A stretch of DNA of 64,000 nt, taken from assembly GCA_023920165.1 (NCBI GenBank), contig CP089277.1:620001-684000 (forward strand). Reading direction: 5' to 3'. The position numbers and the translations under genes are program-made. How positions within the stretch are numbered: position 1 is the first letter of the stretch; the number at the start of each line of letters is the position of its first letter. This DNA comes from Curvularia clavata (Eukaryota). Of this stretch, positions 1-64,000 are shown piece by piece. Under the pieces are notes generated by a model that worked only from the letters and a program-made list of their open reading frames with translations, had not been told where the DNA came from and ran no database searches.

Positions 1-883
1 GACAGGCTATACAGGGTTAGAACACAATACTCTGGAGTATTTCAAACATGAGCCAAGACTTACAAGATGGGGATGCTGTAGTTGGAGAACTTCTGGACCT
101 TGATGTTCCAGCCAGAAGTCTCGTAAGAAGAGGGGTCGCACCACGAGTAGTCGTTGAAACCGAAGAAGTCGCTGCGGACGGCATCGTCACCACAGTTCAT
201 GTAGTTGGCCATCTCGTAGCGGTTGGACTCGACGTCAGCAGCGGAGTAACCAACGGGAACCTTGCGGAGGCCACGAGCGTTCATGTACGACTTGAGGTCA
301 CGAGTAACAGCCTTGACGTAAGGAGCGCAGTTGGTGGTCTTGTCGTCGTTGATGACCTCGTTACCCGAGAAGAACAACAGAGTGTTGTCGTACTTGGCGA
401 ACATCTCGACGGTAGCGAACAAACTCTGGAGGTAGACCTTGTTGTACGACTTCTGGGGGTTGGCACGGTTGATGGAGTACTTGGGGGTATTGACATCGAG
501 AGCAAGATAGATGCCAGCGTCGGCGAGGAGGCCCATGCAAGTGTCGTGGTTAGCACTGTTGTCTACAGTGTAGACACGGACAGTGTTGATGCCCAGCTCC
601 TTGAACTTGGCGATATCGCGCTTGCAACCCTCCTCGTCGGCAATGGGGTCCTTGGCATCAGAAGCGCCACCAGGCTGGTAGTCAACACCACGAATGTAGA
701 AACGCTCGTTGCCGGCCCAGAAAGCTAGTTTCAGTTAGCAACTGTAGCACTGTGCCTATCCACGGCGAGCCACCTACCGTTTCCCTTGACAGTCACTGGA
801 GTGATCTTGGAGTCGCGCTTCTGAACGGTGGGTTTAGCGAAGGCGGTGGCCGCAAGAGCGGCTGTAATGACAAAGCCCTTCAT
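1..883 (-). CDS. GH72 1,3-beta-glucanosyltransferase (Gel/Gas family), 5' part; runs off the window start
   Basis: Signal peptide MKGFVITAALAATAFA from ATG 883. Intron 725-777 joins to AFWAGNERFYIRGVDYQPGG. Catalytic FSGNEV motif and DFFGFNDYSWC present. Intron 7-63 leads into the FLS(E) motif. Confidence 0.93.
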
Positions 884-2620
884 GATGATGGATTTGGAAG
901 TGGTGGTGATTATGGGTCGCAGTGTAATCGGTAGAAGCAAACGAATGCGGAGAAGAAAGAGTAGTAGGGAAGCAAGCAGCAACTCCCGTTGAAACGAGTG
1001 TGAGAAGTTGCGATTGGATTAGACGAAGAAGAAAAAAGTGTAACGGAAGAAGCAACAAATGCTGTGTCGTGAGCGAAGGCGGGTTATCAGGGGAAAAAGA
1101 GGGCAGGAATCGGAAACAAGATTAATACATGGGGCAACGGGCCCATAGCCAAAGACGACGCGTCCAATTTTAGCGGCATACACCTGGCGGTGCTCATTGG
1201 CTGTGGCGGCGGCAGATCACATGTCGCGAAGGCGCCAACCCCTGAAGTAAGCTCAACCAAGGCCACTCAAGCGCAGGACTGGGGACCGGGCGGCCATGGC
1301 AGTGATGCTTGGATCGACTATCTGTCATGCAATACGGAGACGAGTAACCCGCTCCCAGCTGAGACACGCGTTTGCTGTCAATCAGTCTCTCTTTTGACTC
1401 TCTCCTCCCCACTTTCTCAACGGCGATCCGAATCAACCAGCCGCCCGCGGTGTACTTGTATTTCGTCACTCCCCACGGACCCACACGCGGATACAGGACC
1501 GAGATTAGCTTTGGACAAGTCGGACAGACTCCCATGTCAAGTAAATACGATGCCATTGTCGCATGCTTGCACGCATCTGGCGACTGGGCTGCAACTGCGT
1601 GCGATTCAATGATGGCCTGCGACTTTTGCCCTAGTAAGAATGTGCAAAACACCGACCATAGTTTCGGCCTGGAACCTCTAACACTGGTTTCGGGCAATCA
1701 AGTGCCACTCTTCTTGGCTATCCCCATTTTGCGCGATCGAGAGGCTTTTATTGGCCCGTCGTATAGACATGGCATCATCAGCTCTAATTCTAGACCGAGA
1801 GCCGCACCCTAGCCAGGGCAGCTACAAGGTACAATCACGGAATGGGACAGCCCTAGGAAGTTACACAGCCGTTTTCGACATGGCTCTGGTAAGCTAGTCA
1901 GTAGGTAGCTAGAGCTGCATCGTTTGCCGGCTTTAAGGAGTTCGGTGTATGTTCTTGATGTGAAGCAGAGGGTTGCTTGATAATTTTCGACGAGTCAATT
2001 GAATCGAAATCGGTATTTGCGAGGCGTTATGGACGCTGCATCTGGTCTAGAGAATATCTGCTGGGGCAGTTGTATACGAATTACTCATGCTAGGTTCAGC
2101 GCCAGCTCGTGTGCGAGTGTGGCAATGGAGGAATAAATAGAAAAAGACTAAGGCCAAAACGAGGCAAAGATAGAACACCAAGAATCGTAAATGGCATAGT
2201 TAATTATCGTCTTGAGTGATACGATGAACTTGTTAACAAAAGTTTGAATACATATATTGACGACCATTGCCTTGTAAGCACATACGAGCAGTTTACATCC
2301 GTGTGTTCTTTACAATAGTTTTATTTTTCTATATTTGATTGATACGAACTGCATAAATCATTCTATCGATAATAACATTAGACTATTCCGTTTCTTACTA
2401 CATATAACTATTAGTTGCTTCCTCCCTATATTTACTGGATAGACATGTTGCTACCAAATCATGCAGCCCCATACCGTCACCCGTAGGAGAAAATGAGCTA
2501 CTATAAACATGAGGAGTCATTACCATATTCCATATGTCTCATGTTCTCGTCTCGTCTCACTGTAGCCGTATTCTGTATATACGGCAGCCATACACCTTCG
2601 TCATCCTCAGCTGTATCCGT

Positions 2621-3833
2621 CTATTTGTTCTTCAAGCCAAAGTACAATCCAAGAACCAGAGCAATCACACATAGAATGGCGATGACGGTCAACAAGATCC
2701 ACCATTTAAGTCTTCTTGCCCGCCTCGCCGACTTGATGCCCTCGTCCAGCTGCTTGTTTGCGTTCTCGGTATCGTCTTTGACCCGCACAGTCTGCTCTTC
2801 TGCTTGTGTGATTTGCGGTTCTTGGTACATAACTTGCTCGTTGAGCTGTGTAAACAGCAAAGCAAGCTCGCTCATGGTCTTTTCGATGCGCTGAATGTCG
2901 TTGTGGCGCGCACGTACCGCACCGAGAACACTGGCCGCCTGACCACTGCGGTTGGATTTGAGCTAAGAGTGTGTTAGATACGATTTACTTCCTATGTAAC
3001 TCTCGACACTTACAGCCTGGGTGAAGATACCCTCATCGCCTAAATCGGCATTGGCCACCTCTTCAACCTCGGCATCTGTAGCGTCCGGGTTGATGATGCG
3101 GTACTGCCTTCCAATAGCTTCGCGGTACCTCTTGGAATAATCAGCCTCTTCCTTCTGGAAGTCCTCGAGCTGGCTCTCAAAAGTCCTCTTGAGCGCCTCA
3201 AACTGAGACCTCTTTGTCCTGTCATTAGGATCGCGCACAGCATCCCTCTCCAAAAACTTAATCTCGTCCTTAATTTGAGTGTTTCTGATCTGTGTATTGG
3301 TTACAATCGCCTCGAGTTCGGCACTAGAGCGGCTGTCAGGCGAAGAAAGCATGCGCTGGTGGATGCTGGCTATGGCTTGGATATCCGAGGTTAGCTGGCC
3401 GATCCGCTCCTTTGCGCCTTCGATGCGCGCAAGGAAGTCATCTCGACTCAGAGGCTGAGCACCAGGCGCCTCCATGGTGTTGCCTTGGGCCGGCAAGTTG
3501 TTCATGGGCACATCTGTATGAGGAATGTTTTGCGCATTCGTGTTGGATGGACTCAAGGCGCCAGCTTGCGAGTATTGCGACGGCTGCGAGTAATTCGACT
3601 CGCCATGGCGCTGGAGAGGCACTGGGGGGTTGAGCTGTGGTTGCGGCTGGTCATACTGTACTGTCGCATCAGTCTCGTGATGTCATGTTGGGGATGCGAC
3701 TGCTTACACTTCCGCCATATGGGTTGGCCGAGCCATAGCCGTCACCACCACCGTAGGGATTTGCTTGCGCACCATATCCAGCTTCGGCCTGGCCGTAGGG
3801 ATTTCCGCCGTACTGCTGGTAGTTCTGCGACAT
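2621..3833 (-). CDS. SSO1: Plasma-membrane t-SNARE syntaxin (Sso1/Sso2-like)
   Basis: N-terminal NPY/G-rich repeats, an Habc region (RQYRIINPDAT), the SNARE motif ARHNDIQRIEKTMSELA and a C-terminal TM anchor. Introns 3656-3707 and 2963-3013. Confidence 0.9.
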
Positions 3834-4595
3834 GTCGGATATGTGGTGGGGTAGGTTGGTAGCGAGAAAGAAACGATAGTTTCGGGGTGCCGCGGTGGAG
3901 CTGGAGAAGCAGCTGCGGAAGCTACGGAAGAGATGGACTGTTGGGGGCGAGCTTCGCTACTGTACGCTTCTTGCGCAAGCCGAGGCTGACAGTAGAAGAC
4001 CAAGATACAGTCAGCTGGGAGGCAACCAATGCTGCACACCGATCAATTCGAGCCCGTCGCAAGCTTGCTCTGTCGTGGACAGGCTAGGAAGTTAAATGAC
4101 CTGCCAGGCTGTGTTGAACCCGCCCAGCCCTCGGAGCCGCGCACTCACGTCACCAATGGGACGGGAACGGACAAATACCCGAGGACTACCTTTCGCAATT
4201 GGTGCCCCGTTATGACATCTGCATATGTGCCTTTAAGAGATGCAGCATGCTGTATTAGCATTTCCCTGGCCATCATAAACCTTTGTCCCGGTGGGGTGGG
4301 ATTGGATATGTGACGTAATCCTGGCTTCTCTCATCAAGCACCCTTGTTAGGTAATCCTTGATGCGACTCTCAACTCACTCTGAATTCTCTTCATTATGCA
4401 CATTGCACAGTTATGCACCCTGCTCCGTAGCATCTCGGAGAAAAAGAGAAAAGCATGAACTCTCAAAAAATAAATCATCATCATCGCTTCTTTTCTACCA
4501 AAAAGAAAAGGAAAAACAAAGGTGCCTAAATCCGCATCTCTCATATCCTACTCTAAGAAAACAAACCATTACGCAACGTCTTTCCCAAGTCCCTT

Positions 4596-7500
4596 TTACT
4601 TCCTCGTACTGTCCCCATTACCACTTCCACCATTGCCGCCATTTGTGCCACCAAGCAAACATGTCTTCGCGCTTTCGAGCTCCGCCACAACTCTCTCCTC
4701 CAAGTCACTCAGCGCGTCCTCTCCCTTGCCTTTAACACGATTCAGCATCTCCAGCTCCTTTTCGTCAACCGCAACCAGACGCTCTCTCAGTGCGCTCTTC
4801 CGAGATAGCCAACTCTCCACATCCTCTTTGACAGCATCCCTTTCCCACTCCAGAAGCGCTACTTCATTAGCTTGGATACCTAGCTTAGGACCTTGCTTGC
4901 GCACGTTCTCCAGAATAGCGGCGATGAGTGCGAGACTGTGTATTTCAGAGGCTACAGAAAGCGTAATCTTATTTGTAGCAGCCGAAAAGCGAGACGATGA
5001 GCTTGTTGAATTGATGCTTGATACCGAGCGGGCGAGTTGTTCAGGGAATTGATTGAGGAAGGAGGAGATTTCCGCAGCAATTGGGGGCCCGACAGATAAG
5101 AGGAGGTTGAGGCAGAGGGGAAGGATACCCTTGGTCCAGACAGAGTACATGCGGCTTGGATTGTCAAATGGACCGGTGCCGTTGACGCGACGGTAGTAGT
5201 TCATAATGTTCGCTGTGTTGAGTTGACTAAGAATGCCCTCGACGGCCATGGTCTCGGCTAGGGCTTGGATGCTGGAGAGCGACAACAGGAAGAGGATGCT
5301 TAGCTCGCCGTAGATTGGATCGTCTACACCATTGTGTGATATTGCGAGGCGATCAGCCCAGGAGAATAGACTGGTGGCGTAGCGCACAGTGTTGTTGTTT
5401 GCAAAGAGGAGCGCTGCTTGTTGTTGCCACTTGGACATCTCCGGTATCGCAATGATGCGTTGTAGCAGCGCGGTGAGGAGTGCAAAATCGGATGGTGAGA
5501 CGGACAAGGGTTCAGCGTGCAGCTGCGTGGCTAAGCTGCGGAAACCTTTGGCTACCGTGTCGGTTAGGATTTCAAGGAGCTGTGTAGAAATGGGCTCTGT
5601 GTAACTGTTGTGGCTGGCCGGCATGGTGCCACGGAAGCTTGAGCGAAATGAGGCATCCTCAGACTGGTCAGTGTCCTCGATGAGATGGAAATGAAGAGCA
5701 AGGTAGAGGATGCGGAGTAAGGACCGGTAATAATGAACCGAGTCACTAGAGAAGACATTGTCGAAATCCGGAGTCGAGGCACGGATGGCGCTCCATATTG
5801 GTGCAAGCAATTGGCGCGCCTCTGTGGTCCGGACATTGGCCTCTACCAACTTCTTCAACAGCGCAAACGCCAGATCCGCTCGCACGACCATAAGCTGACC
5901 GAATAATGCCTCTGGCAGGTTTGACTGTGTGTTGGCAGTCATGCACTTGTGGACAACACCGATTAGAACCTTGACAATTCGTTCGTCCTTGGCTACGACC
6001 TGGCTTAGCTCGAGAGTCAACAGCTTCCAGCCATGGAGTAACAAGACCTGAGACTCTACAAGTCCTAGATTGTAGTTGGCCTTTTCGACTTCAGATGCGA
6101 AACCGGTGCCCTCTCTAGGGCCAGCCCACTTGCTGTTGAAACTCAGGAGTTGCTGGGCAAGGTCAATGTCATAGAAGAATGCTCGTCCAAAGGTTTCAGG
6201 ATACAACGTGGTCCGCTTGAGATTCCCCAAAGAGACACCAGGGTACTGCTTCTCCAAGTTTTGCTTCAAGTATCCATGCAACGATGTACTGTAAGATGGC
6301 AGCTCCAAGGCAGTGTCTTGCAAGTATGTCAAACTGGGGACAATGTCTTTCAGTACGGTGACATCGCCGACCTGTCGTGAGTGGTGAAGGTACATAGCAA
6401 TGACCTCACAGGCCAGAGATGCGAATTTGTTTTGGAACGAGCGCTCCAGCGTCTCTTCATTACTGCTCATGCGCGGTTGTTTGGGCTGCTTTGCCATCCA
6501 TTTCAAAAACGTCAGAAGTTTTTGAATCAGATCTTTACGTTGTCGCAAATCCCCCATTGCCCAAGACCAATTGTTTTGCGCCGAAGACACGAACTCGAGC
6601 ATGGCCGTAAACAGTGGCCATGAGATGCCAGCAGGTTCCTTCTCCGGAAGCGCCATATTGCAAAGCGCATCGAAGGCACGTGTGAGTAGGGCTTTGTTCC
6701 TTGAGTCCGGCGCTGCGTTTGCTTTGCTTCGCATGGTCTCTCGTGGAGTGTTTCCAGTAAGCAGATACAGAGAGAACCACTGCTGCTTGCATGTTACAAC
6801 AGCTGATAGCAAGTTCCACACATTCCTTTGGATATCCACAATCTTCAGCGGCTCGTCTAGTTGAGAAAGGACGCTGAGGAAGTTCTTTGCAGTACGGGGC
6901 CCCAGATGACCCAGCAACGAAGGCGGTTCTCGCTGCTCAGTGTTTCTACGGGCAGCCTGTTTAGCATCCACGTCGGCCACTTCTGGCTCTTCTTGGGTAG
7001 TAAGACGGACCGCGCCACGGACCAAAGCCTCAAGCAACAGTACGACCTGAGATTTCCACTTGTCGCTGGTGGCGTATAGCCGGGCTAGTAATGGTGTAGC
7101 TTTGAAGAGCTGTTGCTCCAGGTGAGTCCAAGGTTTGTTGAGTAGCATGGCAATTCGGACAAGGAGATCAGCAAAAGCCAGGGTGCTTTGGGTCTGTTGT
7201 GTCCATAGTGCACCTGAAGTTGTGAGCAATGTGTTATCGTTGGGGCTGACTCCGATGATCAAAGATGTCATCAGTGGGTTCGTAGGTAGGCCGGTGTCAG
7301 AGCCAGCGAGGTATAGCTGGGTGAGGTATTCGGCAATGGGCGCAATCGCCTTTGTGAGCTTAGTGGACAGCTTCGGTGCATCATCTACGCTGTACGCGAG
7401 GCTCAATATCGTGGTAAAGACCTCGCAAATGGCAGTATTGATCTCGGGGCGGTGATCAGGCTGTGAGTACTTCCAACTAAGTGAGTTTTCATATATGCTG

Positions 7501-10326
7501 GCAAGTGTTCGACCGAAGGTGAAAAGAATTGTGCTCATGATCTTGTCTGAAGTACCGCTTTCGGCAGGAGCCGATGCGTTGAATCGACTGAGGGCTTTTG
7601 TGGGGACTTTGCGGGACACGGATCGGTCGACAGCATCCTTGACAAGTCCGTTGTAGAGTCGAATGCACCCTAGAAGGAAGTCGTATCGTCCAAGAACCAT
7701 CTCAGTACCAATCAGAATAGTTGCCAAACTGCCGTTACCATCACCCTCCAACAGCCTGCTTCTGGCGAGCCATGGCCACACCCTCTGTGGAGAAACAACG
7801 ACCAAAGCCTCCAAAAAGTGGGTGCAGTTAACAAGGAGTTCCAAAGAGGCCTCATTGCTTGGTTCCTGACAGAGATGCAGAAGTTCTTCTTCAAAAATTG
7901 CAAGCACAATGTTGACAGTATCTCGACTGCCCTCAGAACCGATGCCAAGTGCCTCCAGAAGCTCGGGCGAGCAGATGCCCTCGGAAGCATGCAAGGATGA
8001 GTGAATCAGGTCAGCGAAAAGTCCAATGATTTCGACAACGCTCTCGCGGGACGCGGGCTGCTGGGTAGCAGTCTCGACTTTGCTGCTTCCGACAGGATAT
8101 GTCGAGAGAAGTTCGACAAGGTATGACAAGGTCGAATGCTGGTGATGCCAGACTGCTATGTACGGCTGTGAGTTATCGTCAACTATAATACCCTCCGTGC
8201 CAGCAGGGATGATGGAAGTTCCATCTGTATGTGTCGAAGTACCCGAGGCCATCAAGCGACGCTGGCCACCAAATGTTGATGAACCTGCAGAATAAAACAA
8301 TGGAAGATCCGCTGTAAGCTCGACCCAGTTGGCGTTTTCTTCTTCGCGTGTTAACTGATAATCACGGAATCCATCTGGAAGGCGTTGCATCAACCGATTG
8401 TGGTTTGCAAGCTTGTCAACAAATGAAGGCATGCCGTTCTGCATCGTCTTGTCGCCGCGAGTCAACGCGCTACAAAACTTCAGGAATGGTGTCATCTCGT
8501 AGGGATAGCGTAGGCGGGCTTCGTTCAGCAACATTGGCCTCAAAACGTATTCGTCTTCGAGGAAATATGCCACAATTGGATCAGCGTGGCGTGCGGATTG
8601 ACCATTCTCCCACCTACGGAACGTGTTGTCGCCAGCCAGGATGGTGTATGTTGTAATAATGAGATCTGGACTGTATGCAACAATGTCGCTTCCAACAGCA
8701 GCACGAACCAGGTGAAGGAACAGCAACCGAACCCTGTCTTGAGATATTCGATCAATGGATGTACCAAATGCGGGGAGACTGGTTTCGACAAGCTGATTGA
8801 TAATGGCTAAAACGCCTGCTGCTGAGCTGACAGTAGCAAGCTCTTCATATGGCATTTTGCCGTCGAAAAGCTCGTGGCTTTCGAGTTTTGAAATCACCAA
8901 AGCAGCCTCCTCAAGCGACGAGGGCTCAGACTCTGGGTTTCCAGTGCCATTAGGTGATTCGAGAAGACGCTCACGCTCTTGTTCCTCGTAGCCGGCGCGG
9001 CTTGTGAGCTTCCATGTGATGATGGCCCAAGCAAACATGGGTGGTGTGGCAGGGCTAGCGCCCAATACCTTTGCCTCTCCAAAGATGGTGGTGATGGCCT
9101 CTACAACGGTGGTATTCAAGATGTAAGACGAGGAATGCCAAGTATTGCAGTCGCCAGATTCGAGATCATCCATGATCCTGTCAACTTTCAAGATAGTCAG
9201 GGACATGAGCGAAGTCAAGAGTTGTATGACCGGGATAAGAGGCTCCTGGCGAACGGTGACTGCGGGAAACTCGCGAAAGAAACCGCGGAAACTGAAAGCT
9301 TTGAGCCAATCTTCAATAGTGGCCGCGGGGATGAAATCTTTGGCAACCAGGTCGGCGTGTACCAGCGCTAGATGGAGGATGTGCAGCAACTCAGTGGTTT
9401 GAGCAACGACCCATTTTTCGGACGCGGCTTCCAGTATCGACTCATCCACGTCCCATGAATATCCAGTGTCCAAGGAATCGCATCTTTTTGAAAAGGCCTT
9501 GAGACACTCATCTAGCGCCTTGCCGCCCGAGGGTCCGTCCTGTGCTGCAGCAATAGTCTGACCAAGCTCTTCAATCCATCCTGCACCAATGCTGAGGTAT
9601 CCGGTTCCATAGATGGTTTGATTGCGTAGACTGGACGCGCAACCCCACGAGACCAACAATTGACTGATGCGTATGATTGAGGCACATGCTGAGTGGTAAA
9701 CATCGAGGATCTGCAGGCGGCGCTGACTCTTGGTGTCGAGATGGGCGGTTTTGGAAGCGAGGGGTGTTGCGAGGATGGACGAGTTGGGGACAAAGGTAGA
9801 GGCCCCCAGGTTCGCAATTCCAGCTGCATCTTGCACGCTGAGCGCCTCCTCTTCCGTCAAGCCACTCAGAAGCTGCGCAGCTGGCCGTCCCTGCCATTCC
9901 TGAACAACCAGTTGCAAGGCCGAGTATTCTGAGATTTGCGCTTCCTTGGCCAGCCACAAGCTGTCTTGCTTGATCTCCTCTACATCATAGTGATCGCTCT
10001 GCGCAGGCGTGACGCTGATGGGTGCAGTCTTGGACTCGAATCTGCTCTTCTCTTGCGACGATGGGTCTGGGAAGGGCCTCCAAGGATGGCTGAGGGTGTC
10101 GATGTTTTCTTTGGCGGTAAGAAAGGCACGTAGGGCGTCGCTTTTGGACGCGGTTTCGGGGTCGCAGAGGGCGCGGTATGCGACATCCCAGGTACTGTAG
10201 GTGCGTGTTAGAAGGGTTGCTGGTTGGCATCGAACGAGAAGGTCAAGAGCGGTAAACATACACGAGCTGCTGCTCGCCCTTGAGGCATTTGCCCAGGTCG
10301 AAGTCGGGCGATTGAAGGGGGGCCAT
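4596..10326 (-). CDS. NUP188: Nucleoporin Nup188 (Nup184-like)
   Basis: About 1890 aa of helical-repeat-like sequence. The N-terminus MAPLQSPDFDLGKCLKGEQQLV (ATG 10326) is spliced via intron 10195-10261 to TWDVAY. FESKTAPI and IKQDSLWLAKEAQISE motifs resemble filamentous-fungal Nup188. Confidence 0.85.
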
Positions 10327-10748
10327 GTTTGCGCTGCGATGCGCGACGTGTAGGCCAGCTAGCCAAAGGCCATGAAGGTGCTGTAGGAGCGCAGGTAGAC
10401 AACGGCCGACTGTTTGGCGTGAATGTCTGCAAAGTCGCCAAAGCACAAAGCTCACGCGAAAGTCGGGTTAGCACGTGCAGGGATCATCACAACGGAACTT
10501 TGTTAGCGGCCTGCTGCGTGACGCCCACCAAGGGCACAACCATGTCGAACAACCAACAATTGAATCTCACACAGTGCCGGTCTCTGCATTCCGTTGCCTC
10601 TGTAGTGCAGACTGCGCAGTCATGCGCTGCCCTGCGCTGCCCTGATCAATCGTCGCGACCTTCTTGTGCGGCGATGGTAATTAATATATACTAATGCGTG
10701 TCACCTCCGTTAACTCCGCAAAGTCGTAATATCTCGACGGTACATCCT

Positions 10749-10755
10749 TGACTCA
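10749..10755 (+). promoter_or_regulatory. Gcn4/CpcA response element (TGACTCA) upstream of trpC
   Basis: Perfect TGACTCA about 230 bp upstream of the trpC ATG. Amino-acid biosynthesis genes are known cross-pathway-control targets. Confidence 0.6.
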
Positions 10756-10985
10756 CCCCACTGCATTTGCCTGACGATTACACTCTTTTCCACCGAACAC
10801 GACTCCCACTGCGTAACAGCCTCTGGCCTGCATCCCGCCTCAACGGCTCGCTTTCTGAAAGGTGTCCCGCCGGCAAAGTACCGAAACTCTGTGTGGTCGC
10901 CCAAGTCCCGCACACGGCCTCGACAAGACGCTATATAACACCATCCCAGCTTCACAGACGGAATTTCCTGCCCGCATCCTCCAGA

Positions 10986-13443
10986 ATGCCGTCTCTCGCG
11001 GTGATCGATCACTCGCCTCGCAATCCCAACCCCTCGCCACCGATACCCTCAGCCTCCAACGTGGTGCTCATTGACAATTATGACTCTTTCACGTGGAATG
11101 TTTACCAGTACCTCGTCTTCGAAGGCGCATCGGTAACAGTGTACCGAAACGACGAGATCACACTCGACGAGCTCATTGCGAAGAAACCTACACAACTCGT
11201 CATCAGCCCGGGCCCCGGACACCCAGAAAAGGACGCTGGTATCAGTAATGCAGCTGTCAAGCATTTCAGTGGCAAGATTCCCATATTCGGCGTGTGCATG
11301 GGAGAGTGAGTCTTCCTCATTGTCTTTTCTTTTGTTCGCGGGTCTATTTGGCATTCCCTGTACGGCATCCTTCAAGTGATGCTACTGTAGCCTTTGGGAA
11401 GCCCTGTGTAACACGAATGATGCGTTATTGACATATTGCAGACAGTGTATCTTCTACTGCTACGGTGGTACTGTAGACGTTACCGGCCAAATTCTCCACG
11501 GAAAAACATCGCCGCTCAAGCACGATGGCAAGGGTGTGTTCGCAGACGTGCCCCAGGACGTCCCAGTCACGAGGTACCATTCTCTCGCTGGTACTCACGG
11601 CACGCTCCCAGACTGCCTCGAGGTTACCGCAACTATTCCCGCCAACCCAGATGCCGAGATCAAGGAAGTCATCATGGGCGTTCGTCACAAGGAGTATGTG
11701 ATTGAGGGCGTGCAGTTTCACCCAGAGAGCATCTTGACCGAGCACGGGCTCGTCATGATGAGGAACTTCCTCAAGATGCAAGGAGGTACTTGGGCCGAGA
11801 ACGAGCGGCTACAGAAAGAGGCGCATGCCAAAGCAGTTGGAGCTGCTTCCAGTGACGCCGCAGCTGCCAGTGCGAAGAAAGACAAACAAACTTCCATCTT
11901 GGAAAAGATATATGACCATCGCAGGGCCGCTGTTGCCGAGCAGAAGAAGATTCCTTCTCAGAGGCCCAGTGATTTACAGGCTGCATACGACCTAAATCTG
12001 GCTCCGCCGCAGATCAACTTTCCGGAGCGACTGAGACAATCTCCTTTCCGGCTCTCGCTCATGTCCGAAATCAAACGTGCGTCACCCTCTAAGGGCATCA
12101 TTTCGTTGTCGACGTGTGCACCCGCTCAAGCCAGGCTATACGCCAAAGCTGGCGCTAGTACCATTTCCGTGCTCACGGAGCCCGAGTGGTTCAAGGGAAG
12201 CATCGACGACCTCAGGGCAGTACGCCAAAGCATTGAAGGAATGCCAAACAGGCCAGCTGTGTTGCGCAAAGAGTTCATCTTTGACGAATACCAGATCCTT
12301 GAAGCCAGGCTTGCGGGCGCCGATACCGTGCTGCTGATTGTCAAGATGCTGGAGGAGCCGGTCCTGAAAAGGCTCTGTGACTATTCCAGGTCACTCGGAA
12401 TGGAGCCTCTGGTCGAGGTCCAGAATGCTGATGAGACTGAGATCGCGGTGAATTTGGGCGCTCAGGTCATTGGCGTGAACAACCGGAACCTAGTAAACTT
12501 CGAAGTCGATATGGAAACCACGAACCGCCTGATTAACATGGTACCGAAAGAGACGATCTTGTGTGCGCTGAGTGGTATCGCTGGTCCTAAGGATGTGGAG
12601 CCATATATCAAGAGTGGAGTCGGTGCCGTCTTGGTCGGCGAAGCACTCATGCGCGCGTCAAACACTGCGCAATTCATTTCAGAGCTCCTAGGTGGCACTA
12701 CAACCAAGGAGACCCGAGCCTCTTCAGTTCCAATGGTCAAGATCTGTGGCACAAGGAGCGCAGAGGCTGCCAAAGCTGCAGTTGAGGCGGGAGCTGATCT
12801 TATCGGCATAATCCTCGCTCCTGGAACCAAGCGCACAGTGACAGCAGAGACAGCTCTTGCAATCTCGGAAGCTGTGCACACAACTAAGAAGCCCAATGCT
12901 TCGAAGTCAGGACTACTAGTCGACTCAAAGACCGCATCCGATTTCTTTGATCATGGTGCATCACGACTTGTTGCTGGTGATAATCGTGCGCTGCTCGTCG
13001 GAGTCTTCCGTAATCAATCACTAGAGTATGTTCTTGAGCAGCAGCGATTGCTGAATTTGGATGTTGTACAGCTCCATGGCCAAGAGCCATTAGAGTGGGC
13101 TAAGCTTATGCCTGTCCCTGTGCTCAAGGCTTTCAACCCGCATGATCATGGTATTGGTGCAAGAGGCTATCACGCTCTTCCCCTGCTGGATGCTGGATCG
13201 GGAGGTTCTGGCCAGCAACTGGATTTGACAGACGTCAAGGCTGTGCTGGCAAAAGATGATGGTATCAAATTCATACTGGCTGGAGGCTTGACGCCAGACA
13301 ACGTGCAGACGGCACTTGCTGGGCTTGGTGAGTATCGGGATCGAGTTCAAGCGGTCGACGTCAGCAGCGGTGTAGAAGAGGATGGTCAACAAAGCCTGGA
13401 GAAAATTCGTGCATTCGTAAAGGCGGCCAAGAGCTCGCAGTAG
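10986..13443 (+). CDS. trpC: Trifunctional tryptophan biosynthesis protein (anthranilate synthase GATase / IGPS / PRAI)
   Basis: GATase motifs [20 protein letters not shown](E)Q and [12 protein letters not shown] motifs [10 protein letters not shown] and GVNNRNL. PRAI motifs KICG, LAGGL and DVSSGVE. Intron 11306-11441. Confidence 0.97.
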
Positions 13444-13883
13444 ACATGTCTTATCAAATCAATTTTGACGAGCTGTCGTTAGAGTCTTCTTTCCAGGTTG
13501 ACTCCAGATAGGTCCTCCAGCAAAGCTATGTTGCTAAATCTTAACAGTTGCTCCAAAACTCCGTGCTTCTAATAGTCTTTGACACCCAATAAATTCATGA
13601 TATCTATGGTTGTGAAACCCGCGGTCTGAGGAGCTCCGGCTGCGACAGTCCCCGCGGTCTTTCACTTTGCCATAGCATCACCGTAACGTGTTTAGAAGCC
13701 CTATCACTCTAAGCCCTATCAAACACCCAGAAGTGAGACCGCCAGGAGGGCTCATATCAGTTCTCAAACTGGTTAAGTGCCGGTAGCAACAGATATCTCA
13801 CCAACACAGCTCCTACGGACCACATTCTTACAGTTCTTGGTCTGTTTTCAACACCACTCTCCTCCAAGATTACAATATTCACG

Positions 13884-15431
13884 ATGGGCTTCCTAAAGGA
13901 TACCGTCATCGCCATCACAGGCACTCTGCCCCATACTACCAAAGAGATCCAAGGCTGGGTTGCGCGAAACGGAGGAAGCTTTTCTCCCAACATCGCAAAG
14001 CACGTCACGCATCTCCTCGCCAGCAAAGAGGCATACAAAAGCCGCGACGAAGCCGTGCAACAAGCCATGTCCCTAGGCATTCAGATCCTCAGCTACGACT
14101 GGTTCGACGACTCCCTACAAGCAAGAAGGAAACTCGGCACGACCCGGTATTTATGGGAAGTGTTGCGCAAGGAGCGACGTGTAAGCAAGCAACTCAAACG
14201 AGCTGGACCACAAGCCGATGCGATTACTTTTCGAAAGGGTTGCAAGGAGATCAAAGACTTGATGGGGACAGGTACGTGTGACACTGTTGCTACGCGAAAG
14301 CCTAGGAAGAGTAGGAGCTTCTTCTTCTCTTCTGCGTCCTCTCCTTCTACCACATGCGTACCCTTTGTATCTGCCAAAGAGGATCTCTTGCGCAGGAGGT
14401 CAGAGAGGGCGACAGCTCAGGAGGAAGCTGAAGCTGCTCTTGTGAAGGAAGTTGAGCATGAGGATGCTTCTAATGCAACAGTTGGCACTACGTCCAACAC
14501 CTCCAAGCCCGAGCCTGCATCTACACCCCACTCCTCTCCGAGTACACAGACTAAGATTACCCATTGGAAAGATGCATACCACTACTATAAAGATGTCACG
14601 GGCTTTGAGTACAAGATTTGCCTTTTACGCAACGACTTCTCATGCAATGGCGTGGCAAAATATTACATTGGTTTGCTGGAAAGCCACACAAAGCCTCACG
14701 TGTACTGGAGCATCGTGCACTATCAGCCTGCGAAGAAAAGCATACCAACACCAAAAGACGAGGACGACGACAACAACGGAAACGACAAAGATAACTCTCC
14801 AGAAGAGAACAAGACTTTAAACACAGGCGAAGCAAGTAGCCCTCCAGCACCGCCCGAAAACGAACCCACCCCCGAAGCCACTCGCCTCACCTCCCTCATC
14901 ACCCCGCCCGCCCCCAACCCAGACGTCCCCTACACGGGCGAACTCTGCCCCCGCAACAGTCCTTTCGTCACCGCCGTCCTCACCTTCCGCCACGCTTTCC
15001 AGGACCTCACCCTTCTCGCATGGGAAGACCGCTTCTCGTCACGCGCTTCACAGATACAGCTCGCCCGCGCCCAGCACCTTAACTACGAGCCTTTTATGTA
15101 CTGCAGGCCTAAATTGGGTATGCCCATAGGCCTATTCCCTCAGGCTAGAGGGGTATTTGAGCACGGTAGCAGCGGCGGCAGCAGTGGAAGTAAAAAGGAG
15201 AAAGACGGGAAGGAGGAAGGGTATATTCGAGGTTCATTGGCTTTCCCGCTTTTTGAAAGGGGGCTGGATGAGAATGGGAGGGTTGGGGTTGTAGTGGTTA
15301 GGGAGAGAGAGAGGGCGAGAGAGGAGCAGGAGAGGCTGGAGAGGATACAGAAGGAGGAAGAGAAGAGGAAGAGGGCGGAGAGGAGGGGGAGTTGGAGGGG
15401 ACGGGATGGGATTTGGGGCGCTGGAAGTTGA
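13884..15431 (+). CDS. BRCT domain protein with probable WGR-like domain
   Basis: N-terminal BRCT pattern (IAITG...GGSF...VTHLL...ILSYDWFDDS). Central YKICLLRND...YYIGLLES segment resembles the fungal BRCT-WGR family. Charged low-complexity C-terminus. Confidence 0.7.
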   Translation: MGFLKDTVIAITGTLPHTTKEIQGWVARNGGSFSPNIAKHVTHLLASKEAYKSRDEAVQQAMSLGIQILSYDWFDDSLQARRKLGTTRYLWEVLRKERRVSKQLKRAGPQADAITFRKGCKEIKDLMGTGTCDTVATRKPRKSRSFFFSSASSPSTTCVPFVSAKEDLLRRRSERATAQEEAEAALVKEVEHEDASNATVGTTSNTSKPEPASTPHSSPSTQTKITHWKDAYHYYKDVTGFEYKICLLRNDFSCNGVAKYYIGLLESHTKPHVYWSIVHYQPAKKSIPTPKDEDDDNNGNDKDNSPEENKTLNTGEASSPPAPPENEPTPEATRLTSLITPPAPNPDVPYTGELCPRNSPFVTAVLTFRHAFQDLTLLAWEDRFSSRASQIQLARAQHLNYEPFMYCRPKLGMPIGLFPQARGVFEHGSSGGSSGSKKEKDGKEEGYIRGSLAFPLFERGLDENGRVGVVVVRERERAREEQERLERIQKEEEKRKRAERRGSWRGRDGIWGAGS

Positions 15432-15770
15432 GTATTTGCTAACTGGAGGGGGGAGAAGAAGAAGCTGATTTAGAGAAATTTTTGGGTGCTGGTGGGGGAT
15501 GCTGGCTATTTTTTGCTTTGGGTTTGGCCTTTCTACTTTCTTTCCCCTTGGTAGTGGATTTTGTCATCAAAATATTTGAAATTTACTTTTAAAGAAAAGC
15601 TTCTTAACATGTACTACAAGTGGAATATTCTGCTTCTAAAATCACCTAGCAAAACTCTTACAAGAAGTAACTTGAAAAACTTCATGATTACCGTCCAAAC
15701 ATCCTCCGCAAAGCCGAAAACGCCATTGTCATTATCCTTACATCGTTCGATCATTTCTTGAATCAGGCCA

Positions 15771-17432
15771 TCAAATCATAAGCCATGCTGGGACATCATC
15801 AGTGGAACTAGCTTCACGTGTAGCTTCTCCAGCGATATGGACGAAAGCATCGTCGTGATCATTCTCCGATTCAGTATCTGTTTCGAAGCCCTTGCTTATA
15901 TCAGTCCACTCATCAACCGTCTGCCGTGCACATGCTTGGCGCATAATCTGACGTGCATCCTCAATATCTTGCTCGACAGTTGTTTCTGGGTTGGCCAGGC
16001 GGTGGTGAGGTTTCGACGGTGGACAGACGTCAGTTGAACTAGGTGCCTTTTCTTTACCGGATGAGGAAGTCCCGGCGCCAAATTTGTTCTTTGGGGGCAC
16101 TTGCTTCCCTTTGCCATCTGTACTGGCTTTGGTGGTAAGTTCTTCTTCTGCAGTGTCGGAATCTCTGATAATCGAATAGAGATCTCGGATCGATGTGTAC
16201 ATATTGATGACTGACTCCAGTTGTAAGCCGGGAGTGAGGAGCTTCAAAACCATGTTCAAGCCGATGCTTGCGAAAAGGAGTGCAAAGGGAAAGGCGGAGC
16301 TCATGCTAGAAAAGAGCCTGGGCTTCCTGCCTAGCAAAGAGAGAAGTGCAGCAGAGAAGTGCTCAAGCATCAAAGACTTGACCAGGTATATCGTTTCCTC
16401 TTTTGGACCAGTAAGTGATGAGTGGGATTTGTTAACCATGCTGTTGGCGATGCAAGGGCCGTACATGAGGATGCAGAGAAAGTGGAAGAGTATCTCAAAG
16501 TAGTGCATAACGCAAGATACTGTAGCGACAGCTTTTCTGAACCAATCAAGGGTGCAGCCGAAAGTAAGCAGTTGTTTTCTCCGTTTCCGAAGTTTGTCAA
16601 GAAGTTCTGGTGAGACATGTGGCTGGTTGATATGTATGGTCGAATCGCCTGGATAGACAAGACGACAAGAGTGGCCTGATTGGCACTGCAGGGCGAATCC
16701 GAATGGGACCGGAGGAAGAAAACGGGCGGGGAGGACAGGCTCGTTAGTGTGGTTGACTTCATCAGTGGTTGCGCTGTCCGTGCGAAGAGAAGCTTCTTCA
16801 TGCTGACTCGAGCCAACGAGACGATTGAAAACCCAACCTAGCTTTTGCCTGATGAGGAAAAGGGTCTCTTCGGCAACCCGACGCGCACGATAACTGACGT
16901 TTGTCCAATAGGTTACAACGGCCTCTTGTGGAGTCGGCTTTTCACTCACAACCTGTGGTGAATGCTGCAGTCTACCACATTCCTCCGTTACCCACTCCGT
17001 GATCTTCTCACGCACATCAGGATATTGGAACCCAAGGCCAATGAGTTCATAGTGCGCTTCCTTCAGTCCGCGTACGAGACACTCTTCGTGGGTCTCCATG
17101 AGGTTGCGTCTCAGTCGAGTGGAAAGAAGATCGTCTAGACGACTGTACACTATCTTCTCCTTGCGTAGAGCGCTTGAGTGAGCTCGGAGCTCGTCATCGA
17201 CTCGCTCATACTCGGTCCGTTTTAAGTTGGAGACGCTGGCGATGCTGATTTGGAAGGCCAACAGGGCGGTAGTGAGATAGATCAGAGAGGCGGCGAGGAG
17301 CATGACATGTGGGCGTGCACGTTCAAGCCTCGTCTCGCGGAATGTGGTTGGCTTGCGTGACTTGGTTGTAGTAGCCTCTTCTGTGCGCGGCGGGCTCCGG
17401 CCAAGCGTATGGCAGTGTCCTGTAGTTGGCAT
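15771..17432 (-). CDS. Hypothetical multi-pass membrane protein
   Basis: About 550-codon uninterrupted ORF with first ATG at 17432 and several hydrophobic segments. No family recognised. Confidence 0.6.
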   Translation of the reverse strand: MPTTGHCHTLGRSPPRTEEATTTKSRKPTTFRETRLERARPHVMLLAASLIYLTTALLAFQISIASVSNLKRTEYERVDDELRAHSSALRKEKIVYSRLDDLLSTRLRRNLMETHEECLVRGLKEAHYELIGLGFQYPDVREKITEWVTEECGRLQHSPQVVSEKPTPQEAVVTYWTNVSYRARRVAEETLFLIRQKLGWVFNRLVGSSQHEEASLRTDSATTDEVNHTNEPVLPARFLPPVPFGFALQCQSGHSCRLVYPGDSTIHINQPHVSPELLDKLRKRRKQLLTFGCTLDWFRKAVATVSCVMHYFEILFHFLCILMYGPCIANSMVNKSHSSLTGPKEETIYLVKSLMLEHFSAALLSLLGRKPRLFSSMSSAFPFALLFASIGLNMVLKLLTPGLQLESVINMYTSIRDLYSIIRDSDTAEEELTTKASTDGKGKQVPPKNKFGAGTSSSGKEKAPSSTDVCPPSKPHHRLANPETTVEQDIEDARQIMRQACARQTVDEWTDISKGFETDTESENDHDDAFVHIAGEATREASSTDDVPAWLMI

Positions 17433-18011
17433 TTCGTCGTCTGTAACAGACCCTGGCAAAGGTTGGTGGCTCTTGGAGATATTGGTCCTGATTTCAATGC
17501 GGTCACCTTTCGTGTAGTGACCTTTGGAAACTACCGGCTTTTGTAGTATTCAGAAGGGACAGGCAAGCTGTGAGCGTCCCTGTACTTCATTGAATCAGTT
17601 AATGCCATGTGAGAAATGGTTGCGACTAGTGCGTAGACTACCCGTGGTTGCTACTCGACAAGCGCGCCAGGTAGCTGTTTGCGATTTTGTAAGAGGAGCC
17701 GGTGGAAACGATGTCACGGGCGCACACGTTGTTGATGCGAGTTGTTCGATCATGGATACGGCATGGGTAGTCTGGGGTTCTTGGTGATGTTATGTAGTCT
17801 GGTAGGTGCAAGGCAGTCCCGGGATGTGGGTCGGGCAAATCAAGCGCGCAAAGGTAATATGAGAGCCAGCTCCACCTTTATTTGCTTATTTGCAACGCGA
17901 CGATGGCGCAGAACACCATGGCACGCTGCAGATGGGTTTCACTTTTGGGTATCAAAAAAGCCAATGTGGCGCTAGAAACCCTCAATGGGGTGAGGGCTGT
18001 GTTCCTGACAT

Positions 18012-19314
18012 CTACTGCCTTCGAGTTCTTTTGCGCGGCGCTCTCCCGATATCCTCGATATCTGGTATTGCGCTTTCCACGTCTTCAGCTTTGACCTCGG
18101 CAACCTTTTCCACAACCTCCTCCTCCTCCTTCACTATTGCGTCACCCTCGGGAGCTTCCACTTTCACGACGGTTTCCTCCTTCTTGACCTTTGTGCGCTT
18201 TGCCACAACTGCCGACGGACATAGGCCTCGATCTGCCAGTTTGCACTCACCGCATTTCCTGCCTACCGGAAGGCATATTGACTGACCAAAGCCTACAAGC
18301 AAATTATTAATATCATGCCACTTGTCTTTGGGCAGCCATGACTCCAGCGCTGCGCGCGTCTGCTCGGGTTGCTGTGTCTTGTGCCAGCCCCAGAGGTTGG
18401 TGATGCGATGGACGTGTACGTCGACACCTATACCCTCAGTGCGACCCCATGCCGCGCTCATTGTCAGATGGGCCATCTTGGGGCCTACTCCTGGGAGTGA
18501 CACAAGACCCTCGATAGTGTCAGGTATGTCCGAGTTCCACTTGTCCCTCAGAATCTCAGCCGTCTGCTTGATGTACTTTGTCTTGAGGTTGTGGAAGCCC
18601 ACTTTGTTGATGAAGGCGTTCAGCTCGGTGGGCTCGAGCGCGAGGACGGATTCGAGATTGAAGCCCTGGCATGTGTCAGTTGGAGATAGATTATATGGGT
18701 CAAGTGCGACAGACTCCTGGCATTCGCTCCTGCATGCCCCATATTACAGGAGCGGTGACAGTGTCCTTGGTCTGGCTGCTCAGCATGAGGGCTACGAGTG
18801 TCTGGAACCGTTGGTCTCGAGGTGACTTGCTCCTGTCGGCCAAGCTCTCGCAACCCATTGTGTCTACGGGGGCTGGGTTCTCGTTGCGCATTTCCCTTGT
18901 CAGGGCATATATCTCCTCCCAATTGGCAGGCGGCTCGATCTTGATGCTCCCATCGCTGGCCTTTGTCTTCTTTGCAGGTGCACGACGCGCTTTCTTGACT
19001 TTGGCAGGCGACGCGATTGCAGTCATGGAGATTTCTTGCGCCTCCTGTTTTACGGGGACTGGCGCATCCTGCCCCCTTTTTCTCCTTTTGGGTGGTGGCG
19101 GCACCTCAGCATCTGAACCAGAGTCTGGTGGGATGGAACTAAACTCGGAGTCGGAATGCTCGTTCTCAGTGTTTTCAGATGCCTGGTCGGAATGATCCGT
19201 TTTGATATTGGGCGCTGGGGCATTGATGGCCGACCTGGTCTGTCTGAGGGCGCGCTGGGCGCGACTCGCGGCTACAATTCGGGAAGTATCCCGGGAGATT
19301 CGCGAGGTTCGCAT
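18012..19314 (-). CDS. NTH1: Endonuclease III-like DNA N-glycosylase/AP lyase
   Basis: [17 protein letters not shown], HhH motif [20 protein letters not shown] and 4Fe-4S motif [19 protein letters not shown]. Intron 18666-18714. Confidence 0.95.
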
Positions 19315-20488
19315 TGGGACAGGCGGGCGCGTGGCGGCACTGATAGCGAGATGGCTGTAGTTGTTCGACTGCAATGCAATGTTGGGAGGAAAGGAAACAT
19401 GGTTAGCACATGATGACGCAGACGCGGTCTCGTAGGGCGGACAGCCAATGAGGGCAGTGCTGACTATACGCGAACTTCGCGACAGCACGTGAGAGGGGTT
19501 GGAAGTAGATTAGTGCCGCGAGACATGTCCAAGCCCAGCAGCGACATGTCCAAGGCCACGGCAATTCTTTTTTGGCAATCAATGTTGCGCCGAGAGCTAC
19601 GGAGAGGGGCCGACGTTGAGGGAAAGCGGTATAGAAGCAATTTAGAGACGACCAATGGCACATGTTCTAGGCTGGTCTTTGGTGCCGCTGCAGCCAGTGC
19701 TCTGGTTAGCTTCACAGCGCAACAACGTCGACTACGAGCCGTCAATCAATAACGGATCCCCTGTGTGTGCACGTCGTATGACTTGTGGAACGGAATGTGT
19801 GGCGGTGTGTGGCGGCAGTGAGGCTGTGCGCCGACCACTAGACGGGCGGGCTGGGTAAGACGGGACGCATGTCAACGTCATAGCACGGTACGGGGTCAAG
19901 GGCTCAGATCAGACCCACGCCGGTGCTATCTTAATGCTCCTTGTGATGTGTCTCTGTTGAACTGGACAAAGACAGAGACAAAGGCACGCCACGTGTGTAT
20001 CGACGCTTTGTTGGGCACAATGGCAAACTTGGCGGTCAAGTCCAGCCCAGGGGCCTGCGTGCGACGAAACCCAGGGTCCCAAAGGTCTTTGGTTCGGCAT
20101 GCAATTCTGGTGCACTTGTACTTGCACTAGGACCAGCGGTTGTTTGGCGCAAACGGCGGGCGGCTAACCACAGCCAGCGAGTTCCTCGACGCCAGTGACG
20201 CCGCCAAGCCGCCGGCCACGGCGCATCAGGGAAATGCAAGGCTTGAAACACGCCCTCTACCCCAGTCCACGGTGAATCCTTACACCCTTCAATACCCTCG
20301 CTCGGTGCTTCTTTCATGCACTGTGCTTTTTACACCTACATTGCTCTCGTCAATCTGTTCCGCTCAACTTGCAACTGCACATAACTCCGCCTGTTTTCCT
20401 CGTCGCCTTGGTCCATGGCCACCTGCATTTAACCGCAGGGGGTATCCATTCACTAGCCCACCACGCTCGCCGCCTCAGGCACTCCACC

Positions 20489-23400
20489 ATGTCCACCACA
20501 GCAGATGCCTCCCAGCCAACGAGCACCACAGGCGCTGGTTCGGCTGCGCGTAAAGAAAACCAGAGCATTGAAAACTTTGCCGCTTCCTTATCCACGGCCG
20601 CAGTCATCTTTGGTGTGCAGATTGCTGTTTTCCTGATCCTCAGCGGCAACTGGAAACTACACAAGACAAAGTCCCGCAAACTCGAAGAGGAGCAAGCCAA
20701 GGAAGGAGTCTCGCGACAAAGTCTCTTCTACAAGATCTAGTATGCGCTACATGCCCACCATGGCCAATGTCTACTGACAAACAACTAGTTACTACAAGAC
20801 CGCCTTCGTCCCTATTGCCAAGCGCATTGCTGCCCCCGTCACTGCAATCGAATCCTTTAAAAATGTCTTCACAATCAGCGACCCCGAACTCATTCGTATT
20901 GCCGGTGTCGATGGCTACCTCTTCCTCCAATACCTGCAGCTGTTGCTGCGCATATTCATCCCAATGGCCCTCGTCATCCTGCCCATTCTCCTACCTTTGA
21001 ACCGAATAGGCGACGTGCCCGACGTATCTGGCCTGGATTCATTTGCATGGCCAAATGTCGGTGTGCCAGGAAAACACGATCGCCTTGTGGCGCACTTGAT
21101 TCTCGCCGTCTGTGTCATCTGCTGGGTGTGTTTCAACTTTTACTTGGCCCTGAGACAGTTTGTTCGCCTGAGGCAGACTGTTCTCACTCGGCCAGACCAC
21201 CGCATCCGTGCTTCTGCCACCACAATTCTTGTCCAGAGTATCCCCAAGAAATGGCTCACAGTCGCTGCTCTCGATGCACTCTACGATGTCTTTCCAGGTG
21301 GCATCAAGGATATCTGGATCAACCGCAACTACGAGGATTTGATGGACAAGGTAGATGAGCGCCTCAAAGTTGCAAGAGCCCTGGAAGCTGCAGAAACAAA
21401 CCTTATCATCAATTGTACCAAGAAACACAAGAAGATGCTGGAAAAAGCAGCAAAAGAAGCCGGTGAAAAGAAGAAATCTAGAAAGGAAAAGAAGCAGGAA
21501 GAAGCCATGCAGAATCATGCCATCAACCAGGAGACCCAAGACCACGGTGTGGATGCTGGTAACCCTCACGAAATCGAACAGCAACTTCAAAACGTTTTGG
21601 CCGAATCCGATTCATCGTCGTCCTCGGCATCGTCATCAAGATCCTCGTCCCCAAGCCGCAAGCGTGGCATTATACCCATTCCTTTGCTCGGTGAAGGTAT
21701 CCATGCAGTGGGTGAAGGCTTCCGTGGCGTAGACCGTTTTAACAAAAAGATGTACGGCAATGTCCGAGGCGTCTTTGGTTCAAAGCGCCGTCCCAACCAG
21801 CCTACAACTTCTGACCAAGGTCCAGCTGCTGTGGATGGAGCAGACGATGTCACGTACTCTTCACCAACTTCGGCAGATTTCCACACTAGAGGTGTTAGTA
21901 CCGACAGTCAAAATCCTCTGGCAAATAAGGAAAGCTACTACTCGGATGACCATGCGTCCGAGTCAAACTCTCCAGCTCAAGACCTCAAGGCACCCGCAGT
22001 GGAGGCTGAGGAAGAAGAGAAGAAGCCTGTCAAGGTCGGGTGGAACCAGCCTATCCAGAAACTAAAGGCTATCTACATTGGACAAGCTGAATTCATAAGC
22101 CCACAGCCATTCAAAAACGACGAACAGCCACCCATGGAGGTCAAAGACGCTAGCAAGATCAAGTACGACACAACAGGACTGTGGGACGAGAGTCTGCAGG
22201 AAGACGGCGAAGACGCTCTCTGGCGCAAGTATCTCAAGCCAAGTGATCGAGACACGATGCGCTTACCGTTGTTCAACGTGTCGTGGTGGCCCTCTTTGCC
22301 ATTGGTTGGCAAAAAGGTCGACACCATCTACCACTGCCGTAAAGAACTTGCTCGCCTCAACGCCGAAATCGCAGACGACCAGGCCCATCCGGAACGGTTT
22401 CCTCTCATGAACTCTGCCTTTATCCAGTTCAATCATCAGGTCGCAGCGCATATGGCATGCCAGTCGCTAAGTCACCACATTCCCAGGCAGATGAACCCAC
22501 GAACCGTCGAAGTCAACCCCAACTACGTCATGTGGGAAAATCTTACTATGAAGTGGTGGGAGCGCTACCTGCGCATGTTCGGCGTCATTCTCCTTATCGT
22601 TGGACTCGTCATCTTTTGGGGTATTCCTGTTACCTTTACGGGTGCTCTGTCTCAAATCGATACCCTTACCTCGCTGCTCCCATGGTTAGGCTTCATCAAT
22701 CGTCTTCCTCAGTGGGTAGTCAGCTTCGTACAGGGTGTGTTGCCACCTGCATTTTTGGCTATTCTCTTCGCTCTACTGCCTATTGTGCTACGCTTCCTAG
22801 CAAGCGCCACTGGTACGACAACACTAGGTGAACGCGAGTTGCTGGTTCAGAACTTTTACTTCGCCTTCGTTTTTGTCCAGTTGTTCCTTGTGGTATCCAT
22901 CTCCACGGGTATCACGACGGCTATTGACGATCTTGTCCATGACCCCCTCAGTGTTCCTCAGACTCTGGCTAGGAGTTTGCCGAAAGCTGCCAACTACTTC
23001 TTCTCTTACATGATTCTGCAAGCGCTCAGTATCAGTTCCGGTACCTTGCTGCAGATTGGTGCCGTTGTCGTCATCATTTTCCTTCGCTTCATGGACACCA
23101 CGCCTCGAGAAAAAGTTTCAAGGGTGCTGCAGAGACCTGGGATCAACTGGGGCACTATGATTCCCGTCTACACCAACTTTGGTGCAATCGGTAAGTCTGC
23201 GTCTAAGTCTATATGCCAGCTGCCTGCATCTCTAACAGCCAACAGGTCTCATTTACTCTGTCGTATCGCCCCTCATCTTGATCATGATGTTGATCACCTT
23301 CTGCCTCTTCTGGTTCACGTACCGGTACCAGATGATCTATGTTAGTTACGCTAAGGCTGAAACCAACGGCCTCATCTTCCCCAAGGCCGTCAATCAGCTA

Positions 23401-24303
23401 TTCACTGGACTGTACTTCCTCGAGCTATGTCTGGTTGGTCTGTTCTTCCTCCAAGAGGACGAAACCGGCAGACAGTCCTGTTTCCCGCACGCCATCGTCA
23501 TGATTATCATGCTCATCTTCACTGTCCTCTTCCAGATTGTGCTCAATCGGGCTTTTGGACCGTTGTTCACATATCTTCCAATTACATTTGAGGACGAGGC
23601 CGTCAAGAGAGATGAAGAGTGGGAGCGAGCGCAGGCCAGTCGATGGAAGCAGCCTGATGAGCATACATCTCTCACCGCTCAGGAAGACATGACCGAGGAA
23701 CGTGAACAAAGCCCATTCGCAGAGAAGAAGCGTCGGCAATCCTCTCATGACCCAGAATCCTACGAATTGAGCAACTTGGATGGTAATGGATCGGGTGCAG
23801 TTGGTCGATCGCCAAAGCCAGGCCGCGACGCGGGTTGGGCCAACCGCTCGCGGCACAGTTCCAACTCTCGCTCACGTTCGCATTCGCATCATGCAACGCA
23901 TAAGAAGAAGGAAAAACGCAAAGACCCCTTGGACATGATTACCAACACGCTCAAGAAAGGACTCGACGACGTTGCCAAACCCATTCGTGACGCCGAAGCT
24001 CAGGTCCTCCCTGCTGGTAACCTCTTCGACGAGGTCGACGACGAGCTTGCCGATATCGAACCCGAAGCCCGCCAGAAACTGATTAAGCGATCTTTCCAGC
24101 ATCCCGCTACGCGCGCCATTCAACCCGCTGTCTGGATCCCGCACGATGAGCTCGGCATTGCTAAGGATGAAATCGAGCGTACCAGCGCTTTCACAAAGCG
24201 CGTCTGGATCACAAGCGTGAATGCGCGATTGGATGCAAGTGGTAACGTCATCTATAGAGGACTGCCGCCGGATCGGGATCCATTTGAGAACATCGAGGTT
24301 TAG
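20489..24303 (+). CDS. OSCA/TMEM63 (CSC1/DUF221) calcium-permeable stress-gated channel
   Basis: GVDGYLFLQYL, SAFIQFN, FVFVQLFLVVSIS, LPKAANYFFSY, GLIFPKAVNQLFTGLY and C-terminal VWIPHDELG motifs. Introns 20740-20788 and 23191-23245. Confidence 0.93.
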
Positions 24304-24698
24304 AGTACTGTTTACTTTGCATAGCGTGGCTGTAGTTGTTCAATTTCACTTAGCTTTGTTCTTCTTGTGAAGCGAATCCTCGTGTTGGAGGGTGTCGTTT
24401 TGCTCTTATATAGACTTTGTTCGCCAGTCTTATGCGCGATATACCCAGGCTACTACACTATTATTATTAGATACAGAATTACTATTATTTTCCATGCTTG
24501 AAGTGGTCCAGTGTATCCTGTCATTGCATTTTGGAAATTTGGAATTGGTCGATCATGGATCACTACCTAACATGTCACTCTGGCAAATACAGCACATTCT
24601 ACTTCGTCACTTTTGCTCACATGGAACAGACAGCTGAGACAACTATAGTACATTATTAAAAAACAGTATAGAAAAATTAATACAAAGGCAGAAGGTAC

Positions 24699-25685
24699 TC
24701 AAGAACACTCCAAAGCCTCACCAAAAAAACCGAATCCAGTCGTCATCACGCCTCTCCCCTCGCACATCTTCAGCCACTCCGCCCAACGCGCCTCATCCTC
24801 CCCCACAATCTCGTACTCGCCTGATGCCTGAGCCAGCGGATTTGCAAAATCCGCTTCGGCCAGCACACCAAGCTGCCTCTCCACACCCGCATCGACAGCC
24901 TCATCGTTGACACGTGCTGCTGCTAGTGTTAGTGCTACTATAGCTGATGTTGCGGGTTAATACTAACAGGCAGCGGCATTGTCACCAGAAGTAGCCTCTG
25001 GTGCGGCTGTTGAAGCCGAAGAGAAGATGGAAGTTAAGGCTGCTTCTGCAGCCTGGAGGGGAGAAGGGGTGGTAAGGGGCGGGGAAGGAAGGGAGCATGA
25101 AGGATGAAGAGATTTCTTGGCCCTTGGCTTTTTGGCCGTGGGCTTGGTGGCGGAGGTGGAGGCGGAGGCGGCGGCGCAAGCAGAGCCATTCCTCGTTGGC
25201 TTGCGGACAGGGCGCTTGGTTGGCAGCCCTTTAGATTCATTGGTGGGCCTGCCTCTGCGCCTTTTTACGGGCGCGGTGATGTTGGTGATGGTGGGCCTTT
25301 GGAGGTTTGGCTCCACCGTTGCTCCTGAGGGAGCAGTGCCCTGCTGTTGGGCATTTTCTGAGACGAGGTCGATGACCTCGTTTGAGGGGGCGGGCGCCGG
25401 GGTGGTGGGCGCGGCGGCAGCTTGAGGAAGCTGCTGTGGTTGTTGAGGCAGCAGCAAGAAGTGCTGCTGCTGGAGGAACTGCTGTCGCTGCACTGGCAGT
25501 GCAGCAGAGTTCTGTTGGCCGGGCACGAAGCCCAGCGGAGCGGCGAAGGGCTGTGGCATGCCCATGTGTGCTTGGAGAGGGAATTGCCGCTGCTGTGGCG
25601 GCAGAAGGCGAGTGACGTTGAGCCACTGGCCTGCATCTGAAGAGAAGATGCGGCCGTTGATGCTTTGGCTTCGGAAGCCGTTCAT
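24699..25685 (-). CDS. Hypothetical Q/P/A-rich protein with AT-hook (KRRRGRP)
   Basis: ATG at 25685 (MNGFRSQ). Intron 24923-24967 (GTTAGT...CTAAC...TAG) joins in frame to the 24699-24884 ORF. Contains an AT-hook core and a SIM-like EVIDLV. Confidence 0.6.
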
Positions 25686-25716
25686 CGTGGCGGTTGGTGG
25701 GATGGAGAAGAGAAGT

Positions 25717-25902
25717 AAAGTAAATTGAGAGCTTTGGTTTGATGAGAGAGGCAAAGTAAATCGAAAACTTTGGTTGGCTGAGAGAGACTTTGGTATGATG
25801 AGTGTGACGAAGGAAGCTTGGAGAGAAGAAAGAGTAGTGGGAGGAAGGAGGGCTTTATGTATGACGATTCCAACTATGGTAGCAAATGGTAGCAAATGGT
25901 AG
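25717..25902. repeat. Short tandem duplications: a 36-bp-period imperfect repeat (25717-25806) and a 10-bp ATGGTAGCAA repeat (25876-25902)
   Basis: aaagtaaattgagagctttggtttgatgagagag versus aaagtaaatcgaaaactttggttggctgagagag, plus a partial third copy. Also atggtagcaa-atggtagcaa-atggtag. Confidence 0.75.
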
Positions 25903-25961
25903 GAACAGGCAGCTACTGCACTTTTCGGGACCAAACGGCTTAACATCTGTTCTATGTAGTT

Positions 25962-26813
25962 CTACGCGAGGCGCCTATGACGAGGCCACAGTCCGTGATG
26001 AGTCCAAAACCCTCTCGCGTCCAGCTTGCGGCCTAAGAGACCCACATCTCTTGGAAGCGCACGAATGCCCTCCTCTACCATAAGTTCACCCACCCAGTTT
26101 GTGTATTGCTCATAAGTCTCTTGCTCCTCATTGGACATGGACATGGACTCTCCAGTCATAGAACTGAAGCTCATAATGAGATCATACCAATCATAGACAC
26201 GCAAGTCGCTAACGATCCACCGCTTGCCTGGCGTGAAGTTCCGATGTGTTGCAATTATGGCTCTGGCAACGTCTTCACCATGGATGAAATGCACCGCCCC
26301 CTTCTTTTTTACGTCCTCTTTAGATTTGACGATGCGAGGCAGCCACCTTGCAGGAACCCGCTCACCGCCGTACAAACCAGCTAAACACAGTACGCAACCG
26401 TGGAGTGAGCGCAGTTCGTCCTCTGCAATGGCTCGACTGTCTTCCTTGTCATAGTGCGCACTATCATCGCTCCAATCATCAGGGACTTTGTTGTAGATGC
26501 CTGTTGATCCAAGCTGGACCCAGTTGTTTCGAGCACCATGGACAGAGCGGTACAGTCCGACGAGATTTTTCGACTGCCCGTGACCTCGCAGCGGGAAGGT
26601 GATGAGAACCGTTGTAGCAGCAGGGAGCCGCTTGTATGGCTCTGGATCTCCGGATTCAGGATCAAACTTGAACGGTATCGTCGCGTCCCTTCCTGTGGTT
26701 GTAGTGGCCGCATACGTAATGTCGGTGTCGTCCAATTGCGGGATCAGGAACGTGGACGTCCACCCAGCGCCCAGTATCAAAAGGTCCACTTCTTTCATTT
26801 GTTGGCGCAACAT
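25962..26813 (-). CDS. NAD(P)-binding Rossmann-fold protein (atypical SDR, YeeZ-like)
   Basis: N-terminal LLILGAGW, QLGSTGIY, LAGLYG and VHFIHGEDVARAI motifs. Single exon. Confidence 0.8.
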   Translation of the reverse strand: MLRQQMKEVDLLILGAGWTSTFLIPQLDDTDITYAATTTTGRDATIPFKFDPESGDPEPYKRLPAATTVLITFPLRGHGQSKNLVGLYRSVHGARNNWVQLGSTGIYNKVPDDWSDDSAHYDKEDSRAIAEDELRSLHGCVLCLAGLYGGERVPARWLPRIVKSKEDVKKKGAVHFIHGEDVARAIIATHRNFTPGKRWIVSDLRVYDWYDLIMSFSSMTGESMSMSNEEQETYEQYTNWVGELMVEEGIRALPRDVGLLGRKLDARGFWTHHGLWPRHRRLA

Positions 26814-27409
26814 CCTGCTTTGCTTGTTGGTGTTTCTGAGTATTCAGGGAATTGATGAAGTCGGTTTATAGTGAGCGTGTTTACCAGGTTTTTGTGCTTG
26901 GCAATATTAGAGGTGTGGTTGGCACAATGCGAGTGTGGTGACGCACTCTCCACATACTATGCCCATTTTAGCTGCATGTACCTAGATTCTGCACAGGCCA
27001 CCAGTTCGTCCCTCTATCTTTCTTTAGCTAATCGTTAGAATAGCTTACGAGTTTCAGCAGCTCAGATGTGTACGGAGTCAAGTTCCCTTCCGATGCATGT
27101 GAAGTGCCCGAGGTTGGCCCCAAGCGAGTTAGCGCACATTCCTTCGTGGTTTGGTTTGGCAGTGCGGACAGGACACATAGTCGGAGGCTTAATTAATCTG
27201 GCAGATGCACAGACCGACAGTGTCAAGTTGCATCGCTTGTACTTGGTTGCAATATGTCAGACCCGGTTTTGACATTTTACATGCGATGATTGACACCTTG
27301 TAGGATTTCCATCTACCCGTCCCGATTAGGTAAAGTCCAGTTTCGACGCGTCGCGCTTCCAACTCCTCCCCGCAATCCCCTCAGTGATATTCCAACCAGT
27401 ACCCTTACA

Positions 27410-28242
27410 ATGAGTCAACGGACCTCACTTGCGGAATCGAAACAATCCACAATTGTCGAGCAGAAGCAACACTTCCTCCAAACTAGAAAACACATTTTGT
27501 CGCGTGGGATACCTCCATCAGAACGACTACGGACGTTTGCACAAGATGGAGGGATCGAGCTCAGTGTCATGAAAGGCGTGTTAGACAAAGGTCTGTCTCA
27601 TTGGGAGTCAGAATCGCAACTGTGAAGCTGACAGAATCAGTCAATCGCGACCTTAAGCGACACTCGCGGACAGTGTACAGTCGACAAATGATCGAGCACG
27701 TCGTAGAGCAAATAGACACGTTGTACTGGGAATCGGGTGCGCGACCCGTCGAAGACGACCAAGAGGATGATCATGCAGCGTCCGATATCCACGAAGACGA
27801 CGATGCGAACGCGCTGTATCAAGGCGCCGACCTCACCCTCGACGAGAACATTGCGAAACTGCCTGCAACATGGCATGGCCGCGACAGCAACGAACAAGTA
27901 ACACAAGATGAATATCTCTCCTCTGTCTCACGGCTGCAGGACCTGTCTGCTCAGCGCCAGACTTTGCAGAACAAGCTCAACACGTATCGCACCCTGCTAT
28001 CTTTACTGGAACCGTATCGTCAGCCCAAGAAAAACATACAGCCAAATTTGGCATGGAAGGACGCACCACTGGCTCCAGAGTTGGCAAAAACAAGGACACT
28101 AGCCATACGTGTTGCAGCAAGGGTCGAGGAGAAATTTGGCAATGTACAAGTGCCTTCTACTGTGGAAGACGAGGATGTCGATATGGAGGGACTTGAGAAT
28201 CACGGCCAGGCAAAGGTGGACAAGGTGCTGGCAAATTGGTAG
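27410..28242 (+). CDS. FTA4: Kinetochore Sim4-complex subunit Fta4-like
   Basis: TIVEQKQHFLQTRKHILS, HSRTVYSRQMIEHVVEQID, LLEPY and IQPNL motifs match my recollection of the Fta4 family. Intron 27591-27640. Confidence 0.75.
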
Positions 28243-28601
28243 GGATGCTCAAGCCTTCCTGAGACATAGTTATGGCGTTTAGATATGATACCCCGTTTTG
28301 ATTGAACGAATTGCAAAATAACATTTTCTTTGGGTTGCAGCACGCATTCTCGATATGTGCTAGGGCCTGTAGTAACCCTGAATGTTGTCAATACATTCGA
28401 ATCCCGTAAAAGGGATGTATAACCGTGTTGACCACGATGGAGGCCGCGAATACAAACGGCTACTGTATAGTTGACGATGGAAGCTGTTCCTGGTGGGTCC
28501 GGGCGGCAGCGGCCAATCCCGCACGAGATCCGCCAGTAGCTTGCACCAGGATCAACGCCGATTTAACACCACGACTACACTTCATTCACACAGCACTAGC
28601 T

Positions 28602-30326
28602 ATGATTCTCCTCATTGCATTGACGCTGGTTGTTGTCCCAGCTGTCACGTACTATCTCACTACTGCGCTCTTCTTCCGAAGCGCAAAGAATGTTGCGACA
28701 GGGAAAAGGCCACCAACAATCCCATATTTGGTCCCCGGTGTGTTCCACACATTTAGCATAGCTGCAGAAGGGCCACAAAAGTTCTTTGCAAGGCTATTGT
28801 GAGGCAAATTTTTCGATTTGTACTCGGCAATGCTAACATCTACTAGCAAGGAGTTTGGCAGCTTTGCCCCATTTACTGTCAAGGCAGGTCTGCAAACTTT
28901 GGTTGTCCTCCGAGACCCTAAGCACATCAAAGTAGTGACAGAAGCATCAAAACTATCGGAACAAATTTCTATCGTGAGACGTGAATATGAGGGCGTCTTT
29001 GAGGTCTCTGACCGCAATGCAAGCACCCAAGTTCCCACACCCGAAAATTATCGCGGAAAAGCAAATAATGCACTTACAGCACCAATCCAAAGACATTTGG
29101 CTGGTGTGTCATTGACCGAACTAGGCGAGCTGTACGCTTCGAAGTTATCGAGCAATATGGATGACAAAATGTTCCAAGTTGGTACCTGGACGCAGATCGA
29201 GGACTTCTGGTCCTTCTTTCAGCAGGTTTTTACGAGGTGCTTGGTAGAGACGCTGTTTGGATCGGCGATTTTTCGACAATATCCTAAATTCGTAAAGGAT
29301 TACTGGAAGTTTGAAGATGCCTTGGAAACTTATGTACCTGGAATGTCCTGGTTGCTGGGATCGAGTGCATACGAAGAGCCTCGCCAAGCGTTGCTTCAAG
29401 GCATCGAAAAATGGCTCAAAACAAACCACAATGGCAGTCACTTTGCGAAGACCGGCAGCAATGATCCAAACTGGGATGAATTCAGAGGATCAAAGTTCAT
29501 CCAAGAGATTGATGGTCTACTCGCAGAGTTTTCATCTGAAGAATCGCGAGCCGTGGAACTGCTCAAGGTCATACACTGGTGCGTACCCATTAAACCCCCG
29601 TCAAGTTAGTGAGTAAAAGTGAATGTGCTGATGTGCGATTGCAGTTCAAATGCAAACCTCATCCCATCGGCCATCTGGTCCATGATTGAAATTCTACGCA
29701 AGCCCGAACTGGCCAATCAAGTCAACGATGTCGTTTCCAAGCATGGTTCGAAAGAAGCCAATACCTACGGCGTTACGGATATAGCAACTCAACCTATTAT
29801 CAAATCGCTGATCTATGAGACCAGCCGTCTACGCATGGCACAGTATATGATTTATCCCACCAAGGCCCATGATATTCTCTTAGATAGAGAATACATACTA
29901 CCCAAAGGGAACGCGCCAATCGCTTTCTCACACGACGTTGCATTGGATGGCAAATCATGGGCAAAGGCTCGGCCGCGTACCGTCGAGATACCACTGGACG
30001 AGTTCTGGGCAGGAAGATTTCTCATCCCTGACAAGCCGAGAAAAAGAGGCGGTGCCGAATCAGGCGAATTCAGTTTGGAGGGTCTCGACCTATTGGCTCC
30101 CGCCTTTGGAGGTCACCAAAACCTCGGACTAGGCAGAGAATACGCAGAAGTCATCCAAGCCGCAACTTTCGCTGTCTTGTTGAATGAGTGGGAAATTCAA
30201 TTATGTGACCCGGAAGAGACTGATGCATTTATGCCGCCTTTGCGCGAGAAAGCTTTTGGCGCAGTAAGGCCGATAGACAGGATAGCTGTACGCATACGCA
30301 AGCGGAAGTCGAACCGAGGCCTATAA
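28602..30326 (+). CDS. Cytochrome P450, CYP7-like fungal group; lacks the heme-ligating Cys
   Basis: N-terminal TM anchor, PPTIPY hinge, I-helix SNANLIP, ExxR (ETSR), FWAGRF meander and degenerate heme loop FGGHQNLGLGR. Introns 28799-28846 and 29579-29644. Confidence 0.85.
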
Positions 30327-30690
30327 ACTTCCCCACAACACACGACCAGAAATGTATGCTATGGCCATCTTGCTCTAGCAATCATTGCAACATCCCAGTC
30401 CCCATATTACAATAGAGCTCGACTATTTTTGATGACTGTTAGGATCTTGTCTAGAAGGCTTTCAGTCACATTTCAGCATAAGCAGAGCAATCAATAGAAA
30501 GCATCACATTCAAACCATCTACTCGCCTATGCTTATTTACAATCGAAGGTAACCTCATAGCCATCGAGTCGAGTATAACACAGCATCCACCATCCAAAGT
30601 TCTTCGTCCACCTGAACTTCCTCCAATCACATCCCCCCACTACCTCTCACATAGTTTCCAGACTCGCGAATCGCCTGTATCAGAGAATTT

Positions 30691-31518
30691 CTAAGCCTTG
30701 GAGCCGCGGACAGCGTTAGCCTTGCCAATCAAGAACCTGCCAGCCTCTCCGGCATCGCGGCCGTAGCTGAGGTGAGGAGCTAAGATAGCCGCAGCAAGAT
30801 TGCCATCACAGACCGTGTCGCGGATAACTCCACCACAGAAGATCTTGAGCTTGTCCTTCGGGAAGCGAGGAATCTGCTGGTTATCGGCGCGGGCTTGAGT
30901 ATCGCCAAAGGTAACGACGCCAGCAATCTGGTTCTTGACAGCATCCGAGAGGTCCTCGATGCCACGGTGGACTACAGCTGCACCTTGGCTATAATCATGA
31001 TTAGTATGGGAAGAAAAAATAGTTGTAGACAGAATATGAGACGTACGAATAGCCGCCGACAACGATGATGGCCGAGGGACATTTACGATTGATGTCCTGA
31101 AGAGTGTTGCGCATCATGAGTTCAGAAGCAAGATCAGTGCCACCGGGCAAGTAGTTGGTCGAAAGTAGAGCAGCATAGTCGATGCCCTCGATGGCAAGAT
31201 CGCGACCGTATGCACGACGAAGCTCATCACCAAGGGGCTGGCCGATAATAGAACCCTGCAAGCGTTCAGTCAAGTCCAAGCTAAAAGCAAATATCTTATC
31301 AATTGTGGACTTACCATGTTGCCCGCCTCAGTGGAGCCGCGAGCCCAAACAAAGATGATATCTCTGCATCCACCACCGATCAACGAAGAAAACTCGTTCT
31401 CAGTCAATTGGGTACGGTCGAGCTGGCGAGTCTCAACTACAACAGATCCTGGCTCGGGGATAGCAATGGGAGTAGCGGAAGAGGCAATAGCCAAAGCGAG
31501 AATGCTGAGAAACTTCAT
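30691..31518 (-). CDS. Secreted cutinase (CE5)
   Basis: Signal peptide, CRDIIFVWARGSTEAGNMG, GYSQG (split by intron 30989-31046), VTFGD, C...DTVC and HLSY. Intron 31256-31314. Confidence 0.95.
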
Positions 31519-31775
31519 CTTTCCGGATTTCGTAGTGATTGGAATTGATTGGGAGAAGAAGTGATTGACGACTCTTTAGGTAGTGAATGAAGGATAGGAA
31601 GCTCTGCTCTCTGAAGGCTTGCTGGATAGACACTGAGCTGCGAAGGTGGTTATCTTTATAGATAAGAAATCCTTCAGGATCGCTATGGGTCTTCTACCTA
31701 CTGCCGGCATGTATTCACTCCACATGGTGTCGCACAGACAGTCTACATCTCCACAAAGTCGCCGACGTCGTGAGA

Positions 31776-32783
31776 GCCGAGGCAGTGAATGTACATATCA
31801 GGTGTTGTCCAATAATATGTAGGGATCCAAAGCTTGCCTTGCCCAGCCAAGGGTGCCGATATTAAACCAAGACCCAGATCGATGAGTTGCAGAGAGTGAA
31901 TTGGTACATTGAAGGAGAATCATGTAAGCAATCAGTCGATTCCCAAGAAGTTTTGCCTAGGCAGAAATAAGATTCAGGACCTCAAAACATCAAAGGACCA
32001 ATAGAAGACAAAATAGAAAAAAGACGCCTCGGTATCGTCAAAGTCCTGGTCAAGTGATTCTGCTAAATTATGCAAGCAAGAGGCACTTTGCTGTATACGG
32101 ACCATAGCTTCAGGAGAACAGCCGTTGGTACGCTGCAGGGCAAAATGCGGGGTAAAGATTGAGTTTTTGGACCGTTCAAAGTACGCATCGAGGGCTGCAT
32201 ATTGGATTGGGCGCCTGGAGGTTGCAGTTCATTGCAGCTCTAGTGGGTGACTAGGGAATAAACGGATAGCACCCGCACCTGCGGCAGGCCTCACCTGATT
32301 GGTAGACACCATGATTTGCGAAACATTGAAAGCAATCCCAGGCGGCAACAATCGGAGAATTACGGTGCCTCGCATGTAGATTTGGTAGGATTGCTTTTTT
32401 CGATGTAGGGCTGACCACCATGCGTTAAGTTGGCATAGTCACCCCATAGCTCGTACTGATTATCCGGTACGTACCACGGCCTGAACAGCTACATCGCTGT
32501 AGTACCCGAGACTACCGGCATCTCAAACACATCTATTCAAGGCTAACATGACTGACATGGAACAACCATGAAAAAAGCAAAACAGCTAGATGCCGTCATC
32601 CGGCCACCATGAAACATCCTATACTCCGATATACCCCTCCAGTTCTATACTACGCTACGATTATGCCTCGGCAGGAATCGAAGAGATATATTAACTTCCC
32701 GTCGAGCCAAGCGTGGCTTGGTGCAGATGATCTCTACACCACCAAGATACATCCTTGTCAGTCTGTCGCAAAAGTGCCGAGGC
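31776..32783. promoter_or_regulatory. CTF1alpha/FarA-type sites in the bidirectional cutinase promoter
   Basis: GCCGAGGC at 31776-31783, CCTCGG at 32027-32032, GCCTCGGC at 32665-32672 and GCCGAGGC at 32776-32783. Confidence 0.7.
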
Positions 32784-32962
32784 TCGTTTCAATCGCAGAG
32801 GACATCCCAATCTCCTTGTAGTGTTTGAAGCATTATGAAGGAACTGGAAATTGCATATGGCGAGGTGGAAAGTTATAAGGAGATGTTTTGCTGGCCGTTT
32901 TCGAAGACGACAGCATACGGTTTTACAGCGAGCAAAAAACAAAGCAAACGAACCACGGCAAG

Positions 32963-33870
32963 ATGCGTCACGCTTCAGCTACTCCTCTCCTGGCTTTTGC
33001 CTTGATCTCCATGTCTTCTGCTCAGCAAACATGTCCTGAGATTCCTGCAAATGACGTTGAAATCGGAGAGCCAGTGCCAATCGTACCAGGCGACATTCCG
33101 AAGGGATGTTCGGCGTATGAGATACTTGTTGGTAAGATTGTATCCTAGTACCTTCCCCTATCTTCCCTTCAAAGTACAAACTAAAAGTCCTTCGCGTTAG
33201 CCCGGGGTACCAGCGAGCCCAGCTACCCCAAGTTCGGCGTCATCGTTGGCGACCCCGTCGTGAGCAATGTTTCTGCACAACTACCTGGAGTTCAGGGCTA
33301 TCCAGTCCAGGTACGTCCACACATTCACAACAATACTTGCCTAGAAAGTCGAAACAAAATCTGACCTGATTTCCACTCCACCAGTACCCTGCCAGCGCCG
33401 AGATCATCACCGGCGGTCGACAAGGCGTTGACGACATCGTCAAGCGTCTAACCACGCAATCAGCCGCATGCCCGAACCAAACCTTCTCCCTAGTCGGCTA
33501 CTCCCAGGGCGCCAGCATCATGCACCGTGCCGCTGACAAACTTCCCGTGTCGTTGTTCCCAAGGATCAAGTCCGTTGTCATGTTTGGCGATCCCAATCTT
33601 AGATTGGGCCGGCTGGGAGACAAGTTCCCGGCGGCTCTGCAGTCAAAGGTGCTGGAGGTGTGTGCACAAGGCGATCCGGTAAGTTTCCGTTAGCCCAGTG
33701 TATGAGGCTAAATGCTTAAAGGTGGAGGTAAGAGTGAGAGAGACATGTAGGCTGACAGCATAATCTAGGTGTGTGATTCCGGAACCTGTCAGTATTACCA
33801 TTTGACGTATGTTCTTCCGAAATTGATGGATCCCGCTGTGGCGTATATCGTGAAAGCCTTCAAGGGCTAG
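32963..33870 (+). CDS. Secreted cutinase / CE5 esterase (four exons, mostly missed by the ORF track)
   Basis: Signal peptide MRHASATPLLAFALISMSSA, ARGTSEP, YPAS, GYSQG, VVMFGDP, CAQGDPVC and HLTY. Introns 33132-33200, 33311-33384 and 33679-33768. TAG ends at 33870. Confidence 0.92.
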
Positions 33871-34870
33871 GAACGATGGTACCTAGCTCAAGGGTATTGG
33901 GGGAGCTACAAACAAACTTGTGTATATACATTCTTTTCACAAAGCTGGCTTCGTATTTGCAATACAAATGGCGTACCACTTCTCATTTATCCTGTTCCTC
34001 CGCAACATTCCCCAAATAACCCCCACTCGTACCCCTCACATGGTCCTCATACGAATCCGGGAAAAAGGCGTGCTACTACTTCCAACCCCAAAAAGCCATT
34101 CATTCAGGCCATCTGACGTCCCCCTCCTTCCACCTATCTGCACCGTCGTCGATACGGACGCTAAACCCATCGGGAACCTACCGGGCCCACTTTTATAAAT
34201 CACCTTGCATCTGTGGCTACCAAGGCTTTTCCCTCGACCGAATCCTAGTCCGGCACTTATGTACATCATGGCCAGCGATTTGCTCCCACCTCTGCTCTTC
34301 ACGCGGCATGCGTTACTCTACCCCAGACGTGTCGTCTGGCAAATGCGGGGTGGCTTGGCGACAGACTAGCATGATGCATGTGGTGCTGGCTGCACGATCG
34401 CGCAGGCTGTGCCTCGATGTGAACCGGGGCAGCGAATCTCGACCTTGATTTGAGGCCGCCATAGCCGAATGTAGGGGTTGCCTTTATGCAGAGAGAACTT
34501 GGCTCAGGCTTGAGGTTCGTCATATGCAATGACCCCTGACAAACCTCGTTCCATCAACCGAGGCGGAAATACAGTATTGAGAAGACGTTTTGCTGATATT
34601 TGGGTATCATGTGTGGACTTCTTGCGCTATTTTCGTATTACTGAATCTTGATCCTAAGTAGGCTAATATACACGCATGCAGAAAAGCTATTCCTCCACCT
34701 GTAAGATACATCTGATACTAAGGGGTATCATTCGCTGGAACTGTTTCCTGGATTTGCAATCATATCGGAAAACTACCCCGCGTCTAAGATTCGCCGTGCG
34801 CCACGCTGTGAAGATGGAAGATGGAAGATGTGGAATTGGCTAAGAAAGAGGCAGAGACAAATAAGGGAAA

Positions 34871-36311
34871 TCAAAGCTCAAAGTTGTCGAGCCAGTGCTG
34901 AATGACGATTTTACCCTCGTCAAAGGACTTTTTGTTCATGCGAACGATGATGGCGGCGTGTGAGTGGCGGTGGTTGTGGATGTGAACTGGATGCTTCTTG
35001 AAGCCAACGTTGTCCAACGCCTCGATCATTCCGAATTGCTCCGGCGTGAGCGCTAGTGTCGGGAATTTCATCTTCGCATTGTCCTTTTGCTCTTGGATGG
35101 AATCGGAATCAGATTCGGACGTTGTTTTGTGTGCTTGTTTCGGCGTCATGTGTTGCTGCTCGGGACCATTGCTCAAGTATTCTTGGTGCTGTGCATGATT
35201 TGCATTTTCGTACATGCCTTCGGCCTCACGTCGTACAGCGTTGATCATCAGGGGCAGGCGATAGTGTGTATAGTCAATACCCGTCCGGCCTTGCTCATGG
35301 AGTCGTATACGTTGGTAGCTGCGGACTGATTGGTAAGCCGAGCTCATCAGAAAGGCCGACACACCTATGGGAACAAAAACTGTGAGGAGCGCGACAATGG
35401 ATGCGCGCCCTATCATCGTCTTTGTGCCCTCGGCTAGGCGCTGAGTAAGTCCTCGTGGTTCTTCGGGCCCTTTTGGGGAAACTGGGTTTTCTCCATCGAC
35501 AATGACATCCTGGTAGTCGCTGATGTAGTTTACTTTGATGGTGTCTAGATCAACAAAAGGATCTGTTGAGGAGATACCGGCAGTATAGTATGTCACTGTC
35601 CGGTCATTGACGACATTGGCATAAAGGCTGCGGTATTTGAATTGAGCCAGGCCTTGGATGAAGATGCTTTCGGCGTCGGCCAGGACGGCTAGAAGTGGTC
35701 GGCCGGTGTCCCTGAACTTGTCCACACCAAAGAGTTGCCTTCCGCTCATGGAGAGGGTGCGCGCGCCCAAGACATTCCATAAATGGCTGTGATAGCCTTT
35801 GAGTGGTGTTCGGACACCCAGATGGGGGGTCGCAAATGTTGTGAAGTTCTAGCAGACTTAGCACGTGACGCCGGGTCTGGGATGGGCAAAGAACGTACCA
35901 CTGGCCGTATCTTATCAAAGATACCCCTGCGAAAGAGCAATCCGATAGCATAACGGGCGATAAGGCCTCCGAGTGAATATCCTACGACGCTGATCTTTGT
36001 TATGTTATGGCCGCTCTCGGCCAACTCGTCGAGCTTCCCTTCGACTTCTTGGGCTACACGCTCGCCACCCGTGTCTATGCCGTCGTAGGTGAAGCTGCCA
36101 GCATTACGCGTGGTGACAAGGACATGGAGTTTTTCCTGAGGAAACCTTTCGCTCAGGGTAGTACTAACGTACTTGAGATGCTCGGGGTTGCCCCAAAGAC
36201 TGGTCGTTGTCAGCGCGATTGCTTTTGGCTAGTTGCCCATTGAGGGAGCGAGACTGGTTCGCAGACATACCCATGGACGAGGACACAGAGGTGGTCAGCC
36301 TGGTCGGACAT
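34871..36311 (-). CDS. DUF676 putative lipase/serine esterase
   Basis: HLCVLVHGLWGNP, TYDGID, GYSLGG nucleophile, FTTFATPHLG, YANVVNDRTV and HSHAAIIVR. Introns 36200-36270 and 35849-35898. Confidence 0.92.
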
Positions 36312-37080
36312 GGTGGTGGGCATGGACGCAGTGAGTGGAGTGAAGTTTGTTGGTTAGGGGATTGCAGCCCCGGGCGGAGTATATGTATTACGGCACCCCA
36401 CGTCCAGATATCGTCCGTGAGAGGCACAGCCCTGCATTAGGCGGCTACTATCGTCGATTACGGTCGGACTTCCGAATCGCAGGTTGGCACGAGGGTACCG
36501 AAACGCATCTGAGCCACAATGATGCCAAAGAGTAAGGGAATCTGACAGGCAGTGCAGGGCAACGACGTCGAGATTGCGATATCGTAGATGACGCAAACGA
36601 ATGGCCGCTCTCCAGTCGCAGTCGCGTGGACCCTGCATTGGGCGCGCTTGGACCCCCGAAGCAGTTGCGGCGACGCGTCTGGCCTGGCCAAACTCAACTC
36701 GTCTCTCACCTTCACTCGCTGATTGGCTTTGCCATCGTCACAAAGTGGGCCTGCTTACTGCAATCAACTTCACTCTGGGATATTCTTTGCTACAAACTTA
36801 TAGACTTTCTGTTTCTCTCTTCTTCTCCACCAAAGGACCTCGCTGGCCGCCGAACCTCAATCGGAAGCCATTGCCGATTGAGGGTCATACTGAGCAGAGA
36901 CAGTATCTATCAAGCCATCAAGTCGTCGAGCGACCAAGCACTAGCTGAGCTCGAGCGAGTGTTCATCAAGTGGCTAGCTGAGCGCAAACTTAACCAACCA
37001 AGGCAGTATGTTGTACACCATCTGCACTTGCACAAGTGTGCATTTACGGTGAATCAAACTAATGCCCAACGCTTGCAGAA

Positions 37081-38964
37081 ATGTGGCCAGCGTCCGGACG
37101 TGTAAGCTTTGCAGAGGTACCATGCCCTCAAGCTCTATCTTGCACACTTCCCAATTGTCTCTTTCGCCATCAAGCACCACCCCCTCAACCTCCAACAACA
37201 ACTGCGGCACGTGACCCTAAAACAATTGCAAAGCCCAATGCTATTGTAAATGTGCAGGCGTCCCAGGCGTCTGGCCTACCAGGTCTAGAGTCTGTCCAAA
37301 CTACTGGGTCGAGACCTGAGTCGAGAATGCTTGCTGCACCAAGGGCTCCCACTACGTCAAAGACTTCGACTGCATCGAAGACATCTACCGCACTGCAATC
37401 ATCTTTACCCAATTCGGCAACAGCCAAGCCCATAGTTAATTCTGACAAACCAGTTTCTTTGACGCCGAAACCTCTCCAAAAGGCTCCTGCAGGCTTCCCT
37501 AGGCGAGTGGTACTTTTACGGGCACTACATGCGGCTCTAAAAGTCCACAACGATAAGATTAGCAAAGCGAAGGATCCTGATATAAAGGCCCTTCACCTCA
37601 ACGAAAACCAGCTGAATCAGTTAGCAATCGATGAGGAAATAGAGATTGCCACATCGCGTCCATCCGTTTACGAAAACATACTAAAACAGCGGCTAGTAAA
37701 GCTCAAGAGCATGCGGCCAGAAGAATGGGTCAAGGAGAGGCGAGCAGCCATAGCGCCCGATGTAGCGCCCGATGACAAAGAAATTAAGACAGGCTTGAGC
37801 CCAGAAGACGAAGTCACCTACGTCCGCACAATCATGTGCGATCTGGACGATCTGGCTGCTTGTAAATATATCACTCGTTTACCAAGCGACGCAGAGGTGA
37901 ATGAGGCCCGTTTGACCCTCCATGCTGCCGCTGGATGGGAAATGTGTGACCGCTGCTCCACGCGTTTTCAGGTCTTTCCAGACCGAAACCAAGAAGGCAA
38001 ACTCACGACTGGTGGAGAGTGCAAGTTTCATTGGGGAAGACGCCACGGTCACGACAAGTATGACTGCTGTGGCCGAAACATGCACGACGCACACTGCGCC
38101 CGGCAAGACACTCATGTTTTCAGCCACAAAGACCCAAACAGCCTGTCGGTCGTCATGCCGTTTATTCACACACCCCCGAATGACAGTGTTCCGAGATCTT
38201 CGGCTGTGTCCTGTGATTGCGAGATGGGCTACACTACCAGGGGTTTCGAGATGCTCCGTCTTACCGTTCTATCATGGCCGCAGCATGAGCCGCTTATCGA
38301 CGTCCTCGTTCGTCCGTTTGGCACGATACTGGATTTCAATACCCGCTTCTCTGGTGTTACAAAAGACCAGTTCGTCAACGCCAAGGCATATGACCCGGCA
38401 AACCCTCGGCCAGTAGGCAAAGAACTACGTATTGTTGAATCGCCGTATGTAGCACGCGAGCTCTTCCTCTCGCATGTCTCACCCGAGACTCCCATTATAG
38501 GACATGGGCTTGAGAACGACCTCAAGGTTCTCCGTCTCATCCATCCAACCATTGTCGATACCGCCATTCTCTATAAGACAAGGAGACCCCTGCCTTTTCG
38601 TCTCAAACTGCGAGACCTCGCAAAACAAAATCTCGACCAAGATATTCAGCAGGCAGGCGAGGCTGGCCATGACAGCCATGAAGATTCCCGTGCAGCAGGC
38701 GAGTTGGTGAGACTCAAGGTCAAGAAACTGTGGGCAAAAGACAAGGAAGCTGGATTCGAGATCAGAGACGGTGCTGTGTGCCCGCCCTTGCCGACTTTGG
38801 ACCCTGGACCACCGCGTGGGTCTGGTCAACGACAGCAGCCACCGGTCGCTGACACGCGCTCAAAGGCCCCAACGGCCAACATGACAGGATCCACCAAGAG
38901 GAAGCTGGACGAGGACGGCGATGCCACTGAGCTGCCGGCCAAAAAGCCGGTGCAGAGGCCTTGA
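37081..38964 (+). CDS. REX3: RNA exonuclease 3 (DEDDh)
   Basis: N-terminal CP-C-C-H zinc motif, CDRCSTRFQVFP, CKFHWG, DCEMGYT, IGHGLENDL, IVDTA and HDSHED. Probable 5'-UTR intron 37006-37078. Confidence 0.92.
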   Translation: MWPASGRVSFAEVPCPQALSCTLPNCLFRHQAPPPQPPTTTAARDPKTIAKPNAIVNVQASQASGLPGLESVQTTGSRPESRMLAAPRAPTTSKTSTASKTSTALQSSLPNSATAKPIVNSDKPVSLTPKPLQKAPAGFPRRVVLLRALHAALKVHNDKISKAKDPDIKALHLNENQLNQLAIDEEIEIATSRPSVYENILKQRLVKLKSMRPEEWVKERRAAIAPDVAPDDKEIKTGLSPEDEVTYVRTIMCDLDDLAACKYITRLPSDAEVNEARLTLHAAAGWEMCDRCSTRFQVFPDRNQEGKLTTGGECKFHWGRRHGHDKYDCCGRNMHDAHCARQDTHVFSHKDPNSLSVVMPFIHTPPNDSVPRSSAVSCDCEMGYTTRGFEMLRLTVLSWPQHEPLIDVLVRPFGTILDFNTRFSGVTKDQFVNAKAYDPANPRPVGKELRIVESPYVARELFLSHVSPETPIIGHGLENDLKVLRLIHPTIVDTAILYKTRRPLPFRLKLRDLAKQNLDQDIQQAGEAGHDSHEDSRAAGELVRLKVKKLWAKDKEAGFEIRDGAVCPPLPTLDPGPPRGSGQRQQPPVADTRSKAPTANMTGSTKRKLDEDGDATELPAKKPVQRP

Positions 38965-39032
38965 AAAAAAGGAGATGATTTGTAAGAGTCGGAATTTGGT
39001 CCAGGAATTTTCATGTGTGACGCTGCTTACGC

Positions 39033-39203
39033 GGTCTTTATACATTTAGCATAGCCATGGGGTTTGGGTCTTTGAACTGCTTTTGCGGGAGGTCTTTGTA
39101 CGTTTAGCATAGCGACGGGGTCTTTCAGTCTTTCGACATCTTAGTCTCTTGATTTTACGGTCTTTCAATCTTTTTCGCACGTTTAGCATAGCGATGGGGT
39201 CTT
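39033..39203 (+). repeat. Three imperfect direct copies of ~(GGTCTTT)..C(A/G)TTTAGCATAGC(C/G)A(T/C)GGGGT in the REX3 3' region
   Basis: GCATAGC cores at 39049, 39107 and 39186, interspersed with several GGTCTTT/GTCTTT words. Confidence 0.8.
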
Positions 39204-39466
39204 CTCGGTTTTTTAGCCTTTTGGTCTTTGAAATGCACAGCTTAACTATACGTATTGAGTGTTTACGTATGCACTGTACGCCTATGTCCCCTTTTTACCT
39301 GTATAACTCTGTCTAATCCGTGCATGACATCTTGGTGATACCTTCGTTTGCTGCGTGCGCCGATACCTGTGCGCTAGCACTGTTTGCTTCCACTCACCCA
39401 AGTATAATGCTGGGTTTAGCTAATATCCTGTGATAGTATACATACCTCAATATTCCCTATCCTTCC

Positions 39467-39707
39467 ATCAATCAATCCTCACTTGTCTCAGTGGTCGGGT
39501 GGGCTTCTAGCACAGGGGCACTCGGTGGGTACCAAACCCCCCTCCCCCCCAAACATTCGAACTGCTATTGAGATTATAGGATAATAACCCACTCAGTGTC
39601 CCAGAGTAATGGGGTTGCTAAGCTAGAAGGGCAGCCGTCCAAAGTTCGAATCCGGACGGTTGCTGGAGCAACAAACGCTGAGATGAGTGAGAATTGATTG
39701 ATTTTTT
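39467..39707 (+). ncRNA. Candidate RNA polymerase III-transcribed structured ncRNA (~236 nt), family not recognised
   Basis: 27-bp terminal stem 39467-39493/39676-39702. A box TGGTCGGGTGG at 39492-39502 and B box GTTCGAATCC at 39644-39653. Three internal helices. T6 at 39702-39707 and T8 at 39711-39718. Confidence 0.75.
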
Positions 39708-39718
39708 GCCTTTTTTTT
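39702..39718 (+). terminator. Oligo-T Pol III terminator (T6 followed by T8)
   Basis: TTTTTT-GCC-TTTTTTTT immediately after the 3' arm of the terminal stem. Confidence 0.65.
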
Positions 39719-39942
39719 AACCGCAGTTTGATTTCGTCCTTTCTTCCCCCCAGCTTGAGCTACTTCCGAATGGTGAGCTTAAAGGGAGTGATACTTGTTT
39801 GGAGCTACAGACAGCAGCATGATTGTAGTGCTTGACGTATCCACGTCCTCTTGGTTGTCCATCTAGACCAATCATCCTCTGACGCCTTGTCCGCAAAACG
39901 TCTCCTCCATCAGTTTTATTGCTTCCAAGTTCTATCCCCCCC

Positions 39943-40364
39943 TCACCCAACCATACTCACGTCTAGCCCTTGCACGCCCTCGAGTCCTTCCTTGGTAGGC
40001 TCATACACGACGTCGGTATCTAGCTCCTTCATCACCGCAATCACGACACCCGCGCTCTCCACAAACCCATTGACCGCCACACGCAACATGCGGTTCGTCG
40101 TCGCCGCATAGTCTACCCTTAGCACAGATTGCTCTGTCGAGTCTGTGGGTGTAGCGAGTGTGAAGCGGCGGCGTACGAGGGGCGAGAGCTCCGCGTCAAC
40201 GGAGAGGGAGCGTTGTGCTGTTTGCGCGAGGTGTGCGGTTGGGAAGGGGATGTGAAGGGTGCTGGATGGGAGTTAGTGTACTGTTTAGTGTAGAGTGGGG
40301 TTTAGGGCTGAATGTACAGGGTGCAGGGGAAGTCTTCTGGCTTCCAGTCTTGTGTGGTTGCCAT
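39943..40364 (-). CDS. PCC1: KEOPS/EKC complex subunit Pcc1 (LAGE3 family)
   Basis: MATTQDWKPEDFPCTL, then intron 40262-40317, then TLHIPFPTAHLAQTAQRSLSVDAELSPLVRRRFT...LRVDYAATTNRMLRVAVNGF. Confidence 0.88.
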
Positions 40365-40877
40365 TGCGAATGGGCTGCGCGAGCACGGCAGGGTATGGAG
40401 ATGTGGGTTTAACAATCTCCAGAAATGAAGAGAAGACTTTGGCTGGATGTATGAGAATACTCAAAAGTTAAATCCTCGGACCAAGTATTGCAAGTGACAT
40501 GCGACTCTCGAGCCGCCGCCGACGTCGCCGCCCTAAACTTTGCCATGAGGCTTAAATCGCCAAAATGTGGGGGAGGGGCACCGCGTTTCTGCGCTGTCCG
40601 CAACGAGCATAGCGCCGATGCGCAACGCGCTATGGCCCGTCTGGTACCTTATTCGAAAGCGTCATACATCATCATTATCGAGTAGTTGTAGGGTACCATA
40701 ATGCGTCATGGTTCGTTCGCTAGTGATGTCGTATAGCTCGGTTCTGCTCTTGTCTCTCTCACCTTGCTTTCGCCAGCCTTGACGAGCTTTACTTTTTTTC
40801 TGAGGAATTGAACAATTAATCTACAACAAAACCAAAGACATCGCCTATAAACCAGCTGGAGAGCTCTAACACGCAAC

Positions 40878-41362
40878 ATGTTCCGCAGCACAATGTTTCG
40901 GTCTCCCATGCGGCTCTGTCCCAGCACCACCCGTCCCTTCTCGCTATCTGCCTCTCGACGCGTGCAACAGTACCCAAATGACCTGAGCACAAACTCAAAG
41001 ACCAAGACGGACCTGTACGACAGCGATAAACCGCATGCGGTGCAGGACAAGGTGAAGCAAGGCGATACGCACAATGTGCATGAGAGCAGTGCGAAGGCAG
41101 GCATGGAGTGAGTTTCTCTTTATCCATTTCACAAAAATCATCAGGAGGAGAGAGGGTGTGGGCAAGAATAGGGACATAGTAGATGTTTTCCAGAAGGGGA
41201 TGGCTAATGAAATATAGCAGTGCACACAAGGAGGGCCGAGGGGGCCATGCGACGGAGCGCAAGGATTCAGCTGGTGGAAAGGATACGGCCAAGAAAGAAT
41301 TTCCCGAGGCACCAGATCCGGCGATTGGCATGCAGGATGAGAGGGGTGGACGTGGTGGTTAA
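40878..41362 (+). CDS. Small hypothetical protein with mitochondrial-presequence-like N-terminus
   Basis: Arg/Ser-rich, acid-free N-terminus (MFRSTMFRSPMRLCPSTTRPFSLSASRR). Intron 41108-41220. C-terminal FPEAPDPAIGMQDERGG, with TAA ending at 41362. Confidence 0.75.
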
Positions 41363-42635
41363 GCTCTGAGCGATGGTTGAAGTGAAGGGAAATGCATAGG
41401 CAGCGCAGCGAGAGAAAATGAATAGGAAGGATATGATAGCGCTAGGAGATTGAAAATACTACATTCTGTACATTCGAGCGAGTATGCATCAATACAGATC
41501 ACGACAATTGAGATACGTAAGGTGGATAATTTGGTAGCAACGTGACTGATATCATAGCGTAACATGTATTCCCAGCCGTCTAACCCACATCCTACACTCC
41601 TTTGTACTTACCTAACTTGAAAACCTCCATTTCTCACAAGTTACCACTGAATACCCATCTCGTGTCCCGCATATTCGGCCTTCGTTGCCAGGACTAACAC
41701 TCACAACTGTGTGTATGGATAAACATAGCACATGCTGCATACACAAGCACATATACACATGTAGTACACACTGCCCAGCAGTACCATCTCACCTACCTAC
41801 TCGCTCGCACCGTGGTCCTCAAATTACCGAGCGCACGCCCATTATCGGGCCGAAAAGCGCGTCCCGCGAAACTGGGCTTGTTCGGAGGACTGGGGGCGGG
41901 CTGCACGCGAGGCGGATGGATCCCTTCCCGTAGAATCTATTCTTACATTTCATGCAGTTGCGGCATGCAGCGTGCATGGAAAGTATGTAGCACAGTACGT
42001 TTTAGTTGGTGTTCGGTGCGGCTTGGTGCAATGAGTGATCGACAGACGCGTAGGTAGAAGGTTGAAATGAACATGAAGAGAGAGTGGTTGTGGGATCAGC
42101 ACTGAAGCGGGTAAAATGACGTTATTTGCTTATCTTTTTGCTGTGAGGTTAGTGGACTGACAGTGGGGTATAGTTCGTTTTGCGGATAGGGGGTCGTGCG
42201 TGTTTGTTCAATGCACAGAGTCAGGTTCTGTAGGCGTTACTTCGGTGGCTTCCGTGAGAGGTAATCTTATTTTAATTCCCGTCCAATGGAAACAAGTTAT
42301 TCAAATGAAGAAACAAAAAAGCTCTATTCTGCAAGTGGTATCTGATGCTTTCACAATGGTTGGTTTTGGATCCTGCCCTCGTAATTGGTATAAGAAATGT
42401 TTGGGAAAAAAGTACAAAAGGGTACGTTGGATAAGCCTATCCAATACGCCTGCATACCCTGAATCGAAAAAAGAGAAAGAAACATGACCGTGTGTGCCGT
42501 TTCCGTGGTTGTTTCGTAACCAAGACGACTTCCAACTCCTGCCAACGCCTGTGATCGTATCCGTGTACTCGGCAGGCCTTGGGCGCTGTGCCGAGATGCG
42601 TGTGGTCGTAATCAAATCTAAAAGTACATGGTGTG

Positions 42636-44036
42636 TTATGCTCCTGAGACTGTGGTGACAGAGCTACCGTCCAGGGTTGTTTGTGGTGGATAGAAGGTAT
42701 TCTCGTGCGGCTTCTTTTCCTTGAGACACATGCCTTGGCGACCAACCTTTTCTTGAAGGTAGTGGAGGCGATCCATGTCGTCGTCGTCAAAGGCAAACGC
42801 GCCGTTCCAAAATCCGCAATCGATATTGGTTGTTTCGTTTCGATAGACGACCTGTGCTTGTGCTGCGCGGTCTACCGGCGGCAAGCCTGGCTTCTCGCCT
42901 TGTAGTGCGCTCAGCATGTCGATTTCGCTCATGCCTGGCATGTGGTGGAAGAGCTCCGAATTTAATGTCCAGCAGCGTAGGCCGGGGCTCGGGTATTTGC
43001 TCCGTAGGTTCGGGTTCTGCGAATCCTTGGAGCGCTGCCACTCGGGCGTGGGTGAGGGCGTGTTTTCTCCCTTGTTGCATGAGTGCAGAAGCGCGACATC
43101 AAAGGCGCGGGCTCCGTCTTTTTTGAGTTTTGGCGGCGCCAAATCATTCAAAAGTCGCTCGGCAGCTAAGCGGGTAACGGCGTATCCAAAGGAACACAGA
43201 GGTAGCTTGGAGCGGTGCATCACTCGCGTGCGTTCGGGCATACCTAGCAGGCGGAACAAAGATTGGGTAAAGGGATGCATGTCGAGCCACGATGGCAGCG
43301 TGGGGTCGTAGTAGAGCTTGTGTGCTAGGGTACTCAGGTTGTATGACTGGCGGTCCGTCTTGGGGCCGTCTTCTTCAATAACATCAAAATAGTCGCCGCA
43401 GTGGCCGAGGTACAGGACGTCCCATGCATCCTGGTCGCCCCAGTATTGGGTGCGGTTTGGGTTTTTGTTGATGTGCGGGTGGCGTGAGCGTACTGGGGGA
43501 AGGAGCTCGCGCGTGACACTTGCAGCGAGGGGAATTTGGACGCTGCGCAGCCGAATGTCCCAGTCGACGTCGTCTTCGAGGATGAGTGCTGTTTCTAAGC
43601 CAGAATCCAGGAACCTAAGGGCAGCGAATCAGTAGGTGGTTCATGGGGGAGATGCATGCCAAGCATACCAACGCAGGGCGTTGTGGTGGCCCAGCCAGGC
43701 TAGGATGGAACCTTTGACTGCATCGGGTTGGCCATTGATGAAGCGCTGGACGTCGCCTTCTGTCCACTCGGGCTGCTGGGGGATGGTGAGGTCGATGTCG
43801 GTAACGTTGGCGGCTTGGATGAGCGGGTGCCGACGCGAGGAGCCTTCTTTGGATACGACGACGACGGCGCCGAAGCCCAAGGTCCTGTTTGCTGGGGCTT
43901 TTATAGGCCGCGACTCAATCGACGACAGCCACTGGGTATATATGCGGTCAGAGTCTCTGCTGTGGTACCATATGCCAATGAAAACCAGGGCGATGAAGAG
44001 AAGCAGGGGCGCTGGGCGCTTCCTCGAGGCAAGCAT
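42636..44036 (-). CDS. Glycosyltransferase family 25-like type II membrane protein
   Basis: N-terminal TM, ANRTLGFG, AWLGHHNAL, ALILEDDVDWD, WDVLYLGHCG and PLCSFGYAVT. Intron 43615-43668. Confidence 0.85.
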
Positions 44037-45060
44037 GGTGGGCTAACGAGATGGACCGAATGCTGTGATGGCGCGTCGAGTATTATACATGTCCGCGAGG
44101 GGCAAAGGGGGCAGCAGAGAAGAGGGGCAAGGGGAGAGGGGCGCGGTGGCTAGAAGAACAAACGAGAAGACTGGGAGAGCATTGAAGAGCAAGGACGAGG
44201 GAGGCAGAGGTAGAAACAGAAACGGGCCCAAGGCGGGCGTGTGTGGGCAACGGGCATTTCTAACAGATGTCTGCCACAGGCGGCGGCGGCGAGCAGCAGA
44301 CGGGAGCTAGGCGGGGGTCCATGGCACAGACGCGGGCGTCCTGTAACCGCTGTAACAGGCTACTTTAGATTACCGGTCATGGCACGGGGATTGTCGTCAT
44401 TTCGCCCTGGTGGAGATGGATGCTCGCCAGGGCGGCGCGGTGCCGCCGTGTAACTGCCACTGCCACTGCAGCTGCGCGCCGAGCGCTTGCATCGCCGACG
44501 GCCAAGACATGGTGTTCCCGCTGGTTTGTTTCCTGGAGCAGGCCTTGTTTTTTTTGGTGTCGCGGGCTGGGGGCGTGGTGTTGCAGCGAGCCTGTATGCG
44601 ATAAAGTTACAGGACGATCAAAAGGACAGGGGGCCCGTGCGCCAGGCACACGCTAGCCGCCATGGCGCCGCACCGAAGACGACGACGTTGACGACGACGA
44701 CAACGATAACATGACCGACATGACGGCGAAGATCGCATCGCTCCCAGGTTGCCGTCGCACGGCTCCTCGTACTGTAGATGCACGGCATGCTGACGGTTGT
44801 GCAGCTGCATCGCCCCCGCGACTGGCCATGGCCGCTGTCGCCAACGGCTTTTGGCGTGGTAGTGTGTGACATGTCGCGCTGAAACTAGGCGTGCAGCCGG
44901 GCTCCTGGTCCTCCGCAGCGTTCCCCTTCCCGAGACCCTTTTTCCCTTCTCGACTTGCATCCTCCACAACACGGCCACAAGGGCGCACCACATACTATCC
45001 GCGAGCCCTCCTGCGCCTGCGCCTGCACCACATGCCCGCCCACTCGCTGTCCCGATACTA

Positions 45061-46955
45061 ATGGCCACGCTGGCTTCGCCCTCGCCCCCGTCCTCTCCGA
45101 ACAGAACAATGCGCCGCCGCACTTGGGCCCGCAAGGTCGAGCGCTATTGCTGTGTCGCCGTCACCTACTTCCCCCTCGTCTTTGTCTACGGCCTCACCTC
45201 CTGGGCCGTATGGGTGCAGGCGGGAATCGGCTTTGTGCCCTCGCAGAAGGCCTGGACGGGTACGTCGGCCTCCCCTTTCCACGGCTTACGCAACCTCCAA
45301 CCTGCAACTCGGCAGACATTGCACTGCACAGGCTAACTCTCCCGCCAGGAAAACTCTCGTCCACGCTCGGCATCTTCTTCTACCTCATGCTCAACTGGAG
45401 CTACACAACCGCCGTCTTCACTGATCCCGGCTCGCCCCTCAACATCAAGGATGGCTACAGCCACCTGCCCTCGCAAGAAGGCGGCGACATCCAGTACACG
45501 TCGTTTACCGTAAAGGCCTCGACCGGCGAACTTCGCTTCTGCAACAAGTGCCAGACCAAGAAACCCGATCGCTCCCACCACTGCTCCACCTGCAAGCGCT
45601 GCGTCCTGAAAATGGACCACCACTGTCCCTGGCTCGCTACCTGTGTCGGCCTCCGCAACTACAAGGCCTTTGTCCTCTTCCTCGTCTACCTCAGCATCTT
45701 CTGTTGGGTGTGCTTTGCCACTTCGGCCACATGGGTATGGAGCGAGATCCTCAGCGAGAGCGCATACACAGAGTCCTTTATGCCCGTCAACTACGTCTTG
45801 CTCGCTGTCCTCTCGGGTATTATCGGTGTCGTCATCACAGGATTCACGGCTTGGCATCTATGGCTTACCATCAAGGGTCAGACAACCATTGAGAGTTTGG
45901 AAAAGACACGTTATCTGTCTCCCCTGCGAAACACGATGAAACACCAACTCAACGACCGGAACTATATCGAGGCCCAGGAGAATGGACGGTTGAGTGTGAG
46001 CGAGCAACTACGCGAAATTCATGCAAATGCTCTACCAGGTGTCACCCGGCCCGAGGAAGGCGAGGCTCCGTCGCGCACCACCTCCCGCTCTCCTGTTCCT
46101 GGCCATGCTAACGGCTTTTCTCACCAATATCAATCGTACGAATATCGTGAGCGCCAACAACAGCAGGACCGTTACGACAGTTACCTCGACGAACGCGACA
46201 ATGAACAACTTCCCAACGCATTCGACCTCGGATGGAAACGTAATCTTCTCCATGTCTTTGGTCCTTCGCCGCTGAAGTGGTTTGTGCCCATTCCCAGTAC
46301 CACAGGCGATGGTTGGTCTTGGGAACCTAGTCCAAAGTGGCTGGCTGTACGCGAACGCATCAAGCGAGAGAGAGAACAAGAAGAAAGACTGCAGAAGCAG
46401 CGTGAGCGTGCTGCAGGTTGGGGTGTTGACTCTCCTACCGAGGCTGAGTTTAGGCGCCCCACTCGTGGTCCCGATGGATGGATGCCAGGTCAGCGCAGCC
46501 AGCCCGTCCCACGACCAGCAAGACGTCCCGAGTGGCAGGCGGGACTTCGCCACGGAGAACAGACTCGCTATCTCACCACTTCGAATGGCGTTGTAAAGGG
46601 TCCAATTGACGGCCGGAGAAGTCCCAGCAAAGCAGACCAAATCCTAGGACGAGACCGTGGTATGTACGCCGACCACGACGTCCAGCTCCAGCCCATCGAA
46701 CGCAAGAAATTCGATCCTTATAACTACACTTCCGACGATGACGATGACGACTACGACGTCTCGAGTGACGAGCAAGCCGCCGACCAGAAGAAAGCCCAGC
46801 AGACACAAACCATATCCGCACCGCCCAAGGGAACCTCCAATTGGAACGACATACCAGAAGGTTTCTTAGATCCTGCCCCGCAACGAAAAAAGACTCCTGC
46901 TCAAGATGCTCGTTCACAAAAGAAAACAGGTGACTGGGACGATTGGGCTGGATAG
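45061..46955 (+). CDS. PFA3: DHHC palmitoyltransferase Pfa3
   Basis: CNKC...KPDRSHHCSTCKRCVLKMDHHCPW, NYKAF, TTIE and FDLGWKRN motifs. Intron 45260-45348. Confidence 0.92.
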
Positions 46956-47309
46956 AAAAGTGCTACAAACATGATGTATGACACGGCTTAATGGATATGA
47001 CAAAAAGGCTCGTCGGGGGTTTAATTGTAAAATGTACTACTTTTTTGCATAGCATGAGGCGTAGGGCCATGGCGTTCTTTTTTAAATATGTTTGTTGCAT
47101 GGGGAGGGGGTGAGGACGAACTAAAAGATGTACGGAGGTCTTTTCTATATGAGAGAATAGATATATTCTTAATCAACTTTCAACATTCATTAATTGTGGG
47201 TGTGATACGGGTGGTGAGTACATCAGAGAGACGACACTTTTGGACAGGAAGCTGGTATTGGTGAAGAGATGTTCTTCATAGAATAGGAGGATTCTTTACC
47301 CATCTATCC

Positions 47310-48226
47310 TTACAACCTCGCCTTCTCATCCAACAACGGAATACCAACCGCCTCCTCCAACTCCCTGACCGCATCCTTCGTCTTGCCTAAATTAACCTTA
47401 ATGGTCCTCAATCCTGTCTGCTTTGCAAACTTCAGATTGATACCAATATCATCCAAAAACAGCGTATCCCCCGCTGTCACACCGCCCATTCCTCTCTTCT
47501 TCGCAATCTTATCCATCTCCCTCACCGCCAGCTTATACGCCTCTGGATCCGGCTTCCGTACCCCTACAGCCGCGGAGCCAAGGAATATATCGAAACACGT
47601 CGTGATATCCCCCGAGTCCTTCGCATATGGGTTCGGCGGTGGAGCATGCACAATCTCCTTTGTAAACAACTCGCCCTCGTCATCCAGAATGCCCGTCGGA
47701 AACGTAACATTATTGCTAAAAGCTCCAAGCACAAACTTGCCACTCTCGCCCAGCTTGCGCAGTGCAGGGTACATGTACGGATCCGGCGTGCGACTAATCT
47801 TCATCATGCGCCAAAATAGCTTCTTTGCGTCGATGTCGGGCACACTTGGGTTACCGCCTGCGACAGCCTGTCCTCCGCCGACGCTGCCCTGCTTCGCCAG
47901 TTTCTGCAGGTACTCGGACCATATTTCTGGGCGGGAGAGTTGCTGTTTGAATGCCGTGAACCAGGCGTCGTTTAGCTCGACTTCGCCGCGCTCAATGAGC
48001 TGCCATGCTCCTGTGTCGTGGGGGCCTTTTTGGATCGCGAAGTTGATGTAGCCGACAGGGATGCGGTTTTCAATTTCGTAGTCGAGGATGGCTTGGAAGG
48101 GGCTGACGACCTGGGGGGTTATGTTAGGGTTATATGGCTTGGACGTTGAGTGCTGGGAAGGGAGGTACGCACCACTACGCCGCCAATGTCGAAGAGGATT
48201 GCTTTGGGGGGGTTGGAAGGTGCCAT
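47310..48226 (-). CDS. HAD-superfamily hydrolase (soluble epoxide hydrolase N-terminal/ACAD10-like) with PTS1
   Basis: ILFDIGGVVVVSPF (intron 48111-48172), FSNN, RKPDP and FLDDIGINL. Ends in -ARL. Confidence 0.88.
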
Positions 48227-48763
48227 GGTGAGGTGAGGAGCGACGAGACAGAAGACGCTCTTACGGCGCTTTCATGGCGGTTTGGAGCGCGCCATGGCTG
48301 CTGTTGAATGTTGTGGAGGTCGAGGAACCTCGGCAACGGATAAGCTTGCCTGGAGCAGGGTTGCCGGATTGGCTGTTAGCGTATAGTGGGGTGCAGGTTG
48401 ACGATCACCTACTTTTGAATGAGATCTTGTCATATGAAAATAAAGTAGGAACGTGGATGTTGTTGTTTTACCGCATTGCTATACCGCGTTATAAGATATC
48501 TTGCAAAATACGGGCGTAGGAGGATGGAATAGTCTCTCACCTGGCATCAGCTTGCTCAGGAGATCACACACAGTATCGGAGTGCCCAAACCACAGTACAA
48601 CAAAGATTTATGCGAATACGATTTTTAATCAAGCTTCAACCCACTGATACAATAATAACGTGAAAGAGAAGATCCAAGACATCTCCGAGACTTTTCAAAA
48701 TGCGCCACCAAGCCATCAAGGCCCAACACCTCAAAACTCACGCTCCCAACATCTATCACACTC

Positions 48764-49213
48764 CTACCACGCCCCTTCCATCAACCTCTCTATCCTCTTG
48801 GCCACAAAGCTCCCCACCGCCTTCCTGAATCTCGCCTTCCGCTTCTCCTTCTTCTCCTCTCGCACCACCCGCTTATGCCTCTCATACACATCGACCAACC
48901 ACTTCGCTGCCCCATGCTCATATCTCATCATCTCCGTCTCAATAAACAAATGCACATATCCTCCCTTAGGCTGGCTGCTCAGCACATCAAACTTGACAAT
49001 GTTGGCAAGAAGAGCGTCGATCCACTCGGGAGATTCAATCGCCCAGAGTGCTTGCACGTCGAGCTCGGTTACGGGCTCATTTTGCAGACGCGCGAGGATT
49101 TGTTGGTGGAAGGGGATGGTGTACGGGCTATTGATGGACAGGAGGTGCTGGTATGTGGATATGTCGTCGCTGATGGATGTGGGGAAGCGGGTGGTGAATG
49201 TGTGAGTGCCCAT
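48764..49213 (-). CDS. Hypothetical protein (~149 aa)
   Basis: Clean ORF with protein-like composition (IESPEWIDALLANIVKF) and a basic C-terminus. No family recognised. Confidence 0.55.
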   Translation of the reverse strand: MGTHTFTTRFPTSISDDISTYQHLLSINSPYTIPFHQQILARLQNEPVTELDVQALWAIESPEWIDALLANIVKFDVLSSQPKGGYVHLFIETEMMRYEHGAAKWLVDVYERHKRVVREEKKEKRKARFRKAVGSFVAKRIERLMEGAW

Positions 49214-49707
49214 GTTGGGGGTTTGGGTAGGATGTGCTTGCAATGAGAGATGTGAGGTATAGGCTTTTGGTGCTTGGAGTGAGATTGGAACCCTTGATTC
49301 ACTGCTTGATAGGCTTTGTGAAGGGGGAAGAAAGGTACTTTATACAGATGGGAGATGACATTGTAAAGAAAGGAACATTGGCGTTGTTTGGACAGGACAT
49401 GTGAATAAGGACTCGACGAGCAGAGATTGATCGTTGATTCGTGGAATGGGAAGCAAATGATTTTGAAAGAATTAGTGGGGGTGGATAATTCTTTGTTGAA
49501 GTCGCGGTGAAAGGTCATGCGTTGCTCTGAGGGTACTTGTAAAAGGGTTATAGGCAGTCTTCACTGCTTATCCAAGTCGCTGTCTTCATTGCTTATCCGG
49601 ATGACAGCTTTCACTGCACATCCAAACGGTACTGTACGTACTCGTGGGACACTTCTGAAGGCGGTTTCTTTCATAACAAGATTGATCTATAAAGCGCTGG
49701 GCCGACA

Positions 49708-50717
49708 TCAAGAGCCCCATCTCATCTCATACGCAAAGACCGTACGGCGCAGAAGTTCATCCTGCTAGAATTAGAAAAATCTCCAAAAGCATGAGTGAAA
49801 TCGACTTACTCCAGGGTCCTCCTCAAACATGACCTTATCCATGACCTTTTCGAACATCTTATTGACGGTGAATCCCGCATTCTTCGCCAGTTCAAAGAAC
49901 GCCATGTCCTTCTCATACAACCATGGGCGATAGGGAGAAAAGAAGACGTAGGCTCGAGATTCAGGCGACTTTTTAAGCGTCAACTCTACCGTCTTGACTA
50001 GTTTCTCATGTTCCGAGTGGTTGAAGAGAAGGTCGGCCAGAATAAGCACATCGAAGCCTGAGCCTTCAGCCAGATGCTTGGTTAGATGCTCAGTAGGTGC
50101 ACCCCATAAGTAACCCTGCGCATGTGTCAGTTGCGTCCGGTAATTTTGAATACAGCTACGAACCTCGGCCACAATCTTTGGCGGTTTAGATAGTAGTTCG
50201 CAATGGTCAATGTTGTAACGTAGATTTTCGATCAAGTCGGCATCGGGATAGTCAGTGACGACTGTTTGAGCGGCACCCTTGATGGCACAGACGAGACTTG
50301 GAAGCCCCGCCCCGGCGCCGAGTTCTAAGACCGTCCGATCCTTCAAGAGTTCATCTGCGTTTTCTTCGAAATATGTTGAAATGGTCCGTCCTGCGTTCCA
50401 TAGGAAGTGGCCCTGGATGTGTCAGTGTACATACCGGAAACGACACGAAGTTTCCATGTGTGATATGATTTTGATTGATGTTTATTATGAGCATTTCGAA
50501 TGAATCAATGTGTTTGCATCGACGAAACAATCAAGTTTCACAATATGTTTTGGAAAATCAGTCTTACCCACAATGGGTTATGTCCCACTAGCCGGACAGT
50601 TAGATCTTTTCCAGACAGCAGCCGGTGCGAGGCAAACTTTGCCTGCTCTTCTGGCTTGTAGTAATCGGCAGGCTCTTGGAAAATATCCAGCCCCTCGTCT
50701 CCAGCCTCTGACGACAT
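49708..50717 (-). CDS. EFM7: Protein N-terminal/lysine methyltransferase Efm7 (Nnt1)
   Basis: RLVGHNPLW|GHFLWNAG, VLELGAGAGLPS, TDYPD, ILADLLFNH and MFEEDPG|DE.LRRTV. Introns 50413-50567, 50116-50163 and 49762-49809. Confidence 0.92.
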
Positions 50718-52198
50718 GGTGAAAAGAAAGAAGTGACAAAGTCAATGTCTTGGCTGACCATCGAAATTCGGATAACTAGAGTGACAAGCCACAGTCAAAA
50801 GCACAGAGCACGTGCAGCACTAGCCACCGCTTTGCCCATTTGGGCAGATTTCCAGAAAGCCATAACACGTTCATGAAGTAAGGGCTTCAAACACGCCGCA
50901 CGTCCCTTGCATTATGAGGAGCTCTCCATTATACGTTTCGCGCATGTCACATTCAGCGTGTCCAGAGATTTCTAGTGACATTTGGAGCGACTCGAGTGGC
51001 GGGGGAGCTGTTGGTGGAACAACGCCGTCGGCACACACTGCGACGCCAACTCGACAAAGGATATCCCGTCCCACAGCGGCGCACATGACCATTCTGGTAT
51101 TCGTGTCCTCGACCAAGATAGGCGCTCGACATCTTCATGCGCCAACCTGATACTCGGCAGCCGCCTCCACCGTGTTGTTTCGACGGCCCCGCAAACCTTC
51201 ACCGGCACATTTGCTGACTCCACCGCCTCTATAAACAAGACGTCTTGCACGTACCCAACGTCCCCGCCCGTCTTCCTGCTTGCACATGACAGAACCGCTC
51301 GTCGGTCCGGGCTTCTTTCACACGTACCTTCCCTATCGGCCTCCGTGAAGCAACTAAGGGCCCTTAGTAAGAAACTTGCTCAACGCTAAGACACCACTCG
51401 GCACTAAACCTAATCCATGTCCCCACGACGTTCCCAACCATCCACTTCACCACATCCTCCGAGTGCCAGCCAGAGATCTCCCGCGCCTTGACGCCCTGAC
51501 CCTCAATCTGCTCATCCGCATAGCGCCCGAGTAAACGAGTGTCGTTATTTCTTTTGTGGCCTGACGGTCGGGTGCCCTACGCCACAACCCCATGCTGCAC
51601 CTAATCGGACCAGCACCAGGCAAACCAGTCCTCCTCCCCAGACTACTTTTCCTGGATCAGTTACGTATCAAGGGCTGCTATCACTAATTCTGCACCTTTT
51701 GCTGCTGTCTCACGACCTTCGGGACTACTGCCGTCCCCAGAAATAGAGTGGACCCCCGTATCGGTCCAGCCTTTTAATGCTGTGTAAAAGTCGCTGTTGC
51801 CGCACCAAACACCGCTCCGCAGTTGGACTTTATCGGCAATTTTCAGGGTCGTCGGCTATCCGCTCACCCAGAGCTGGACCCTTAGCAAATCGCATAAGCC
51901 AGGTCCGATCTGGCACCTAAATCAACCTCACGTCTGGACAGCTACAGCTGACCACAGTCGAGCCCATTGGCTGCCCCAGTCGACAAGGGTCCCTCAGGAA
52001 GCGCTCTTGCTCGCCACACGCCACTGTACCCCTCTGTTGCCCGTCTCCACGTGCCTGGGGCACGGAAAAGGCTGGACATTCCGTCTTTCCAACCCACCAG
52101 CAACCTTTTGCTCCTTACTACCGGATCCACGGCCTTACTGGTAATTGCCTGCGGCAGGCCGAGCATATTTTCTTTCAACTTACTGGAACCCCCGCATC

Positions 52199-54000
52199 AT
52201 GTGGGCCGAAGTCAACGGGGAGCGTAAGAAGGTCGCCTGGTAAGTTCTCATATTCCAGCTTTCGCGCGATACCGCTTTTTCATCGCCAACTCCGCTTGTG
52301 TGACTTGTCACACACCCGCAGCGCATGCGCTCTCTCAACCCTTCGAGTATGCAGCGTTCTCCCGTTCAGGCGCGCAGAGCACTCTTCCACAGTACCCCAT
52401 CCACCATGTTGAGACACTAACATTCTGTAGCGGCCCGTGTATCCGTGGCCATCGCTCCTCGAAATGCGACCATAGGGACAGAGTACTGGTCGAAGTTCGA
52501 AAGCCTGGTCGACCTTTGAGTAGCTGCCCGCATCCAACTGGCTCTTGTAGCTGTGAACGGGTTGTTATAAATTATACGATCCCCAAAGCTTCGCAATGCG
52601 CCTGTCCCTCCGAACGGGAAGCACCAACAGCTACCGTGGTTGGAAATAGTCGAATCTCAAAGGGTAGACGCAAATCAACAGCAGTCACTCCTTTCTACCT
52701 GGACAAGGCTATTCGGGCTGGTCTAGATACCGAAACGGACACTTCTTCCAGCACACAAGCTCCTTCTGAGACAAGCGGTAGCAACGCTCCTTCATTGCCA
52801 TCAAGTGCAAGCTCAACACCCCGTTTACTTCCTGCGCAAAACGAGTCCATTTCAAGCTGTTGTAAGCCAAAGCAGGAACCAAAACAGGCTCCCACGCCGA
52901 TTCAGGCAGGAGGATGCTGTGGTAGCAAAAATAAACCGGCTCCAGAACCACCAATAGTACAGAAAAAGTCTTGCTGCTCTGGAACCCCCAAGAAAGCCGC
53001 TCCCACCTATCAGCCGAATGGCTATCCACCTCTTGGACCACAATTTCAATATCCGGCACAAACTCAAGGAATGATACCACAATACCAAATACCTCATCCC
53101 GCGAATTTACCATCAAATACACCGAACCCCTTTGGTCTTGGCACTCCGATTTACAATCATGCAGCAGCGGCTTATCATCAAAACAGTTCGATACCAATGA
53201 GCCCCGGAGCAAACGCGTTCATGTCGCCGAATATGACCACTTCTCCCGTCAACCAACATGCCCCAGATCACAACTGTCACTGTGGCGAATCATGTAGCTG
53301 TTTCGGATGCGCAGCACATCCGAACAATGCTACTATGATGGAATACGTCAGGGTTATGGCTCATTTCCAATATACCGGCGGATTTGGGGGAATGGCGCCA
53401 CCTCTATATGACATGCCGGTATATCCTCATCAACCAGGGTACGGCGCTGAAGCAGGTCAAAGAATGAGCTACGACTCAATGCCACAAGGCATGACGACAC
53501 CTACCCAAACACAAATGAGCTCACAGACTGGTCTAGACTCGCCGACTAGACGCAACCAATCCATATCAATACCTGGAGACTGGCAACAGCCGCTGACTGC
53601 AATGCACGATCTATCTCAGGCTTCGTTCTTGGGAAACATTGATTATGCAAACTCCAATGCTATCAACGAGAACCACCCACCTCTGAAGCTGAAGAGAGAG
53701 GACATGACCGACACATCGGCTGCAGATAGCCCCAAGGATGAAGACACTCCTACGCTTTCGCCATCTTCGTTCTTCTGGAATGAGATGACTTTGCCAGGAT
53801 GCTCAGATGCCTCCGGTACATGCCAATGTGGGGATGGATGCGCGTGTGTGGGCTGCCTAACACATGGGGGCCACACTGGCGAGCAGCTCGAAGACCTCTC
53901 GACTTCAGAACAAACCAGCTTTCCCGATTTCGCACCAAACCTCAGCTTCAACATGAACAGTCCAACAAATTTCCTGGGTTTTACAGCAGGTCCCAGTTGA
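52199..54000 (+). CDS. Copper-fist transcription factor (Ace1/Mac1/GRISEA family)
   Basis: MWAEVNGERKKVAC|GPCIRGHRSSKCDH...KPGRP (intron 52240-52430), CC clusters and two CxCxxxCxCxxCxxH motifs. Confidence 0.92.
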
Positions 54001-55161
54001 ATTGGTTAAGCGCCGGGTGCGCAGGTTTTGGTGGCAGAAATGCTTTGAGATTTCCCAAATCTCCTCTTCATGAAATTCGAAAATTGGACATACCACCTTT
54101 CTAGTTTTCAGTAATCGATGCCTCCTTACTCAGACGAAAATCGCCGAGAGACCGCATTTCATTGCGAGCAGGAAAGCTACAAAACATGGTACGGGACAGA
54201 CTCTATCCAAGACGTCTACTTTCAATCTCTCGGCCAAACAGCTTTCTCCAGCTTAGCATGAAACCCGGAATCTTTGGCATGGCAAAGCATAAGAATTGGG
54301 CTTGATCCTTGGACGATTAGAGTAACCATCTCTCTCCTCTCATTTCTGCCCGATTAGTTTATTTTGTTTCTTCCTGTACATGTTTGCAAGTCACGCTGCT
54401 TAAAGTGACTCACAAATTCGTCTGCTATGCATATGGTAGGGAGGGCTTTGTACGCGATGCCGTTTTTGGTATGCCGGGATGGCTTTGCGGTGGGCTTGCG
54501 TTTTGTTTGCTTCATGTCCTTCATAACGATACGATACCCTGCGCATTAGGCGCGAGACTAGGGAGGCCGGGCCTGCTGCTGCCTTGTTCTTTTCGAACAC
54601 ATGGTTGATATCCTGCATCCTAAATATTGACTCTTCTGTTGCCTTTTCTTTTTCCGAATTTGTGTAGCTTCGCTGTACGTGCTATTCCTATTTGTTGAAG
54701 TGGAATTGTGGAAAAGTAGCTTATCATTGTCACACTCGACGTTAGAGGCCCTATCAAAAGTCACCGCCTTACTGACCACCAGCGATCGAAAGCCATCTCT
54801 TGTATCCGAACCCCGCTGCCAAATTGCTTGTCATTTGTGCTTGTGACTAGCCATAGAAAGCCCTTGTAGAAGAGAAAATACTTTGTATACAGATATGAAA
54901 TCTGCCTATTTGTGATCACTGGTCAGAAATTTTTCGGACTTCCAAGACATCATCTCAAAATAGCCTCTCATCGTCTCGTGTAACTTTCGAATGATTGAAA
55001 GCATAGACCAGGAATAAATGAGCCCGACGGGTGGATGATGTGGTAGTCGTAAAAGGCGGAACAAATGTTTGAAGAAAAAGTGAAACTCTAGTGACGATTC
55101 GAAGGAGAAAGGTAAGAGGCCGTGAGGGTATCAAGCCCATGATCCGAAGAAACCCTGACCA

Positions 55162-56674
55162 TTATGATCCTTCGGAAAGGATGATAGTGAGATCGCCGTG
55201 AATAATGGCTGCCTGGAGTAGGGGTTAGTTCACTGCAGAGAATAATGCCAAGGCAACCTACGGTGCAACCGCGATTTGGATCTTCCCAACATTGATCGCC
55301 CTCACACCACTGATTGGAGGCGCTCTTGTACCTGCATGCCGAAATGACACCGTCTCCAGTGAACGTGATATCATATCCGAGTCGTTCTTCCTTGCATAGC
55401 TCGTTTTGCTTCAAGCTAGAGAAGCCTTGTTGCATAGGACCGTCATCGTATGAAGTGCCGAAGACTGCAGGAGCCCAGTTACCTTTGCCTCCCATCTCCT
55501 TGCCCCAGGTACAGGCCTCGCTTTCGGGCACACCTTGCTTGTTAACATAGTACTGGGCCGAGGTTCTTCTACCCTCCCAGAAGAAATACTTCAGCTGGTC
55601 AGGGTTGGCAAGGAAACCGGTTTGGCCTGGCCTAACAGTGACGGGAAAGGTCATTGATTCAGTGCCTATCCATGTCAGAATTCATTCGCCTTCGCAGCAA
55701 GATGACATACCTGGGTAATCGGTACGACAGAATGATACTGTCTGCGAAAGATTGTTCTGTACCTTGACATACATGTGCGTAGAGCCTTGTACACACAATG
55801 TGTTGGCAATCTTGCCGTCGGCCATCTCAAGATAGCCGGCCTTGTTGCAGTATAGGCCACCAACGGTTTGCCCATGTCTTCCTTGAACGGATGGGAAGGA
55901 GGCTTTGAGATATGGGTTTGGACAACCGTACGAGCAGTAGCTCCCTGGCGTACAGCAGGTGCCGTCCGAACATGAACCTGAGGCGACAGTCTTAATGTCA
56001 TCGAAGCCGTCCGAACCTACATATTGCGGCTCTTGTATTCCCGACCATCCACCTAGGCCTTCATGAGTGATAGGAAATGCGCCGTAACCATGGGGAAATT
56101 GAGTGCATGGGATCAGACCGTCCGGAAACTCCCTGTCGCATTCATCACAATGACCATTCTTGTCCACCAGGCGGCCAGCCCAAACGCTTGACGAGGTGTC
56201 TGACAGTTGTATATTTGATGCATCTGGAGGAGCTATATTGTTTGGTAGAACTTCTGCCACATGCCCATCAGGCTCGGATTGGGAAGTTGCAACAGTCTCT
56301 ATCATGTCAATTGCGAATGCTTCGTCCTGCGTCTTGTCATCAGATGCTGAATCTGAAGTAAGCTCAGCGGTTTGTGTTCCATCAGATATCGGGGGAGCAG
56401 TGAACGCCGCAACTGGTGCAGCGGGCGTCGTTAACAAGACGTTGCCCGGTCCCCATATCAAAGTACCATTGGTGATACCCTCGCGAACCTCTTCTTCGGA
56501 AATGGCATGGTCGTTGAGCCAATACACAATTTGAGTTTCAGTTGCGACCGGAGCATCAGCGACGCCGCGTTTGACTGGACTATAAGGGTGAACCTGACGG
56601 TGCAGACGATGCGGCTTGGCCGATACAACTACGGCAATTGCGATGGCAGCGATGATGTACTGAATCATCCTCAT
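55162..56674 (-). CDS. SUN-family (GH132-like) secreted cell-wall protein
   Basis: Signal peptide, FPDGLIPC, LGGWSGIQ, YCSYGC, VGGLYC, CRTDYPG|TES, SAQYYVN and GNWAP. Introns 55666-55710 and 55213-55261. Confidence 0.9.
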
Positions 56675-58513
56675 GGTCGGATTTTGTTCTCAGGAGATGC
56701 TCTTGCGACAGTGGGCTAACAATCCTAGCCTTTGTAAGCTAGTTCTGCAGTGAAGTTTGATAGCATGGCACAACGAACCTATCCCGTTTCTCGAAAAGCA
56801 CCTCTGTCAGACGCTCAGTTCTTTTGCTTGAAAATAGGTGCTGGTTTGCCTCAACCTTGGTTGGACGTGAGTGTGCAGGTGTGAAGCGTGGAAGTATACT
56901 GGGGATGCTTAAAGAGTGAAATGGAGATGGCGCTCCAGGTGTGAGCACGGAATAATGGCTTTCAAGAAGTGAAGCAGTCGGCCCAGATCTCGATGCTGGT
57001 TTCTGATCAGGACGTGTAGGGTGTTGCAAGCGTGAACGGAAGAAGAGCGTTTGCTCAAACCGATGCGCCAAGACCGGTTTCTCTAGCGGGCGACTCTGCT
57101 TGCGTGGGAAGGAGCAATGGGTTGAGTGACGTGACGTAGGTATGCGCCACCACTTCTACTGCAACCAATACCAAACTGTCGGCTGTTGAGTGGAAAGGAG
57201 CGTTGAACGTGAAAAAAACAGTTGCACAACGCAGACAGGTGAAGAGCGAGAGGCTGATGCAGTAATGACTGAGATGGAAATGGAAAGGAGCAGACTCCAG
57301 TGTAGTTACCCCCATATCAGTTTCTTGATATACTTAGCTACACTTGTGACACCATTGCATCAGGTACGTATTCAAAATTTCGGACTGTGCCACCGCCGTG
57401 TACCCATCTCTTGATCGTGAACTCATATCAGCAGACTCGAGAGTAAGAGATAGCTAGGAGCCAGTTAACATGCAAGGGATGAACCAATTCGTTGGTGTAC
57501 CATATAAAGGCTATATTTCATTATACGAGTTGGTTCTTTTTTGGGAGTTTTGTGTAACATTCCCCTATGGCCGGCCACAGGCACGCATATCCCACGAGCG
57601 TGGAATGTGGTACCACTAACAATGGTGGTCAAGCTATCATCCCTAATAGTCTGTGTTGTTGTAACAGCATTTCATGGTTCGTTGTTGGTGAGCGCAATAT
57701 CCATCTTGCCCGTCAAATTAGATAATGCCAATACGCTTCCGCTATTGGATCAGCGTCTGGATATATCTGTTCAAATTACAGAAGGACAATAAATCTCAAG
57801 CAAAGAGTCAGCACTTTTCATGATAGCAGCACATGATGACATGTTCTGAACTTACACTTAGCTTCGAAAGAACGTGGTATTTGTGCGGGCTTGGCATATG
57901 GGTGTGCTGTACAGCTCTACCCTGCTTTGGCTGAGAGGCTGACCAATCACTTAGAAAGACATTCAAATTCGGGTCACAATTACACTGTGCATGCAATCAG
58001 TACTACGTGTTTAGAAGACCAACAGGTTCCGCAAAGCTCGTATTTTTATGTAGCGTTGTTATCATGTTACACAAAGCCTAGGCATCTACTGTGTCGGGTA
58101 GCTCCGCGTTGTGGAATCTCTTGCCATTGGACAAGGCAAGATAAGATAGAAGGTGAGGACGCTTAGGCAACGAACATGAACAGAGGTGTGTGGTTGAGAG
58201 AAGCGTTCTAACACTAATTTTGCAGACCCACATGTTCGTCCTCCACACAAATGCAGGGCGGACAGGGGTAGGTCCATCAGGCGCGCCACCGCTACTACAG
58301 CATACATATCTACCTGTATATCTCGTGACACACAAATATTTGTATGGGAATCATTATGTTCAAGTAATGATAGGTTTTCAGATATGTACAAACTACCGAG
58401 CCGTCTTGACGATAGTATACACCTTTTTCCTTATCCCCTTAACCTTCATGGTACGATTGGCCACCACCCAATCAGAAGGTGCTCATTTCCTGGACTGCTA
58501 CCAGGCAAGTAGC

Positions 58514-61083
58514 CTAGACTTGTTGAATATAGTTTGCTGGAACACTGCGTACCACGCCATCTTTTTCGACGTCTGCCCATCCATCACCAGCGTCCATGTT
58601 GATGAGCACGAACCGGTCCCCTTCAGACATGGAGTGCTCGACATCAGTTTGCGCCGTGTAATCGTATAGCGCTTCGACGTATTTCAGCTTCTTTGCGCCG
58701 CGTTTGGGTGCTACAGCCGGACCCTTCTTCTTAACAGGGGCACCCGAGTTCAGGTTTGTCGTCGACGCCGAAGACGCTGAGTATGTAGAATCCGGGCGTG
58801 CTGATGAGAATGTCGACGCTGTAGTGGGTGGGGTTGCTGCTATAGTCTCCACATATGCTGCAGGAACAAGACCTTCCTTGAAACCAGCGCGAACCTTGAT
58901 CCATCCAGATCCGTCTGTGTATCAATGGATTAGTGAATTGAACACAAGGGTGGATTGCAACAAACATACCATCAGGTTCCAGTATAGTCACGTCGGTGCC
59001 CTCGGCCACGGTTAATTCGCCATCGCCATTTTCCTGGTATGCATATAGCATCCTACCCTTTGGTTCAGCAGATTTCGGCGCCGGAGCAGGAACATCGTCA
59101 TCAGCTTTGATGTACTGCGCAGGTGGGGGTGCAACCATTCGGTTCCTCCTAGGACCAGGTGCTGGTGCCGCTGCTTTCTTTTCTGCAACTGGGGCTTCCT
59201 CGGCAGTCGGTGACATGCCAGATATTGATCGATGTGCGGTCGCTGAGTAGCCAGAGCTTAGAGTGTTCATCGAATTGACTGTGTCACTTCTTCCTAATCT
59301 GGGCATGTCCGCACTGGAGCTTGTTGCGGTGCCATTTGTTGCGGTCACAGTATGCGCGGCTTTTTGTCGCTCTTCCTTCAGCTTTTTCCTCTCTTCTTTG
59401 CTCTGTTCTCCAGGACAGTCTGCGGGGACCTTCATCTCACACTTACTATGGCACGTGTATCCACAGTCCTTGCAATCGAAGCCTTTTGCAGACAGACCCC
59501 ATATACGATCTCCGCAAAGATCGCAATTCGTAGGAATCTTGAATGTTTGAGACTTAAAGTTGTGGTTCCTCGCGCCAATGCTGAGGTCACCAACGACTGA
59601 GGTAATAGTCGAGACTTCGACTTCAGCCGTCACTTTCTGACGCTCAACTTCGTGCATCGCTTCCTGTATCGCGAAGATTGCGCGAACAACCTCCACCTCA
59701 TCTCTTTTGTCCTTTCCTTCCCTTATGTTTTTCCGTACTGTCTTAGCATTCTCTACCTCCTTACGCTTTTTATCCAGCTCCCGTTTGTGTTCCCCCAGCG
59801 AAGACTTTGACTTGGTAAGCACGTTGCGTAGGAAGATTGTTGCGGACTCGTCGACTGCGATATTACTGTCATCAAGCCATACAGGACTGGGCTCGAATTG
59901 GAAGTCGCCGGGCTCCTGCCATGGTCCGGCATTGTGGCGTACGAACATCATAGAGTCAAGTAAAGGGTTGTTACGCGGAATCTCGCCAGCCAAGTGCTTC
60001 ATGTACTCGACACTTCGAGTAAGCGTTTGCGTTTCGATGTCCGCAGCGAGCGACCATATAGCATTTAGTTTGTGGACTCGCGTTTCAGAAAGATCTTGTA
60101 AACTCTGTGACGGTCAATAGGGTGCCAATATATCTGTGGTGGTACTCACGTCTAGCAGTTCCGGGACATATTCGTGGTAGTACATCTCCTTTTGCTTGTT
60201 GGTCACATTGATGCTGATTAAGTAGGTGTTCTGCATAGTGTCAGCGACGGAAATACCAGGGGCTAATAAATGCGCGTACTTTGACGTTGCGCATTTCGAC
60301 TTGTTGCTGCTCGAAGGCGTTGCGTGCCTTGGCTTTGCCATGGTCGAACGCACTGTCGACCTTCTTGCGCCGGCTCTCGACCTCCTGACAGACGCTGTCG
60401 TATTTGCCCTTTTGCTTGCGCAATTCGGCATATTGATTGTCGCGCTCCTTTTCCAACTTGGCTGCGTAGTCTCCATGCAGTTTACGCAACTCCTCGGTTC
60501 TTGTGCCGAGGACTTTGAGCGGATCGGCGAGTTGGGTGATAAGCGCTCCAGCGAATTGTTCATGTTCGGCTGCGCGAGACTCGAGGGTGCTTAGCTGGAC
60601 CCCCCATGTGGTCATGGAAGCGCTAGGTACTGTTGTTAGTTAGTTTACATGTGGTAGGAGCAGCACCCGTACCTCTCCAAAGAGCCTGGCGTGACCGTGG
60701 GTGTGTCGCCGACGCTCAAACTGCTTTGCTTCTTGGCCTTCTTTTCATAGTACTTCTTAGCCAATGCGCTGAGCTTTGCCGAGTACTCTTTCTCTATCGC
60801 ACTTCGTTCTCGGTAGAACTGCTGTATATCATCAAGCCAGGAGATGCCGCCAGAGACCTGCAGCCTTCGCATCAGCAACAGGAAGCGCAAACCTCACAAC
60901 TCGTACGGTCGACGTGTTCGTGGGGTGAACATGCGGGATCGTGCAGGCGACAAACATACCCAAGCGTTGACCGACTTGAAGCCGTCCTAGAGATCTTGAT
61001 CAGCACATGCGCGGTGGTGCGGCACAGACTGGTCGGCATACCTTGAGTTCAGCGCCAAACTGGGGCGCAATATCGACATCCAT
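58514..61083 (-). CDS. BZZ1: F-BAR, C1 and dual SH3 actin/endocytosis protein Bzz1
   Basis: FGAELKD, F-BAR FYRERSAIEKEY, C1 HNFK...CDLC...CKDCGYTCHSKC and two SH3 domains. Introns 60987-61041, 60858-60959, 60623-60672, 60231-60279, 60105-60149 and 58915-58969. Confidence 0.93.
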
Positions 61084-61948
61084 GATTTCCGGGGAGCTAC
61101 GGGTCGAAGGGTGCAAGAGCGGAGATTGGCGACCCAGACATAGAGGGTGAGAGACGTCTAGGGCGAAGACGGAGAGGACTACGCGGACAGTATGTACAAG
61201 GTGTCTTGGTTACGGGATGCCCAAGAGTGGGGCAGGAGGAATGCCAGGAGGAGGCGGTGCTCGTGCCGGGCTGGGAAAGCCGGGATCAGTTCCGATGACG
61301 TTGTTGCAACCGTGTTGTATTGTTGCAGCGTTGCGGGTAGTAATGTACTGGTACTGTGCAGTCAAGGGTAGCTGGCGCACACGAGACGATGCCGTTGTAT
61401 TCGCAACCAGGGCATAGAAGTGGCTGGCCTTTACTCTATGGCGCCCGCCCACCTAGGCTCATACGATAGCTGCCTACTCCGGGGCTCTCCCACAACCAGC
61501 AACCGGAACATCAACACGAGCTCGCCTACAATCAATGAATGCCTGTGACAAATGCAACTACTTTTAGAAGTAGAGTTGCAAGTACTAAGGACACAGGAAA
61601 CAATGACAAGTAACTGTGCCAACTACAGCTCCTTTTAAACGTCGTTACTAGAATGCCATTTCCGGTCTCCCCAGTCGTGGGAGAGCAGTGCGGGCGCGCG
61701 CTCCGAATCCGGCTAGCGCCATAGCCCCGCCAAAAGCTGCTTGCTCGAGCCTACAATTTCCAGCGCAGTACGGTGCACATAACAATACCAACAGCTTATT
61801 CTTCCAGTCGCGTGCGCCGCCACACATTCCAGCCGCACCGCACCGCCTGCCACACAATAAACACTCAGTCTACACAGAAGCATCCTACCCGCCAGGCCAC
61901 GGCTTTTGTCAACTTCACCGCCCACGTCGCGACTACGAGACAACTACC

Positions 61949-63476
61949 ATGTCTTCAACTGAGGAGCCCACCAAGCCAGAGACTGCTGCGGCAGACACAC
62001 AAGCACCAGAGGACCAAGACAAAAGCCAGGTCGATGGCGCCGTCCCAGAGGGCAATGCCCCTGCACTGGCCGACACCAAGTTCAACGTCGAGGTCAAGCT
62101 TGCCGACCTGCAGGCAGACCCCAATAACCCTCTTTTCTCAGTCAAATCCTTTGAGGACCTACAACTGTAAGCTTCATGAGATCGCTGCCTGAACGAACTA
62201 ACAAATGCAGCTCTGACGCACTGCTCAAGGGCATCCGCAACATGAACTTCCGTAAACCCTCCAAAGTCCAGGAGAAGGCCCTGCCACTGCTCCTGATGAA
62301 CCCGCCCACCAACATGATTGCTCAGTCCCAGTCCGGAACTGGTAAGACAGCTGCTTTCTCGCTGAACATCCTTTCTCGCATCGACCTCTCCAACCCCGAA
62401 CCGCAGGCACTGGCACTCGCGCCCAGCCGAGAGCTCGCTCGTCAGATTTTGGGCGTCATCACCCACATGGGCCAGTTTATGGAGGGCCTCAAGACCATGG
62501 CGGCTATCCCCGACCCGTCGCGGAGAGGACAACCGTTCAATGCACAGGTGCTGGTGGGCACACCAGGAACGGTTCAAGACATGATCAGGCGGCGATTGAT
62601 CAACCCCAAGCACGTCAAGATCCTCGTCCTGGACGAGGCAGACAACATGCTGGATCAACAGGGTTTGGGCGACCAGTGCACCCGCGTCAAGGCCCTGCTG
62701 CCCAAGGATATCCAGACAGTTCTTTTCTCCGCTACCTTCCCACCCAACGTCATTGCATATGCGAAGCGCTTTGCGCCCAATGCAAACACGCTGACTCTGG
62801 CCCACGAGGAGCTGACCATTGAAGGCATCAAGCAGCTCTACGTTGATATCGACAAGGACAACGACAAGTACGCCACACTACTCAAATTCTACGGTCTGAT
62901 GACCCAAGCCTCTTCTATTATTTTCGTGCGAACCCGTAAGACGGCTGAGGAGCTCGAGCAACGCATGGTAGCAGAGGGTCACAAGGTTGCACAGTTGAGC
63001 GGTGCCCTCGAGGGTCCTGAGCGCGACCGTATCATTGATCAGTTCCGTTCCGGAGAGGCCAAGGTTCTCATTACCACCAACGTGCTTGCCCGTGGTATCG
63101 ATGTACAGTCTGTTACCATGGTCATCAACTACGTAAGTCATGATGCTATTAGCCCAGCGCACAAAGGCTTGATGCTAACAAATCGCAGGACGTTCCAACA
63201 ATGGCAAACGGTATTGATGCTGACCCTGAAACGTATCTCCACCGAATCGGTCGAACTGGTCGTTTTGGACGTGTCGGTGTCGCGCTAACCTTTGTGCATG
63301 ACAAGCAAAGCTGGTCGCAACTACACTCTATCGCATCCTATTTCAAGACAGATCTATACCCAATCGATACATCTGACTGGGATGCCGTGGAGGAGATGAT
63401 TCAGGCCGTTATCAAGTCTTCGCGAGCAGGAAAGACTACAGAAGAGATGACTGAAATGATTACCAAGGGGGCCTAG
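61949..63476 (+). CDS. DBP5: DEAD-box RNA helicase Dbp5
   Basis: [34 protein letters not shown] and [12 protein letters not shown]. Introns 62167-62210 and 63133-63188. Confidence 0.96.
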
Positions 63477-64000
63477 AAAATTTTGAGCGTACAGAATATG
63501 GAAACATGGTAGTTTTGTCTCCAAATTAGGAAAGATATGAAAGGGAAAGGAATTGCATACCATGGAAATGAATCAAAGATACCCAAGCTTAAGCAAGCAA
63601 GCAAGTTTACCAAGTCCGTTTTGTTGGTCTCTCCCCACAACTAGTAACACCGCCACTCTTCAAACTAGCTGTTACAGCTCTCTATTACTTTAATTCTCTT
63701 GGCACTTACAACTATACTGTTTTAAAAGTAGCAGTGATTGTCACAATTACTGTTTACTATGTTGACAGCTTGTTTTGATTTTCCAGACTTCCAGGTTGGA
63801 GAGTTTACACCGTTAATGATAAATAGCTGCGACAGATACCGCTTCTTTCAAAAAGTAGATGAGCTAGTTTTATTCAAATTTCATTAGTCATAGGATAGAG
63901 AATCCATTCATTTGCATTCCTCGTTTCATCATCACGTCTCAAACGCACTGGGAGCCGTAACCAATATAACAACAAGACTACTTCCTATCAGGGCACCCGC

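What the first reader, a model, noticed from the sequence alone, without database searches (positions are those of the whole stretch)
39467..39718. Unrecognised Pol III-type structured ncRNA with four helices and a possible pseudoknot
Seen directly are four helices. P1 is 39467-39493/39676-39702 (27 positions, 3 G-U pairs, 1 mismatch). P2 is CTTCTAGC/GCTAGAAG at 39504-39511/39622-39629 (perfect). P3 is 39515-39530/39587-39602 (16 positions, 2 G-U, 1 mismatch). P4 is 39631-39640/39654-39663 (10 bp, 1 G-U), with a perfect B box GTTCGAATCC in and beside its loop. An A-box-like TGGTCGGGTGG follows P1, T6 and T8 runs follow the 3' arm, and an AT-rich GTATACATA lies ~30 nt upstream. Six of the eight non-Watson-Crick positions are G-U on the + strand (A-C on the - strand), which points to selection on a + strand RNA rather than a DNA inverted repeat. 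Established: A box, B box and oligo-T make up the type-2 Pol III architecture. It is not a cloverleaf tRNA, and I see no 5S, U6 or SRP hallmarks. Inference: a standalone, little-characterised or undescribed fungal ncRNA gene.
Basis: partly seen in the sequence, partly recalled or inferred. Interest (0 to 1): 0.9.

Follow-up and report, generated by a model that had tools for sequence, protein, structure and literature searches.

The report
Low-copy Pol III-like hairpin repeat family
A roughly 280-base unit carrying all the signals of an RNA polymerase III gene and a long end-to-end stem lies between two fungal genes, but it is one of a small dispersed family and not a unique gene, and its RNA product is not yet shown.

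Summary
The sequence observation holds. All four helices sit at the stated coordinates with the stated pair counts. There is a perfect GTTCGAATCC in the P4 loop, two T-runs directly after P1, and a TATA-like box about 30 nt upstream. Only P1, P4 with its B box, and the T-runs exceed chance. The interior 39494-39675 folds no better than shuffles.

No Rfam family and no tRNA matches. A better A box, TGTCTCAGTGG, lies at 39484-39494.

The 'standalone, single-copy' reading fails. Laid contigs show five to seven other genomic copies in a close relative and four in RNA contigs of the same species. These copies share 39442-39514 and 39585-39718 at 80-90% identity, and their centres are unalignable. 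The element also lies inside an RNA contig continuous with the spliced mRNA of the Pcc1-like gene on the opposite strand, so no discrete Pol III transcript is shown.

Best reading (0.45): a lineage-restricted, low-copy family of Pol III type-2 units encoding a ~240-nt panhandle RNA.

Main rival (0.35): a fossil SINE- or MITE-like repeat in a 3' UTR.

No target-site duplication was found. Covariation could not be tested.

The parts
39436..39444 (+). TATA-like box GTATACATA, about 23-31 nt upstream of the P1 start
   Evidence: Read. In the related haplotype seen in X4, X19 and X15, 39441 is T, giving GTATATATA (table 3). One paralogue's flank ends ...TGTATATCC just before its aligned part (table 7).
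39442..39718 (+). Repeated unit: the extent of similarity to the other genomic copies
   Evidence: tables 7 and 8. Non-syntenic contigs begin to match at 39442, 39448 and 39452 and stop at 39717/39718, with unlike sequence beyond.
39467..39493 (+). P1 5' arm
   Evidence: 27 positions: 23 Watson-Crick, 3 G-U, 1 C-A. Pair probability 0.93.
39484..39494 (+). Best A-box match TGTCTCAGTGG (10 of 11 to TRGCNNAGTGG, a consensus recalled from memory), +18 to +28 from the P1 start
Evidence: There are 9 such one-mismatch matches on + and 16 on - in the 64 kb.
39504..39511 (+). P2 5' arm
   Evidence: 8 of 8 Watson-Crick. Pair probability only 0.23 on +.
39515..39530 (+). P3 5' arm
   Evidence: Pair probability 0.18. 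It lies in the part that differs among copies.
39531..39586 (+). Variable centre (apical region of P3), with a C-rich tract at 39537-39550
   Evidence: 5 of the 7 listed orthologue differences inside the element fall here. Paralogues carry other sequence of other length, for example 187 letters in place of 145.
39587..39602 (+). P3 3' arm
39622..39629 (+). P2 3' arm
39631..39663 (+). P4 hairpin (10 bp) with a 13-nt loop
   Evidence: pair probability 0.87 on +. Paralogues carry 1- and 7-nt deletions in its 5' arm (table 4).
39644..39653 (+). B box GTTCGAATCC in and beside the P4 loop
   Evidence: the only occurrence in the window..
39676..39702 (+). P1 3' arm
39702..39718 (+). T7 (39702-39708), GCC, T8 (39711-39718): candidate Pol III terminators
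   Evidence: The three paralogue 3' ends visible as loose ends also carry runs of six to eight T at this place (table 7).
39943..40563 (-). Pcc1-like gene with a 56-nt intron (40262-40317). Its spliced RNA contig continues through the element
   Evidence: Pfam PF09341, E 1.1e-21. Spliced joint 40261>40318, and record 24 covers 39289-40261 plus 40318-40563.

Best explanation
The element is one member of a small, dispersed, lineage-restricted family of RNA polymerase III type-2 transcription units on the + strand.

Inferred mechanism:
- TFIIIC binds the A box (39484-39494) and the B box (39644-39653).
- TFIIIB sits on the TATA-like box (39436-39444).
- Pol III starts near 39467 and stops in the T7 or T8 run (39702-39718).
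- The product is a ~236-250-nt RNA. Its first and last 27 nt pair into a long terminal stem (P1) that ends in a 3' oligo-U tail.
- A T-loop-like hairpin (P4) and a variable centre sit inside.

This is the 'panhandle' design of vault and Y RNAs, with conserved paired ends, internal promoter boxes and a free centre. The RNA would most plausibly act as a protein-bound scaffold. Alternatively, through its long open-ended stem with a 3' overhang, it could be a Dicer substrate, like the Pol III-made milRNA precursors of Neurospora.

Shown: the sequence signals, the P1 and P4 helices, the family, and its pattern of conservation. Inferred: transcription by Pol III, the ends of the RNA, and any function.
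For: 1. All signals lie on one strand in the right order. The TATA-like box is about 23-31 nt before P1. The A box matches 10 of 11 at +18. The B box is perfect and is the only one in 64 kb. Two of the window's 13 runs of T>=6 fall within 17 nt after P1.
2. Similarity among copies runs from 39442 to 39717/8. That span covers the promoter-proximal 25 nt and the T-runs and goes no further (tables 7, 8). P1 is therefore not at the ends of the repeated unit, as a transposon's terminal inverted repeat would be.
3. The 3 of 3 paralogue 3' ends visible as loose ends keep a T6-T8 run right after a diverged P1 3' arm (table 7).
4. Conservation is mosaic. The end modules 39442-39514 and 39585-39718 are 80-90% alike among copies, while the centres are unalignable and differ in length (tables 5, 8).
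5. Among orthologous contigs, 0 of the 7 listed differences inside 39467-39702 fall in the 122 helix positions of 236. If placement were uniform this gives 0.483^7 = 0.006. The table lists 15 of the 17 differences of X4 record 24, so two are unplaced (table 3).
6. 39441 C>T in the relatives makes a better TATA box.
7. A contig of another organism has the Pcc1 coding part about 87% identical (40 other letters in 318). It again matches the element's 3' end up to 39706, while the neighbouring stretches 39707-39810 and 39853-39942 are skipped (tables 5, 8).
8. Each named helix is more stable on the + strand: P1 -36.6 against -33.3, P3 -25.7 against -21.5, P4 -18.1 against -13.8 kcal/mol.
9. No target-site duplication of 3 nt or more was found at the P1 bounds or the unit bounds.
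Against: 1. No discrete transcript is shown. X4 record 24 shows itself to be RNA by the spliced joint 40261>40318. It bridges from the Pcc1-like coding region through the whole element to 39289, which is 178 nt beyond the proposed start. At least part of the RNA here therefore does not come from the proposed promoter. It may be the Pcc1 3' UTR, antisense to the proposed RNA. Pol II running through also argues against a strongly occupied Pol III gene. Paralogue RNA contigs likewise run more than 255 letters beyond the T-runs (X4 and X19 loose ends at 39717).
2. The interior folds no better than shuffles. P2 and P3 are minor in the ensemble. Both strands reach the same minimum free energy.
3. 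One paralogue (X15 record 3 / X4 record 26) has 1-nt deletions at 39489 and 39491, inside the A box (table 4).
4. The A-to-B box distance of about 150 nt is long for TFIIIC (recalled knowledge).
5. Sharp, shared limits of similarity among dispersed copies are also the mark of a mobile element.
6. No relative was found outside close kin, and covariation could not be tested.
Confidence: 0.45

Rival explanations
1. A fossil non-autonomous mobile element lying in the 3' UTR of the Pcc1-like gene. It would be either a SINE-like retroposon with a Pol III head, or a MITE or foldback element whose inverted repeat is P1. It would have no function of its own today. Any hairpin RNA it forms would be a by-product of the host mRNA.
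For: - It is dispersed, with 5-7 further copies in the genome of organism F and 4 in RNA contigs of organism A.
- The limits of similarity are shared and sharp.
- It has a 25-27-nt inverted repeat at 85-88% match enclosing about 180 nt, a typical MITE size.
- It lies in a transcribed gene-end region and is bridged by the Pcc1 RNA contig.
- Without the 277-nt unit, the stretch from the Pcc1 stop to 39289 would be of more ordinary length.
- Conserved ends with a variable centre is usual for MITE families (recalled).
- The interior structure is not better than chance.
Against: - No target-site duplication at either candidate boundary.
- P1 lies 25 nt and 16 nt inside the limits of the repeated unit, so it is not terminal.
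- There is no A-rich, simple-repeat or LINE-like 3' tail. The unit ends in T-runs on the promoter strand.
- The head shows no likeness to tRNA, 5S or 7SL.
- The joint presence of the TATA box, A box, perfect B box and double T-run on one strand is improbable for a DNA transposon by chance.
- The element is present at this site in every contig that covers it. No contig skips it (table 5).
- None of the 13 AfuSINE sequences printed in PMC5063351, Table 1, resembles it by eye.
Confidence: 0.35
2. A structured cis element of the Pcc1-like mRNA, read on the - strand. It would be a long double-stranded hairpin in the 3' UTR that affects mRNA stability, 3'-end choice or small-RNA production. The Pol III-like motifs would be incidental.
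For: - The RNA contig is continuous from the spliced coding region across the element.
- The - strand folds as well as the + strand (-95.6 kcal/mol, z -4.83).
- The element's 3' part is kept downstream of Pcc1 in a more distant organism.
Against: - The same unit occurs at several unrelated loci, so it is not specific to Pcc1.
- The named helices are weaker on the - strand.
- The motif set is strand-consistent for +.
- Contigs cannot tell the strand or the ends of the RNA (heading text).
Confidence: 0.12
3. A chance inverted repeat and chance motifs in intergenic DNA.
For: P2 and P3 are within chance. One-mismatch A-box matches are common, 25 in the window on both strands.
Against: - P1 is expected 0.00 times in shuffles.
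- The whole-element fold has z = -6.46.
- The unit recurs at other loci and in other organisms.
Confidence: 0.03

Closest known systems
Vault RNAs and Y RNAs (Pol III 'panhandle' small RNAs of animals; features recalled from memory, not from a call)
   Same: They share a Pol III terminator directly after a long stem formed by the 5' and 3' ends, and a 3' oligo-U tail. Vault RNA also has internal A and B boxes. Both have conserved ends with a variable centre and form small paralogue families.
   Different: This element is two to three times longer. Neither the Rfam Vault nor the Y_RNA model matches, nor any of the 4227 families, even at E<=10 over 39200-40000. The partner proteins (major vault protein, Ro60) were not looked for and are not known to me from such fungi. 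The resemblance is of design, not of descent.
tRNA-derived SINEs, e.g. AfuSINE2 of Aspergillus fumigatus (PMC5063351; abstract and section 14 with Table 1 read)
   Same: Short, dispersed and low-copy, with internal Pol III A and B boxes. Some copies are transcribed and lie in gene-rich regions.
   Different: No tRNA-like head. No target-site duplication. No A-rich or repeat tail. T-runs and about 25 nt of upstream sequence belong to the unit. No printed AfuSINE resembles it by eye.
MITEs of filamentous fungi, e.g. mimp of Fusarium (recalled from memory)
   Same: About 200-280 bp with a ~27-bp inverted repeat, hairpin-forming, sitting near or in gene ends, with conserved ends and a variable interior.
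   Different: The inverted repeat is not at the ends of the repeated unit. No TA or other duplication flanks it. It carries strand-consistent Pol III signals.
Pol III-transcribed milRNA precursors of Neurospora crassa (PMC3547838; abstract read)
   Same: A filamentous ascomycete uses Pol III to make hairpin RNAs that are processed into small RNAs. One of them is linked to a tRNA-like moiety.
   Different: No small-RNA data are available here. [quoted passage not shown] No sequence relation was tested.
tRNA genes
   Same: A box, B box (T-loop sequence GTTCGAATC) and an oligo-T terminator.
   Different: There is no cloverleaf. ARAGORN finds none at default or 90% thresholds, with or without introns. 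Rfam tRNA gives no hit. The bases beside the B box cannot form a 5-bp T stem, as read.

Membership tests
Pol III type-2 transcription unit | Internal A box (TRGCNNAGTGG) near the start | tested here: met
   TGTCTCAGTGG at 39484-39494 matches 10 of 11. The consensus is recalled. One-mismatch matches are not rare, 25 in 128 kb of both strands.
Pol III type-2 transcription unit | Internal B box (GGTTCGANNCC) | tested here: met
   AGTTCGAATCC at 39643-39653. The core GTTCGAATCC is unique in the window.
Pol III type-2 transcription unit | Oligo-T terminator on the same strand | tested here: met
   T7 at 39702 and T8 at 39711. The + strand of the 64 kb has 13 runs of T>=6.
Pol III type-2 transcription unit | Transcript made by Pol III, with defined 5' and 3' ends | not testable with these tools
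   Only contigs were available. They cannot show starts, ends or strand. The RNA contig runs beyond both proposed ends.
tRNA | Cloverleaf with T arm and acceptor stem | tested here: not met
   ARAGORN found 0 genes at default and 90% thresholds, with introns allowed. There is no Rfam tRNA hit at E<=10.
SINE | Head derived from tRNA, 5S or 7SL RNA | tested here: not met
   No Rfam match at E<=10 in 39200-40000.
SINE | Target-site duplications flanking the copy | tested here: not met
   No direct repeat of 3 nt or more within 3 nt of either candidate boundary pair. Only this one copy could be examined.
SINE | A-rich, simple-repeat or LINE-derived 3' tail | tested here: not met
   The unit ends TTTTTTGCCTTTTTTTT on the promoter strand.
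SINE | Dispersed multiple copies | tested here: met
   5 listed non-syntenic contigs, plus joints at two further depths, in X15. 4 in X4.
MITE | Terminal inverted repeats at the very ends of the mobile unit | tested here: not met
   Similarity among copies extends 25 nt before and 16 nt after P1 (tables 7, 8). These outer stretches are not inverted repeats of each other, as read.
MITE | Target-site duplication | tested here: not met
   A 2-nt 'AT' cannot be told from the end of the repeat itself.
MITE | Presence/absence polymorphism (empty sites) | tested here: inconclusive
   No contig skips the element in the 4 runs laid (table 5). The contigs that cover it come from close relatives, plus one partial contig of a more distant organism that has it.
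Vault RNA / Y RNA | Match to the family's covariance model | tested here: not met
   No hit at gathering score in the window or at E<=10 locally.
Vault RNA / Y RNA | Partner protein (MVP or Ro60) encoded by the organism | not testable with these tools
   No genome of this organism is held.
Structured ncRNA in general | Compensatory base changes in helices among homologues | not testable with these tools
   Paralogue sequences were seen only as piece coordinates and 30-letter loose ends. Orthologues show 0 changes in the helices.

The most novel reading that the evidence does not exclude
A previously undescribed family of Pol III-transcribed ~240-nt panhandle RNAs in a lineage of filamentous ascomycetes whose nearest named relatives are Dothideomycetes. 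There are several paralogues per genome. Each has its own terminal-stem sequence and variable centre but shares the promoter, the T-loop hairpin and the terminator modules. They would work either as scaffolds of an unknown RNP (a fungal counterpart of vault or Y RNAs) or as Pol III-made, Dicer-ready hairpins whose differing stems give different guide RNAs.
Probability: 0.3. Interest if true: 0.7.

Novelty: new member of a known kind. Interest (0 to 1): 0.45.

Why it matters
Outside yeasts, the list of Pol III products in fungi is short: tRNA, 5S, U6, SRP and RNase P RNAs, and a few milRNA precursors. A multi-copy panhandle RNA with conserved promoter and terminator modules would add a new class. 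It would be easy to test by northern blot, Pol III ChIP and small-RNA sequencing. If it is instead a fossil repeat, the case is a useful warning. A single-window reading can make a dispersed repeat in a 3' UTR look like a unique structured RNA gene. The decisive control is copy number and flanks, not the fold.

Tried and rejected
- Own genome: none is held, so copies, flanks and partner proteins could not be searched directly.
- The look-up of sequencing runs: no RNA holder listed. Kinds were guesses.
- Read laying:
  - X4 has no cover over about 39195-39288, between the two convergent gene contigs. The left ends of RNA contigs fall at 39289 (X4), 39410 (X3) and 39426 (X19). I draw no conclusion on RNA ends from these.
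  - Tables 3, 4 and 8 were cut (184, 27 and 50 rows not shown). Paralogue substitutions in P1-P4 could therefore not be read, and covariation could not be counted.
- Metagenome scan with a 20-nt family pattern: 0 matches. The same pattern in prokaryote genome contigs: 0.
- The search for related loci with the exonuclease C-terminal part returned 80 loci, the best at 43-46% identity. None holds the element by blastn or nhmmer, and none has a Pcc1 neighbour by tblastn. A scan of the 80 loci for a B box plus T-run plus long stem found nothing comparable. The next best scores were 12 against 22 for the window, and all four came from one weak motif. The tRNA tally in that script read 0 and may be a parsing fault.
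- Window-internal search for diverged copies: none.
- ARAGORN at the 80% threshold gives three weak calls, two on the other strand and none a credible tRNA. I treat them as noise.
- The Rfam hit ceN33 at 39774-39894 (15 bits against a gathering score of 75, E 3.5) is noise and lies outside the element.
- The search of earlier findings by sequence, genome, place and words: nothing.
- Literature:
  - Searches found no description of such a fungal element. Only listings were seen, apart from PMC5063351 (abstract and section 14 part 1), PMC3547838 (abstract and outline) and PMC9757828 (two passages).
  - I cannot say it is unpublished. Repbase and Dfam were not available.
- No covariance model was built, because only one full sequence was in hand.

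Full report
**What is in the sequence**

The region was read and the four helices were checked by script.
- P1 (39467-39493/39676-39702) has 23 Watson-Crick pairs, 3 G-U and one C-A.
- P2 (39504-39511/39622-39629) is 8 of 8 Watson-Crick.
- P3 (39515-39530/39587-39602) has 13 Watson-Crick, 2 G-U and one C-C.
- P4 (39631-39640/39654-39663) has 9 Watson-Crick and 1 G-U.

GTTCGAATCC at 39644-39653 is the only copy in the 64 kb. T7 and T8 runs start at 39702 and 39711. The + strand of the window has only 13 runs of T>=6 and two of T>=8. The TATA-like GTATACATA lies at 39436-39444.

I add one point. TGTCTCAGTGG at 39484-39494 matches the recalled A-box consensus TRGCNNAGTGG in 10 of 11 positions. 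It lies 18 nt after the P1 start, a normal distance from a Pol III start site.

**What exceeds chance**

The whole 39467-39702 folds far better than shuffles on both strands: z = -6.46 on + and -4.83 on -, with minimum free energies of -95.3 and -95.6 kcal/mol. This is due to P1. The interior 39494-39675 alone gives z = -0.71 on + and -1.17 on -.

In the + strand ensemble, P1 and P4 have pair probabilities of 0.93 and 0.87, but P2 and P3 have only 0.23 and 0.18. The four-helix model is still within 1.6 kcal/mol of the minimum when enforced. Each named helix is 3-4 kcal/mol more stable on + than on -.

The G-U argument is real but weak. Six transition-type positions favour +, one favours -, and one is a C-C. 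The one-sided binomial is 0.06.

**It is no known RNA**

- Rfam 15 gives nothing at gathering score in the window.
- At E<=10 over 39200-40000 it gives only a 15-bit ceN33 match outside the element.
- ARAGORN finds no tRNA at default or 90% thresholds, with or without introns.

**Surroundings**

The element lies in the ~1 kb between two convergent genes.
- One is a 633-codon open frame ending at 38964. Its relatives are named RNA exonuclease 1/3 (Rex3). The best named ones are Pleosporales, at only 45-54% identity. The fungus is therefore not an Aspergillus and has no close named relative in that search.
- The other is a Pcc1-family gene on the - strand, with its stop at 39943-39945 (Pfam PF09341, E 1.1e-21).

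**The key result: it is a family**

Four public contig sets were laid on 38400-40600 at 80% likeness or more.

X15 behaves as DNA. One 68-kb contig covers the locus, intron included, at about 97% identity. Besides it, five other contigs of 12-68 kb (records 2-6) match parts of the element only. Joints at two further depths suggest up to seven such copies. Summed depth over the element's ends is 3 to 5 single-copy equivalents above the flanks.

X4 shows itself to be RNA by a contig that joins 40261 to 40318, removing a 56-nt GT..AG intron of the - strand gene. It holds four further non-syntenic contigs with the element's ends (records 25-28). One of them is a 7.3-kb contig of mean depth 290.

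The copies share 39442-39514 and 39585-39718, with roughly 10-20% differences and small gaps. Between these modules they carry other sequence of other length, for example 187 letters in place of 145 and 75 in place of 71. Similarity begins at 39442-39452 and ends at 39717/39718, with unlike sequence outside.

The repeated unit thus includes about 25 nt before P1 and both T-runs. One paralogue's flank also shows a TATA-like ...TGTATATCC at the matching place. All three paralogue 3' ends that can be read as loose ends have a diverged P1 3' arm followed directly by six to eight T.

**Conservation at this locus**

The related haplotype is seen in X4, X19 and X15. Its seven listed differences inside 39467-39702 are at 39552, 39555, 39568, 39575, 39579, 39604 and 39606. 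All lie outside the 122 helix positions. Uniform placement would give this with p about 0.006. Two of the 17 differences of X4 record 24 are not listed, so their place is unknown.

Upstream, 39441 C>T turns the box into GTATATATA.

A contig of a more distant organism (X19 record 10) has the Pcc1 coding part with 40 other letters in 318. It matches again at about 39811-39852 and at the element's 3' end up to 39706, while the stretches between are skipped. The element, or at least its 3' module, therefore sits at the same place in a more distant relative and is better kept than most of its neighbourhood.

**Evidence against a free-standing gene**

- X4 record 24 bridges from the spliced Pcc1 coding region through the entire element down to 39289. 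X19 record 8 bridges 39426-40104.
- Contigs cannot tell strand or ends. Even so, RNA that covers 178 nt upstream of the proposed start cannot all come from the proposed promoter. The simplest source is the Pcc1 3' UTR, which would carry the element in antisense.
- Paralogue RNA contigs also run on for more than 255 letters past the T-runs.
- One paralogue has two 1-nt deletions inside the A box.
- No target-site duplication is present at the P1 bounds or at the unit bounds.
- No contig skips the element (table 5).

**Weighing**

A transposon whose inverted repeat is P1 does not fit, because P1 is not terminal in the repeated unit and no duplication flanks it.

A SINE does not fit well either. 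The head resembles no tRNA, 5S or 7SL RNA. There is no A-rich or LINE-like tail. The upstream 25 nt and the terminators belong to the unit.

Finding a TATA-like box, an A box, a perfect B box and two T-runs in order on one strand by chance in a 277-nt repeat is unlikely. Rates measured in this window are about 0.01-0.05 for the B box, about 0.01 for the A box in the first 60 nt, and about 0.004-0.02 for a T>=6 run at the end.

The mosaic of kept ends and lost centre, and the limits of similarity that coincide with promoter and terminator, are what old duplicates of a constrained Pol III gene would look like. They are also compatible with subfamilies of a mobile element.

I therefore put:
- 0.45 on a low-copy Pol III gene family encoding a panhandle RNA;
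- 0.35 on a fossil SINE- or MITE-like repeat in a 3' UTR;
- 0.12 on a - strand mRNA element;
- 0.03 on chance.

**Mechanism proposed (inferred)**

- TFIIIC binds the A and B boxes and TFIIIB binds the TATA-like box.
- Transcription starts near 39467 and terminates in T7 or T8.
- The RNA's ends form the 27-bp P1 with a 3' oligo-U tail.
- P4 presents a T-loop-like sequence, and the centre is free to vary.

This is the design of vault and Y RNAs (recalled from memory), not membership of those families. Their Rfam models do not match and the partner proteins could not be sought.

Alternatively, the open-ended long stem could be diced. Pol III makes the major milRNA precursors in Neurospora (PMC3547838, abstract).

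**Comparison with the literature seen**

The 13 AfuSINE sequences printed in PMC5063351 (Table 1) do not resemble the element by eye. They differ in having tRNA or 5S heads and target-site duplications. My four paper searches turned up no description of such an element. Repeat libraries (Repbase, Dfam) were not available, so I cannot claim it is unpublished.

**What remains open**

The decisive tests could not be run here:
- covariation among the copies;
- duplications and empty sites across all copies;
- the strand and ends of the RNA;
- Pol III occupancy.

Noticed in passing
window 39033-39236: There is a short array of imperfect direct repeats just downstream of the exonuclease gene's stop. 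It has three copies of a 31-nt unit (74-100% alike, spacing 58 and 79), interleaved with 15- and 18-nt repeats. One X19 contig joins 39034 to 39092, skipping 57 nt, so the copy number seems to vary among strains (table 5).
   Followed up: partly
window 40262-40317 (- strand): A 56-nt GT..AG intron of the Pcc1-like gene is removed in contigs of X4, X3 and X19. A second joint one base off (40260>40318, with one extra letter) is seen in X3 and X19. It is probably from other strains or species (tables 5, 5c).
   Followed up: partly
window 39915-39920 (- strand): A canonical AATAAA lies about 25 nt after the Pcc1-like stop codon. Yet an RNA contig continues 650 nt further, through the element. Which poly(A) site is used is open.
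   Followed up: no
window 39537-39551 and 40566-40578: The C-rich tract CCCCTCCCCCCCA inside the element's variable centre has a 13-nt, 92% complementary partner 1 kb away, near the 5' end of the Pcc1-like transcript contig (pair I2). It is probably chance.
   Followed up: no
window 37063-38964 (+): My Pfam-A scan found no family for the 633-aa exonuclease-like frame. Its homologues carry a precomputed PF28365 and are named RNA exonuclease 1/3. All named relatives are 54% identical or less, so the window's fungus seems to lack a close sequenced relative in that database.
   Followed up: partly
X4 record 25 (table 8): One paralogous copy of the element sits at 5001-5318 of a 7291-nt RNA contig whose mean depth (290) is about ten times that of the neighbouring gene contigs. 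What that highly covered contig encodes could not be seen.
   Followed up: no
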